This document shows, piece by piece, positions 1-64,000 of a stretch of DNA of 64,000 bases. A program made the position numbers and the translations under genes. The stretch is from Octopus sinensis (Eukaryota). Positions within the stretch are counted from its first letter, which is position 1, and the number at the start of each line of letters is the position of its first letter. The DNA lies in contig NC_043006.1 of assembly GCF_006345805.1 (NCBI RefSeq), forward strand, positions 79,546,001 to 79,610,000, written 5' to 3'. The notes under the pieces are model-generated. The model worked only from the letters and a program-made list of their open reading frames with translations, searched no databases and had not been told where the DNA came from.

Positions 1-1147
1 GCTTTTGTTGAACAAATCAACCCCAGGACTTATTCTTTGTAAGCCTAGTACTTATTCTATCGATCTCTTTTGCTGAACTGCAAAGTTATGGGTATGTAAA
101 CACACCAACATCAGTTGTCAAGCGGTGGTGGTGGTGGTGGGGAAACAAACACAGACACACAAATACATGTATGAAATCTGCGATGAGGAATCAGTTTCTG
201 ACTGAAGAACGAAGGCTTTGAATGACCCGTTGTCTGTTATGTTCGTCCCTTCGTGTATTTCACATTATTTATTTATGTAAAGGTTTATTATATATATATG
301 ATGGGCTTCTTTCAGTTTCTGTCTACCAAATCCACTCTCACGGTTTTGGTTAGTCCGAGGCTATAGTAGAAGACACTTGCCCAGCATGCCATGCAGTGGG
401 ACTGAACTCGCAGCCACTCCTGCACAATGTTATTTTGTATATTCCATATATCTAACGATACCAGCAAGTCTAAGAATCATACATTGGTCTCAAATTTTGA
501 AACAGCGCCAACAATTTCGGTGGAGGCTAAGCCGATTACATCTATCCCAATGCTTTACTAGTACTCATTTTATTGATACTGAAAGGATGAAAGGCAAAGT
601 CGACCTCAGCAGAACGTGAACTTAGAATGTAAAGATGGATGAAATGCCACGATTTTTCCGGTTCACTGAATCATACTTTAAAATTAGGACATTGTTGCTA
701 GTTTGTCGCCATTTTCATCCTGCACTCATTCTTAATGTCGAAAGCCTTGCTTGAATACAGTCCCCTACCCTGATTGCTAAACACACCCCAATCAGCACCT
801 AGGCCATGGAGACAACATCAAACTATCACTGATGTCAAGGATTCTGGTGTGACTGAATAGTTAAGAATCATGAGGTCGTATGTTCAATCCTGCTGTGTGG
901 CGTCTTGAAATATTGCTATTTACCCATATAGCCACAAGCTGACTCAACATTCTGAGAGAAAATGGTAAATGGAAACTAGAAGCCTGTCAGATGGATTGTA
1001 CCTGTGATTCAAAGGGCTTTATCAACCAAAGAGATTACATTTAATTAAACACCCTCACACACATTAAATACAACTACAAAAATTATAAGCATACAAGAGG
1101 CACTGAAAAGATTCAGATAACACAAGAAATTGAAAAATGGTACTTAC

Positions 1148-1270
1148 TAGCAGCTTAGCAAAATGCTGTGACATTGTATCAAATATTGGAATAAAATCTT
1201 TTTTATGGGTACCAAACAATGCATGAATGATATCAGAAATTTTGCTCAAAATGTAAACATCTTCAAGGTC
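1148..1270 (-). CDS. IPO5: IPO5 exon (last found): [41 protein letters not shown]
   Basis: ttctgtag / gtaagt; 123 nt, phase 0 to 0; no stop, gene continues left of window. Confidence 0.94.
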
Positions 1271-4200
1271 CTACAGAAATCAGAAAGGAGTCATAATCAG
1301 AATTTATATAAATGAGAAAACTACTCAACATGTTTTATTTCGCACATACTTAAAAAATATTTTTGAGAAAACTGAAATGTATGCAGACATGTTTGTTACT
1401 CAGTGCATGGCCTTTGGCTCCAACAATACATATTGAAGAGTGTGTTATGGAATATTAAACTGGACAATCAAGATTTTGTGTGGAAAATTATTACCAGGCA
1501 TGATAGAAAAGGACAGCAGTAATATGGTCAGTGTTATGTGCCATGCAAAAAGAGGACACAGCAGCACTTTAGCTGAGCCCAAACTTCGCACACTAATTCC
1601 ACTAAGGCCAATCTTAATGTAACAGATGTATAAGCCCCAGATCAAGCCAGATTAAAGCTGTTCCAATCATAACCAAATTGTATTTTTAGACATCTAGAAG
1701 CACATGGTCCAAGATCAAGAATACGTGTCGCCTGGTCCAGGAATTGTAACCACAATCTTATGATTACGAGTCCAATACCTCAACCACTCGGCCACATATG
1801 TCCATGATCCCAATGTATTCACAACAGACATTTTATGGATCTAAGGCAAGAGAAAGCTTTTAATAAAACTGCAAATTTCAAGCCTAAAATCAAATGCTCA
1901 AACATCCACAACTGCTCTGAACATGAATTTACTATATAAAAGAACGAAGCACTTTTGGAAACTTTTAAGAAAATTCCACTAAAATTTTCAGAATAAGACA
2001 AAATTTATCATTACAACAAAATTTGGGCCTTCAGTCCAGTAGTTGCTATAGACTGTAACTGAAGTGAATATTTTGCATTTAACTCAAGTTGGAGGCAGAT
2101 ATACAAATCCTTTTGCCAGCTATGGTAATAGCTTTTATTTACTATTAGTCTCTATAGAACTATGTTACTTACAAATAGCCATTTCAAATGTTTGTAATTA
2201 TACAAACATCCGGTAATGAAGTTATTTAAATATCCTTGAAACCATGTCAAAAATACAGAATAAAATATTTTCTCAAATTATGAAAACATATCAGTGGTGC
2301 TACATATGGCAGTAGTGTGAAATTTGCAATGAACCACCAGTGGTACATGTGGTAGTGAGGATGTTAATTTTTTACCAAACTACACAGTTACTATTAGTGC
2401 TGATGTTACTACTGTCACAGCGTTAACTAGTTTTCTACTTTCTACAATGATTTCATCATCATCATCGTTTAACGTCCACTTTCCATGCTGGCATGGGTTA
2501 GACGGTTTGACTAGAACTGGTAAGCCGGAGGGCTGCACCAGATTCCAGTCTGATTTGGCATGATTTCTACAGCTGGATGCCCTTCCTAACACCAACCACT
2601 CCAAGAGTGTAATGGGTGCTTCTTACATGCCACCGGCACAGGTGGTATTTACATGACACCCGCAATGGCCATGACTATGATTTCATGGGCACCATTTACA
2701 TGACACTGGCAACAGCCGCAACAACAATTTCACTTGGCTTGACAAATCTTCTTATGTACAGCATATCACCAAAGGTCTCAGTCATTTGTCATCACCTCCA
2801 CGAGGCCTAACATTCAAAAATCATGCTACCAGCAAAAGCCTTAATAAAAAAGAGAAAATCCCAGAGAAGTGAAAGTGAAAATTGCTGGTGTTCAGTGTGA
2901 GATCCTCTCTGCCACCGACTTACACCAACATGGTACCATACTTTATCCATGCTTAAAACAATGACAAATATTTTTCACTGACCTCCTCTTGTAGTTCCTC
3001 TTCTGCTACTTCATCAAAATCTTCATCTTTTCTTCTTTCTGCAAACAAAGCATATAAAAAAATATTAGCATAACAGGAATAACAATGATAATCTTAATAC
3101 TGCAAGATAAACTGGGCTTTGGCTTGACTTGCATCACTACCATTCCACAGGACCTTCATCATGTCCAATAAGTTCAGAAAAACTTTTATAATCATAGACT
3201 ATTATTTTATCTAATAATATATTTTTCACCAACAGATGACAATGTTCCAGAATTGTCACAGCATATTGGTTGGAATCAACCAATACAAGATCCTCCAAAT
3301 TCAGAATGCTTATGTCTTGCTCTAGACTATTTGTTAAGAAGGGCATCCAGCAGTAGAAACAATGCCAAAACAGACAGCAGAGCTTGGCACCGTCTTCTGA
3401 CTTATCAACTCCTATCAAACCATCCGTCCCATGCCAGCATGGAAGATGGATGTTTAATAATGACGATAAATTCTTCCTCAAGGGATAATCAGTGCTATTG
3501 AATTCAGAAGTCGAGATCTTGATACTGTGATGTTCAAATATCTCTGAACGGTATCGGCAAAGTAAATTAATTAACATTTCAGCATCACTTTCACGTAACT
3601 TATTGCTGAAGACCCCTAAGCACCGCCCTGTTTGGATATAGTAGTAAGTAGCGGTAACAACCTTATGACTGATTAATTTTAAATCTAGAAATTTCTCATC
3701 TACTATGGTATATCCATCACAACTTTGCCTGATCCTGAACCCCCATCAGCTCTCCTTTGCCCCTTCTGATCAATGCAGCAGTACATATTTGTAGCTTTGC
3801 CCATACAGCTGTCTGTTTACATCTTTGCATTTTCACCTGTAGCTACCTGTATATCCAGCACTATGACCCATCTGCAGCTTTCTTACAGGTAGTCCTCAAC
3901 ATTCGTCTGTTCATCATCTGTACTCCGCAAACTTTTTGAAAATTCAAGGAGTACCAAAGTCAAATAGATAAATCTTGATAGCTGCCTATTTTGTCTTTTT
4001 TTAAATTTTTATGTGGAGCTCTTAACTACCCCCAAACTGCAGTAGATTTCAGTTTTAGGACACAATTCTCCATTTCCAGTTGTTGTCCACTTCCTATGCC
4101 ACCAATGAGGCACATAATTCCTTTGTTGTCTTCTACTCTCTGTTAAGGGGGGAAGAGTCCCAGAGCTTTCAACTCCTCTAGGACAACTATATATGTGTGT

Positions 4201-5403
4201 GCATATATATAAGTAGATGTGGGTGTGTGTGTGTGTGTGTGTATATATATCATCATGACCGACCAGGCTATCAGATGTTGCTGCACATCGCTGGTGACAA
4301 TGCGCTTCGCACTGTTTTAGCCTTCAAATGACACCAACCCTGCTGGGTAAGCGAGCAGGCCAACAGAAGAAAGAGTGAGAGAAAGACTACAGCAGGGATC
4401 ACCACCACCCCCTGCCGGAGCCTCGTGGAGCTTTAGGTGTTTTTGCTCAATAAACACTCACAACGCCTGGTCTGGGAATCGAAACCGCGAGTTTGCTACC
4501 CTGACCACTGGGCCATTGCGCCTCCACACACACATATATATATAAGTAGATGTGCGTGTGTTTTTGTGTGTGTGTATGTGTGTGTGTGTATATATATATA
4601 TATACCTATAAAGAGAGAGAGAGAGAGATGTGCATCTGTGTACCTGTATGAATGAGACTATGCAAGTCCATGAACTCCATTGCGTGTTTATTTATTGTTG
4701 CTGACATAGAGGATTATTTTGCAGTCTCTTTCAATTCTGAATTTTATGTTGTCACTGAACATGCAAAAAATAGTAGCCAAATCTCTCATAAATCACATCT
4801 TAGCATCTTAAGAAAGGCAGCACCACACCCAGTTCTAGTAACAATATGTCTAAAAGAAACAAAAAACAAAGAAGAAATGGTCATAGCTAAAATACCATTT
4901 GATCATGGTGATCAAATGATGCTTCAGCTATGATCAAAGCTGACTTGGAACTCAACGATGACAATTTAACAAGGCAACTAATAGTGTCAGCCGCTAGCTT
5001 TTATAAAAACAAACAGAAAGCTATTGGTTAGACCACTCACAAAACCTTGGTCTAACCAATAAACAGCAATATGAAATGGCAGAGATACTCTGAAAGTGTT
5101 GATAAAATAGAAACCCATCAATGCAACTGCCAAAGTAAGCATAAATCTAAATATATAAATATGCATGCATGTATGTATGTATCCCATACCTATTCTTTCT
5201 TCTTGCCGGCTGAAGTGTTCCTTCATGAATGAATCGATAATAGCAACCAGTTCGCACATATGATCTTGTGATAAGCAACCTTTGCCAAGACTTTCAATAC
5301 ACTGAAATAAAGAAAAAGAGAATGTAATAAAATAGAAATGAAATAGAGAAGAGAAGGATGGAGGAAAAGAAAGATGGAGTAACAAAGAGACAGAGGAAGT
5401 AAA

Positions 5404-5480
<77 letters not shown>

Positions 5481-8400
5481 GTATATAATAAAGATACAGA
5501 ATAGGAAAATATATCTGTATAGCTCCACAATCTGTGTGACGTTATATTTTTCCTGTAATGCCAGAAGAGGAAGACAGCCTAAGAGGGGACCTGATCTGAA
5601 TGCTGTTGCAACATAGTCAACTCCACTAAAGACATTCAAGAGTGGGGGGGAGTAGGTGGTATAAAACCAGATAAAGAGATTAAGTCAACCACCGAGGAAC
5701 AGGAATTCTTCCTTCAGGTCTTTCACATATTTTGCCCTCTACCCAACTTTACTCACAAAACCTTGGTCTAACCAAGACTATTATAGGAGACATTTGTCTA
5801 AGGTGCCCTTGCAATGAGATTGAATTAAAATTTCTGACTCACATGGCCATGCCTTACTTTATTATGCACCCAAGTCTTTAGACTGCTGCCATCCTGGAGC
5901 ACTGCTTTGAAGGGATTTAGGCAACCAAAATAACCCCGATACTTATTCTAGTGATTTCTATTTTTTATACTGCTAAGTTATGGGGCATAAACACAGACAC
6001 TGTTGTCTTCGTGTGGTGCCAAATATAAAGACAGGCACATACAAACACACACACATACATACAGTGGGCTTCCACACACTTTCTGCCAACCAATTTCACT
6101 CAATGAATTGGTCGGTCTGAGACGATTAAAAGACACCTACACATGATGCCAAGCAACAGGACTGAACCTAAGACCACATGGTTGCAAAATGAATTCAATA
6201 ACTCCACACGTTTCAAGTCTATCCAATTCCTCGCTGACTTATTTCAACGCTGTGAAAGGTACAGTTTGTTTGGGTTTCAATACCAGTATAACACTTTTTT
6301 TTTTTTTTTACTTGAAACTTCGCCTTTGTTTTTTTGGCACAGACCTAATTCATCAGACAAAACTTCAGGAAAAATCTTTTTTAATTCTTCTGATGACTTA
6401 TTTGTACTGGTGGAAAACAATTCACATTTTCACAAAAAAGATTTATGGAGTGGTTCCATAAGTTAAATAATTCCATCCAGTCTGTTACAAAAAAATATCG
6501 TTGTATTATTCAACACAAAAACTTTGGCTTATAAGGTTTTTCCATAAAATGTAACATCACTTATTATTTCACCCTTAAAATGTAATTTTTTTCCTGAAAC
6601 ACTGCATGCAATTTTCAAAGTTTCTTTTAATCTAGGTCTCCTGATTTTTTCCATGAATCTGTGTTAATTAATGAGACACCACTGCCTGTATCCAACTATA
6701 ACTTTATGATTGTATTATTAACTATTTACATACACAAATTTCCTTTGAAACCAGTTCATATTTCTTCTCCCCGATAACCTGTTTACATGATTTTTTCTGT
6801 TGAGCCATTTTTTAGGTTTTGTTTTACAGTATGATTTATCGACCCCGAAAGGATGAAAGGCAAAGTCGACCTCAGCGGAATTTGAACTCAGAACGTAACA
6901 GCAGACAAAATACCACTAAGCATTTCGCCCAGCAAGCGAACATTTCTGCCAGCTCGCCACCTTTTTTTATGAGCTATCTTACCACACTTGAAGCATTTTA
7001 TATTTTTAAACGGACAGTTACTTTTAAAATGTAGACCACTGCAGTCATAACATGGATTCTGTCTTGACATTTTTTCTAATCCATTACTGGTTGACAGGCA
7101 TGAATGTGAGAGCAATCTTTTGCTTCAGTTTTATCTGCTTTATGTCTTAGATTTATAATCCTCTAACATTCTTCTGCTACTGCATGTAGAGCTAATTTTT
7201 GGTCCTGTTCTAATTTTGTTAATATCCAGGAATGTATATCTGCAGCTTTGCTTGCAGTTAGCCCTTGAACAAAATTAGACATCTGAACATGTCTAGGGTC
7301 AATTTGAATTTTTCACACTCTCTGTTAGCAACCCCAGGATAGGTGACAAAATCTTTAACATCTTTTTTGACCAAATTTAAACACTGCCAGTAAGTATTGA
7401 ACAGGGAACTTCTTTGACTGAAAATTTTTGATAAAAAATTGTTTCGTTGAAATAAATCTCACTTGATTTCTTCAGCAGAATATAGTTACTATATTCTTCA
7501 TGTTCAGCAGGGGATAGCTTTCTTAAAAGTAGTTGTACTTCTATCTCATCAGACCAATTTTTACATTCTTCTTCAACGATTTCTTCATATCTTCAAAAAT
7601 ATGCAGAGATGGTAATCCCTTCTGGATTATAACTGAATTCTTCAATTGAGTTTCCTACGCTGTCTGGCAAGTATGAACCTGAAGTATTTTCAGACTTCTT
7701 CAGCATTAATTCCAGCAACTGTTGGTTTTGTTGTAGTTGCTGCAACTGCACCACAGAGGCCAATAAGTCCTCCACGTTAAGCAATTTTTTCTTTGTTTTC
7801 ATACCCCCCAAATTTTTGACATCCAACGCAAGCTTCGAACATCTCATTGCCACTTTTATGTCCTGGTGTTGGATAAATAATTTAACGAAGCTGGGGGAAA
7901 GTATTCACACAATGCAATACGCTTACTATCACACGAGACTCAACACTCTCTATCAACAGCTCACAGTGAATTGCTCACAATCAACTCGACAGTTCTTTAT
8001 TTTATTAAAATGTGCCAGTCCACTTTTAGTAACATGGGGATGGTCAGAATCCTGCTACAACACATTTAAATTGGCCATATTTGGCCTAAATATTCTACCT
8101 GCTTTATGTTCAGATCAGCCAGATTTAGCCTTTCATGTCTACCCCTACAGTGTTATTCCAAAAATTCAACAATTTCTAAGCTACAAGGTAAGGTATGATT
8201 AATTTTAAAACAATGTGAATAAATAAGCATTACATTTGATAGTGTAATCTGAATGCTAATGGGTTAAAAGTCTCCAGTTCTCACAGGGACTATTGTTTAC
8301 AAAAACATGCAAAAATGGTACAGTAAATAGAGAAGTAAATCAATCAGTTACTCTGATTCAAAAGCATGTATCAAACTGCAGTCTGAGTTATTTTTATTTT

Positions 8401-11223
8401 TAATTGAAGATGTGTTGTACACCAAAAGACAGAAAGTAGAAATAAAAAAAAATAATAAAAAAGATATACTGCAAGAAAAACGAACCTTTCCTAAAGATGC
8501 CAGGTGGTCCGGAACAACAGCACGCTCGGGTTCGTACATAATGGCCTTTAATAAATTGGGACAGATATAGTTCCACATATCAGCTACGTAGTGGTCTCCC
8601 TTGATTCTGGCACACTCTAAGAGGTAAGGCAAAGATTCAGCAGCAGATACTCTGACATCTATGCATGTTGTCAAGGAAATCATTACATACAATGAAATGC
8701 AAAGCACAATGTAAAGTTATTGAACATGAAACCCATTGAGAAATAAGTGAACTAGAATGCTCAATATGTTCAATACAGAAACAGTTTGATATTAGATAAA
8801 GATTTCAAAAAGGCTTTTTTAAATATGCTTTTACATAGTCAGTTGTTACTTTCTATGTTCAATCATGGTATTAAATAAAATACTAAGACAGAGTTCGTGT
8901 GTGTGTGTGTTTGGATAAACTGTGAATGAGCTCACATGCATACATTTGATGAACTTGACTTTCAGCCTCAATATGTAGATATAACTCATAGTCAGCCACT
9001 AATTCTGATACAAAAATCTTATTCTAAAGTGATTTAATTAAAACCTTTAAAATTCCATCTTATCTTTTACTTGTTTTAATCAGACTGTGACCATGCTTCT
9101 TCTTTTAGTTGAATGAAGCAACCCCTGTACTTATTCCATCATCTCTTAATGAACCGCTCAGTTACAAGGATATAAACATACTCTTTACTCTCTTTACTTG
9201 TTTCAGGCATTTGAGTGTGGCCATGCTGGAGCACCGCCTTTAGTTGAGTAAATTGACCCCAGGGCTTATACTTTGTAAACCTAGTACTTAATCTATTGGT
9301 CTCTTTTGCCAAACCGCAAAGTTATGGGGACATAAACACACCAACATCAGTTGTCAAGCGATGTTGGGGGGACAAACACACACACACATATATATATATA
9401 CACAACAGGATTCTTTCAGTTTCGGTCTACCAAATCTACTCACAAGGCTTTGGTCGGCTTGAGGCTATAGTAGAAGACACTTGCCCAAGGTGCTTGCCCA
9501 TGTGGTTCGTAAGCAAGCTACTTACACACAGCCGCTCCTATGACTTTAAGTTTCTAACATCAGTTTAATAATGACAAAGTTATTGCAATTAATTATTCAT
9601 TATTTTTAAAATTGAAACTAAGGCCACACAAAAAGCACCCAGTACACTGTAAAGTGATTGGCATTAGAAAAGGTACCCAACTGTAGAAATCATGCCAAAT
9701 CAGGCAATCTGAGCCTGGAGCAGCTCTCTAGCTTGCCACCTCCTTGTCAAACTGCCAAACTAAGCCAGCATGGAAATAAGATGTTAACTGATGATGGAAG
9801 GCACTGTATTGCAACAGATACAGTGACAAAAAAAGGTTAAACTATAAGACTCTTTCTATAGCACAAAGCTGAGAAGAGCTCAACTAGTTTTGAGTGGTTA
9901 TTGCCATCTTATAAATCTTAATAAAGATTGTCTACTTGTGATAGATAGTCCTAGAGGTAGTGGAAGCAGTTTAGCAATTTTTGTAAGTAGCTCAAAGCTG
10001 CTTTCTTTCGAATGTCCATGAAAAAACAATCAACAAATCAAAAACAGGACAACTATATTTTTAATAAGTACTATACATTTTGGAAGGGTTTACTAAAATA
10101 TCTGTAGTTTTAGGAGAGTATTGTAGTTCACTTGAAGCAGTGTATATTGTTTGTAAAATATAATGTATCTTGAATGGCACAACAATGCACTATAATGGCT
10201 GTTATAATTTAATCATCCAGTCTGATATAAATATTTCAGAATACTATATCATCATCATCATTTAACAACTTTTCCATGTTTGCATGAGTCAGTTTATAGC
10301 AGCAAATTTTCTACAGCTGGATATCCTTCCCGTATCCAAGCAAGGTAATACTTCCCCCATGACCAGGCATACTTTTACAGAATACAGGAAATGAATGACA
10401 TACAGTTACTGTGATGTCAAGACAATAACATACACACACACAATGGGGTCTTTTAGTTTCTATCTTCCGAATGTACTCACAAGGCTTTGATCAGCCTGTG
10501 GTTATTGGCAAAGACACTTGTTATAGTGTGACTGAACCTGAAACTATGTGGCTGGCAAGCAAATTTCTCAGCCATACAACCATGCCTGCATCCCGAGCTG
10601 CAGCTTTATATCTTTGTTTTTATCTTTTACTTGTTTCAATCATTTGACTGGTGGGGCACCACCTTGAAGTGCTTTAGTCAAGCAAACCAAACCCTGGACT
10701 TATTTTTTTAAGCATGGTATTTATTCTAACAATCTCTTTTGCTGAACCAGAAAGTTATGGCAATGTAAAGACACCAACATCAGTTGTCAAGAGAGACACA
10801 CACACACACATTTTATCGAATATACCTAACACACACATATATATATATATATATATATTAGAAAAAATGAGGTAATCAGATCAGATGGTTCATATTTGTA
10901 GATATTTATATATTACATTTTTTACATATATATCATATCATATCATTCGGATTAGCGCTTGCTCCCATTCTAGTGGGCTTTTCAAATCAAATCAGTTGTG
11001 GGGAGTTTGAACATTTTATAGTTTCGTAGTTTCAAACTCCCCACAACTGATTTGATTTGAAAAGCCCACTAGAATGGGAGCAAGCGCTAATCCGAATGAT
11101 ATGATATGATATATATGTAAAAAATGTAATATATAAATAAATATCTACAAATATGAACCATCTGATCTGATTACCTCATTTTTTCTAATATATAATACCT
11201 GTACATCATCTCCAAACCTTCCG

Positions 11224-11272
<49 letters not shown>

Positions 11273-14200
11273 ATGTATTTGCCATCTCAATATGGCTAAC
11301 CACTAAGGGTGGGTGTTACTGTAGCTTGTAGCCCCAGGAGAACATCTCCTCCAGCTGGCTTTAGGCATATTGGTTAGCCATATTGAGATGGCAAATATAC
11401 CTCACATTGTCGTGCAGTTACTGTTTATACCTCGCTCAGAGATTTATTATATATATATATATATATATATATCAGGCTTCTTTCAGCTTCTATCAAACCT
11501 ATTCACAAGGCTTTGGTCAGCCCAAGGCTATAGTAGAAGACACCCAAGTGCCATGCAGTGGGACTGAACTCGAAAACATGTGGTTGGGATGCAAGCTTCT
11601 TACACAGCTACACCTGTGCCTATATTGGTATATATTTTTTATGGAAGACAAAAGGACAGTGCTTGTGAGCTTTTTACAGAGGTTCTAAGACTGGCAGAAG
11701 TTACCCCCAGAAACTGAACTGGAGATCATTAGATCACTTGTCCAGCAACTGAACTACAAAGCTACGCTTTAAATTAAACTTCCATAGTCAAAGTAAACCA
11801 GTAGAATTTACCAGATTCGTGATGGGTGTCAAAGGGTGTAAGGTTCTTTTATGAACCAAGTAGATTATTCCAAGTTGGATCCTTGTTGTGATCATATTTT
11901 TATCAAACCAAAACAACCACACTACCTATATCTTCCAATTATTTAAAAGCATCATGAATATTGAGAGATTTAGTGAAATAATTCTGTTGTTATTAAGTAG
12001 ATGTTTGGAAAAAAAATTTCAACGAAAGGCCCTTGCCTAAAATTATGACAAAAGGATTTTTTACATAAATATGAACAAACACTTTAAAATGAGAGGATTT
12101 TCATCAGAACTATACCTAGTCTCAGGCAAGTTAATTTTGAAAGGGATAATTGCTTCACTTATATCGCAAATATTTATCAGAAAAGACAAACTTTGCTTTC
12201 TGTCTTTTCTTTCCTACCTCTACAAAGGCATGGCTTACAGCCAATTCCAGATCTTCCCTTCTACTCCAGTTTACAGTGCACACTTCTAATTATAAAGATT
12301 AGCCTCCATATTTAAAGTACAAACTTCCCTGTTTGTTCCACAGTTCAAAACAAACTGTACTATGATCAATACAAAGTGAACAGACAGACAGTATGTCATT
12401 GCTTTAATAATAAATAAAGTTGCATTCACTTGATATTAATTATGCAAAACAAACTTCTAAAAATGTACCACAAAGATACATAAATATATAACTATACAAA
12501 AGGAAACAACTCTTTTAAGGGTTTCTATTATATGAGAAATAATGTAATCTAACATCACAGAGCACTTTTAAATTTATTATTGACAAAAAAAAAAAACTAC
12601 TTATAAAGATGATAACATAGAGCTTTTTGTAGGCAGTGCTCTGATGCAAAGTGCCAGAAAAGGTTAAAAGAGGGGACTGAAGCAGCTGCAAGTCAAACGG
12701 AAAAGTTACAGTAAAAGAGCCATAAAGAGGAAAAGGTACTTGATCACATCAATAGAAGGTACACCGTTACCATTTGATAAAAGTGTTCCTTTCACTATTG
12801 TAAATGTACAGTCATGTTTAACACAGTTTCTAGACATCTTCATCCCAACAACAAACTTATCTACAGGGCCCTTGAATGCAAAATTACTGCAATAAAATAG
12901 TAATAAAGTTTCTAGAGAACCAAGCGCCAGATCTGTTTCTTTCTTGATTTTAGATTCTCGGTTCAATAAAAATACGAGTGAGGAGTCTAGTGCAGGTCTT
13001 GTACGAGCATGTATATTTTAAATAAAATGAGACAACAAAACCAAGGCTATGTGGAATTTATAGGACATTAAAGAGAAAGGTAGTCTTACAGCTGTTTCTG
13101 GGATTTTAGGGATATCCCTTCATCAGAGACTATTTCCCTCTAGTTAACTCTCTCATATTGTCTCTGATGAAGGGATATCCCTATTGTCCCAGAAACAGCT
13201 GTAAGACTACCTTTCTCTTTAGAAATGTCCCATAAATTCCATACAGCCTTGGTTTTATTGTCTCATTTTATTTAACATATACTTGTGAAGACCTGTTGAG
13301 GCAAGTGAAAATCAAACCAAATCAATATGGATGAACATCAATGGAATTTGCATCTTTGTGGTACCAGTGCCGGTGGCACATAAGAAAACCATCCGAACGT
13401 GGCCGTAGCCAGTACCGCATCGACTGGCCTCCGTGCTGTGGGCACGTAACAAACACCATCCGACCGTGGCCATTTGCCAGCCTCGTCTGGCACCTGTGTC
13501 GGTGGCACATAAAAAACACCATCCGAGCGTGGCCGTCTGCCAGCCTCGTCTGGCATCTGTGTCGGTGGCACATAAAAAACACCATCCGAGCGTGGCCGTC
13601 TGCCAGCCTCGTCTGGCATCTGTGTCGGTGGCACATAAAAAACACCATCCGAGCGTGGCCGTTCGCCAGCCTCGTCTGGCACCTGTGTCGGTGGCACATA
13701 AAATCAGCCACTACACTCTCAGAGTGGTTGGCGTTAGGAAGGGCATCCAGCTGTAGAAACACTGCCAGATCTGACTGGCCTGGTGCAGTCTTCAGGCTCA
13801 CTAGACCCCAGTTGAACCGTCCAACCCATGCTAGCATGGAAAGTGGACGTTAAACGATGATGATGATGATGATGATATATAAATATATATATTAAAATCT
13901 TTTAATCATTATCTTCGTTTGTATGTCAGCTCTTTCCATGAGTCTCTGAGACACATCGTGAAACAATATCCCTAGTGCTAAGATGCCCTTCTTTATGTGA
14001 GCCCTTATTTTTCAAGTAAAACATTTTATTCCAATACTATTTGCATATCAAACTGTGGGGCAAAAGCAAACATCACTGTTGCCCAAGCAGTATAAATTCA
14101 AAGACACAGGGAGAAAAACACACATATACACATATATCTTCCAAATTTCACTTTCAAGGCATTGCTCAACCAGAGGCTATACTAAAACACACACATGCTC

Positions 14201-15986
14201 AACATTCCAAGCAATGGGATCAAGCCTGGTACTATGTAGTTGTGAAATAAAATTCTTAACTGCACAACCTAAATAATTGCCTGAATAATGATAAGATCTT
14301 ATAAATTTGTTGGCCTGAATGTAGAATAATGATGAATTAGACAGATGAACTTTGGAAAGGATACCATCGTGGAAAACAAACTTTAGCAGTGGTACGATTA
14401 GTTTGACTACTTCTTCTGTGTATTCAGCAAAACCCTCCTTCAGTTCACGAGCATAACAGACAATCATTTGGCAGGCTGTAGCTTTCTCCTCAAGACCAGA
14501 AGTACGTACACCTATACTTTGCTGCAATAACAAAAGGAAAAAAAAAATTTTAAATACATAAAAATATAACATTGGTGAAGGATCAGTGGTTAGAGCATTC
14601 GATTCCTGGATAATGCTATGTGTTGTGTTTTTGAGCAAGACACTTTATTTCACATTGCTCCAGTTCACTCAGCTGAAGAAATGAGTTGTGACATCACTAG
14701 AGCCAAGCTGTATCGGTCTTTGCCTTTCCCTTGGTTAACATCAGTGGCATGGAGAGGCTGGTATGCATTGGTGACTGCTGGTCTTCCATAAACAACCTTG
14801 CCTATACTTATAACTAGAAGGATAACTTTTTAGGTGCAATCCCATGGTCAGTCATGACCAAAGGGGGTCTTTTTTACCTTGAATATATTTACTCACATCT
14901 ATTGATATGTATATCTGTGCATAAATCATCATCAAATCCACTTTTCCATGTTGGCATGAGTCAGATAAAGTTTACTGGGACAGATTTTCTATGGTTGGAT
15001 GCCCATCACATTGCCATCCCTCACTTGTCTCCAAACAAGGTAATATTTCCCCATGGCCAGGTATGGTTTTGGAGAATACTGGAAACGAATGACACTGGTT
15101 GTATGACAGTAGCACTCATTTATAACTATTACTTGATGTCAAAACAAGGAGACACGTACACTCAGACATACACAGTGGGCTTCTTTCAGTTTCTGTCTAA
15201 CAAATCTACTCACAAGACTTTGTCAACCCAGGGTTTTAGAGGGAAGACATTTGCATGAAGTACCATACAACAAGACTGAACTCATGACCATGTGGTTCGG
15301 AATGTACAACAGAAATTCCAGGATAAAGAGAAAATGGGAGATGATGCCTTTCAAATTCAGCAGAATAAATGATAGTGCCTGTACAGGGTCATTCACACTG
15401 CTAGAAATACCAACCAAATCTTTCTCCGATTGCACATTAGCATTCTTTAAAATAAAAGAATAATGTATTGGATAATTTAATTTCAGATAAAACTTTGTCT
15501 AAAACAACTGGATGATCAAGACTTGCTTTTCGCCATATGTATGCTTAGGTAAGGATTGAACTGGAGGCTAAGTGATGACAATGGTGTAAATGAAAAACCA
15601 GTCTGGGGCCCATAAAAGAGTTAATCAGAAACAAGGTAAAAGCAAAGCCTTGCTATACATTAATAAGAAAAGATGAAAGAATGGAGCACCAACCAGAGAA
15701 CATTCTTTGTGTTTAAAGTTAAAGCTCCTTGCATTAACCATCAAAGTTTCAATTTGAAGCTCATACACACATCAGCACACACACTTTTAACTTATATTTG
15801 TTTCAGTCATTAGATGGTGGCCATGCTAGGGTACCGCCTTGAAGAATTTCAGTCGAATGAATCAATCACAGCATTTTTTTTTGTTTTTGAAAGTCTATTT
15901 TGCTGAACTGCTAAGTTACAGAGATGTACACACACCAACACCACTTATGAAAAAACACACACAATTATATATATATATATATATAT

Positions 15987-16017
<31 letters not shown>

Positions 16018-17515
16018 ATGGGCTCCTTTCTGTTTCTGTCTACCAAATCCATGCACAAGGCTTTGGTTGGCCCAAGGCTATATATGACACTTGCTCAAGG
16101 TGCCATGTAGTGAAACTGAACCTGCAGCCATGTGGTTGGGAAGCAAACTTCTTACCACACAGCCCAAAGTTATGAAGATTTATTCAAAAGATTACATTTA
16201 AACAGAATGAAGATAATTGTCACTTTTCATTAACAAAACAATAAAGAAATAAAACAATGATTGATGACTTACTTGGTCGCCTAAAGTAACAAATTGCCAA
16301 TCTGTGTCATCTTCCATTTCTTTCATATCATCACCTGAACAGAAATTAAAGGGGTTAAAATAACTACATAAGCAAGAACACACACACAAATATAGAGAGT
16401 AAGGAAGAGAGATTGGAAGGAAGATTGAGGGAGATCAATACAGTAATGACACTTGAAAACTCATACAGAAAAGAAAACAACTAGCAACATGCTAGCTTGT
16501 TTCTTCTTCTTCTTACAGCATTCACCTGGGGTGGGTTGAGCTGGCTTCATTCATCCTCAATGCTGCATCTCTCACAAACACCGACCAAGCCTGGTGATTT
16601 GAGACTAACGACCGTGTGATCTCCAACCACTCCTTATTCCAGCGGCGAACGCCGTAGATATGGGGGCCTGGGTTGGGTTCCAGATCAGCCTTGACCGTCA
16701 TCGGCCAGGTTTTTCGTTGTCCACCACGACGCTTTCGCCAACCCTGAAGGAGAGCTGGGGCAATTGCCTCGTAGATGAATTCTCCTGGTTGACGATGGAG
16801 GGCATGACCCAGCCAACACAGACGCCCCATTAGGATGACTTGTCGGAGGGAGGTGATTCTGCACTGGTGTCGCACCGAATTGTTGGAGACAAAGTGATGC
16901 CATCGGATACGAAAGATGCTTGTTTAACTTATGTTGTATATCATTGCTTTTCCTTTTTTTCCACAACTGGAAAATGCCTTTTTTATTAAAAAAATTATTA
17001 TTCTAAAATGACATCATACCAAATGTTTCCTGGATATTCAGCAATCAACAAATAATTATTCATTCTGCTTTATCTCTATTTCTTATCTACTGATTTTATT
17101 TATGACTCTTTCACTGTAAACAATCCAAGTATTAAAACATTTATGGGACTTTACCATCCATCATATTGCAAGTACAGCATTGTACAATTGTCAAGCACTG
17201 ATTCGTATAGCAAAATTGGCTACAATACATAGCATACAGTTTACTGGGCAACATAGTATACAATCTGCAGGGTATTGCTTTATAGTAAAGAATGGTGCAG
17301 GGCATGACTGCATGGCCAGAAGTTTGCTACCCAAACACATGGTTTCAAGTTCAAGCCCACTGCATAACACTTTGGATAAGTGCCTTCTACTACAGCTCTG
17401 GGTCAGCCAAAGCCTTGTGAACAGACTTGAGAGGCTGAAAGAAACCGGTCATATCATCATCATCATCATCATCATCGTTTAGCGTCCGTTTTCCATGCTA
17501 GCATGGGTTGGACGG

Positions 17516-17553
<38 letters not shown>

Positions 17554-17881
17554 TGTTTTTTATATACGGTTTGTAAAACTCCTGATGTGAATTCATGTGT
17601 TGAAATAGATCTTGTCTAGAGGGTGTCATTATACTACTAATAATCCTTTCTACTAAAAACACTAGGCCTGAAATTTAGTGGGAGGGACTAGTCAATTTAC
17701 ATCAACCCCAGTGTTTTACTGGCATTCAATTTATCAAACCCGAAAGGATGAAAGGCAAAAATCAACCCGTCAGAATTTGAACTTAGAGCATAGTGAGAGA
17801 CAGCATGTCACAAAGCATTTTGCCCAGCGTACTAACAATTCTGCCAGCTAGCATAATAACCCTCCCAAGACTCAATAATAT

Positions 17882-17915
<34 letters not shown>

Positions 17916-20900
17916 AGACACGAATGTGTGTATTTGTTACTCTCCCCTTACCATGACATCATGTGACACTTGCAAACAAATGCCACCATCATATCCAAGT
18001 AGTGTCCTTCATTCCCAATCTTTTTTTTTGAAAACATGTGAGGTCATAGGGGTTGAATCCGAAACTATGTAGTTTCAAAGCTAGCTTCTTAACCACACAG
18101 TCATGCTTCACAACTATAGTTTCTTAGGACACAATACATAATTAGGACATAAATGCTACCTGACAGACCCACTGTCTAGAATTGAATTATCTGAATTAAC
18201 TTTTGCTAATTAAGAGACAAAGAATAAATTGCTACTTACTATTAACAACAGCCACATCTGGTTGTATTGCAACAGCTTTCAAAACAGGTCCCATAACCAT
18301 AGGAAGGTACTGTTGGAATTCCGTGCCCAAAATTTTACACATTCTAGCCCAAGCAGAAATCATATAAGATATCTATAGAAGACAAAAACATTGCAATTTA
18401 GAAAAGCAAAATAGAACAAATTACAGAGTTTATGGCACATGTATATATGACATGCAGAAAGGTAAATATATCGCCCAAACCAAAAATGTGCTTCTATAAA
18501 CTCTTGTGGTCAAGACAAGAATTCCTTCACGGGCTGATGAGACCCGCTGTGTTACCTGTTTCATGGTCAGAGTTTATGGCACATATATATATGATATGCG
18601 GAAGGGTAAATATATCGCCCAAACCAAAAATGGGCTTCTATAAACTCTTATGGTCAAGACAGGAATTCCTTCACAGGCTGATGAGATCTGCTGTGAGTAC
18701 CACATAAACCAGTGTTACCCCATTTGAGTAGCTAGCTACACTTATGAAGAAGGTGTCTGGGCATCTCATAAGACTCAAAACAAGACTTGCCAAAGGGCAG
18801 ATTTGTACATAATAAACTAGGAGTCACATTGCACAGTATTACACCATGTGGGGCAATGGCCATCTAATTGGGGAAGGTAATGGCAAACCAATCCAATATC
18901 TCTACCAAAAAAAAAAAACAAAAACACCATTAGAAAGCCAGAACGAAGTAATCCTATGGTTTTATCTGTTGGGAGAACTCATGTTTAATCTAAAGGACTT
19001 TTGTTGTAGTGTCATCAACATGCTGAAAAAGCATACAATATATAACAACAACAACTTGGTTTTAGCTTTGGTTCCATAGCATTAAGTGGGTGTATGAACA
19101 GGACTTGTTCAACTTTCTCAACCAACATTCCTAGAAGCTGAAAATTTTAAAATGTCTTGAGAGTACAAGCTCATTTGGTTTCTGTGGCGTTTAACCCTTT
19201 AATGTTTGCATTATTCTGCCAAAATTAATGCTTCTTCATCCACATTGTTTTGTATTAATCATGCATATCTTGTAGCTATGAGATTTTGATGAGGTAGTTG
19301 TTAATTTTTAAAACAATATTGTAGGGTTGGTGTGAGAGACCAGATCTGGCCAGTTTGAACATAAAACATGCAGAATACTTTTGGCCGGATATGGCCGGTT
19401 TAAATGCCAAAGGGTTAAGTAACTGAAAGCACTAGATTCTTGTGTTGAAAAGAACACAAAGCCTATCACAAGATTAACTCACCCAACCACATCAGGATTT
19501 CACTAGTCTTCATTTTGAGTTAGGTGGACCATGTGAAACAAGGCATGTTGTCCAAGGAAACAACAAACTACCTTGTCTGAAAATTAAACTTACAAATCCA
19601 ACAATCACAAGCCTATCCATATACACATTCCAACCCGTGCCAGCATGAAAAACAGATATTAACAGATGATGTTATCAGTTAGATAAGTTCAGGGCAAGTA
19701 GAGTGAAGTGCACTATCAAAGTACACCATAAAACACCTACAGCAACTTTATTGAGAGCTTTCAGTTGATAGTACATTACCAAATATCTACCAGATCATTT
19801 TACTCTTTTAACACAATTTGGTGCAATAGAGCATTAAATAAGAGACAGGCTAAGAGTTCTACATATATCACAAAAAAGTGTAATTCTGTTACTATTAGTA
19901 AAATACTACATCATTATCAATGCTGTTACCATTATCATCAACATCCCCATTGTTACTTTTTTGGAGGGTGTATGAGTTAGACCAATGGTTCTTAACCATC
20001 TTTTGCATATACACTCCGTTGGTTCCTATTTTGCTCTACAAGATCTCCATGGCCATTCAATGTATATTTAAAACATTCTACTGTATTTTTATACTTGAAT
20101 ATTATTAAGAATTGTATAAAACAAATTGAAATATTTTGTGTATTGTAGTAGTATAAATAATTTACTGCACATAAACTTTAACAACAAAATCTTATAAAAA
20201 GCGATGCCCCACCATGGGGTAGTCTGATGACTGAAGCAAGTAAAAGATAAGAGATATTAGTGAAATCTTCCAACCTGTGGATCATCATCAGGTAAATCTT
20301 TCATATCGGTTTGTGTTTTCAAAAGTAGCTGCATCACTTCACTGCAATCTTGCATGAACTAAACAAAATACAAACAAAAATTTAAAGGATGAGGTGATTT
20401 GTACCTAGGGGTTTTTTTTTTTTTTGGAGTGTCTACAAACTGGAAATGTAGAACAGAGAGGAGGGGCAGAAAATATTAAGAAAAATGTAAAAATATAGCG
20501 TGCAGGGTGGGATTATGTATCATCTCATTCATTCTTATTTCTTTATTGCCCACAAGGGGCTAAACATAGAGGGGCCAAACAAGGACAGACAAAAGGATTA
20601 AGTCGATTACATCGACCCCAGTGCGTAACTGGTACTTAATTTATCAACCCCGAAAGGATGAAAGGCAATCTCAGTCATTCTTGTTGAACTAATGTCTTTC
20701 TTTCCATTTGAACCACTCTATGCGACAAAGGTATGCAACAGTCTACCTTACACATTCCAAATCACCTTAGTCAGCTTATGTTTTTGCATTTACACTTTTG
20801 TGGTCAATTTGCATTTCATGTGAAGGCAGGTCTGAAACAGACCATCCTGCTTATCAAATATGAACATTTGCCTGGATTTTGTGCGACATTAGCAGTTTAC

Positions 20901-20991
20901 TCTATCCCAAGCAGTCAGACCAGGTTTGTGGTTTTAGAGTAACTCAGTGCCTTAATGCATTGCTTTCTCTCTAGTTTAGCAGCCTATATAC

Positions 20992-21022
<31 letters not shown>

Positions 21023-22413
21023 TATAAAGTAACAAAGATGTACAGGTGTCAATTCATTACAGCCATTTCAAGTGGGTCCATTAAATTGATTAATGAAAAC
21101 ATTACATCAATTTGAAAGAAATCATTCTCGTCAGATTAACTCACAGACTTAAAGCATAAAGAATAAACCAATTTTTCTAAACAAATTTACATCAATAATG
21201 AAAACCAAAATTTTGACATTGTTTCCTTTTGTTACAACTGTGGCAGAATGAGTTTAGCAAGTAATGCATACTTTGTTAAGTCCACTACAGTTTAGAAAGT
21301 AGGTATTGACTTACTCCGAAGCCACAAGCCTGGTCTGACTGCTTGAGGCAGAGTAAACACAAAATCCCAGGCAAATGTGCTTATCTGATAAGCAGGATGG
21401 ACTGTTTCAGACCTACCTTGCTGACTTGAAATGCAAACTGACACCAACTAGTTTATCCTTTATGTGCTCATCTGACAAGAACGGTTTCTTTCAAACTGAT
21501 GTAATGTTTTCATTAATCAATTAAATGGAGCCATTTGAAACGGCTGTAATGAACTGACATCTGTACATCGTTGCTACTTATTCTGTTCACCTAACTTGGA
21601 ATCTGCACTTTGGAAATACTATGGAAAGTTCCTTTATAAAAAGTACATATCTGAATTACCAAGAGTGGATATTTTCACTTAGCTGGGTTGCATTGTCTAC
21701 ACAAACAACAGGAATATATGGTACAAATACCCCTACACGGAGTCTTGACATTCAATATTCAGATAATATTGTTGGGGTGTGCAGATTATACCGAACTAGC
21801 AAAATGCCTCAATTTAAATACCTAATTCAACTGAATCTTAATTTTTTTTTTTTGACATACAGAGAGTGAGAGAGAAAGGGGGGGGAGACAGACAGACAGA
21901 CAGTGTGTGTGTTGTTGCTGAAATTTTTTTGTGGTTTATCACACCTGAGAAATTTCGTTTTAGGCTAGTAAATAAATAATATAAACTGAGAGTTATTACT
22001 CAACAAACACAAAAAGATATCTCAGTAAAAGATCACACCCAACGAGCACAAATCTAAAAATAGCATAACTTTCAAGATTTCAGATATAGCAAGAAACAAA
22101 CTTTTTTTCATCTTCAAGATCCAAGATTATGATAAGGAATTTCAACATCACAAAATATTTTTTCTATGCAATGGAATCTTTAATAAAATAGAGCTTTTAA
22201 ATTGAAATGAAAACAACATACCTTCTCTTTGCCAACAGCGAGTCCTATTAAACTTATGCATTCTATTGTTTTCCCTCTAAGGAGCCTTAATTCAACTCTT
22301 GTAGCATGCTGAACAATATATTTCAAACAGGGCATGAACCTGTAAAAACAAAAAGACACATACATATATTTTTATATATTATACCTATTTATTTACCTGA
22401 CTGTGTGTGTACG

Positions 22414-22494
<81 letters not shown>

Positions 22495-23607
22495 CATACG
22501 CATATATATATACATATATATACACACACACACACATATACATATATCATCATCATCGTTTAATGTCTGCTTTCCATGCTGGCATGGGTTGGACAGTTTG
22601 ACTGAGGACTGGCGAGCCAGATGGCTGCACCAGGCTCCAATCTGATCTGGTAGAGTTTCTACAGCTGGATGCCCTTCCTAACGCCAACCGCTCCGAGGGT
22701 GTAGTGGGTGCTTTTATGTGCCACCGGCACGAGGGCCAGCCAGGTGGTACTGGCAACAGCCGTGCTCGAATGGTGATTTCTATATGCCACCTGCACAGGA
22801 ACCAGTCCAGCGGCACTGGTAACAACCTCGCTCGAATGTTGTTTTTCACGTGCCACCGGTTAGAAGTGCCAGTAAGGCGTATATATATATATATATACTT
22901 TATATAATTAGGGTTCAGCAAAAAAATTTACTTTACCACACACTGAACTTTTAGAAATAGCAGCCAAAGAATTTAGCTATTTCTTCTACTATAAGTTTTT
23001 GAGTATACATTGTCTGGGAGACCCTTGGCTGCTATTTCTAAAAGTTCGGTGTATGGTAAAGTAAATTTTTTTGCTGAACCCTAATTATATAAAGTAATGT
23101 TTTAAATATACCATAAAAGGTCTTTTTACATACTGAACACTGCTTGGTAAAATTATTAATTACTAATTAATTAATTTTACGCTTACTGTTACTGACTATA
23201 TATATATATATATCTTTATATATCTTTTATCTATACTTGCTTCAGTCATTGGGATCCAACCATGCTGGAGCACCACATTGAAGGATTTCTAGGTGAATGA
23301 ACAAACCCCCATTTCTTTATAGTTAAGAAACCCTGGTGCTTATTCTGTCAGTCTCTTTTGGCGAACCACTAAGTTACAGGAACATACACATACCAATGCC
23401 AGTTGTCAAGCAGTGGTGGGACGGACACACACACACCCACACAATATATATTCTTTTGTTCGTTTACTAGTCTCAGTCATTTGAATGCAGCCATGCTGGA
23501 GCACTGCCTTAGGGGATTTTAGTTGAACAAATAGACCCCAGGATTATATATATATATCATCATCATCATCATCATCATCGTCGTTTAACGCACTAGCACG
23601 GGATATA

Positions 23608-23653
<46 letters not shown>

Positions 23654-26600
23654 TACATAGAAACAATGGGTTTCTTTCAGTTTCCATCTACCAAATCATC
23701 GCAAAAGGCTTTGGTCAGGCTATATTAGATGACACCCACCCAAGATGCCATGCAGTGAGACAACCCAGAACCATGTGGTTGCGAAGCAAGCTTCTTACTA
23801 TACACACACACACAATGGGCTTCTGTCAGTCTGCTTAGCCCAGGGCTATAGTAGAAGACATGCCCAAGGTACCGTGGAGCGGGCTGAACACAGAGCCATG
23901 TTGTTGGGAAGCAAGCTTCTTACCACACAGCCACATCTGTGATATATTTTCCACCTTTTTTAAAATCTTTTTGTTTCAGTCACTGGACTGTGGCCATGCT
24001 GTGGGAGACCACTTTGAAAGGTTTAGTCAAACAAATTGATGTTAGTATTAACTTTGTTTTAAAAGTCTGGTACTTATTCTATCATGTGAAGGTGCATGGT
24101 TCAGTGGTTAGAGTGTTGGGTTCACCATCACGAGGTAGTGAGTTGGATTCCCAGACTGGGCTGTGTGTTGTTTTCTTGAGCAAGACACTTTATTTCACAT
24201 TTCTCCAGTTCACTCAGATGTAGAAATGAGTTGCAATGTCACTGACGCCAAGCTGTATCAGCTTTTGCCTTTCCCTTGGATAACATCAGTGGCATGGAGA
24301 GGAGAGACTGGTATCCATGGATGATTGCTGGTCTTCCATAAAACAACCTTGCCTGGACTTGTGCCTCAGAAGGTAACTTTCTAGGTGCAATCCCATGGTT
24401 ATTCATGACCGAAGGGGGTCTTTACCCTTTAATCTATCAGTCTATTTTGCCAAACCACCAAATTATGGGGACATAAACAAACCAACATTGGTTGTCAAGT
24501 GGTTGGGGAGAGAGAGACAAACACAAATACACATGACAAGCTTTAAAATATATCAAGTTAACTCAAAAGGCATTTGTCAACCTGAGGTTATAGTACAAGG
24601 CTGAAGATATGCAAAAGCTTGAAAGAAATGAAGCCTGTGTGCACCGATGGATGGGTAATGTCAGTGTGCATATACGACAGAGTGTAAGGGACATGAGAGG
24701 AAAACTGGGTCTACGAGATATCAGATGTAACATGTAAGAGAGAGGACTGCCCTGGCAGAAACGTTAGCATACCGGGTGAAATGCGTAGCTGTATTTCGTC
24801 TGCCGTTACGTTCTGAGTTCAAATTCCGCCGAGGTTGACTTTGCCTTTCATCCTTTTGGGGTCAATAAATTAAGTACCAGTTGCGTAGAGGGAACATGTG
24901 GAAGGCGTAGACCCAGGAAGAGATGGGATGAAGTGGGGAGAAAAGTCTATGGATATTGGGACTCACAGAGGAGATGACAGGGGACCAAAACCCCTGGCGG
25001 TCTGCTGTGCTTGAAAAGACACATCAAGCTAAGTAAAAGCATGGGTGTTCTTACAAACAGGCATCCCTTTCCAGCTGAGCATTCTTAACTTTGCAGGTTT
25101 GTGGGTGCTGGTGCCATGTAAAAAGCACTCATACCGGTGCCACATAGATGCACCCATATCCCAGTGCTGCTTGAAAGCACCCAGTACACTCTGTAAAGTG
25201 GTTGGCGTTAGGAGGAGCATCCAGCCATAGAAACCATGCCAGAACAGACATAGAACCTGGGCAGCACTTCAGCTGGCCAGCACCTGTCAAACTGTCCAAC
25301 ACATGCCAGCATGGAAAAAGATGTTGAATGATGATGAGGATACTTGCCCAAGGTGCCACACAGTGGGAATAAACTTGAAACAATATGGTTGTAAAGTGAG
25401 CTTCTTAACTACACACACATGCAGGTGCATTTACACACACACAAACAGAAATCTGTAAAAATAAATTCTGTATAGTAAAGTACTTTGCGTCTTCCTCAAA
25501 AGTACATTTGGGTGTTTTAGTATGTGAGTAATAGGCTAATCAACCAAAACGATAGATGTTTTGATCTAATTGGATTTCACCAGTGGCTGTGTGATTAGAA
25601 ACAGGAGATTAGTCTCAGATTATAAAGATTCACAACAAACCCCCTTTGTAATGTAGATTCTGCTATGCAAGGAAACTTATGCAACAGTTCACATTTGGGT
25701 ATTCTACAATTTGTTTCAGTCAGTGGACAACAGCCAGTACACATGTACTTAATTTATTGATATTTATTCATTGAACAGCTGAGTTACAGAATGTAAAGGA
25801 ACACAAGACTACACACACCATCACCATCTTTACATCTGCTTTTCCATGCAGTGGTAAGGACATTTTGAAGTAGTTTTTACGACTAAACGGTCTCACAACA
25901 CCCAGAATACTGTGAACATGTTCTTTAAAAAAAAAAAAAGCCTGTGTTTATTTTATAATTATATGGCTACATGGTTGGGAAGCTTGATTCAGTCCCATGC
26001 ATGGTACCCTGGGGAAGTGTCTTCTGCTATAGCTTCAGGCCAACCAAAGCCTTGTTATTGAATTTGATCATCGTATGTATATATGTCAGCAAAAGTGCTT
26101 GTACCAATTTCTTAACTACCCACAAGGGGCTAAACACAGAGAGGGCAAACAAGGATAGACAGACGGATTAAGTCAATTATATTGACCCCAGTGCGTAACT
26201 GGTACTTAATTTATCGACCCCGGCGGAATTTGAACTCAGAACGTAATGGCAGACAAAATACCGCTAAGTATTTAGCCCGGCGTGCTAACGTTTCTGCCAG
26301 CTCGCCGCCTTATAACAGATAGAGAATATCCCTAAAGCTTTGGTACAAGACACTTGTCCAAGCTGCTGCAGAGTAAAGCATCGATAAACATCAACTTACT
26401 TATCATAATAGAGGACAAATTTTTCTTCTGCTGTGTCGGCCACTGCAGCTAAAGTAGAAACCACCTGTTCCAACACCAACTTGCGGCCTTTCTCAACCAA
26501 CTGAAACAAAAAAAGAGAGCGAAAAATAAAAATAAAGGAAGCTAAATAAATATACTTTGTTCTGAGGTACAATACAGCCGGGTTTTATGAAGAAGGGGAT

Positions 26601-27203
26601 CAGTAATGAGCATTTTGCTAAATCAGAAACAAAATTTTATAAACTTCAGTATACGGGCTTCAGTTATGTTTATGTCACTTACCTCATGGAGCTTTTTATT
26701 CAGCACTTGTTCAAGCTTTCCTAGTATAGTATCGAGATATTCAAGGAGGATAGATTTGGGACAGTCATCACTGAAATTGACCAGAGCAGCTGCAGCATGG
26801 GCTTGGACACGGGGATTTTCATCATCATCCATAGTAAGCAGAAGTGCATCTACAACCTGGAAAACAGAAAATAATAATAATAATTAAAAAAATCATTGCT
26901 TCTAATTTAGTACAAGACCAGCAATTTTGAGGGGACAGGAGTGAGATGACTCCATTAACTCCAGTAACTGATTAGAACTTTAATTTATTGACCTCTGAAG
27001 AGATGAAAAACAAAAGTGATCTCAGCATGATCTGAACACAAAATGTGAAGAGTGGCTTTGTGGTAAGTAGCTTGCTTACCACATGGTTCCAGGGTCAGTC
27101 CCAATGCGTGGCTCCTTGGATAAGTGTCGTCTACTACAGCTTCGGGCTGACCAAAGCCTTGTGAGTGGATTTGGTAGACGGACACTGAAAGAAGCCCATC
27201 ATA

Positions 27204-27246
<43 letters not shown>

Positions 27247-30200
27247 TGTATGTCTGTGTTTTTCCCCCATCCACCATCACTTGACAACTAATGTTGGTGT
27301 GTTTACATCCTCGTAACTTAGCAGTTTGACAAAAGTGATCGATAGTATAAGTACTAAGCTTACAAAGAATAAGTCCTGGGATCGATTTATTCGACTAAAG
27401 GCAGTGCTCCAGCATGGCTGTAGTCAAATGACTAAAACAAGTAAAAGAGAAAGCCTAAAGATAACTTCCCTACTAACTAAAATAGCATATAATAGCCTCA
27501 TGGTGATGCTGATCCTTTCTACTAAAGGCACAAGGCCTAAAATTTGGAGATAAAAGGCTAGTTAATCACATCAACCCCAGAGCTCAACTGGCACTTCTAT
27601 CAACCCTAAGATAATGAAAGTAGAGGCACATGGCCTCGTGGTTAGGGCAGCGGACTCACGGTTGAGGGATCGCGGGTTCAAATCTCAGACCGGGCGATGT
27701 GTGTGTTTATGAGTGAAACACCTAAGCTCCATGCAGCTCCGGCAGAAGGTAATGGCAAAACTTCTGCTGATTCTTTCACCATAACTTTCCCTCACTCTTT
27801 CCTCCTGCATCTTGCAGCTCACTTGCGATGGACCAGCGTCCCGTCCAGGTGGGGAACTTATACGCCAAGAAACCGGGAAACTGGCCCTTATGAGCCAGGC
27901 ATGGCTCGAGAAGGAACAAAAGAGAATGGAAAGTAATGTCAATCTCAGCAGAATTTGAAACCAGAACACAGTGAAGAAGACATAACAGAAAGCATTTTTT
28001 TCAACGCTCTAACAGTTCTGTCAGCTTACCACAACAACAACGATGATACCACTGCCCTGTTTTGGCAGCTAAACCTCAAGCATTCAACAAAGAGTATAAT
28101 TTCAGAAGTCAACTAATGAATATTTTCCTGGTTAAGCAAATACCACAATAGTCAGTAAATGAATCGGAACAGACTGGCCAAGTACTCATGTATTGACCTA
28201 AATAGTGAAGTGGGTGCTTAACATACTTAATCTAGTAAGCTAAGGAATTTTAATTTTAAATAAGCTGATGAAAACAAACAGTATAGAAATAACTAATTCT
28301 GGTCAAAAAATATAAGGGAGACAACCCTGAAAGTCTGATTAACTAAAAATTAATTAAATATGGAATGAAGCAAAGAGCATTACAGTGCCAACTCCTAAAT
28401 TCTTGACTAGTCAAGATTTTGGTCCCTGGTTATAAAAATTTCATTTTACATCCAATACAAATTATTTATCATTTGTAGGTTTAAGAGCTTAAATAAAACC
28501 TTGCTGATGAATCTTTTACAGACTTGTTTATAATGACTAGTTTATTATATAAAATAACAATTAATAAAGGAATTGTGTTATTTTTCATTTTCTTTTTTAG
28601 TGTTAAATATTTCTGTATCTGAAGGAGGAGTTAAAACACTTGTTTTAAAAGACAACCACTGAAAGACAAAGTAAAAATGATATTCATGTTTCTATGTAAA
28701 ATGCTATGAAGATAAATATGCGCTGCCTTGATTCCTAGTGGAGTATGCTTGAAACTCATAAAGCGTTGTACTAGTAGTCTTAGGTTGTAAATAACTCAAC
28801 CGTTTATGAACAAGAGTTAACACTTTTGTTGTTATACGAGGTGGTATCAAAAGGTTACCAGACTAGTTATATTTAACAAAAAGTAACTTATTTTAACATC
28901 ATCTCCTTCGAAATAAAATGGTAACGTTTGAGCTGGATTTTCATCTTCAGGAAGAGATGGAAGTCCGCAGGTGCTAAAATCTGGCAAACAAGGTGGATAC
29001 AGAAGCAATACCATGTTGTTTTTGGCAAGTGAGGAGAGCTTGTGATAAGGTGCATTGTCCTGAAGAATGCAATTCTTTGCGCTCCAGAAATCCAGTTACT
29101 TTCGCTGAACGTTCTCCTTCAAACGTTGCAGTAGAACTCTCGATTGATGGCCTGGCTCTAGGGGATGAATTCTTGATGCACAATACCACATTTCCAAGGA
29201 GATTCTTCTGCTTTTGAAATGACCATGCCAATCAAAACACTGGGTACAACTGACTGCCTCGTAGAACCAAGGATAGGTGAACAAAATCAAAATCCATAAC
29301 ATTGGGAAGCTGTAGGCACACAGCCAGAGAGGCAAACTCCATCCTCTATCTCTTCTAATCATCAGCCAAGTTTCTCACCACCTTCCTCCCTGTCTATTTC
29401 TTGATGTTGCACATTAGTTCCTTTGTGGTATTTCTACCCTTTTACTGAGGTTTTCTCCATGCAAGCTAATAGTCACAAGGGGTGGGATGTCTTTGTGTCA
29501 CATTAGAAGACCAACCACTTCATTTTCTACCTTTGAACAATGGCCAGAAAAGCTCTGTTGTTCACAAGCTCCTTCATCATTCATTCATTGTTTAACATCT
29601 GTCTGCTATGCATGCATGGGTAGGATGGTTGACAGGAGCCAGCCAGGCTACTGTGTCTACTTTGGCAGGGTTCTTACGGCTGGATGTCTTTCTTAATACC
29701 AACCACTCAGCGAAGTGGACTAAAACAGATTTGCTATCATACTTATTAATTTGGTGTTCATCGTCACCAGTTTGATGGCCACTTTACTATGCTGGCATAG
29801 ATCAGATGGAATTTACTCACGGAGGAAGATTTTCTACAGCTGGATATCAATTCTACCACCAATCCTCACTGGCTTCCAAGCAAGTTAATCATTTCCCTCA
29901 TGGCTGGACATGTTTTCACTGAAGACTTGGAGTGAGGCACTGCTTGCACAACAGTCATGTTCGCTTATAACTGTCATGTGATGTCAAGACAAGGAGACAC
30001 ATTATATCTATCTATATATATATATAAAACAAACTGATAAAAATCAATAAATAAATCATAATAACCAACTGCCAGCCTGCTACAGCTGAATACTGATGAG
30101 CATATTGAGACATACAGTAAAATGAAGAGATAATTTCCTTTGAGAGATAAACAGGGACAGCAGAAGAAGTAGAAGAGGGAAGCGTCGTTACCTTATCATG

Positions 30201-33200
30201 AAATTTCTTTTGAAAACATGGACCAAAATCAGTAGAGAGCTGACCAAGTGCATTGCATGTAGCATAACGTACTCGTGGATGCTGCAAGAGAGGAAAAGTA
30301 ACACACAAGATTTATAATGATTTCACACTAAAATAATACACATCAATAACCTATGATATAAAACTGTGAAAACAAATACACATTTATACTATGGAAGCAC
30401 TCCATCGGTTACGACGACGAGGGTTCCGGTTGATCCGATCAACGGAACAGCCTGCTCGTGAAATTAACGTGTAAGTGGCTGAGCACTCCACAGACACGTG
30501 TACCCTTAACGTAGTTCTCGGGGATATTCAGCGTGACACAAGAGAGTGACAAGGCCAGCCCTTTGAAATATAGGTACAACAGAAACAGGAAGTAAGAGTG
30601 AGAGAAAGTTGTGGTGAAAGAGTACAGCAGGGATCACCACCATCCCCTGCCGGAGCCTCGTGGAGCTTTAGGTGTTTTCACTCAATAAACACTCACAATG
30701 CCCGGTCTGGGAATCGAAACCGCGATCCTACGACCGCGAGTCCACTGCCCTAACCACTGGGCAATTGCACCTCCACATTTATACTAAAGGTAACTTAAAT
30801 AACCCTGAGACAAACTTAATATCTGAAAATCACGAGGTTACCAGGTCACTTACATAATATCTTCATATCATGGATTAACAAATGCTAGTCTGAAATGATT
30901 TCCCTACAACTTTCTCCATATTCATAGAAAGATTTAAGTTCAGTGATGTACTTAAATCAAAACACTCTTTGGTAATACAGCACTCATACAGTTATGAGTG
31001 ATGTGCATTACTCCCTTTATCCAGAAGAAATACCTATTTCTTTACTACCCACAAGGGGCTAAACACAGAGGTGACAAACAAGGACAGACAAACGGATAAA
31101 GTCGATTATATCGACCCCACTGCGTAACTGGTTCTTATTTAATCGACCCCGAAAGGATGAAAGGCAAAGTCAACCTTGGCGGAATTTGAACTTAGAACGT
31201 AACGGCAGACGAAATATCGCTAGGCATTTTGCCCAGCGTGCTAACGTTTTCTGCCAGCTTGCCGCCTTTATCTTCTTTATCCAGAAGAAATACCACAAGG
31301 CATTTCTTCTGATACTCTAACAACTTTGCTGCATACAACCATCACCCTCCAAATAATAACAAATATAGTAATAGTTAATTTTCTACATAGACACAAGACT
31401 AGAAATTTTTGGTAACTCACCTTGATGAAAAACTCTCAACCCTTCTACCCATAGATAATTTGTTGTACCAATTTATGGGAAAAGGTAGGCTCCAGAGCAC
31501 AGACAGATTAGTTGTTTGAGAATGTATTACGTACAACTTGATTGGCCCTTCAATCCAAATCCTGCACAATACTCAACCAATCACAACACAAGCTTAAACC
31601 AATGTTCAAAACTCACATGATAGGTAAATCCTGGGCTGCGGAGTTGAAACAAAGAACTTCCACTCCAACTCCTCTTTACATAATGAAGTGATTGTGGTCT
31701 ACATATCTCATAAAGCATATGCATATGCTTGTACATTGGGTAGGCTTTTTATGTTATAACTTATATGTTATAGTAAAAAATATAGATATTGTGAGTCAGA
31801 GTCGATATAGTTTTACTGACTCCAACTCCAGCTATCCCTTAATTGTTTCCGACTCTGTCTCCACAGCCTTGGGTAAATCAACATTCCATTACAGATTAGC
31901 ATGCTGAGTCTATAAAAGGCTGATAATATTCAATATGCCATAATGGAAATTGGTCTCATTACAATCTTGACCCCATATATGACTGGTACATTATGTAATC
32001 AACCCTAGAAGGACGAAAGGCAAAGTTGATTTTGGCAGGATCTGAACCCGCCACAGCTAAATATCACAAGGCTTTGTCTGATACTATGAAGATTGTGCCA
32101 ATCTACTGCCTTCATAATAACAATGAAAATATTAATAAGAAGAAAGTGAAACACAGGTTAACCCTTTAGATTAATGTTTGTCAACACATTAACACATTAT
32201 CTTTGACAGCATGGCACCCAGCACCACCAAATCACACAACTCTATTCTTCAGAGCTTCAACATGTTACCATGTTTATATGCACTTTGAAGTAATTAGATC
32301 CTGGATTCTTAACCAGGAATTGAAACCTCAGCCTGAATATTCCAGCAAGCTTCTTTCCTTTGTTCTCTGAATTTGCAGTCGGAGTTTTATGAGTCAGCTG
32401 TAAACTGTTAACATCTTGGGTTACGTTTAGTTCAATTAGTGTCGGTGGCACGTAAAAAGCACCCATTACACTCACGGAGTAGTCGGTGTTAGGAAGGGCA
32501 TCCAGCTGTAGAAACACTGCCAGATCAGACTGGGCCTGGTGCAGCCTCCTGACTTCACAGACCCTGGTCAAACCGTCCAACCCATGCTAGCATGGAAAAT
32601 GGACGTTAAACGATGATGATGATGATGAAATACCCTTTCTTGTAGTGACTTAGTTTAGCAATGGGTCTGTTATAAATATGAACACTAAACAAAATTCTCT
32701 CTCTCATACTGACCTGGCACTTACAGAAGGGGTAACACACCTGCTTCCTTTCACCAGCTCTTTCAGAGAGTCAAGATATCTCTCTCTCTCTTTACTCAGT
32801 GGCTGTCACAGAACTAACATATCCCTCCTACCTTCTCAATAACTTTCAGAGAGGTAAACTCTCTTTTCTCTCCTTTTTCATCAGCCACCTAATAGTGGAC
32901 TACAATGACCAGAGATATCTATATGAGAGACAACAGAACAACAACCAGCCTTTATGTATTAACAACTCAAAGTAGTTGTTAGTCTCATAACAATAAATAA
33001 AAGTTATGTTAACTATGATATTTCTTCTGTCATCTATTTCTATGGCCAATGAATTTACCAACACACAGCTTTTCCATGTTTACTAAACTTCATCAACACC
33101 TTGACCACAATATCCTGATAATATAAAACACACTTATGGCTACAATCCATCCATCACACACTCATCAACATGACAGCTATGGGCATTAAATTAACCTGCA

Positions 33201-36200
33201 ACTAACAAAAATAGATCTTACCGGATCTTTCAGATAAGGTAACACAGTTTCAACAATATTGGCTAGCATTTGCTCCATTTGGGTATGGCAGCCTTCACCA
33301 CAAGCAGAAATGGCCATTAATGCGGCATGTCGGCAACGCCAATCAGCTGTGGAAGAATAAATTTATTATAATTAGTAAATACAAATCATTTTCACTCATG
33401 CATAATGTAAAAAATTTAATACAAAAATATCATGGTCAATATTGGGTTAGGATAGCATTATTGTTACAATGTGGAGCCTTGTTCACTTGTATGTTATTGT
33501 TGGCACTGTAATAATCTTGTCGCCACTATTATGTTGTGGTGGTATTCTGCGTTTTAACATCTTTGACTCATCTATCGTGCTATCGCTGATAGCTCCGCAA
33601 GACAATGACTTTGAAACATCTACCTTAACAGTAACTTGAACTTGTATACAACACGTAACTGACAGACACTGATTCCAACTGAGAACTCATACAATGACTA
33701 AACTACTACTGACTTCCTGTGACATAGTGGCTAACTCATTCATACCACTTTGTCATGTGGGAAGGAGAGTACCATTTTCATTGCAACAATTATACTAGTG
33801 AAAAAATGAAAAAGAAAGGATAAAATATGAGATAGCAGTGTTCTCAAAAAATTATGGTAGCTTCATATTGATAAGTACTGCTCTTAGACCATAAAATCTA
33901 TAATAAATGTATGAAAGAAAAAACAAAGAACATAGAACCAACTGTAGCTAGGAGCTAATGAGCTTCATACTTGGGTTTTTTATTAATTTTAGAAAATCAA
34001 ATCAAGGTTTTGGTTGTTTAAAATAGCTTTGTCTAAAAAAAAACATTTCTGAAATTCAACAAAAGGGTGTTTTTTTTTGTTTTTGTTTTTTGGGGGTTTT
34101 TTTTTTTACAATTTAATCAGGGGGGGGGGGCTTACAGACTGGTAGTGTTGGGTATGTATATTTAAGGCCATGAGTTTAGTACCTGAACTGGACAGCACAG
34201 TGTGTCCAAAAGCAAGACACTTCATACTCCAAATCAACTCAAGTGGATGAGTTGGAATGCAGCCCTTCTTCCAGCTGTCACATCATAGATGTCCTGCTGA
34301 GTTAAAGTTGGTAGGGCCAGGAGGGTGTCAATACCTGATCACAACTGCACAGGCAGCTAAAACAATTAACAAAAACATGGAACATGCTACAAAATCATAC
34401 TTGCTACTGAGTGGCAGCTATATTTCTAGTTGTGTGTGTCCATTCAAGTCAACTTGGCCCCATTTTAATGAGCCCAATTAGATAAGTTGAGAAGTCAAAG
34501 TTGATTCAGGTGAAATTTGAGATAAACTAAATAGTTTAAACTATATTATCTTGTCTCAGATCATGTGGCGCTTGATTACACAGCCATTGTGAGACAAAAA
34601 AAAAGCAAAAAGGGGTGGGTGTCAATATTAGGAAAATATTTAAAAAAAAAAAAAAGAAAGGGTGTGGGAAGACAAGGGAGTAATAGAGTAGGAAAAAGGG
34701 TTTTAATATTTACCATTCGTCAACATCTGAGGTATATGAGATACAATGGGAGGCAAAATAGTTTTGCCTCCCAAAGCACAGGCAAGACGATCCAGTGCAT
34801 TCTCACCGACTATGGCATTACTGGAGAGAAAGAAAGAAAGGACAAATTAGAAGACATTGATATAAAGGTAACTGAATGCACATAATACATAAGGTCTTAG
34901 GGCAGCTTGTGAACAGAATGTGGCTCTTTGAAATGTGTCATCAATGTGTCTTCTAAATACATTAGAGCACTACAATTAACCCTTTGCCTCTTTTACTTGT
35001 TTCAGTCATTTGACTGTGGCCATGCTGGAGCACCGCCTTTAGCCGAGTAAATCGACCCCAGGACTTATTCTTTGTAAGCCTAGTACTTATTCTATCAGTC
35101 TCTTTTGCTGAACCGCTAAGTTACGGAGGACGTAAACACACCACCATCGGATGTCAAGCAATGGTGGGGGGACAAACAGACATACAAACATATGCACACA
35201 CACACATATATATATATATATATGTATATACATACATACAACGAGCTTCTTCCAGTTTCCGTCTACCAAATCCACTCACAAAGCTTTGGTCGGCCATGAG
35301 GCTATAGTAGAAGACACTTGCCCATGGTGCCACGCAGTGGGAATGAACCCGGAACCATGTGGTTGGTAAGCAAGCTACTTACCATACAGCCACTCTTGCG
35401 CCTATCCAAAATATTTTCATCAGTTTGCCCTCATACTTTTTTTCAGACATTTAGCTAACCCTTTTTGTTTCATACTTTTTGGGTAATATAAGTCCCAAGT
35501 TACTTTGGTGGTTGGCAAAAATTGGAAATGCATATCATCTATGATGCATGGACATTGTGGAAATATGTTATGTGAATTATGCGTATTATATGACAGGCAA
35601 AGGGTTAACTGTATCTAATGAAAACTAACTGAAATCACTCCTGGTTTCTAATGAAAACCCCACCGAAATCACTCAATGATGCAAGACATCCAGTTCTTAA
35701 GATGCTCAAAATAATTTTTAAATCTTCCATCATAATTTACCAAAGAACCTTCCATTCACTTATGAAATCAAAATGTTCAAATACTGATATTCTCACAGTA
35801 AATTAAAATTTCAAATGGTATTTATATATCTAAGTGGTATAGTACCTTTCTATGTCATCATCATCAGCTTCATCTTTTTGAGCCCAATCAGGATCCTCTT
35901 CAAGGTCTACCATAAGTGCAAGCGTTTCAGGAACTGAGTAAAAATGAAAAATTTTTTTTTAAAAAGCCACAATTAAAACAGATCAAAATATATGTAAGCA
36001 CCACATCATCATTACTTTAACACCGTGCCGTCAAAAATGGCAGCCAATTGTAGTATTTTGTGTATAAATAAGATACATAATAATCAGACACAAACATTCA
36101 CACACTTCCCTTGAACATGCACACACATATATCTACTCAGAGTTGAAATGCTGTTTGAGTTTTCTTTTCAGCGTTGAACGTCCACCATCCCATTTCCATT

Positions 36201-39200
36201 GCACATACACATACCTCCCTTCTACATTCATACACATACTCACACAGAGTTGAAACACTGATTTTTTGTCACCCCTTCCTTTTTCATTCATATATTGTGA
36301 CAGAGAAAAACAGAAGATACAAGATGTGCTTTTGCCACTTCTTTTCTCTCGTTGCTATTACTTTCTCTCACTCTCTCTCAGTCAGAGCTATTACTCTCAC
36401 TACTTCTCCTTCACTGAATTAGTACTTTCTCTCTTCCCCCTTTACTTATACTACTCTTTCTCCTACTCTGTGATTTTGGACAAATATATATATATACATA
36501 TATATACACACACAAATATATAGAAACACTACGCTCATTATTCTATTAGGAGATTCACTTCCCCATGCTTGCATGGATCAAATGGAATTTACCCTTCCTG
36601 TTGCCAACCCACATCAGTTTTCAAGCAAGGTAATATTTCTTCACGGCCAGACATGTTTTCAAGACACCCGTGCCGGTGACACGTAAAAAGCGCCGTCCGA
36701 ATGTGGCAGATGCCAGTACCGCCTGATTGGCATCCGTGTTGGTGACATGTAAAAGCACCAACCAATCGTGGCCATTTGCCAGCCTGCTCTGGCCCCTGTG
36801 CCGGTGGCATGTAAAAAAACACGCACTACACTCACAGAGTGGTTGGCGTTAGGAAGGGCATCCAGCTGTAGAAACACTGCCAAATCAGACTGGAGCCTGG
36901 TACAGTATCCATGGTTTACCAGACCCCGGTCGAACCATACAACCCATGCTAGCATGGAAAATGGACGTTAAATGATATTGATGGTCCAATTGCATGGCAA
37001 AAACACTTGCTTACAGCTATTTTGTTATGTCAAGAAAGGAGAGTGTCGGGACAAGGGGACAAACATTACACATATGGAAAAATAAACTGTCCACATGTCT
37101 ATACACACATCCTTTTTGTATTTGCTTAGCACGATTACTGATGCGAAATCAATCGTGCTAAAAACAAATGTTGCTGCACTTTGAGAGGTTCATTTTTCAA
37201 ATAATAAAGTGCAATAATTGCATTTCACTTCTTTATATGACTATGAGTTTATTAACTCATCAATTTTCTGAGCAATCTTCCAGTTGGTTTATCAGAATTC
37301 TTTTACTGCAGCTTCTAACCTTATCAATGCCCCCCCCCTCACCGTTTTTCTTCTTCTTTTTTTCCTGTGCTAATGTACCCTTCCTGCTAAGTTCTACACA
37401 CTACTGATTTTAAAGTATTAAACAATGGCTACATGGATACAAGTGGCCAGAGACAGTCAACAGTGGAAGGAGGCCAGAGAGGGGAGTTCCTCTTTCAGTA
37501 GTGATGAAGCACTGGATATTGGACGTTGGAAACAATTGAGATGTTCGTCTACTCTGGATATGATACTATGACAACCACTTTTATCACAGGTTTTGTTAAT
37601 GAATGGATTTGAACTCAACACTCTCAGTTATATTATAACATTGCTACTATCTCATGGCCCCGATTTAAAGTAATATGGGGGAGGATCATTTAGAGCCAAA
37701 AGGCATTCCCAGTGTAGCTCTAGTGATGAAACCTCACTCTTCAATCATTTAAACAGCAGACCAACTCTGAACAATTTAGTGGCAAGATGTATGTACAATA
37801 TTCAGGAGCAATGCAACTCACCCAAATTTGGGATGTACTTCCAGTTTTTGCGGACCATAGCAGCAGCTGTTTCTGACAGAGCAACAATTACTTCTAGTGA
37901 CAGTTGCCGTCGATGATCGTCAGCTTCCCGATTGGATACTACCTGGGTAACAAAACAAACAAGAAAGAAATTACTTCTAGCATATATTTTGCTTTTCATT
38001 CATTATCCTAAAACTATTATCATACATAATATGGAACGTAATCCTAGATACTCTATACCCGACTAAAACATCAGAGCAGAACATTTCAGATGAGGGCTGA
38101 CCAAGCCTAAACAACCTTGGGTTTATAGCAGACCTGCTTTTACACAAACAAACACACACAACTTTAAGCTTCTTTTCCTAAAGAAGCATAGTAGTAGGAT
38201 GGTTTTTCAAATATTGGATCCTCATCATTTCAACATCCACTGTATTATACTTGAATGGGACAAACAAAATTTAAGGCAACTTTTATACAGCTGGAGGCCC
38301 TTTCTGTTGCCAATCCTCACCTGTTCCTAAGACAGATAATATTCCCTAAGGCCAAACATGTTTTCCATGGAAGACTGGGAATGAACATTGCTTGTATGAC
38401 ACTGATGCTCACTTACAACCAACAGGCAATGTCAAGACAAGGGTACGCATGCATGCATGCGCACACTCCTTTCAGGTTCTATCTACCAAATCCACTCACA
38501 AGGCTATGATAGAAGACACATGCCCAAGATGCTGTACAGTGGGACTGAACCCAAGACCACATAGCTGGGAAGCAAGCTTAAAACTTTAGCATTTAAACCA
38601 GCCATATTTGGCCAAAATATCCTGCCTCTTGTATGTTTAAACAGGCCAGATCCAACATTTCACACCTACCCAACAATGTTGTTCTAAAAATAAATAATTG
38701 TGTCGTAGGAGTGGTTGTGTGGTAAGTAGCTTGCTTATGAATCACATGGTTCCAGGTTCAGTCCCACTGTGTAGCACCTTGGGCAAGTGTCTTCTACTAT
38801 AGCCTCGGGCTGACCAAAGCTTTGTGAGTGGACAGAGGCTGGGAGAAGCCCATCATATATATGTGTATATATATATATATATGTATGTGTGTGTATATGT
38901 TTGTGTGTTTGTCCCCCAACATCGCTTGACAACCGATGCTGGTGTGTTTACGTCCCTGTAACTTAGCTGTTTGGCGAAGGAGACCGATAGAATAAGTACT
39001 AGGCATACAAAGAATAGGTCCTGGGGTCATTTTGCTCGACTAAAAGGCAGTGCTCCAGCATGGCCACATTCAAATGACTGAAACAAGTAAAAGAGTATGT
39101 CATTGATATCTTGCAGCCATAAGATAATGCATGATTAATTCAAAGCAAAGTGAATTAAATAAGTATTGCATTTTGACAGAATAATCTGAATGATGAAGGG

Positions 39201-42200
39201 TTAACACACAAACAAAATTCATCATCTGAATAAAATCATGGAAGAAATCAAACACAACTGAGAAATTCTGAAACATTTTCTTCTTCGTTTTCTCGGTTGT
39301 TCACCTCCATTCCCACTTGAAGCTGTGACATTTAGTTTCCTTATCATGCTTGAACAATGACATTTATTTGCTCCTCTTTGCTTTTTGGGGAAATCAAATC
39401 TTATAAATATTATTTAACTCTTTCGTTGCCGTGTTTCTGTTGTAAAACACTGTCTTTGTTTCAATTAATTTTGAAAATAATGAAAACTTTAATGCAATAA
39501 CTGTGATTTATAAGCTAGCTGGCAGAATCGTTAGCATGTCTGGCAAAATGCCAGGTGGCGAGCTGGCAGAAATGTTAGCATACTGGGCGAAATGCTTAGC
39601 AGTATTTCGTCTGCTGCTACGTTCTGAGTTCAAATTCTGCCGAGGTTGACTTTGCCTTTCATCCTTTCAGGGTCGATTAAATAAGTACCAGTTACGTACT
39701 GGAGGTTGATGTAATCGACTTAATCCCTTTATCTGTCCTTTCCTGTCGCTAACCCTCACCTAGTGCCAAGCAAGGTAATATTTCTTCCAGATATTTTCCT
39801 CAGATGCCTAGAAATGGATAGCATTTGACAGTATGATGACATTTGCTTGTAACAATCATGCCCTGACAAGGGTACACAACATGCAAACACGTACATACAC
39901 ACACACACACAACAGGTATCTCTTTCATTTTTCATCTATTAAATCAACTCACAAGGTTTTGGTCAGCCCAGAGCTATTGTAGAAAGCTTTTACCCAAGGG
40001 GCCACAGAGTGGGATTGAACCTGAAACCATATTGTCAAGAAATCAAACTGAACCACTGGTAAACCTAAATATTAATTTCATAATTATCATCTCACAATTT
40101 TCAAATCAGAGTTGAAAGCAAAATATACATGCAAACTTAAAAGGACAAAGTTAGATCAGGATAAGCAAAATTGAAAAGAACATACACAAAGGTAAATAAA
40201 ATAAATGATAATGAAAAATTTCAATAATTACCTTCATACAAAATGGCAGTATTAATTCTAAATGACTTCGCAGGAATTTGGGTACATTGTCAGCTAGTTC
40301 AATCAGGCATTTAACAAGGCAGTCCTCATGGTCGGAATTTACACTTTCTGCTACTCCCTATAGAAAAAAAAAAAAAACATCCCTCATTGAATACACACAT
40401 ATACATATATACATGGACACACAAACCCCAACCACTCTTGTTTTGGTTAACATACTTGTTTGATTGGCAGGTGGATATAGTTTAATTTCAGGTAATGAAG
40501 GTATTACATTTTTTGCGTTCAGAATTTTACTCGTTACAAATAAGTAACGTTTTTAACAACCATTTTTCCATGCAGAATTCATTGAGGAAAGGCATCTAGC
40601 TGTAGATTTTCTACAGTTAGATGCCTTTCCTGTCATTGACCCCACCTATTTCCAGATCATTTCTCATAGAAAACTAAAACAATGGATACCACTTGTTTTA
40701 CAATAAGTGCACAATATTAAGACAAGGACACACAAACACACATATGCAACAGAGTTCATCATATATATATATAATGATAATGTATATAATCTAAATATAT
40801 GATTGAAAACTAACATAGAAAAAAAAAATGCTACTCTTTAATTGAAATTCCTGAAACGAAATCAGAAAGTCGACAAATTAAAAGATTTACCAATAACTTA
40901 CATTTATAATACCAGGAAGAAGTTCTCTGAAGTGGTTCAGAACATTTAACTGTTTTTCATTTGCTATTATAAATGCAGTTGTAGCGTGAACAGCTTCATA
41001 CCGAACCTAATGAAATACAAATGAGTAAATAGTAAAAAATCAAGTGTGAAGAAACAGAAAAAAAGAGAAAGGATTTGGTGTTGAAATTTTTTTTAGATAG
41101 TTAATACAACAATGAAACTTCAAATGATTAAGACCAGTGCTTCTTAAAGTAATTGGTACTGCTCCCTGCAGGGCAATGGAAAAATTTTATATGGGCTCTG
41201 GGGACTATGGTGATATATACATGAACCACAGCACAAAAAGTACATGACTTAGTTTGGCCAAAGCCACATGCTAAAGGCAGGGCCAATAATCAAGCACTGA
41301 TGTACCAAATATTTACTGAGAGTGGTTTTGTGGTTAGCAGTCACCCATGGCAGACTGCTACTTGAAACTAAACCTGATATTTAAAATGGAGAGAAAGAGT
41401 TTTCAATTGTAGTAAGGAAGGTGTTGTTAAAGTGCTAGTAAAAGAAGTGGGGGTGATAGTTTAACCCTTTAATATTTAAACTGGCCATATCCGGCCAAAA
41501 TAGTTAATCTGTTTTATGTTCAAACTTACCGGGTCCAGGCTCTCACACCTACTCTACAATGTTATTCTACATTAAGTAATTACACCATCAAGCTCTTGAA
41601 GATATGAGATAATGCATGATTAATTCAAACCAATGGGAATCAATAAGCATTATGTTTGATTGAATAATCTGAACGCTAAAGGGTTAAAAAAAGTCTGAGA
41701 AGACTGAATTGGGTATTAATTATAAAAGATGAATGCACTCCAACTGACAGCACACTGCCTTTTGATACCAACCCACCTGAGACTGCTGAGATATGAACTT
41801 CCAGTTTTACAGTGATCTAAATTTAAATTTTTTTATCTAAATGCTATTTCAATTTATGATCCAAATACCACCTGAATAATGGCTAAGTTATTTTACAAAA
41901 CTCTTCATTATTTTCATAATTAATTGAAACAAAGGCATTATATTTCAACAGAAACATTACAACAAAAGGGCTATTCTTGAATCACAAACTGACACAATGT
42001 CTTTTAAAGTGCATACCATGGTTTGGTAGGGGCTTAGTGCCAAGTCATTTAACATTTTGGTGCTAACCCATCCAAGACCATCTCTGATTCCATAATACAA
42101 ACTTACTATTTTAACCCTTTAGTGTTCAGATTATTCTATCAAACATAATGCTTATTGATTCCCATTGATTTGAATTAATCATGCATTATCTCATATCTTC

Positions 42201-45200
42201 AAGATCTTGATGGTGTAATTACTTAATATAGAATAACATTGTGGGGTAGGTGTGAGAGCCTGGATCTGGTCAGTTTGAACATAAAACAGATTAACTATTT
42301 TGGCCGGATATGGCCGGTTTAAATACTAAAGGGTTAAAGTGGTCTAAATTAAAAACTCCAATAAAAGATTTCCTGTTAGTTTGTAAAACCAAACACCAGC
42401 TTAATAATAACAATTATTTTACTAAATTCTTCATTATCTTAAACTTTATTTGAAAAAAAAAAAGTTTATTTTAACAGAAATATGATAACAAAAGGATTGA
42501 AGTTTGGATTAATCAAATTGGCAAAAGAAAATAAAAGAAATTTTAAATTATAAAAAAAAAAAAAAACTTGACTCACATCAATTGCTTTGTCTTGTAAACA
42601 CACCCCCAACATTCTTTTAATGGTATCCAAATGCTGATTTTGGGCAACACCAAAAACTCCAGGAACAGAGCTGAAATAGAAGTCAAATATTTACATTTAG
42701 AAATAAAACCTAAACTAGAATATATAATAAATAATATGCAACCTCAACTTAAATAGAAAGCAGAGCAGAAGCGGACTGAGTGTTAAAGATATCTCCCCAT
42801 GTGTGCAGTAGCAGTGATTACCATAAAAATCCCATGTAATTTGCGCAGGTGATTTTCAGGATAAAATTTGTTAAAAAAAAGCTAATCATGTAAAATTCAC
42901 ACCCAAAAGTTTTCAGAATTGCCGATATAGCCAGGAAAAAAAGGTTTTCAATTTAGTTGTATTTAGCATAACTTCACTTACTTATGATTAGATTTTATTA
43001 AATTTTCATTAAATAAAAATAATTTCTGTTTAATGGGTATCACATTGAAAGCTATTAAATTACAAAGTGTTTATGTTGTTTATAATAAACTTTATTTTAC
43101 ATTTCTTGCCTACAAGAGATTATGTCCTATCTTTAGCATACTGCTGTATGTCTTCTCAAATCACGATCCCAGGAAAAGTTGTTGATAAGAATCACCAACA
43201 AAAACAAAGCTGATAAATACGCACAGGTGTTGCAAATTAAGATGGATTACCAATAAACACCAGCTTGGATGACACTTTACTCAACTGACAGAGGAGGGTG
43301 ACCGATCAAGCTGATTATGTAAACAGAATTATTTTCCACCTATTCTTGTCGGAACCTTTGATACAGAGTATCAAAATTTTAATCCCTTACACACTTACAA
43401 AATGTCAAGCAAACTTTAAAATATGTCATTACCATTATTGTTAGTATGGGTAGAACTTATGAATCGTTTACTGCGAAGGAGAAATTAAATATGTTGAATA
43501 TGCATTTGAACATGGCAATTGAGCTGCAGGAAGGTATTTTAATGTTAACGAAGCCAATGTTTGAAATTGGCATAAACAGTATGACAAACTTAAAACTGCG
43601 CCTGGTAATAAACATACAAAAATAAAAACATACAATCAAGATTATCCATATCACTATATATGTCAATGGTGCTCCACTATGATAGGTAGAAACTCCAAGC
43701 AATGTAAAATATGACTCAGACTATGTTTACTAGCATGAATGTTAGACTTCAAAAAGTAATTAACCATTTAATGGTTTTAGTAAGTTCATATAGAAAAAGT
43801 AAGCATTATATCATCTAGCACAAAAAATAAAAGTCAACTTCATTATATTTAAGCCATTATTTTTTCCTGCGAAAACTTATTCTGACATGAAATGGGTCAG
43901 CTTCTGGTACGAAAGTCTACGTTTTGTACATCTTTTTCCAAAAAAATCCTGGAAATGATCTACTCATGTAATTCACACACCCACTAAAGTTTATTTTATT
44001 TTTGCAAAAAAAAAGTGCAGAAATTACATGGGTTTTTACGGTATGCTGTGCAGACATTGGAGTACTACATAGTCCTCCAACTTGTTAGATCCTGTCAGCC
44101 CATGCCAGCATGGAGGACAGCTGCTAAAAGATGAGAATGAAAAACACTTATTTGGTAGTGGAAGCATATTGAATGCTAAGAGTGAAAGATAAAAAATAAG
44201 TGGTGAGGCCTCAGGTCTTAGGGTGATGGGGACCACATAAACAAGATGACACATGACACAGGGTAATATGATATACTGAAGGCCTGTCTAACTAGTGAGG
44301 AAACCTCTATGGCAAGGGTCAACAGGCCTGCTAAATTTATTGCATCAGTGATGCTGCATACAAAAATTTGCGAAATCCATGTTTTTCTTACCCATCTTTG
44401 GGTAACGAATAATAAAACCCAGTATCAAAAAATAGAGCAAAAAGTCATGCTTTTTTGGCAGTGGCTTCAGATGGATAATTGTTTCACATTAATCCTTTAG
44501 GAAAAACATCCAGCTGTAGAAACTTTGGCAGATCAGATAGGGACTTGGTGCAGCCTTCTGGCTTGCCAGCCCTCAGTCAAACCGTCCAACCCTTGCCAGC
44601 ATGGAAAGCAGACATTAAACGACGACGACGATGAATTTAAACCAGCCATATCAGGCCCAAATATTCTATCTGTTTTATGTTCAAACCAGCCAGATCAGGC
44701 TTCTCACATCTACCCTACAATGTCATTCTAAACAACCAAATAATCAAAATCTCAAAGCTATAAGATAATGCCAAATTAATTCAAGACAATGTGAATAAAT
44801 AAGCATCACATTTGACAAGAGTTATCAGAATGCTAGAAGGTAAAGATATATAAACATTTCCCATCTGGCCTGCAAGAAAAAAGCATTTTAGCTACTTTAC
44901 CAAACTCTGTTTTTACATGCTCATCAGACCAGCTAGAAGTAACAACCAAATCTTTCACAAAACATTTTTTTTTTTAAGTGGGGTTGGCTATTGGACATTA
45001 TGGTCTGAGATGAACAATGCCTGAAAAATCTCAGTGATCATGACCAGAATGCTCACAAGCTTTGCATGATTAGGAATGGCCTGGGAACCATCCATCATCA
45101 ACTTGTCCGACTTATGGCAACAACGAAAAATAAATATTTAACAATGTTACAACAACATTCACTACCAATACGGCCACCATAATCATCTGAGACCCCCTTC

Positions 45201-46208
45201 GGTCAGACACTGACCATGGGCTTGCACCTAGAAAGTTACCTTCTGGGCAAGGTTATTTTTTATGGAAGACCAGCAGTCGCCCATGCATACCAGCCTCCCC
45301 TCTCCACACCACCAGTGTTATCCAAGGGAAAGGCAAAGGGGCCGATACAGCTTGGCACCTGTGACGTCGCAACTCATTTCTACTACTGAGTAAACTGGAG
45401 CAACGTGAAATAAAGTGTCTTGCTGAAGAACACAACACGCAGCCCAGTCCGGGATTCGAGCTCACAACCTCACAATCATAAGCTCGACACTCTAACCACT
45501 GAGCCATGTGCCTTCACACCATAATCATCACTGTTATTGTTACAGTAAAGACAATTATGTGAAATATTTTCTGTTTTTTAGTAGCTGCCGCCACCGCCAC
45601 CGCCACTTATTAATAATCATATCAGAGTGTATCCTATCTTTTAACTTACTACGATACAATGCTGATCTGTTAATGATTTGTTAGGCTATTACACAGCACT
45701 CCTATAGAGAATCATAAGAGCACATCCAAGTTTTCAACTTAACTATGCAGTCAAGGAATGTCTCCACCTCAAAATGGATAGCATGCCAGTATGCATCAGG
45801 CTTTGTCGTTGAGAGAACTCCTTAATTATACATCACTATCTGTTTCTAGACAAGTAAATTGGATCAGCAAACATTAATAACTGTATATTCTTTTATTCGT
45901 TTCAGTCATCCGACAGCGGCCATGCTGGAGCACCGCCTTTCGTCAAACAAATCGACCCCAGGACTTATTCTTTGTAAGCCTAGTACTTATTCTATAGGTC
46001 TCTTCTGCCGAACCACTAAGTTATGGGGACGGGAACACACCAACGCCAGTTGTCAAACAATAGTGGGGACACACACACACATATATATTGAAGAGCACAG
46101 GCTCAAAATGTAAAAGACTTTCTCACTTTCCCGGGTGTCAAACTAATACACCTGCTTGCTGTTCATACACCTGTCTTCGTGTTTTGTTTTTCTGTAAATT
46201 TCAGCCCA

Positions 46209-46260
<52 letters not shown>

Positions 46261-49200
46261 GACAGGCTTCTTTCAGTTTCTGTTTGCCAAACCCACGCAC
46301 AAGGCTTTGGTCGCCCTGAGGCTATAGTAGAAGGCACTTGCCTCCCACCAAGGTGCCCACGCAGTGGGACTGAACCCAGAACCATGTGGTTGGTAAGCAA
46401 GCTGCTTACCACACAGCCCTAAGCGACATATATAACAATGCCAGTCTTGTAAAATGAAATTCCCGGTTTAACTGGTAAACCACCATACCACTGACTCAGT
46501 TCACTGTGGTTAGCTTGAAATACATTTCCAATATCATTCACCTGATACAACTGATTGGTACACCTCACTCATTCGAGTTATTGGCTAAAAAGAAATCAAT
46601 ATTGATTTTTGTTGGGGTGGAGGGAGATCCAGATCAAAAGCGTTCAAAATCAATACAGTTGTTGTTGCTAGCAAAGCTATTTGTTATCTTAGTATTCCAT
46701 TTCATGTTGCAATGTTGCTAAAAAGAAAAACAAGATTCAGTTAGCTATTCAACACTAACGATTGTAATCTACTGAACTTACAAGTGTTTGTTGAATCGTT
46801 AGCTCCTGCACGCATTTTTTTTCTCTCCTTGTTTCTCTCCATGTTTCTTTTCTGTGTATCTTTCTGTTGAAGAGCGTAGGCTCGAAACGTAAAAAGACTT
46901 GTTTTATTTATATTCCTGAGCGCCATACTAATACAATTGTTTGTTTGTACTCCACATGCCTTTGTCTTTTGTTTATTTTCGTAAAGCTTCCCGTTATATA
47001 TATATATATATATATATGTATAGGCGCAGGTGTGGCTGTGTGGTAAGTAGCCTGCTTACCAGCCACATGGTTCTGAGTTTAGTCCCACTGCACGGCACCT
47101 TGGGCAAGTGTCTTCTACTATAGCCTTAGGCTGACCAAACCCTTTTGGGTGGATTTGGTAGACAGAAACTGAAAGAAGCCTGTTGTGTATATATATATAT
47201 ATATAATCATCGCTCCAGCATAGCCACAGTCAAATGACCGAAACAAGTAAAAAGAATAAAAAAAAGATATATATACATCATGCCGGTGGCACGTAAAAAG
47301 CACCATCCAATCGTGGCCGTTTACCAGACTCGTCTGGCACGTAAAAAGCACCCACTACACTCACGGAGTGGTTGGCGTTAGGAAGGGCATCCAGCCGTAG
47401 AAACATTGCCAGATCAGACTGGGCCTGGTGCAGCCTTCTGGCTTCCCAGACCCCAGTTGAACCGTCCAACCCATGCTAGCATGGAAAGCGGACGCTAAAC
47501 GATGATGATGATGATATGTACGTACATATGTATGTATGTATGCATGTGTGTAAAACAAACTGGCAGAATCATTAGCATAGCAGGTAAAATGCAGCAGCAT
47601 TTTGTCCATCTTTACATTTTGAGTTCAAATTCTACCAAGGTCCACTTTGCCTTTAGTTCTTTTGGGGAGGGGGAGGGGTCAATAAAATAAGTACCAGTTG
47701 AGCCATGCGGTCAATGTAATCGACTTAACCCCTCCCTTGAAATTGCTGGCCTTGAGCCAAAATTTGAAACATAAATATATTGTCTACTTGTGCTGTTTTA
47801 TATTTTTTTGCTTTTTTATTACTTGTCACAAAGAGGCTCCGTGACCCCACCACCACCATTTTTTGGTGGTGGTCGTGGTTGTGGTGGCAGCTTTGAAACT
47901 GATAGAAGGGAGGAAGTTATCCTCAAACCAGAGACCTGACTGAACTGTTTGAAATAGAGTGAACTCCACTAAAGATATTGGAGGACCAGGGAATCTTCGT
48001 GTGCCTACTTTTACTGGGTAGTGAATCAAGAACTCAGAAGAAAGAGAACCAGAAAAAAATACCACAAGGCACTTTGTCCGATGCACAAGCAATAACTTAG
48101 CCAATCTGTTGACCTGGGCTGGTATTTTATTTTACTCACCCCAAAAAGAATAAAATATAATAGTGACCTTGAAATTATTTGAACCTAAGAAACAGAGAGC
48201 CTGAATAAATAAAATGAGGCAGATCTTAATGACTGCAACAATTCACTATCTGAACGACAAAGATGAGGCAACTTCTATGCTTCATTTACAAGTACAATTT
48301 TCATGCTTTATTTGTAAACTAGCAGTATCGCCTGGCGTTGCTCAGGTTTGTAAGAGAAATAACTATATAAGCATTTTTAGAGAGTTATAGCCAAAAAATA
48401 GCAAAAAAAATGCATTAAAAATGGGGGAAAAAATTATGGTAAATTTTTTTTTAAATCATTGACTCTTCATAGACATTTTTAGAGAGTTATTTCCCTTATA
48501 TAATAGCGAAAAAATGCATTAAAAATGGGGGAAAAAATTATGGTAAATTTTTTTTTAATCGTAGACTCATCGTAGACGCGCGCTAATACCCAGAAGGGCT
48601 CGATATGAATCACGACTATAAGATACCCGGTTTTGGTTAAACTGCACCGCAAAATGTGGGAGTAGTTAGGAATCTAAATCGTAGAAGACAGACACACAAC
48701 TTCACTTTTATATATAAAGATATGTTACACATAGGCACAGGCATGGCTTTGCGGTAAGAAGTTTGCTTCCCCATCACACAGTTCGGGGTTCTGTCCTACT
48801 CTGTGGTACCTTGGGCAAGTGTTTTTAACTATAGCCTATTATAGACCAAAGCATTGTGAGTAGATCCGGTAGGCAGAAACTGAAAGGTAAGCACGCATGT
48901 GTGTGTGTGTGTGTGTGTGTGTGTGCCTTTGTGTCTGTGTTTGCCCCCATTTCACTGCCTGAGAGCTAGTGGTAGTGTGTTCCTGTCCCCATAACTTGGC
49001 AGTTTGACAAAAGAAGCTGATAGAATAGGTATCTGGCTTTAAAAGAATGGGTACTGGGGTCGATACATTCAACTAAAAGCTCTTCAAGGCACTTCTCCAG
49101 CATAGCCTCAGTCTAAAGACTGAAATGGGGGAAAAAATAAAGTTTCTTCCATGTAGCTTGGATATGTTAGGAGATAAATAGGTGAAGACTGATTTCATTT

Positions 49201-49390
49201 ATAGGTGTAGGAGTGGCTGTGTGGTAAGTAGCTTGATTATGAACCACATGGTTGCGGGTTCAGTCCCACTGCATGGCACCTTGGGCAAGTGTCTTCTACT
49301 ATAGCCTCAGGCCAACCAAAGCCATAAGAGTGGATTTGGTAGACAGAAACTGAAAGAAGCCCATCGTATATATGTATGTATGTGTGTGTG

Positions 49391-49444
<54 letters not shown>

Positions 49445-52400
49445 TGTGTATATGTTTGTGTGTCTTTGTCCCCAACATCACTTGACAACCGATGCTGGTG
49501 TGTTTACGTCCCCGTAACTTAGTGGTTCGGCAAAAGAGAATAAGTCCTGGGGACGATTTGCTCAACTAAAGGTGGTGCTCCAGCATGGCCACAGTCAAAT
49601 GACTGAAACAAGTAAAAGAGTAAAAGAGAGTACAGCTCATAGGTTACTTTTGATCAACTCCAGTTAATACCATTCAGAATGTCTATTGTAGACCATGCGT
49701 TGAGTATACCAAACCAACTGAAGTAAAGTGGAGTCTTGCACTTTGTTCAAGTACATACCATATCTGTAATTACACACCTATGTAGCAGAACTTGATCCTT
49801 TGATAAATAGAATGTACAAAAATAAAACCTGATGACTAGTGATAGTTATAGAGTTTTTTTTTTCTTTTGGCAGGAAGAATGGTTGAGCCTTGTAAAAAAA
49901 AACTGCTGACCACAGCAAATGATTTAATGAGTAATTAAAAAAATATAACATTTCTTCTATCTATATATGTGCATGTATATGATATACATATGTATATATA
50001 AGTGCATGCATGGCTGCATGGTTGAGAAGCCTGCTTCCCAAGCATGTAGCCTTGGGTTCAGTCTCACTGCATGGCACCTCAGACAGGCATTTTTGCTATA
50101 GCCCCAGGCCAATCAAATCCTTGCAAATGGATTTGGTCGACAGAAAGTGAAAGGTAGAGGTACAGGTGGGTGGGTGGGTGGGTGTCCCACCACCACTTGA
50201 TGGCCAACGTGAGTTCAATTTACTTCCTTGTAACTTTACAGTTTAGCAAAAGAGACAGACAGAATAACTACGGGGCGTGGTTTGTTTAACTAAAACCTTC
50301 AAGGCAGTGCTCCAGCATGGCCATAATTCAATAACTGAAACAAAGGATAAAAATGGCATGCCATCAAATTTATTTCTCAGACACCGTGTGAGATAAATAC
50401 CACTGCACAGCTCCCTAGAAAAGTCCTTTTTACTTTGTAACCTCTTGTTCACCAATATCGTTTGAGTGGGATTTTGTAGGTGGAGAGAGTACATGTGTGT
50501 ATGTGCATGTGTGTGTTTATCAGTGTAAACATTTTAATTTGGGATGGGATGAAATATATACCAAACTGAAACATGTAAAAGACTACACTCTTAAAGGCAA
50601 TACCCAAGCATAGCCGTAGTTCAAAAGATGCCAATAGAACAAACCTGTACAACATACACTCAAACATAGATATGCATGGGAAATAAAACATATTTTCAAT
50701 GTGTGTATGCACATAGTCTCTTTCTCTCTCTCTCTCAAATAGGTATGTGTGTGTATATGTTTGTTTTAGCACACACAAACAACAGAGATCCACATTAGTC
50801 TAGGTTAACTAGACAGGCATGTATAATCTTCACAGAAGTACAATAACCTTCAATGCTTGCTTGTATATGATTCATTCATATAGCTATATGTAGTGACCTG
50901 TTAGGTCACTGGGACACAAGTGAGGATTTCAATTTCATTCATTAAGTGGAGGGAAAACGCCTCACCGGCTGAAATATTCTCTTTTCAGCTCACTGACTAC
51001 AACAACATTCAGTGGTCTCAAGACATAAATAAAACGTAATAACAGCAAACTGGAATGGAAACCTGGTCAAAGACACTTCTTAAGTAGAATCTCATTTCAT
51101 CACTATTCAACAGAACTTTGTCTTGTAGGATTAGAGAGCAAATGTACCAGAAAATGCCAAATGTAGTTAGCATTAAATAGCAAATTAGATAATTACTTCC
51201 CCAAGCAAAACAGCCAAGAAATCTGATGTAAGAATGATCTGAAATTTCATATTGGGCGTGGAGAGTGAATAGGTATTCAGAAATATATGTTTAGTCAGAA
51301 GACCAAATCACAAACATTCTTTAAAGAAAAGAAAAAAACAATATAAAAAGTTCTAAGCTAAATTTATAACCCTACCACTCCCACTAACACAATCCACAAC
51401 TTTTCAATTCTCAATCCTTCCCTTCCTTCTTACACCATCTTTCATCTTTCTATCTAGAGTCACAGTCCACACTCTCTCCTGTTTGCCTTCAGTTGTAGGG
51501 ACCACTTTAGGCCTTTAACTTTGAGGCAATCAACACTACTGCTGGTGTCACAAAAACATAAAGAATCACCCAGTACATTCTGTAAAAGTAGTTAACATTG
51601 GTGCATAATACTGCCCTCCAAATGATCAGATCTTCTCAAACTGTTCAACCCATACCAGCATGGAAGTCAGATGTTAAATGATGGTGATGAGGATTATGAA
51701 TAACAAATCATTATATTGTCTCCTGTAATTATTTTCAGCTTGGTGGACAAAACCAAGCAATAAAAAGTGGAAACAAAGCACCAATTTATCTGGATATTCC
51801 CAACCATTTCACTATGCATGAAAATACTTAAATGAAATCTCTCTCTTTTCTCTTTTACTCTTTTCAGTCATTTGACTGCGGCCATGCTGGAGCACCGCCT
51901 TTAGTCGAGCAAATCAACCCCGGGACTTATTCTTTGTAAGCCCAGTACTTATTCTATCGGTCTCTTTTGCCAAACCGCTAAGTGACGGGGACGTAAACAC
52001 ACCAGCATCGGTTGTCAAGCAATGCTAGGGGGACAAACACAGACACACAAACATATATACACACACATATATATACACATATATACTACAGGCTTCTTTC
52101 AGTTTCCGTCTACCAAATCCACTCACAAGGCATTGGTCAGCCCGGAGCTATAGCAGAAGACACTTGCCCAAGATGCCACGCAGTGGGACTGAACCCGGAA
52201 CCATGTGGTTGGTTAGCAAGCTACTTACCACACAGCCACTCCTGTGCCTATCTACTCCTATCTACTAAAGATAAATAAAATTCTGAACTATAGGGCATTA
52301 TTTAAAAGTATTATTTATATTTGTGGTGGATGACAGAATCTGTTGAGCATGTAGGTAAAATATCTTGGAGTATTTGGTTCCATTCTGAGTTCAAACTTCA

Positions 52401-54387
52401 CCCAGGTCAGCTTTGATATTTTTCTAAGATTGATAAAATAAGGATCAACTATTGAAAAAGATGCTTCAACATGGCTGCAGCTCTTTGACTGAAACCAATA
52501 AAATAGCATTATACAAGGGATGCTGAAAAGTTCCTGGCTTTGGGTAAAAGAAAATACAAGAGAACCATTTAATTATTTCTTTATTGAACATATCCCCCTT
52601 TCAGATTCACACACTTATTACAGCAGTTTTTCAGTTTCTCTAAGCCCTGTAAAAGGGCTCAGAAGGTTGGGCCTCCCGCCAGACCTTTTGCAATACCCAT
52701 AAAGCCAGGAACTTTCCGGTACCCCCTCATATATGCATGTCTATTTGTACTTCTACATGCACACACACGTAGACACACAGCTTAAATCTTTTGTTACCAA
52801 CTCACTTGAGAGTGCCTTTGGTTCTATTACACTATTAACTTCATGCTTTTTAAAGTTGTCAATATTGAAACAATCCATCAAAATTTTATGCTTATGTTTC
52901 AATTACTAACTTAAATGAAGCTATTTTACTATATTTAAAAAAAAATTATTTGAAAGAAACACCCTATATTCCAACAGAAATATGATAAAACAGAGTTGAT
53001 GTATTATATCCAAATATGCATCTCAGTGATGTATTTTTATGTTCGACGTGTTCTCCAATAATGTCTTGGAATTAATCATACCCATCTTTACTAAAAATCT
53101 TACAATCATAGCTTATACATTTTTATTGAAACTTTTTTTTTTTTGTCTTCTGAATTGTGCCTCGGCAGAGCATGGCTTTGTATGTTGTGGTGAAGTTAAT
53201 TCATGTAGAACTAACACTCACATACGTAACCAATATGATGTAAAGAAGGTTAAGCATCCAGGAAGACAGCTCTCAAGTTGCTTCCGGGTAGCTTAATCAC
53301 AGCCAGTTGGTGGAAGATTGGGCTTTGATTCATCTAGCAGAAAGCTTCAAGTAATATAACCAAACTGAAAATGTCACCATGAAAACAGGATTGACATGAT
53401 ACATTGGTGCAGCAGACAATATAGTTTGTGCCAGGAATAAGTATGTTATGATGTCACCAAGCAACACCACAAGCAACCACACCTTTCTTATTTCCACATG
53501 GTTCAGTAGGATGAGTAGACTTCATTCAGAACAAGTAGGTGTGTGTGTTTTATGAAGGTGGAAGGGAGTGTCAACCAAACTCATCATAGGATATTAATTT
53601 TTGGGGGTTTGGTATACACTTAGCAGGAAAATTGCTATGATTCAATGAATTTAGAGATAAACAGGATTGTGTAAGGCAAATGAATTCACAACATGCACAA
53701 TAAATTTCAGGAAAGCTACCATCCAATAATTTGTGTACAAAACAGGTGGGCTGAGAGCCAAATAATTTTCATCCTGACTGGGAAGACAAACAACCAAGCC
53801 TGTGTGGAAGCCTCTACACAGCTGCTTGACTTGCTAGAAATAGTAACCAAATCTCTTGAAATCACAGCCTATCACTTTTAACCCTTCAGCATTTAAATCA
53901 ACCATATCCAGCCAAAATATTTGACCTGCTTTATGTTCAAACCAGCCTTTCACACCTACCCTACAATGTCATTTTAGAAATAAACAATCACATCATCAAA
54001 ATCTTGAAAGACAGCATGGCCATGGCTGGTATATCCAGGCAATATCTCAATATTTCTGCAGAAAGTTATTACTACTATGAGGCTAAACTTCGTTTCTTGC
54101 ACAGAAAAGTGCTTAGTTACTGTCTTTCAAGTCCCAAGAACACCACCATTTGAATTGCAGTTGCATGCAGCCCAGGACATTACAAAACTTGCAGTAAAAG
54201 AGAATGCAATATCTTCTCTCCAAGATGAAAATCAATACTAGCTAGTTAAAAAAAAATAAAAGAAAAGAAATAAAATAAAAATACCTGAAGATGTGAAGTG
54301 CACTTTCTTTAAGTCGAGGATCTTCAGAGCTTGCGCAGTCTAAGAGAAATTTCAGTATATCTGGCCAAGTCATATTACCCTCCTCAT
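1148..54387 (-). CDS. IPO5: Importin-5 (karyopherin beta-3/RanBP5), partial multi-exon gene; 20 coding exons in window, 5' and 3' exons not in window
   Basis: 20 GT-AG bounded exons totalling 2252 nt splice into one open frame with matching phases. Peptides align in order with my recollection of vertebrate IPO5 (e.g. [100 protein letters not shown]). Confidence 0.97.
2983..3038 (-). CDS. IPO5: IPO5 exon: (E)[18 protein letters not shown]
   Basis: gtttgcag / gtcagt; 56 nt, phase 1 to 0; matches the KRQDEDYDEQVEESLQDE region. Confidence 0.93.
5190..5301 (-). CDS. IPO5: IPO5 exon: [37 protein letters not shown]
   Basis: tatttcag / gtatgg; 112 nt, phase 0 to 1. Confidence 0.94.
5408..5477. repeat. 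(GA)n microsatellite, (CT)n on the pre-mRNA
   Basis: About 35 uninterrupted GA units. Confidence 0.97.
6185..7790 (-). mobile_element. Decayed Gypsy (Mag/K02A2.6-like) LTR retrotransposon gag-protease-RT fragment, interrupted by a SINE at about 6835-6962
   Basis: Minus-strand peptides with stops and frameshifts: gag ([36 protein letters not shown]), paired zinc knuckles ([28 protein letters not shown]), protease ([11 protein letters not shown]), RT start ([22 protein letters not shown]). Confidence 0.85.
8486..8658 (-). CDS. IPO5: IPO5 exon: (D)[57 protein letters not shown]
   Basis: acceptor TTTCCTTGACAACATGCATAG (U12 branch site), donor gttcgt; 173 nt, phase 1 to 0. Confidence 0.95.
10852..11194. 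repeat. Near-perfect long inverted repeat / foldback (MITE-like)
   Basis: Arms 10852-11011 and 11031-11194 are reverse complements except one 4-nt indel; 19-nt spacer; left end sits in a TA run. Confidence 0.9.
13081..13132 (-). ncRNA. Minimal type I hammerhead ribozyme motif (Penelope/retrozyme-like), sense to IPO5 pre-mRNA
   Basis: Minus strand TAGTCT-CTGATGA-AGGGATATCCCTAAAATCCCA-GAAA-CAGCTG-TA-AGACTA: 6-bp stem I, intact CUGAUGA and GAAA, 2-bp stem III with palindromic ACAGCTGT, GUA cleavage triplet. Stem II base is A/A rather than a canonical pair. Confidence 0.78.
13158..13209 (+). ncRNA. Second minimal type I hammerhead ribozyme motif (inverted copy)
   Basis: TTGTCT-CTGATGA-AGGGATATCCCTATTGTCCCA-GAAA-CAGCTG-TA-AGACTA; stem I GTCT/AGAC plus one mismatch; core intact; predicted cut after 13203. 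Confidence 0.72.
13320..13878 (+). mobile_element. RTE-type 3' tail module / SINE ending in (GAT)n
   Basis: GCATCCAGCTGTAGAAAC...CATGCTAGCATGGAAAGTGGACGTTAAACGATGATGAT; same module recurs near 2450-2820(-), 3245-3470(+), 9620-9800(+), 22545-22870(-), 25040-25340(+), 32440-32630(+), 36660-36980(+), 44500-44635(+), 47278-47515(+), 60120-60290(+), 61580-61820. Confidence 0.8.
13454..13705 (+). repeat. 63-bp GC-rich minisatellite, 4 copies, inside an RTE-tail repeat
   Basis: Unit starts (caccatcc) at 13454, 13517, 13580, 13643; a diverged fifth unit precedes them. Confidence 0.92.
14365..14521 (-). CDS. IPO5: IPO5 exon: [52 protein letters not shown]
   Basis: tattgcag acceptor; donor GTATCCTTT (U12-type); 157 nt, phase 0 to 1. 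Confidence 0.96.
16273..16334 (-). CDS. IPO5: IPO5 exon: (S)[20 protein letters not shown]
   Basis: ctgttcag / gtaagt; 62 nt, phase 1 to 0. Confidence 0.94.
16500..16925 (-). mobile_element. 5'-truncated RTE-clade LINE, RT C-terminus with (AAG)n tail
   Basis: [14 protein letters not shown]...[12 protein letters not shown]...[18 protein letters not shown]; ends gtaagaagaagaagaa. Confidence 0.85.
18240..18372 (-). CDS. IPO5: IPO5 exon: [44 protein letters not shown]
   Basis: ttctatag / gtaagt; 133 nt, phase 0 to 1. Confidence 0.97.
18424..18685. repeat. Direct tandem duplication, 144-bp period, about 1.8 copies
   Basis: cagagtttatggcacat starts at 18424 and 18568; copies differ by scattered substitutions. 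Confidence 0.92.
19191..19418 (-). mobile_element. piggyBac-type MITE
   Basis: TTAACCCTTTAA...CAAAGGGTTAA, same family. Confidence 0.8.
20275..20358 (-). CDS. IPO5: IPO5 exon: [28 protein letters not shown]
   Basis: ttgtttag / gttgga; 84 nt, phase 0 to 0. Confidence 0.95.
20783..21580. repeat. Inverted, permuted duplication (X-(TA)n-Y versus inverted Y-X)
   Basis: 20783-20950 pairs with 21300-21445; 21026-21150 pairs with 21450-21580. Confidence 0.8.
22222..22339 (-). CDS. IPO5: IPO5 exon: [39 protein letters not shown]
   Basis: ttttacag / gtatgt; 118 nt, phase 2 to 0. Confidence 0.97.
24600..25340 (+). mobile_element. RTE-type LINE 3' fragment plus 3' UTR, interrupted by a SINE at about 24756-24885
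   Basis: [18 protein letters not shown]...[10 protein letters not shown]...ERGLPW then [16 protein letters not shown], followed by the shared tail module ending atgatgatgag. Confidence 0.8.
26400..26500 (-). CDS. IPO5: IPO5 exon: [33 protein letters not shown](K)
   Basis: tgtttcag / gtaagt; 101 nt, phase 0 to 2. Confidence 0.96.
26683..26856 (-). CDS. IPO5: IPO5 exon: [58 protein letters not shown]
   Basis: ttttccag / gtaagt; 174 nt, phase 0 to 0. Confidence 0.96.
28835..29230 (-). mobile_element. Mariner transposase pseudogene fragment with one TIR
   Basis: Frameshifted [48 protein letters not shown] (DNAPxH and HPPYSPDL motifs); TA-CGAGGTGGTATCAAAAGG end at 28835. Confidence 0.82.
30192..30281 (-). 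CDS. IPO5: IPO5 exon: [30 protein letters not shown]
   Basis: tcttgcag / gtaacg; 90 nt, phase 0 to 0. Confidence 0.96.
30372..30776 (-). mobile_element. SINE family D, tRNA-like head
   Basis: GGAGGTGCAATTGCCCAGTGGTTAGGGCAGTGG...GGTTTCGATTCCC; related copies about 4250-4525(-) and 27624-27920(+). Confidence 0.8.
31031..31268 (-). mobile_element. SINE family B (tRNA-like head with central GCCTTTCATCCTTTCGGGGTCGAT domain, resembling the MetaSINE domain)
   Basis: GGCGGCAAGCTGGCAG head, B-box-like GTTCAAATTCC; other copies about 560-670(-), 6835-6962(-), 17690-17850(-), 20535-20670(-), 24756-24885(+), 26110-26310(-), 39553-39740(+), 47555-47760(+). The Meta assignment is from memory. Confidence 0.8.
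33222..33346 (-). CDS. IPO5: IPO5 exon: (A)[41 protein letters not shown]
   Basis: ttccacag / gtaaga; 125 nt, phase 1 to 0. Confidence 0.96.
34714..34820 (-). CDS. IPO5: IPO5 exon: [35 protein letters not shown]
   Basis: ctctccag / gtaaat; 107 nt, phase 2 to 1. Confidence 0.95.
34988..35403 (-). mobile_element. SINE family A, full-length copy
   Basis: Reverse complement of the 49203 copy along its length. Confidence 0.88.
35846..35933 (-). CDS. IPO5: IPO5 exon: (V)[28 protein letters not shown](S), acidic HEAT8 loop
   Basis: ttactcag / gtacta; 88 nt, phase 1 to 2. Confidence 0.94.
37822..37942 (-). CDS. IPO5: IPO5 exon: [40 protein letters not shown]
   Basis: ttacccag / gtgagt; 121 nt, phase 0 to 1; inside ORF-track 37802..37999. 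Confidence 0.95.
40232..40357 (-). CDS. IPO5: IPO5 exon: [42 protein letters not shown]
   Basis: ttctatag / gtaatt; 126 nt, phase 0 to 0. Confidence 0.93.
40902..41006 (-). CDS. IPO5: IPO5 exon: [35 protein letters not shown]
   Basis: ttcattag / gtaagt; 105 nt, phase 0 to 0. Confidence 0.92.
41461..41687 (+). mobile_element. piggyBac-type MITE
   Basis: TTAA-CCCTTTA...TAAAGGG-TTAA; further copies about 8060-8267, 19191-19418(-), 38580-39204, 42111-42337(-), 44636-44840, 53878-54005, 63450-63620. Confidence 0.82.
42111..42337 (-). mobile_element. piggyBac-type MITE, inverted relative to 41461 copy
   Basis: TTAACCCTTTAG...TAAAGGGTTAA; reverse complement of the 41461-41687 family. Confidence 0.82.
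42577..42670 (-). CDS. IPO5: IPO5 exon: (S)[31 protein letters not shown]
   Basis: tatttcag / gtgagt; 94 nt, phase 2 to 0. Confidence 0.92.
42819..44043 (+). mobile_element. Internally deleted pogo-family (POGK/BrkDBD-type) DNA transposon
   Basis: TA-CCATAAAAATCCCATGTAATTTGCGCA at left and TGCAGAAATTACATGGGTTTTTACGG-TA at right are imperfect TIRs; about 43455-43575 encodes a decayed [36 protein letters not shown]. Confidence 0.78.
45190..45516 (-). mobile_element. SINE family C (tRNA-like head, GCAAGACACTTTATTTCAC core)
   Basis: Head GGCACATGGCTCAGTGGTTAGAGTG...GTTGTGAGCTCGAATCCC; copies about 14570-14880(+) and 24090-24430(+). Confidence 0.82.
46790..47020 (+). mobile_element. Short interspersed repeat carrying a variant hammerhead-like core (Penelope terminal-repeat-like)
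   Basis: TCTTT-CTGTTGA-A-GAGC GTAG GCTC-GAAA-CGTA-AAAAGAC at 46859-46898; related copies at 55375-55555(-) and 46090-46205(+, decayed). Confidence 0.6.
48319..48720 (-). mobile_element. Non-autonomous Helitron, 402 bp
   Basis: Minus strand A|TCTTTATATATAAAAG ... CCTGAGCAACGCCAGG hairpin, 8 nt, CTAG|T: 5'-TC, 3' hairpin plus CTAG, AT target; internal ~102-bp tandem duplication (48372 and 48474). Confidence 0.85.
49203..49630 (+). mobile_element. tRNA-derived SINE family A (head, TA/TG microsatellite, body, AGTAAAAG tail)
   Basis: A-box-like TGGCTGTGTGG, B-box-like GGTTCAGTCCC, TTGGGCAAGTGTCTT; tail GACTGAAACAAGTAAAAGAGTAAAAGAG. Other copies (approximate): 1-420(-), 9181-9540(-), 15800-16165(-), 27052-27450(+), 34988-35403(-), 38705-39095(+), 45890-46420(-), 47021-47260(+), 48725-49130(+), 50005-50345(+), 51845-52250(-), 58568-58953(-). 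Confidence 0.88.
51845..52250 (-). mobile_element. SINE family A, full-length copy
   Basis: Same head, microsatellite and tail. Confidence 0.88.
52512..52731. mobile_element. Mariner-type MITE with TA target duplication
   Basis: TA-CAAGGGATGCTGAAAAGTTCCTGGCTTT ... AAAGCCAGGAACTTTCCGGTACCCCCTCA-TA. Confidence 0.82.
54285..54387 (-). CDS. IPO5: IPO5 exon (first found): (D)[33 protein letters not shown]
   Basis: ttttacag acceptor, gtattt donor; 103 nt, phase 1 to phase 2. Confidence 0.93.
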
Positions 54388-55333
54388 CTGTAAAATAGAA
54401 CATTGAAATTCAAATTAAGAAACAAGCTAAATCTCTAATTCAGTTATTTAAACCTCAACCTCTAAGAAATACAAGCCAGTTTTAAGCAATCATACCAATT
54501 GGAACAATTGTGCCCAATTAGCTTGGATGAGGTTTCCTTCCATTTGACCTCTTGTACGGTATGTAGCTATTCATATCCACTCTATTATCCCCCCATAACA
54601 TTTCCTCACACTTATTTTTTATTGTACTAATGTTCGTTGTGGCAACCCTGAAGAGATGCACCTAACAATGAGACAGTGATTTCTAGTGGTAATTATCATG
54701 GACTCTCCCATCGTTAGATGATGTATGAGGGTTCGGTAATTTTTTGCCGATCAACCTCACAGATGGTTTGTTTATAGTGACCAAATGTTTGTGTACACAT
54801 AAGCTCACTCCTTCATCAAATCAACATTACCTGTACAGGTGCACCATGTGCCACATGTCAGATGACAAAATGATCGCAGAGCAACATGAAATGAAGTGCT
54901 TTGCTCAAGAACATGATGCAACACCCAGTCTGGAATCAAACCCACAACATAAATTTGCACAGATGTGGCTAATGGTTAAGAAGTTTGCTTCCCACCCAAA
55001 CATGGTTTCGATTCCATTACACTGTATGGTACTGAAGACAAATGTCTTCTATTATGGCCTTAGGCTGACCAAAAACTTGTGAGTGGATTTGGTAAGCAGA
55101 ATATATGAAACAAGTGCTCTCTCTCTCTCTGTGCATGCATGTATGTATGCATCCTTGTCTAGACATCATGTGATAATTGTAAATTAGTGTCACTGACATA
55201 CAAGTAGTGTCATTCATTTCCAATATTCTGGGAAAAACATGCCTGGCTCTGGTAAAATATTACCTTGGCTTCAATAAAATCCATAGCAAGCACAGAAAAG
55301 TGAACATAAAAAAGAAAATCCATAGTGGTGTAT

Positions 55334-55374
<41 letters not shown>

Positions 55375-55555
55375 AGGAGAGTTTACGAAAAAAAACAAAA
55401 GACAAAGACAGGTGGTGTACAAAACAAACAGATGTATTAGTATAACGCTTGGGGATAGAAAAGTCTTTTACGTTTCGAGCCTACGCTCTTCTACAGAAAG
55501 GGACACAGAAAAAACCAAGGAGAGAAAAAAAATGTGTGTAGTGGCTAACGATCTA
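55375..55555 (-). mobile_element. Second copy of the variant hammerhead-like repeat
   Basis: Minus strand GTCCCTTT-CTGTAGA-A-GAGC GTAG GCTC-GAAA-CGTA-AAAGAC (plus 55463-55503). Confidence 0.6.
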
Positions 55556-58500
55556 TATACATATACACACACATATATATACATATTTATTTTTATGTTC
55601 CTGTTCATATTTTCCCAAGCTACCATGTGTATTAGTGAAGCATTGCTGTACAGCTGAATGCCTTTCCTGTTACTAACCCTTACCTATTTTTCAAGCAAGA
55701 GATCTCTTATTCTACACATCTTTGAAAGCACAAGGACAGCAGATGTTTTGCTGAAATGACAACATGACACCAGTCACAGCTCAGCAATTTCCTGAGAAGC
55801 ACAAATGAAAACGATCATTCACTCACACATACGCACACACATGCAGACAATGTGTGTGGCTTTCTTTAATTCTATTCATGAAACTGAACACACACAATAA
55901 TGCTTTTCCTCCCTAGAAAAGTGAAAAGTATTAGCTTTAATCTAAAGAGCTCAAACTTCAGGAAATTTCAATTACATGCAACTGTTTTTGACTTTATTCT
56001 TCATATTTTATTTATTTTATTTTATTTTCAAAGTCAGTCCGTCCCAAAGATTAAAAAGCTTATAATCCCATATATTTGAGTGACACAACATATTCACAGA
56101 CATACTCTACCTTGCATCTAGCATGTTGCTTGAAATGTAGGATAGCAATTGACAGAAATCTGATAGTGCATATAATGGCTACAAACAATAAGTAGTAAAA
56201 CAACAGGTGTACTGCATAGGGATGTCTAACAGACAGAGATGTAAAATTTCAGGTGCACCAGATACACAAAAAAAAATAAAAGAATAATTATCAGCAAAGA
56301 CAGCCATATACAGGTGACATGGATCTCTGGAGGAAGTAGTAGATACATGTTCTGTTATGTAAAGTAATTCTCATTTGAGGAGCTGTTATCAATAACATAA
56401 TGGTTATGGTTTAATATTTTAGAAGGGCTACTGTTTCTTGGCAACAAGAAATTTTGCATTCAGTAAGATAAACTGGAGAGAGAGAGAGTATGTAATCCAG
56501 TGAATGAAGGGATTGGAGAAATGTGGTGAGTAGAGAATTACTAATTCAGTTAGTAATGCTCTGTTGGATGTACCACATTAATAAGCAATGAGGAAAGCAC
56601 CTGTGCAATTGCTCAGTACATTTCCCACTCATATATAATCACCTGGTCTATCAGTTCAAAAAGACTAGCAGTTATTCCTCATCATGACTTTGTTATTGTC
56701 TTCAGAGCAGTTGTTCACTTAATCTGAATGGGATTTAACAAATCACACAAGATGACAAGCCACAAACCTAAATACCTTTTTTTTAAAAACTTGTTTAAGC
56801 CATTAATCTGCAGCTATGCTGGAGCACCACCCCAGGAGGGTGTTAGTCAAACAAATCGCCCACAGAGCAAGTGGTGGAATGGACGAACAGGACATACACA
56901 CACAGAGACACACATGACAGACTTCAATATAGCATCTACCAAATTCACTCATAAGGCATTGATTGGCCCAAGACAAACATGGACATAGTTATAAGCCCCA
57001 CCCCACCTCACCATTTATACACATGCATTCTGAAGTTACATGCTTTTCTTTGTTTAACACACCATTCAAATCTAGTCTAGCAGACTATATGTATACAAGT
57101 AAAAATTATCAACGGTTATGCACAATGATGAAAATATATCCAGAATCACTGGTTGGTATGCATATCTGCCGTTCTAATCCCTCCACTACTCTTGACAGTA
57201 TGGAGACACCCAAATTCCTCATAGCCTTAGACAGCCAATGTAAGCTCCTTCTACTTACATAGCAGGAAGACAATCTTTCCTCCCTGTGAACTCTGTGGTA
57301 ATTAAATCTCCTTACGATATCAAAACATGAGTCCCTGGCTCTAGTGAAGGTGACCAAACAAACTTAATATAAAACAATTTTGTCTTAATCACACAGAATC
57401 TTACAAACTACAGCAAAAGCAACTCCACTGATTTAGGCCAAGCCCCCATCTGTCCATAATGATAATCTCCTTGGTAGTTAAAGGAGTCCTTGGAGACAAC
57501 CTCACTTTCAGCTGCATCAGACTATTATGGTAAGCTCCTTCTATCTAAAAAACCCATACCTTGCCACTTCTAGTGACAGTCATGGGTTTGGCTTGTCATG
57601 AAAACGGCTCATGCACATCACGGAGACAACCTTTAATCACAAAAGCCTTAGGCTGCCATTGGGTTTCCCTTTCATAGCTAAATCCCCGTCCTTAAATCAT
57701 GGAGAACATGGCTTCTTAAGTCAAGCATATTTCAAACAAACACAAGAGTCAAGGAAAATGGTTTTGCCCCAATCACACATAAGATGCGGGCCCTGGAAGC
57801 CCAAAGACAGTTTAGGCGAGCACTGTTCCAAAACAAAGAAATCTCAATTCTCAAACCACAGATTTTGTTATTTTCTTCTTTTCAAAGAGCAAATACTCTT
57901 GTACCTGTTTCAGCCTACAAGTTGTGGCCATGCTGCAGCACAACCACTAAAAAATATAGAATGCCTTCACAAATTTGTTGTCCTTACACAAGAGTTATGC
58001 TAAATTTTCTGTAGTTCTAATTTTACTATTTGTAATGCAGAAGAATCATATAATTATTGAATATATTTTAATTAATATATTTACATTTACTAAATATATA
58101 CACACATTTACTGTTTTTATTTTACAAATAAATATATACCCATATACATATATTTACTAAATATAAATGCCCATATATATTTTACATTAATAATAAATAT
58201 ATTTAACATGAATACTTAAGGGTGGCCAAACTATACACATTTTAAAGTAGTAATACATATTCACAATAGATGATGGACACAAATGAAAAAGAATTTGGAA
58301 AATTTCAGTTCACACAAGTTGGATTCTTTTCCTCCACTTTTTTCCCCTCCGTAAATATATCTAATTATCCCACAAGGAAGCACTTACTTATAAAGAGCCA
58401 GCAAGCTCCCTAAAGATCACACACACACACACACACACAATTTTAGGTGCTGACCTAATTTATAACAACACCTGATACCCCACCAAACAAATAATTTTTT

Positions 58501-58567
58501 AAAAACCATTTGAGGCTAGTATTAAGCAACAGAACATAGAAAATAGCCAACAAAAACAAACTAACAC

Positions 58568-58953
58568 TTACTCTTTTACTCGTTTCAGTCATTTGACTGC
58601 GGCCATGCTGGAGCACCACCTTTAGTTGAGAAAATCGACCCCAGGACTTATTCTTTGTAAACGTAGTACTTATTCTATCGGTCTGTTTTGCTGAACCGCT
58701 AAGTTATGGGGACGTAAACACACCAGCATCAGTTGTCAAGCGATATTGGGGGGACGAACACAGACACAGAAACATACACACACACACACACGACAGGCTT
58801 TTTTCAGTTTCCGTCTACCAAATCCACTCACAAGGCTTTGGTTGGCCCGAGGCTATAGTAGGAGACACTTGCCCAAGGTGCCACACAGTGGGGCTGAACC
58901 CGGAACCATGTGGTTGGTAAGCAAGCTACTTACCACACAGCCACTCCTATGCC
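58568..58953 (-). mobile_element. SINE family A, full-length copy
   Basis: Same head, microsatellite and tail. Confidence 0.88.
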
Positions 58954-60577
58954 TTATTTTAAATATTTAAACAATTTAATTGTAATGTATTGGAGACACA
59001 AATTCATTGTTTGGGAGTGCATACGCGCATGTTGTATATGCTTGCACACTCAAATTACAATAGAAGGAAAATAATCACAAGAGATACAGCATGTAGTTGC
59101 TTGTGTTAGTTACCGACTGGAAACTTAACCATAATATTGATTCCTCTTAACAAAGCAAAGCAAAAAAGCTATTTCTCTTTTTCGAGGTGAGTGTATATTG
59201 CATTGAGTCGATATCTGGTATATTGATGGTGTATATGCTTTTTATAATGACATGAGAAAGTATAACAAGAAAAATTCAAGCTGATCCCAACAGGATGTGA
59301 AGTTTGAAACACCATGCATATTTAATCAGTTTCTGGGTAATCTAGCGTGGATTTTCGTCATTTTCAATCATCAACGACATGAGTGTCAACTATACAAAAC
59401 AACCATGCAACTGTTAGAAGCTGCATAAAAATTATTGAATAAAAAAGAAAAATCATTAAATCCACTCCTAAGCAAAATGTAGGTTCAGAAAGAACTATCA
59501 ATAGATATGTGTTGCTGGGAACTGAGTACAAATAAATGCTTTATGACTTGTTTCACTTTGACTACTGCCTCTTTAATCCCTATATTTTTAAAGAAGGGGA
59601 AATTAGGAAGTTATGTTCTTGTCTTTTCCAAGGGCATTAGCAATGTCAGTGAAATGGACCTACATTAACAGAGAATTAAAACTGGTTTTAACTTGTCACA
59701 GGCATGACACTTGCTCTGCAGGCCTTGTACACAAACAATTTTAACAATACTAAAGCATGGTATAAATGTGGGGTCAAGACTTTTGCATCCCAACCACATG
59801 GCTTCAAGTTCAGTACTACTGCGTAGAACCTCAGGCAAGTGTCTCCTACTATAGGCAGGAGGCTGATTAAAACCTTGTGAGGGAATCTAGTAGACAGAAG
59901 CTGAAAGAAGCCCATCATATGTGTATGTGTGCTTTACTGTTTACTTGTCCTAACATTGAAAGACAGCTGTAAACAAGTGTCACATGCATACAAGCAGTGT
60001 CCTTCATTTTCCAATCTTCCATGAAAACATCTGATCATGGGAAAATATTATCTTACTTAGAAACAGGTGAAGATCAGCAATAGGAAGGGCATCTGCCCAT
60101 AGAAAATCTGCTTCAATGCATTTCCTTGGAGTAGTTGGCGTTAGGAAGGGCATCCAGCTGTAGGAACACTGCCAGATCAGACTGGGCCTGGTGCAGCCTT
60201 CTGGCTTCCCAGATCCCAGTTGAACCATCCAACCCATGCTAGCATGGAAAGCGGACGTTAAACGATGATGATGATGATGATGATGTTGGTGAGCATGGAA
60301 AAGTGGACATGAAAAGGACATTGGTGATGATGACTAATATGACTATAGCACAGCATTGTGTTCATTCATTCTCATTGGACAAGATCCAATTTAGGCAATC
60401 CAATAACTATATATTGTTTGCTGGTGGGGAAGGGTCTTAACTGCTTAGCTTCCAGGTAACTAAAACTGAAGACTTTCAATCTACTAAGTCAATGGTTTCA
60501 CAGTAAGTCAAACTACATGTAGCTGCTTGTATAGAGCAAAATACTCAATAATGAAGTAGGACAGTTATCATCTAGCT

Positions 60578-61152
60578 CTATGTTTCACAACCATTTTTTA
60601 CCTAAGGACCCCATTGGCTCTTATTTTACTTGGATGGATCCTCCAAGCCATTTGATGCTTAAGAAAATCATATTTAGAAATAATACATCTCTAAATATCT
60701 CAGAGAAATTTATGCAGTAGTGGTAAGATAAAGTAGTTGTATACTGTCAACTTAATGTGACAGTCCCATGAAGGGAATCATACTACTGCTATTTAGCCCT
60801 AGGAAGCATCAATGCTTCCTGTCGACCATGACACATTTCCTGCGTCCTTTATGCTTGCAAACATAAGGACACAGGAAATGTGTCAAGGCTGACAGGAAGC
60901 ATTGCTGCTTCCTAGGGCTAAATAGCAGTAGTATGATTCCCTTCATGGGGCTGTCACATTAAGTTGACAGTATACAACTACTTTAAAATCATATTTATAT
61001 TTTCATAATTTAATATTAGAAATTGTATTTAAAAAATTGGTAAAATATTTTGTGTATTGCAAAAGTATAACCACTTTATTGCTGATAAATTTTAGCAACA
61101 AAATCTTATATGGACCCCCCAGGGATATATGGTCCCCAGTAGAGAACCACTG
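60578..61152 (+). mobile_element. hAT-type MITE remnant hosting a foldback insertion
   Basis: Right end CAGTAGAGAACCACTG, degenerate left end; body similar to 19981-20215. Confidence 0.55.
60729..60985. repeat. Long inverted repeat / foldback, arms about 125 nt
   Basis: TAAAGTAGTTGTATACTGTCAAC ... GTTGACAGTATACAACTACTTTA; few mismatches; loop about 60854-60862. Confidence 0.9.
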
Positions 61153-62929
61153 GTATAGCTAATCAGTGTGAAGCACATAACTTCAAGTAATTAAACTGAC
61201 CTAAAATGAATGATAAAGCTCAAGATGATGTAACAAATGCCACTGAAAACAACTAAGAGTTCCCAAGTGGGTTGAGTCGTTCCTCTATATGCTACTCACA
61301 AGTCCCAATTGAAACAAACTCCATTTTTTTTTCTTTATTTTGCTAGTGTTTTCAGCAAGAAAAAAAAGTATGGTTGTCAAACTGCTCTATTTTCCTCCAC
61401 CACCACAACCACTCCATCTTAAACAAATCAAGTGTTTCCGCCTTGTTAAAATGAAATACTCTAAGATTTAGTTAATTTCAAATTCAGTGCCTTAATTTTT
61501 TATTTATAATTATAATAATAATTATAATTGTAATTCATCATCACAACATTTAACATCCACTTTTATAATTATAATTAATCAACATCATCGTTTAATGTCT
61601 ACTTTCCATGCTGGTAGGGGTTGGATGGTTTGACATGAAGCTGGCAAGCAGGGAACTGTTCAAACTCCAGCTGTGGCACGATTTCTACAGTTAGGAAGGG
61701 CATCCAGCTGAAGAAACCATGCCACAACAGACAACAGCTCCATGCTAGCTAGCTCCATGTCAAACTATCCAACCCATGCCAGCATGGAAAGCACATGTTA
61801 AACGATGAGGATAATGATGAATTATAATCTAGTACTTTAATTATAATTGAATCCAATTTAAAAAAGAAGAATCATCATCATTTTGATGTCCACTTTTCCA
61901 AACTTGCATGGGGTCAGACAGTTTAATGAGACAGATTTTCTATGGCTAAATGCCCTTCCTATTGACAGTCCGTTTCTAAGCAAAGTAATATGATCAAACA
62001 GATTTTCATGGAATATTAGAAATAAAGGACATTCATTTATAACAATCATGGAGTGGGAGGCAAGGGATACAGACACACACAGCTTCTTTCAGTTTCTGTC
62101 TACTAAACCCATTCACAAGACTTTGGTTGCCCTGTGGTTAAAGTGGAAACCATGTGGTTATGAAGCAAACTTCTTAATTACATGGTGACACCTGCACCTA
62201 AGAGAAAGGAAAACTTAAACGAACCACCAATCAATACTTTAAAAAAATCATTAAAAAGTAGTCAAATTATCTAACAATCTTTGACACAAAACACTTAAAT
62301 TAACTGAGCAGATATGTATCAACCTCTGGCTGAACAATCAGTGAGTTTATATTATGTTACCAACACTGTAACGTGCCAAACAGTTACATGTCACCTAGGT
62401 CACCTAGCTGTAAACAGTAATGATGTATAGGTAAAGTACACTGCTATAGAAATAAATGTTAAGTGTCTTGCTAGCTTATGGCACCGAGTTCAAATGCAAC
62501 CATGGTTATAACTTAGGAAGCGAAAAGGTTAAGCGTAGCTGATTTGCATTAAATACATTAAATACAAGTTGAAAATTTCTATGGTACCTAAATACCTGTA
62601 TGGTCTATAAATTTTATCACAATAACAGAATCATATTAAAGAATATAAGACAAGGTTTATAGTCCTATGCTTACAGTAATATGCTATCACTAAGTCCAAT
62701 CACAGCTGTTAAATCAACAAACCCAAAACCATTGAGTTCATTGTAGTCTAGCAGCACTAAAAATGATGGCAGAAGCTGTCATTGTCCCTCACAGGATGAC
62801 AGAGAAATACCAGGTTGGAAAACTGATGTGAGCTGTCAGTGTCTTTACCCTTCAGCTTTTAAACCAGCCACATTCCAGCCTAAATATTCTACATTGTTTT
62901 ATTTTCAAACTAGCCAGACCTCTCTCAGA

Positions 62930-63420
62930 CTCTTCTTCATGCTACAGCTGACATATTCACTTGGGATGATGAAAGTGCAGCTACTAACCAAACTTCTGCA
63001 TGCCAAAATGACAAAATTCTGTTGGATTATCCATCAGCAGGCACCCAGATATGTCAACATCCACCACAAAAATCTCTTACATTCCAACAAAACAGACACT
63101 GACAGCAAACACTTTTATGGTTTCTTTGTGGCATAAAACCAAAACCAAATTATTGACTCTCCAATTCACATCCATGATGTTAGAGACCAAAATCCTAATC
63201 CAATTCACCTCTTCCTCACTACAAGCCCTAATATTTGTCCAGCAATTATTATCTCTTTTTGGTAGATTAGTACCAAAAATGTTTAATAGTGGTTGTTTCT
63301 TGTATACAGAGCAAAGAATTTTCTTTAATGTGTCATTCCATCTAAAGTGATTTGTAAAAGATTTCATTCTCTCTTGGCCAACATTTCCAAGACACCAACC
63401 TAGTTTATCTTTCCGCTATC
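62930..63420 (+). mobile_element. Possible highly decayed LINE (Jockey/I-like) RT C-terminal remnant
   Basis: Peptide KFCWIIHQQAPRYVNIHHKNL loosely resembles the KxLRxIxxAPxYVxNxxIHxDL motif; weak. Confidence 0.25.
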
Positions 63421-64000
63421 ATTGTGAAATTCCTGATCTTCATTCTATTTTAACCCTTTAGCATTTAAACTGGCCTGTTCAAACCAGCCAGATCTAGCCT
63501 CTCACACCTAACCTATGATGCCATTTTAAAAATAATCAATCACACCATCAAAATAGCAAAAGTTGTGAGATAATGTATGATTTAATTCAAAACAACATGA
63601 ATAAGTAAGCATTATATATAGTTTCCTTGTTTGAATAAACTCTTACCATCTTGTATTCACACTTGAGTTCATATGGGTCTGCTACATCACATCTGTTGCC
63701 ACAGTAGTGGCTAGAATTGAGAATTCATTCTTCCATTGAAAAAAAATTCCAGTTACTGTATGGTATCTCCATAACAGCTAGATCCACTGGAAAATGGTAT
63801 TCTGCTCCCACATACATGCAAGTTCCTTCGAAGATCTTGACAGAATGCAAAAACTAAATGCATAGTATAGCTGGTGATGATGGGCTTTTATTTGTTTATT
63901 TTTTTGACTCCAACAAAACGTCTTAAGTCTAATTCTTTTTCATAACTTCTTTAGCATTCAGATTACTCTGTCAAATACAATGCATATTTCACATTGATTT

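What the first reader, a model, noticed from the sequence alone, without database searches (positions are those of the whole stretch)
13081..13132. Intact-core hammerhead ribozyme motif in the IPO5 pre-mRNA, inside a U12 intron
Seen: the transcribed (minus) strand reads UAGUCU-CUGAUGA-AGGGAUAUCCCUAAAAUCCCA-GAAA-CAGCUG-UA-AGACUA, giving a perfect 6-bp stem I, complete CUGAUGA and GAAA, a 2-bp stem III inside the palindrome ACAGCUGU and a GUA cut site (between plus 13087 and 13086). Known: minimal type I hammerheads with palindromic stem III occur in Penelope-like elements and retrozymes and cleave best as dimers. Inference: this RNA could cut an essential nuclear-import gene's pre-mRNA within a slowly spliced minor intron. 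Caveat: the base of stem II is A opposite A, not the usual R-Y pair.
Basis: partly seen in the sequence, partly recalled or inferred. Interest (0 to 1): 0.85.

Follow-up and report, generated by a model that had tools for sequence, protein, structure and literature searches.

The report
Retrotransposon hammerhead copy in octopus intron
The hammerhead-ribozyme motif is real, but it is one of about 1,400 copies carried by a Penelope-like retrotransposon family in the octopus genome, and in this importin-5 intron it is locked inside a long hairpin, so it most likely does nothing to the gene.

Summary
The motif is at 13081-13132(-) exactly as described, and chance does not explain it: a generic descriptor finds 2 hits in the window against 0.01 in shuffles. 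The gene is IPO5 and the host intron (14364->8659, minus) has U12-type signals. The motif is not specific to this gene. It is the sense hammerhead of a 5'-truncated copy of a ~540-bp non-coding retroelement of Octopus sinensis. An exact core pattern occurs 1,406 times genome-wide, with 0 in the control. A second, inverted 5'-truncated copy adjoins it with a 5-nt overlap, and carries its own hammerhead on the + strand (13160-13207). The family shows variable 5' truncation, head-to-head inverted partners, microsatellite tails, a 7-bp helix II, a 4-bp helix I and a palindromic ACAGCUGU helix III. These are the published hallmarks of Penelope-like-element (PLE) "min-HHRs". Autonomous PLEs of this genome carry a U3-A8 variant of the same design in their 3' ends. 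In the IPO5 transcript the two arms form a ~290-nt hairpin (-188 kcal/mol). Forcing the hammerhead fold costs +66 kcal/mol, and no second sense copy is present for the dimer these ribozymes need. Verdict: a new member of a known kind. Regulation of IPO5 is unsupported.

The parts
13081..13132 (-). Sense hammerhead motif (the finding). Stem I 13132-13127 / 13086-13081. CUGAUGA 13126-13120. Extra A 13119. Stem II 13118-13112 / 13106-13100, with an A.A mismatch at 13113/13105. Loop II 13111-13107. Extra A 13099. GAAA 13098-13095. Palindrome CAGCUG 13094-13089. U16.1 13088. A17 13087. Predicted cut between 13087 and 13086.
12950..13133 (-). Forward (gene-sense) copy of the non-autonomous retroelement, consensus positions 202-388, 92.5% identical. 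It is 5'-truncated exactly at the hammerhead and lacks the last ~70 nt of the consensus.
   Evidence: BLAST against the family consensus
13129..13297 (+). Inverted, 5'-truncated partner copy, consensus 174-330 (94.9% identical), with weaker similarity on to ~13297. It overlaps the other copy by 5 nt at the junction (13129-13133).
13160..13207 (+). Second hammerhead motif on the + strand: GUCU-CUGAUGA-A-GGGAUAUCCCUAUUGUCCC-A-GAAA-CAGCUG-UA|AGAC. The core is intact and stem II has 6 of 7 pairs. It appears in antisense in the IPO5 transcript.
12993..13297 (.). Near-perfect inverted repeat: arms of ~140 nt, 90-94% complementary, with about 23 nt unpaired at the tip. In RNA it forms a ~290-nt hairpin that contains both hammerhead sequences.
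   Evidence: (dG -187.6, z -24.9)
8659..14364 (-). Host intron of IPO5, 5,706 nt, with U12-type GT-AG signals: |GTATCCTTTCC at 14364 and TTCCTTGAC, 12 nt, AG| at 8659. The flanking exons join in frame as ...[15 protein letters not shown]...

Best explanation
The motif is the hammerhead of a dispersed, non-coding, ~540-bp retroelement family of Octopus sinensis. The family has the insertion architecture and the ribozyme design of Penelope-like elements (PLEs), so it is most likely a non-autonomous PLE derivative. The IPO5 intron took one insertion of the usual PLE kind: a 5'-truncated forward copy joined head-to-head to an inverted 5'-truncated copy, which puts one hammerhead on each strand. 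Shown: membership of the repeat family, the architecture, the copy number, extra conservation of the core in this sub-family, and the presence of a like-designed hammerhead in the 3' ends of the genome's autonomous PLEs. Inferred from the literature: in the element's own tandem or multimeric transcripts, two hammerheads pair through the ACAGCUGU palindrome into a double hammerhead and cut the RNA to unit length. In the IPO5 pre-mRNA this cannot happen. The antisense arm is transcribed first and zips up the sense hammerhead into a ~140-bp duplex, and there is no second sense copy. The motif is therefore a silent passenger. If the insertion has any effect on IPO5, that effect would come from the long intronic double-stranded RNA, not from ribozyme cleavage.
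For: Repeat family: the arm has at least 1,645 first-look candidates, and the scored copies are 83-94% identical. The 3' segment has at least 1,453. The exact pattern CTGATGA-N18-24-GAAACAGCTGTA gives 736 + 670 hits against 0 in the control, and stem II alone marks 1,369 places. Retroelement architecture: copies have variable 5' truncation points (consensus 1, 9, 76, 83, 124, 152, 161, 173, 206, 229, 286, 297, 313-322) but a fixed 3' end followed by (TA)n. Inverted partners end at consensus ~330, followed by (CA)n. All 7 opposite-strand neighbour pairs among 100 motifs are '- then +'. There are no terminal inverted repeats. Craig et al. (PMC8557442) describe exactly these traits for PLEs. Ribozyme design: helix II of 7 bp, helix I of 4 bp, an unpaired nucleotide between A9 and G10.1, G10.1-C11.1, and palindromic 15.2-16.2 with loop 3, as in PMC4209133, which also reports dual motifs on opposite strands 100-700 bp apart. 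PLE link in this genome: 15 of 30 RT+GIY-YIG loci carry UUGAUAA-GGUUC..GAACC-GAAA-CAUG-U on the ORF strand, 420-1,170 nt after the stop. In 14 of those 15 it lies 41-122 nt before a (TA)n tail, and there are 0 antisense hits. Constraint: in 30 copies chosen without regard to the hammerhead, the core has 13 mismatches against 37.4 expected from base-specific flank rates (P = 2e-6), and GAAA has 0 in 120 sites. Stem II is identical across at least 5 sub-families whose loop II differs at most positions. A relative that is 74% identical keeps the motif with a compensatory G-C to A-U change. Dimer design: the monomer hammerhead fold is -8.8 kcal/mol (below the monomer MFE of -12.3), while the double hammerhead is -33.5 (dimer MFE -35.1). 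Silencing in IPO5.
Against: No autonomous PLE sharing sequence with this family was found; the 30 sampled PLE loci have no similarity to it. The PLE assignment therefore rests on architecture and ribozyme design, not on a demonstrated partner. The motif has an extra nucleotide between C11.1 and G12 that the published min-HHR description does not include. Rfam's hammerhead models do not score it. Within-family covariation is negligible: 87.7% of cells paired against 87.4% in shuffles. One sub-family appears to descend from a master with U4->C: the 5' box reads CCGATGA 17, CTGATGA 20, CCAATGA 9, a CpG-decay pattern. Catalysis may therefore not be required for spread, and the conserved feature could be an RNA shape rather than cleavage. 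No cleavage or expression data exist for this family. Thermodynamic sequestration does not rule out rare kinetic folding, or unwinding by helicases or editing in vivo.
Confidence: 0.85

Rival explanations
1. Gene-regulatory ribozyme: the sense hammerhead cleaves IPO5 pre-mRNA inside the slowly spliced U12 intron and lowers importin-5 output.
For: The core is intact and stems I-III can be drawn. The motif is on the transcribed strand of a U12-type intron. Conserved intronic hammerheads are known in amniotes (cited in PMC7229834).
Against: It is one of ~1,400 repeat copies. It is sequestered in a hairpin: forcing the hammerhead fold costs +66 kcal/mol, pair probabilities stay below 1e-17, and the nascent RNA is already zipped by the time the hammerhead is complete. 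The monomer hammerhead fold is not even the MFE of the isolated 52-mer (-7.5 against -11.0). No dimer partner lies in the 64 kb. PLE min-HHRs showed no detectable monomer cleavage in vitro. A non-Watson-Crick pair sits next to the core.
Confidence: 0.03
2. The conserved motif serves the retroelement, but not as a ribozyme. The stem II hairpin and its surroundings would be a structure recognised by the reverse transcriptase or needed for template handling, and the hammerhead core would be a relic.
For: A sub-family with a probable U4->C master still amplified to hundreds of copies. Stem II is invariant across sub-families whereas the positions flanking it drift. Published in-vitro activity of PLE min-HHRs is very low. 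Craig et al. note that PLE clades without hammerheads proliferate well and that hammerheads may 'simply parasitize PLEs'.
Against: In sub-family A the 13 catalytic positions are the most conserved part of the element, with GAAA at 0 changes in 120 sites. The autonomous PLEs keep a C3-G8 to U3-A8 covariant core, which preserves a pair that matters only for the catalytic fold (PMC4209133). The palindromic helix III makes sense mainly for a double hammerhead.
Confidence: 0.12
3. The locus is a foldback or MITE-type DNA transposon, or a hairpin (micro)RNA gene, and the hammerhead resemblance is incidental.
For: There is a near-perfect ~290-nt hairpin. Rfam gives weak matches to long-hairpin plant miRNA families (55.8 bits against a gathering score of 211).
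Against: The two arms have different outer ends and variable inner junctions. Solo copies are common. The 5' and 3' ends of full-length copies are not inverted repeats. The miRNA matches lie far below threshold and on both strands, which is generic for any long hairpin. The hammerhead core is specifically conserved.
Confidence: 0.03
4. A chance match to a short degenerate consensus.
For: The core is only 11-13 specified bases, and Rfam does not call it.
Against: The descriptor gives 2 hits against 0.01 expected. There are 1,406 genomic copies against 0 in the control. Conservation is specific to the core.
Confidence: 0.005

Closest known systems
Minimal hammerheads (min-HHR) of Penelope-like elements (Cervera & de la Pena 2014, PMC4209133; also Lunse, Weinberg & Breaker 2017, not readable here)
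   Same: Type I topology. Long helix II (7 bp) and short helix I (4 bp). An extra nucleotide between A9 and G10.1. G10.1-C11.1. A 2-bp helix III inside a palindrome (ACAGCUGU) suited to a double hammerhead. Thousands of dispersed, mostly solo copies, plus pairs on opposite strands 100-700 bp apart. Position near the 3' end of a retroelement that ends in a microsatellite.
   Different: An additional unpaired nucleotide on the 3' side of helix II (between C11.1 and G12), which gives a 1x1 internal loop (A.A, A.G or U.U). The carrier is a ~540-bp non-coding element, not a pseudo-LTR flanking an RT-EN ORF. No sequence-matched autonomous PLE was identified. No activity data exist.
Animal non-LTR retrozymes (Cervera & de la Pena 2020, PMC7229834; Li, Clavereau & Pollet 2026 preprint, 10.64898/2026.07.22.740005)
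   Same: A non-autonomous, AT-rich, few-hundred-bp retroelement carrying a type I hammerhead and thought to derive from PLE pseudo-LTRs. In some lineages the hammerheads need dimers for good cleavage.
   Different: Retrozymes are defined by head-to-tail tandem repeats that yield circular RNAs. This family is mostly solo or head-to-head inverted: only 2 same-strand neighbour pairs (295 and 948 bp apart) among 100 motifs. Its hammerhead is the minimal type, without loop-loop contacts. The preprint reports exclusion of retrozymes from introns, whereas this copy sits in one.
Conserved intronic hammerheads of amniotes (HH9 / HH10; De la Pena & Garcia-Robles 2010, cited in PMC7229834)
   Same: A hammerhead on the sense strand of an intron of a protein-coding gene.
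   Different: Those are single-copy, ultraconserved at orthologous positions, have canonical stems with tertiary contacts and are detected by Rfam models. This one is a repeat copy with a minimal design, is not detected by Rfam, and is buried in a hairpin.
Schistosoma Sm-alpha / Sj-alpha SINE-like elements and newt satellite 2 hammerheads
   Same: High-copy short retroposon-like or satellite repeats with type I hammerheads whose weak helix III favours dimers.
   Different: Those carry canonical cores with a 4-bp helix II and 6-bp helix I plus loop contacts, and they occur largely in tandem. There is no sequence relationship.

Membership tests
Hammerhead ribozyme (catalytic core) | Conserved core C3 U4 G5 A6 N7 G8 A9 ... 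G12 A13 A14, A15.1-U16.1, H17 (not G) | tested here: met
   CUGAUGA, GAAA, U, A are all present in order on both copies; the generic descriptor hits both.
Hammerhead ribozyme (catalytic core) | Mg2+-dependent self-cleavage 3' of H17 | not testable with these tools
   No biochemical or RNA-end data are available. Published relatives are inactive as monomers.
Hammerhead ribozyme (Rfam Hammerhead_1 / 3 / II / HH9 / HH10 models) | Score at or above the family gathering threshold | tested here: not met
   no hammerhead family is listed, even at E <= 10, over 12800-13450.
PLE-type minimal hammerhead (min-HHR) | [quoted passage not shown] | tested here: met
   A13119 in the window. A (or U) in 88 of 89 genomic instances.
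PLE-type minimal hammerhead (min-HHR) | G10.1-C11.1 closing a long helix II (6-8 bp), directly followed by G12 | tested here: inconclusive
   G-C closes a 7-bp helix II, but one extra nucleotide separates C11.1 from G12 in all sub-families. Alternatively, 10.1-11.1 is itself A.A, A.G, U.U or A-U.
PLE-type minimal hammerhead (min-HHR) | Short helix I (4-5 bp) and palindromic 15.2-16.2 / loop 3 allowing a double hammerhead | tested here: met
   Family helix I is GUCU/AGAC. ACAGCUGU is a perfect palindrome. Double hammerhead -33.5 against -8.8 kcal/mol for the monomer.
PLE-type minimal hammerhead (min-HHR) | Resides in the terminal repeat / 3' region of a Penelope-like element | tested here: inconclusive
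   The carrier shows PLE-style insertion architecture. Autonomous PLEs of this genome carry a like-designed U3-A8 hammerhead near their 3' ends. No sequence-matched RT-EN element was found.
Penelope-like element (insertion architecture) | Variable 5' truncation, adjacent inverted 5'-truncated copy, microsatellite target or tail | tested here: met
   compared with PMC8557442.
Penelope-like element (autonomous) | ORF with telomerase-like RT and GIY-YIG endonuclease | tested here: not met
   The ~540-bp unit has no ORF. Homology ends ~60-100 bp upstream of my consensus start. It can only be a non-autonomous derivative.
Non-LTR retrozyme | [quoted passage not shown] | tested here: not met
   Only 2 same-strand neighbour pairs among 100 motifs, against 7 inverted pairs and about 80 solo motifs. 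Expression is not testable here.
U12-type (minor) intron (host intron) | 5' site /RTATCCTTT and branch site TCCTTRAY 10-15 nt from the 3' site | tested here: met
   /GTATCCTTT, and TTCCTTGAC with its A 12 nt before AG.

The most novel reading that the evidence does not exclude
The head-to-head hammerhead pair is not inert. Octopus neurons edit double-stranded RNA heavily, so ADAR editing or helicase unwinding might loosen the ~140-bp intronic duplex. The sense hammerhead could then pair in trans with the many other transcripts carrying the same palindrome and cut IPO5 pre-mRNA at a low, tissue-dependent rate during the slow U12 splicing step. More generally, about 1,400 such motifs might form a genome-wide layer of ribozyme- or dsRNA-mediated damping of intron-containing transcripts.
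Probability: 0.03. Interest if true: 0.65.

Novelty: new member of a known kind. Interest (0 to 1): 0.2.

Why it matters
For IPO5 it probably does not matter. The result removes an attractive but unsupported idea, a ribozyme switch in an essential import gene. For mobile-element and ribozyme biology it adds a documented cephalopod family of PLE-type minimal hammerheads: ~1,400 motif copies, several sub-families, and a symmetric 1x1 internal loop between the core and helix II. It also adds a U3-A8 core variant in the 3' ends of apparently young autonomous octopus PLEs. The contrast between one sub-family with a strongly conserved core and another that seems to have spread with a U4->C core bears on an open question: whether PLE hammerheads are needed for retrotransposition or merely ride along. 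For genome scans, an intact hammerhead core in an animal intron should first be tested for repeat membership and for an inverted partner.

Tried and rejected
1. Rfam at gathering and at E <= 10 gave no hammerhead family. It gave only sub-threshold long-hairpin miRNA matches on both strands, rejected as generic hairpin artefacts.
2. Pfam on short exon translations was uninformative. It was replaced by a PDB sequence search, which identified importin-5.
3. BLAST of the element consensus against 30 RT+GIY-YIG loci found no similarity. My first strict descriptor found no hammerhead in them. A relaxed scan allowing the U3-A8 covariant found the PLE hammerhead.
I did not pursue this by other means.
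The genome-wide comparison of core against flank 7-mers is therefore incomplete: only anchor 1,369, +CTGATGA 667 and +GAAACAG 1,004. The low CTGATGA fraction is explained by sub-family B.
6. Within-family covariation is uninformative, as expected for young repeat copies.
7. The MITE / foldback reading was rejected: no terminal inverted repeats and variable junctions.
8. Lunse et al. 2017 (PMC5785218) and the supplements of PMC4209133 are not held. I therefore could not check whether a 3' extra nucleotide at helix II, or any mollusc example, is already published.
9. A possible shared 'CACTCGTAT' word between the PLE 3' tail and the element's 3' module is too short to count as homology, and I make no claim from it.
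Full report
OBSERVATION. The GUA site places the predicted cut between 13087 and 13086. A generic minimal-hammerhead descriptor, written without reference to this hit, finds two matches in the 64-kb window. These are this motif and a twin on the + strand (core 13164-13203). The mean in 200 dinucleotide-preserving shuffles is 0.01, and no shuffle gives two. The motif is therefore real and not a chance match. Rfam lists no hammerhead family here, at gathering thresholds or at E <= 10.

GENE CONTEXT. Minus-strand exon translations, joined, match human importin-5 (PDB 6xte) at E = 8e-140. The intron holding the motif runs from 14364 to 8659 on the minus strand. It starts G|GUAUCCUUUCC, and it has UUCCUUGAC with its branch A 12 nt before the AG. 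These are U12-type signals, and the exons join in frame. The genome has 2,719,151,902 bases in 13,516 scaffolds, and the window's scaffold is 105.89 Mb long. These figures match the statistics published for Octopus sinensis GCA_006345805.1 (PMC10700109).

The motif is one arm of an inverted repeat with arms of ~140 nt (about 12993-13133 and 13157-13297), 90-94% complementary. As RNA the region folds into a ~290-nt hairpin of -187.6 kcal/mol, z = -24.9. The other arm carries its own intact hammerhead on the + strand.

A REPEAT FAMILY. The arm is a high-copy dispersed repeat, with at least 1,645 first-look candidates; the scored copies are 83-94% identical. A 3' segment of the same element has at least 1,453. 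The exact pattern CTGATGA-N18-24-GAAACAGCTGTA occurs 736 + 670 times in the genome, against 0 for the reversed control. Alignment of 60 fetched loci gives a non-coding unit of roughly 540 bp. Copies start at many different positions but share one 3' end, followed by (TA)n. About half have an inverted, 5'-truncated partner placed head-to-head. That partner ends at consensus ~330, followed by (CA)n. Among the first 100 motifs on chromosome 1, all seven opposite-strand neighbour pairs are '- then +', and only two pairs share a strand. The ends of full-length copies are not inverted repeats of each other. This is the pattern of a reverse-transcribed element, not of a MITE. It matches the published description of Penelope-like element (PLE) insertions: strong 5' truncation, an adjacent inverted 5'-truncated copy, and insertion bias for (TA)n and (CA)n microsatellites (PMC8557442). 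In the window, the minus (gene-sense) copy covers consensus 202-388 and the plus copy covers consensus 174-330. They overlap by 5 nt at 13129-13133.

RIBOZYME DESIGN. The family consensus is GUCU CUGAUGA A GGGAUAU CCCUA AUAUCCC A GAAA CAGCUG U A AGAC. It has a 7-bp helix II, a 4-bp helix I, a nucleotide between A9 and G10.1, a G10.1-C11.1 pair, and a 2-bp helix III inside the 8-nt palindrome ACAGCUGU. Cervera and de la Pena (PMC4209133) give these traits for the 'min-HHR' of metazoan PLEs. They also report dual motifs on opposite strands 100-700 bp apart. The one departure is an extra nucleotide between C11.1 and G12. It is a family trait that drifts between sub-families: A.A 58, A.G 14, U.U 8 and A-U 7 among 89 instances. 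In 56 of 60 family copies the fifth pair is a C.U mismatch. The A that repairs it here lies in the 5-nt junction overlap with the inverted partner. Energetically the design favours a dimer. The monomer hammerhead fold of the consensus is -8.8 kcal/mol, below the monomer MFE of -12.3. The domain-swapped double hammerhead is -33.5, close to the dimer MFE of -35.1.

LINK TO PENELOPE-LIKE ELEMENTS IN THIS GENOME. The GIY-YIG family (PF01541) has 4,846 first-look candidates and 149 scored matches over the cut-off, some inside open frames of 780-883 aa that also contain a reverse transcriptase. In 15 of the 30 fetched loci the ORF strand carries UUGAUAA GGUUC...GAACC GAAA CAUG U, and it never appears in antisense. 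This motif lies 420-1,170 nt after the stop codon. In 14 of the 15 loci it lies 41-122 nt before a (TA)n tail. It is a min-HHR with the U3-A8 core covariation that PMC4209133 described for Schistosoma PLEs, and it has the same GAAAC-palindrome-GU layout. The autonomous PLEs sampled share no sequence with the 540-bp family. The family's own partner therefore remains unidentified, and its PLE origin is inferred from architecture and design.

IS THE HAMMERHEAD UNDER CONSTRAINT? In 30 copies chosen through their 3' segment only, the 13 core positions show 13 mismatches in 390 sites (3.3%), against 8.5-10% in the flanks. Only 1 of 205 non-core 13-nt windows is as conserved. With base-specific flank rates the expectation is 37.4 mismatches (P = 2e-6), and GAAA has no change in 120 sites. 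Across at least five sub-families the stem II sequence is identical, while loop II differs at most positions. A relative only 74% identical keeps the motif with a compensatory G-C to A-U change. Two cautions apply. Covariation within the family is negligible, as expected for young copies. In the sub-family with loop AUAAA (273 exact copies), the 5' box in the copies that could be displayed reads CTGATGA 20, CCGATGA 17 and CCAATGA 9. That is a CpG-decay pattern and points to a master with C at the essential U4. A lineage with a crippled core seems to have spread all the same. Whether cleavage itself is required for propagation therefore stays open, an uncertainty Craig et al. also voice.

CAN THIS COPY CUT IPO5 PRE-mRNA? 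Very unlikely, for four reasons.
1. In a 321-nt transcript context the MFE is -196.7 kcal/mol. With the hammerhead fold enforced it is -130.6, a penalty of 66 kcal/mol. No hammerhead base pair exceeds a probability of ~1e-17.
2. The antisense arm is transcribed first, so the sense hammerhead is already zipped up when it is completed.
3. PLE min-HHRs showed no detectable cleavage as single motifs and only weak cleavage as dimers or trimers in vitro (review PMC6765202).
4. The 64-kb window contains no other copy of the element.
What the insertion does provide is a long intronic duplex. Any effect of that duplex on editing, small RNAs or splicing is speculation here.

COMPARISON AND NOVELTY. The closest known class is the PLE minimal hammerhead. 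It works like one, and it meets the tested defining features, except for the extra 3' nucleotide at helix II and a demonstrated residence in a PLE terminal repeat. It is not a retrozyme in the strict sense, because copies are not tandem. It is unlike the single-copy, ultraconserved intronic hammerheads of amniotes. I found no paper describing hammerheads in octopus repeats: the only paper joining the two topics mentions Octopus for Naiad PLEs, which lack canonical hammerheads. Cervera and de la Pena already reported that such motifs are massive and widespread in metazoan genomes. I rate it a new member of a known kind, of low interest as a finding about IPO5 and of modest interest for PLE and ribozyme biology.

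LIMITS. Lunse et al. 2017 and the supplements of PMC4209133 were not available. No expression or cleavage data could be consulted.

Noticed in passing
window 13359-13731: A 63-bp tandem array of about 6 units lies directly beside the inverted pair. A related array lies next to the family copy in L006 and at window ~22680-22900. It is probably the internal array of another SINE-like octopus repeat.
   Followed up: no
window 8659-14364 (-): The IPO5 intron between ...KFVFHD and DVRVSAAES... has textbook U12-type signals: /GTATCCTTTCC, and TTCCTTGAC 12 nt before AG.
   Followed up: yes
L061-L090 (e.g. L067:1165-3264 -, L068): Many Penelope-like elements have open RT+GIY-YIG frames of 780-883 aa, and dozens of loci score identically, which points to a young family. 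Their 3' UTRs carry a U3-A8 covariant minimal hammerhead 41-122 nt before a (TA)n tail. Some copies have a 30-45-nt extension before the microsatellite, like the published PLE 'tail'.
   Followed up: partly
genome-wide; L026:2325-2390 (-): One sub-family of the hammerhead element (loop AUAAA, 273 exact copies) appears to descend from a master with CCGAUGA (U4->C). The 5' box counts are CTGATGA 20, CCGATGA 17 and CCAATGA 9 in a displayable subset. The divergent L026 copy has the same change.
   Followed up: partly
G000:C1:9312133-9312467: Two identical hammerhead motifs lie on the same strand 295 bp apart. This may be a head-to-tail tandem (retrozyme-like) arrangement of the family.
   Followed up: no
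window 16522-16923 (-), 6888-7904 (-), 28847-29374 (-): Other mobile-element debris lies in IPO5 introns, judged from ORF translations only: a LINE-like RT C-terminal fragment, gag-like ORFs with a CCHC knuckle, and a mariner/Tc1-like transposase fragment.
   Followed up: no
L031-L060, consensus 313-322: Five of 30 copies begin at consensus 313-322, exactly where inverted partners end (TTTAAC). The last ~137 nt of the element may therefore be a separate module fused to the hammerhead-bearing part.
   Followed up: no
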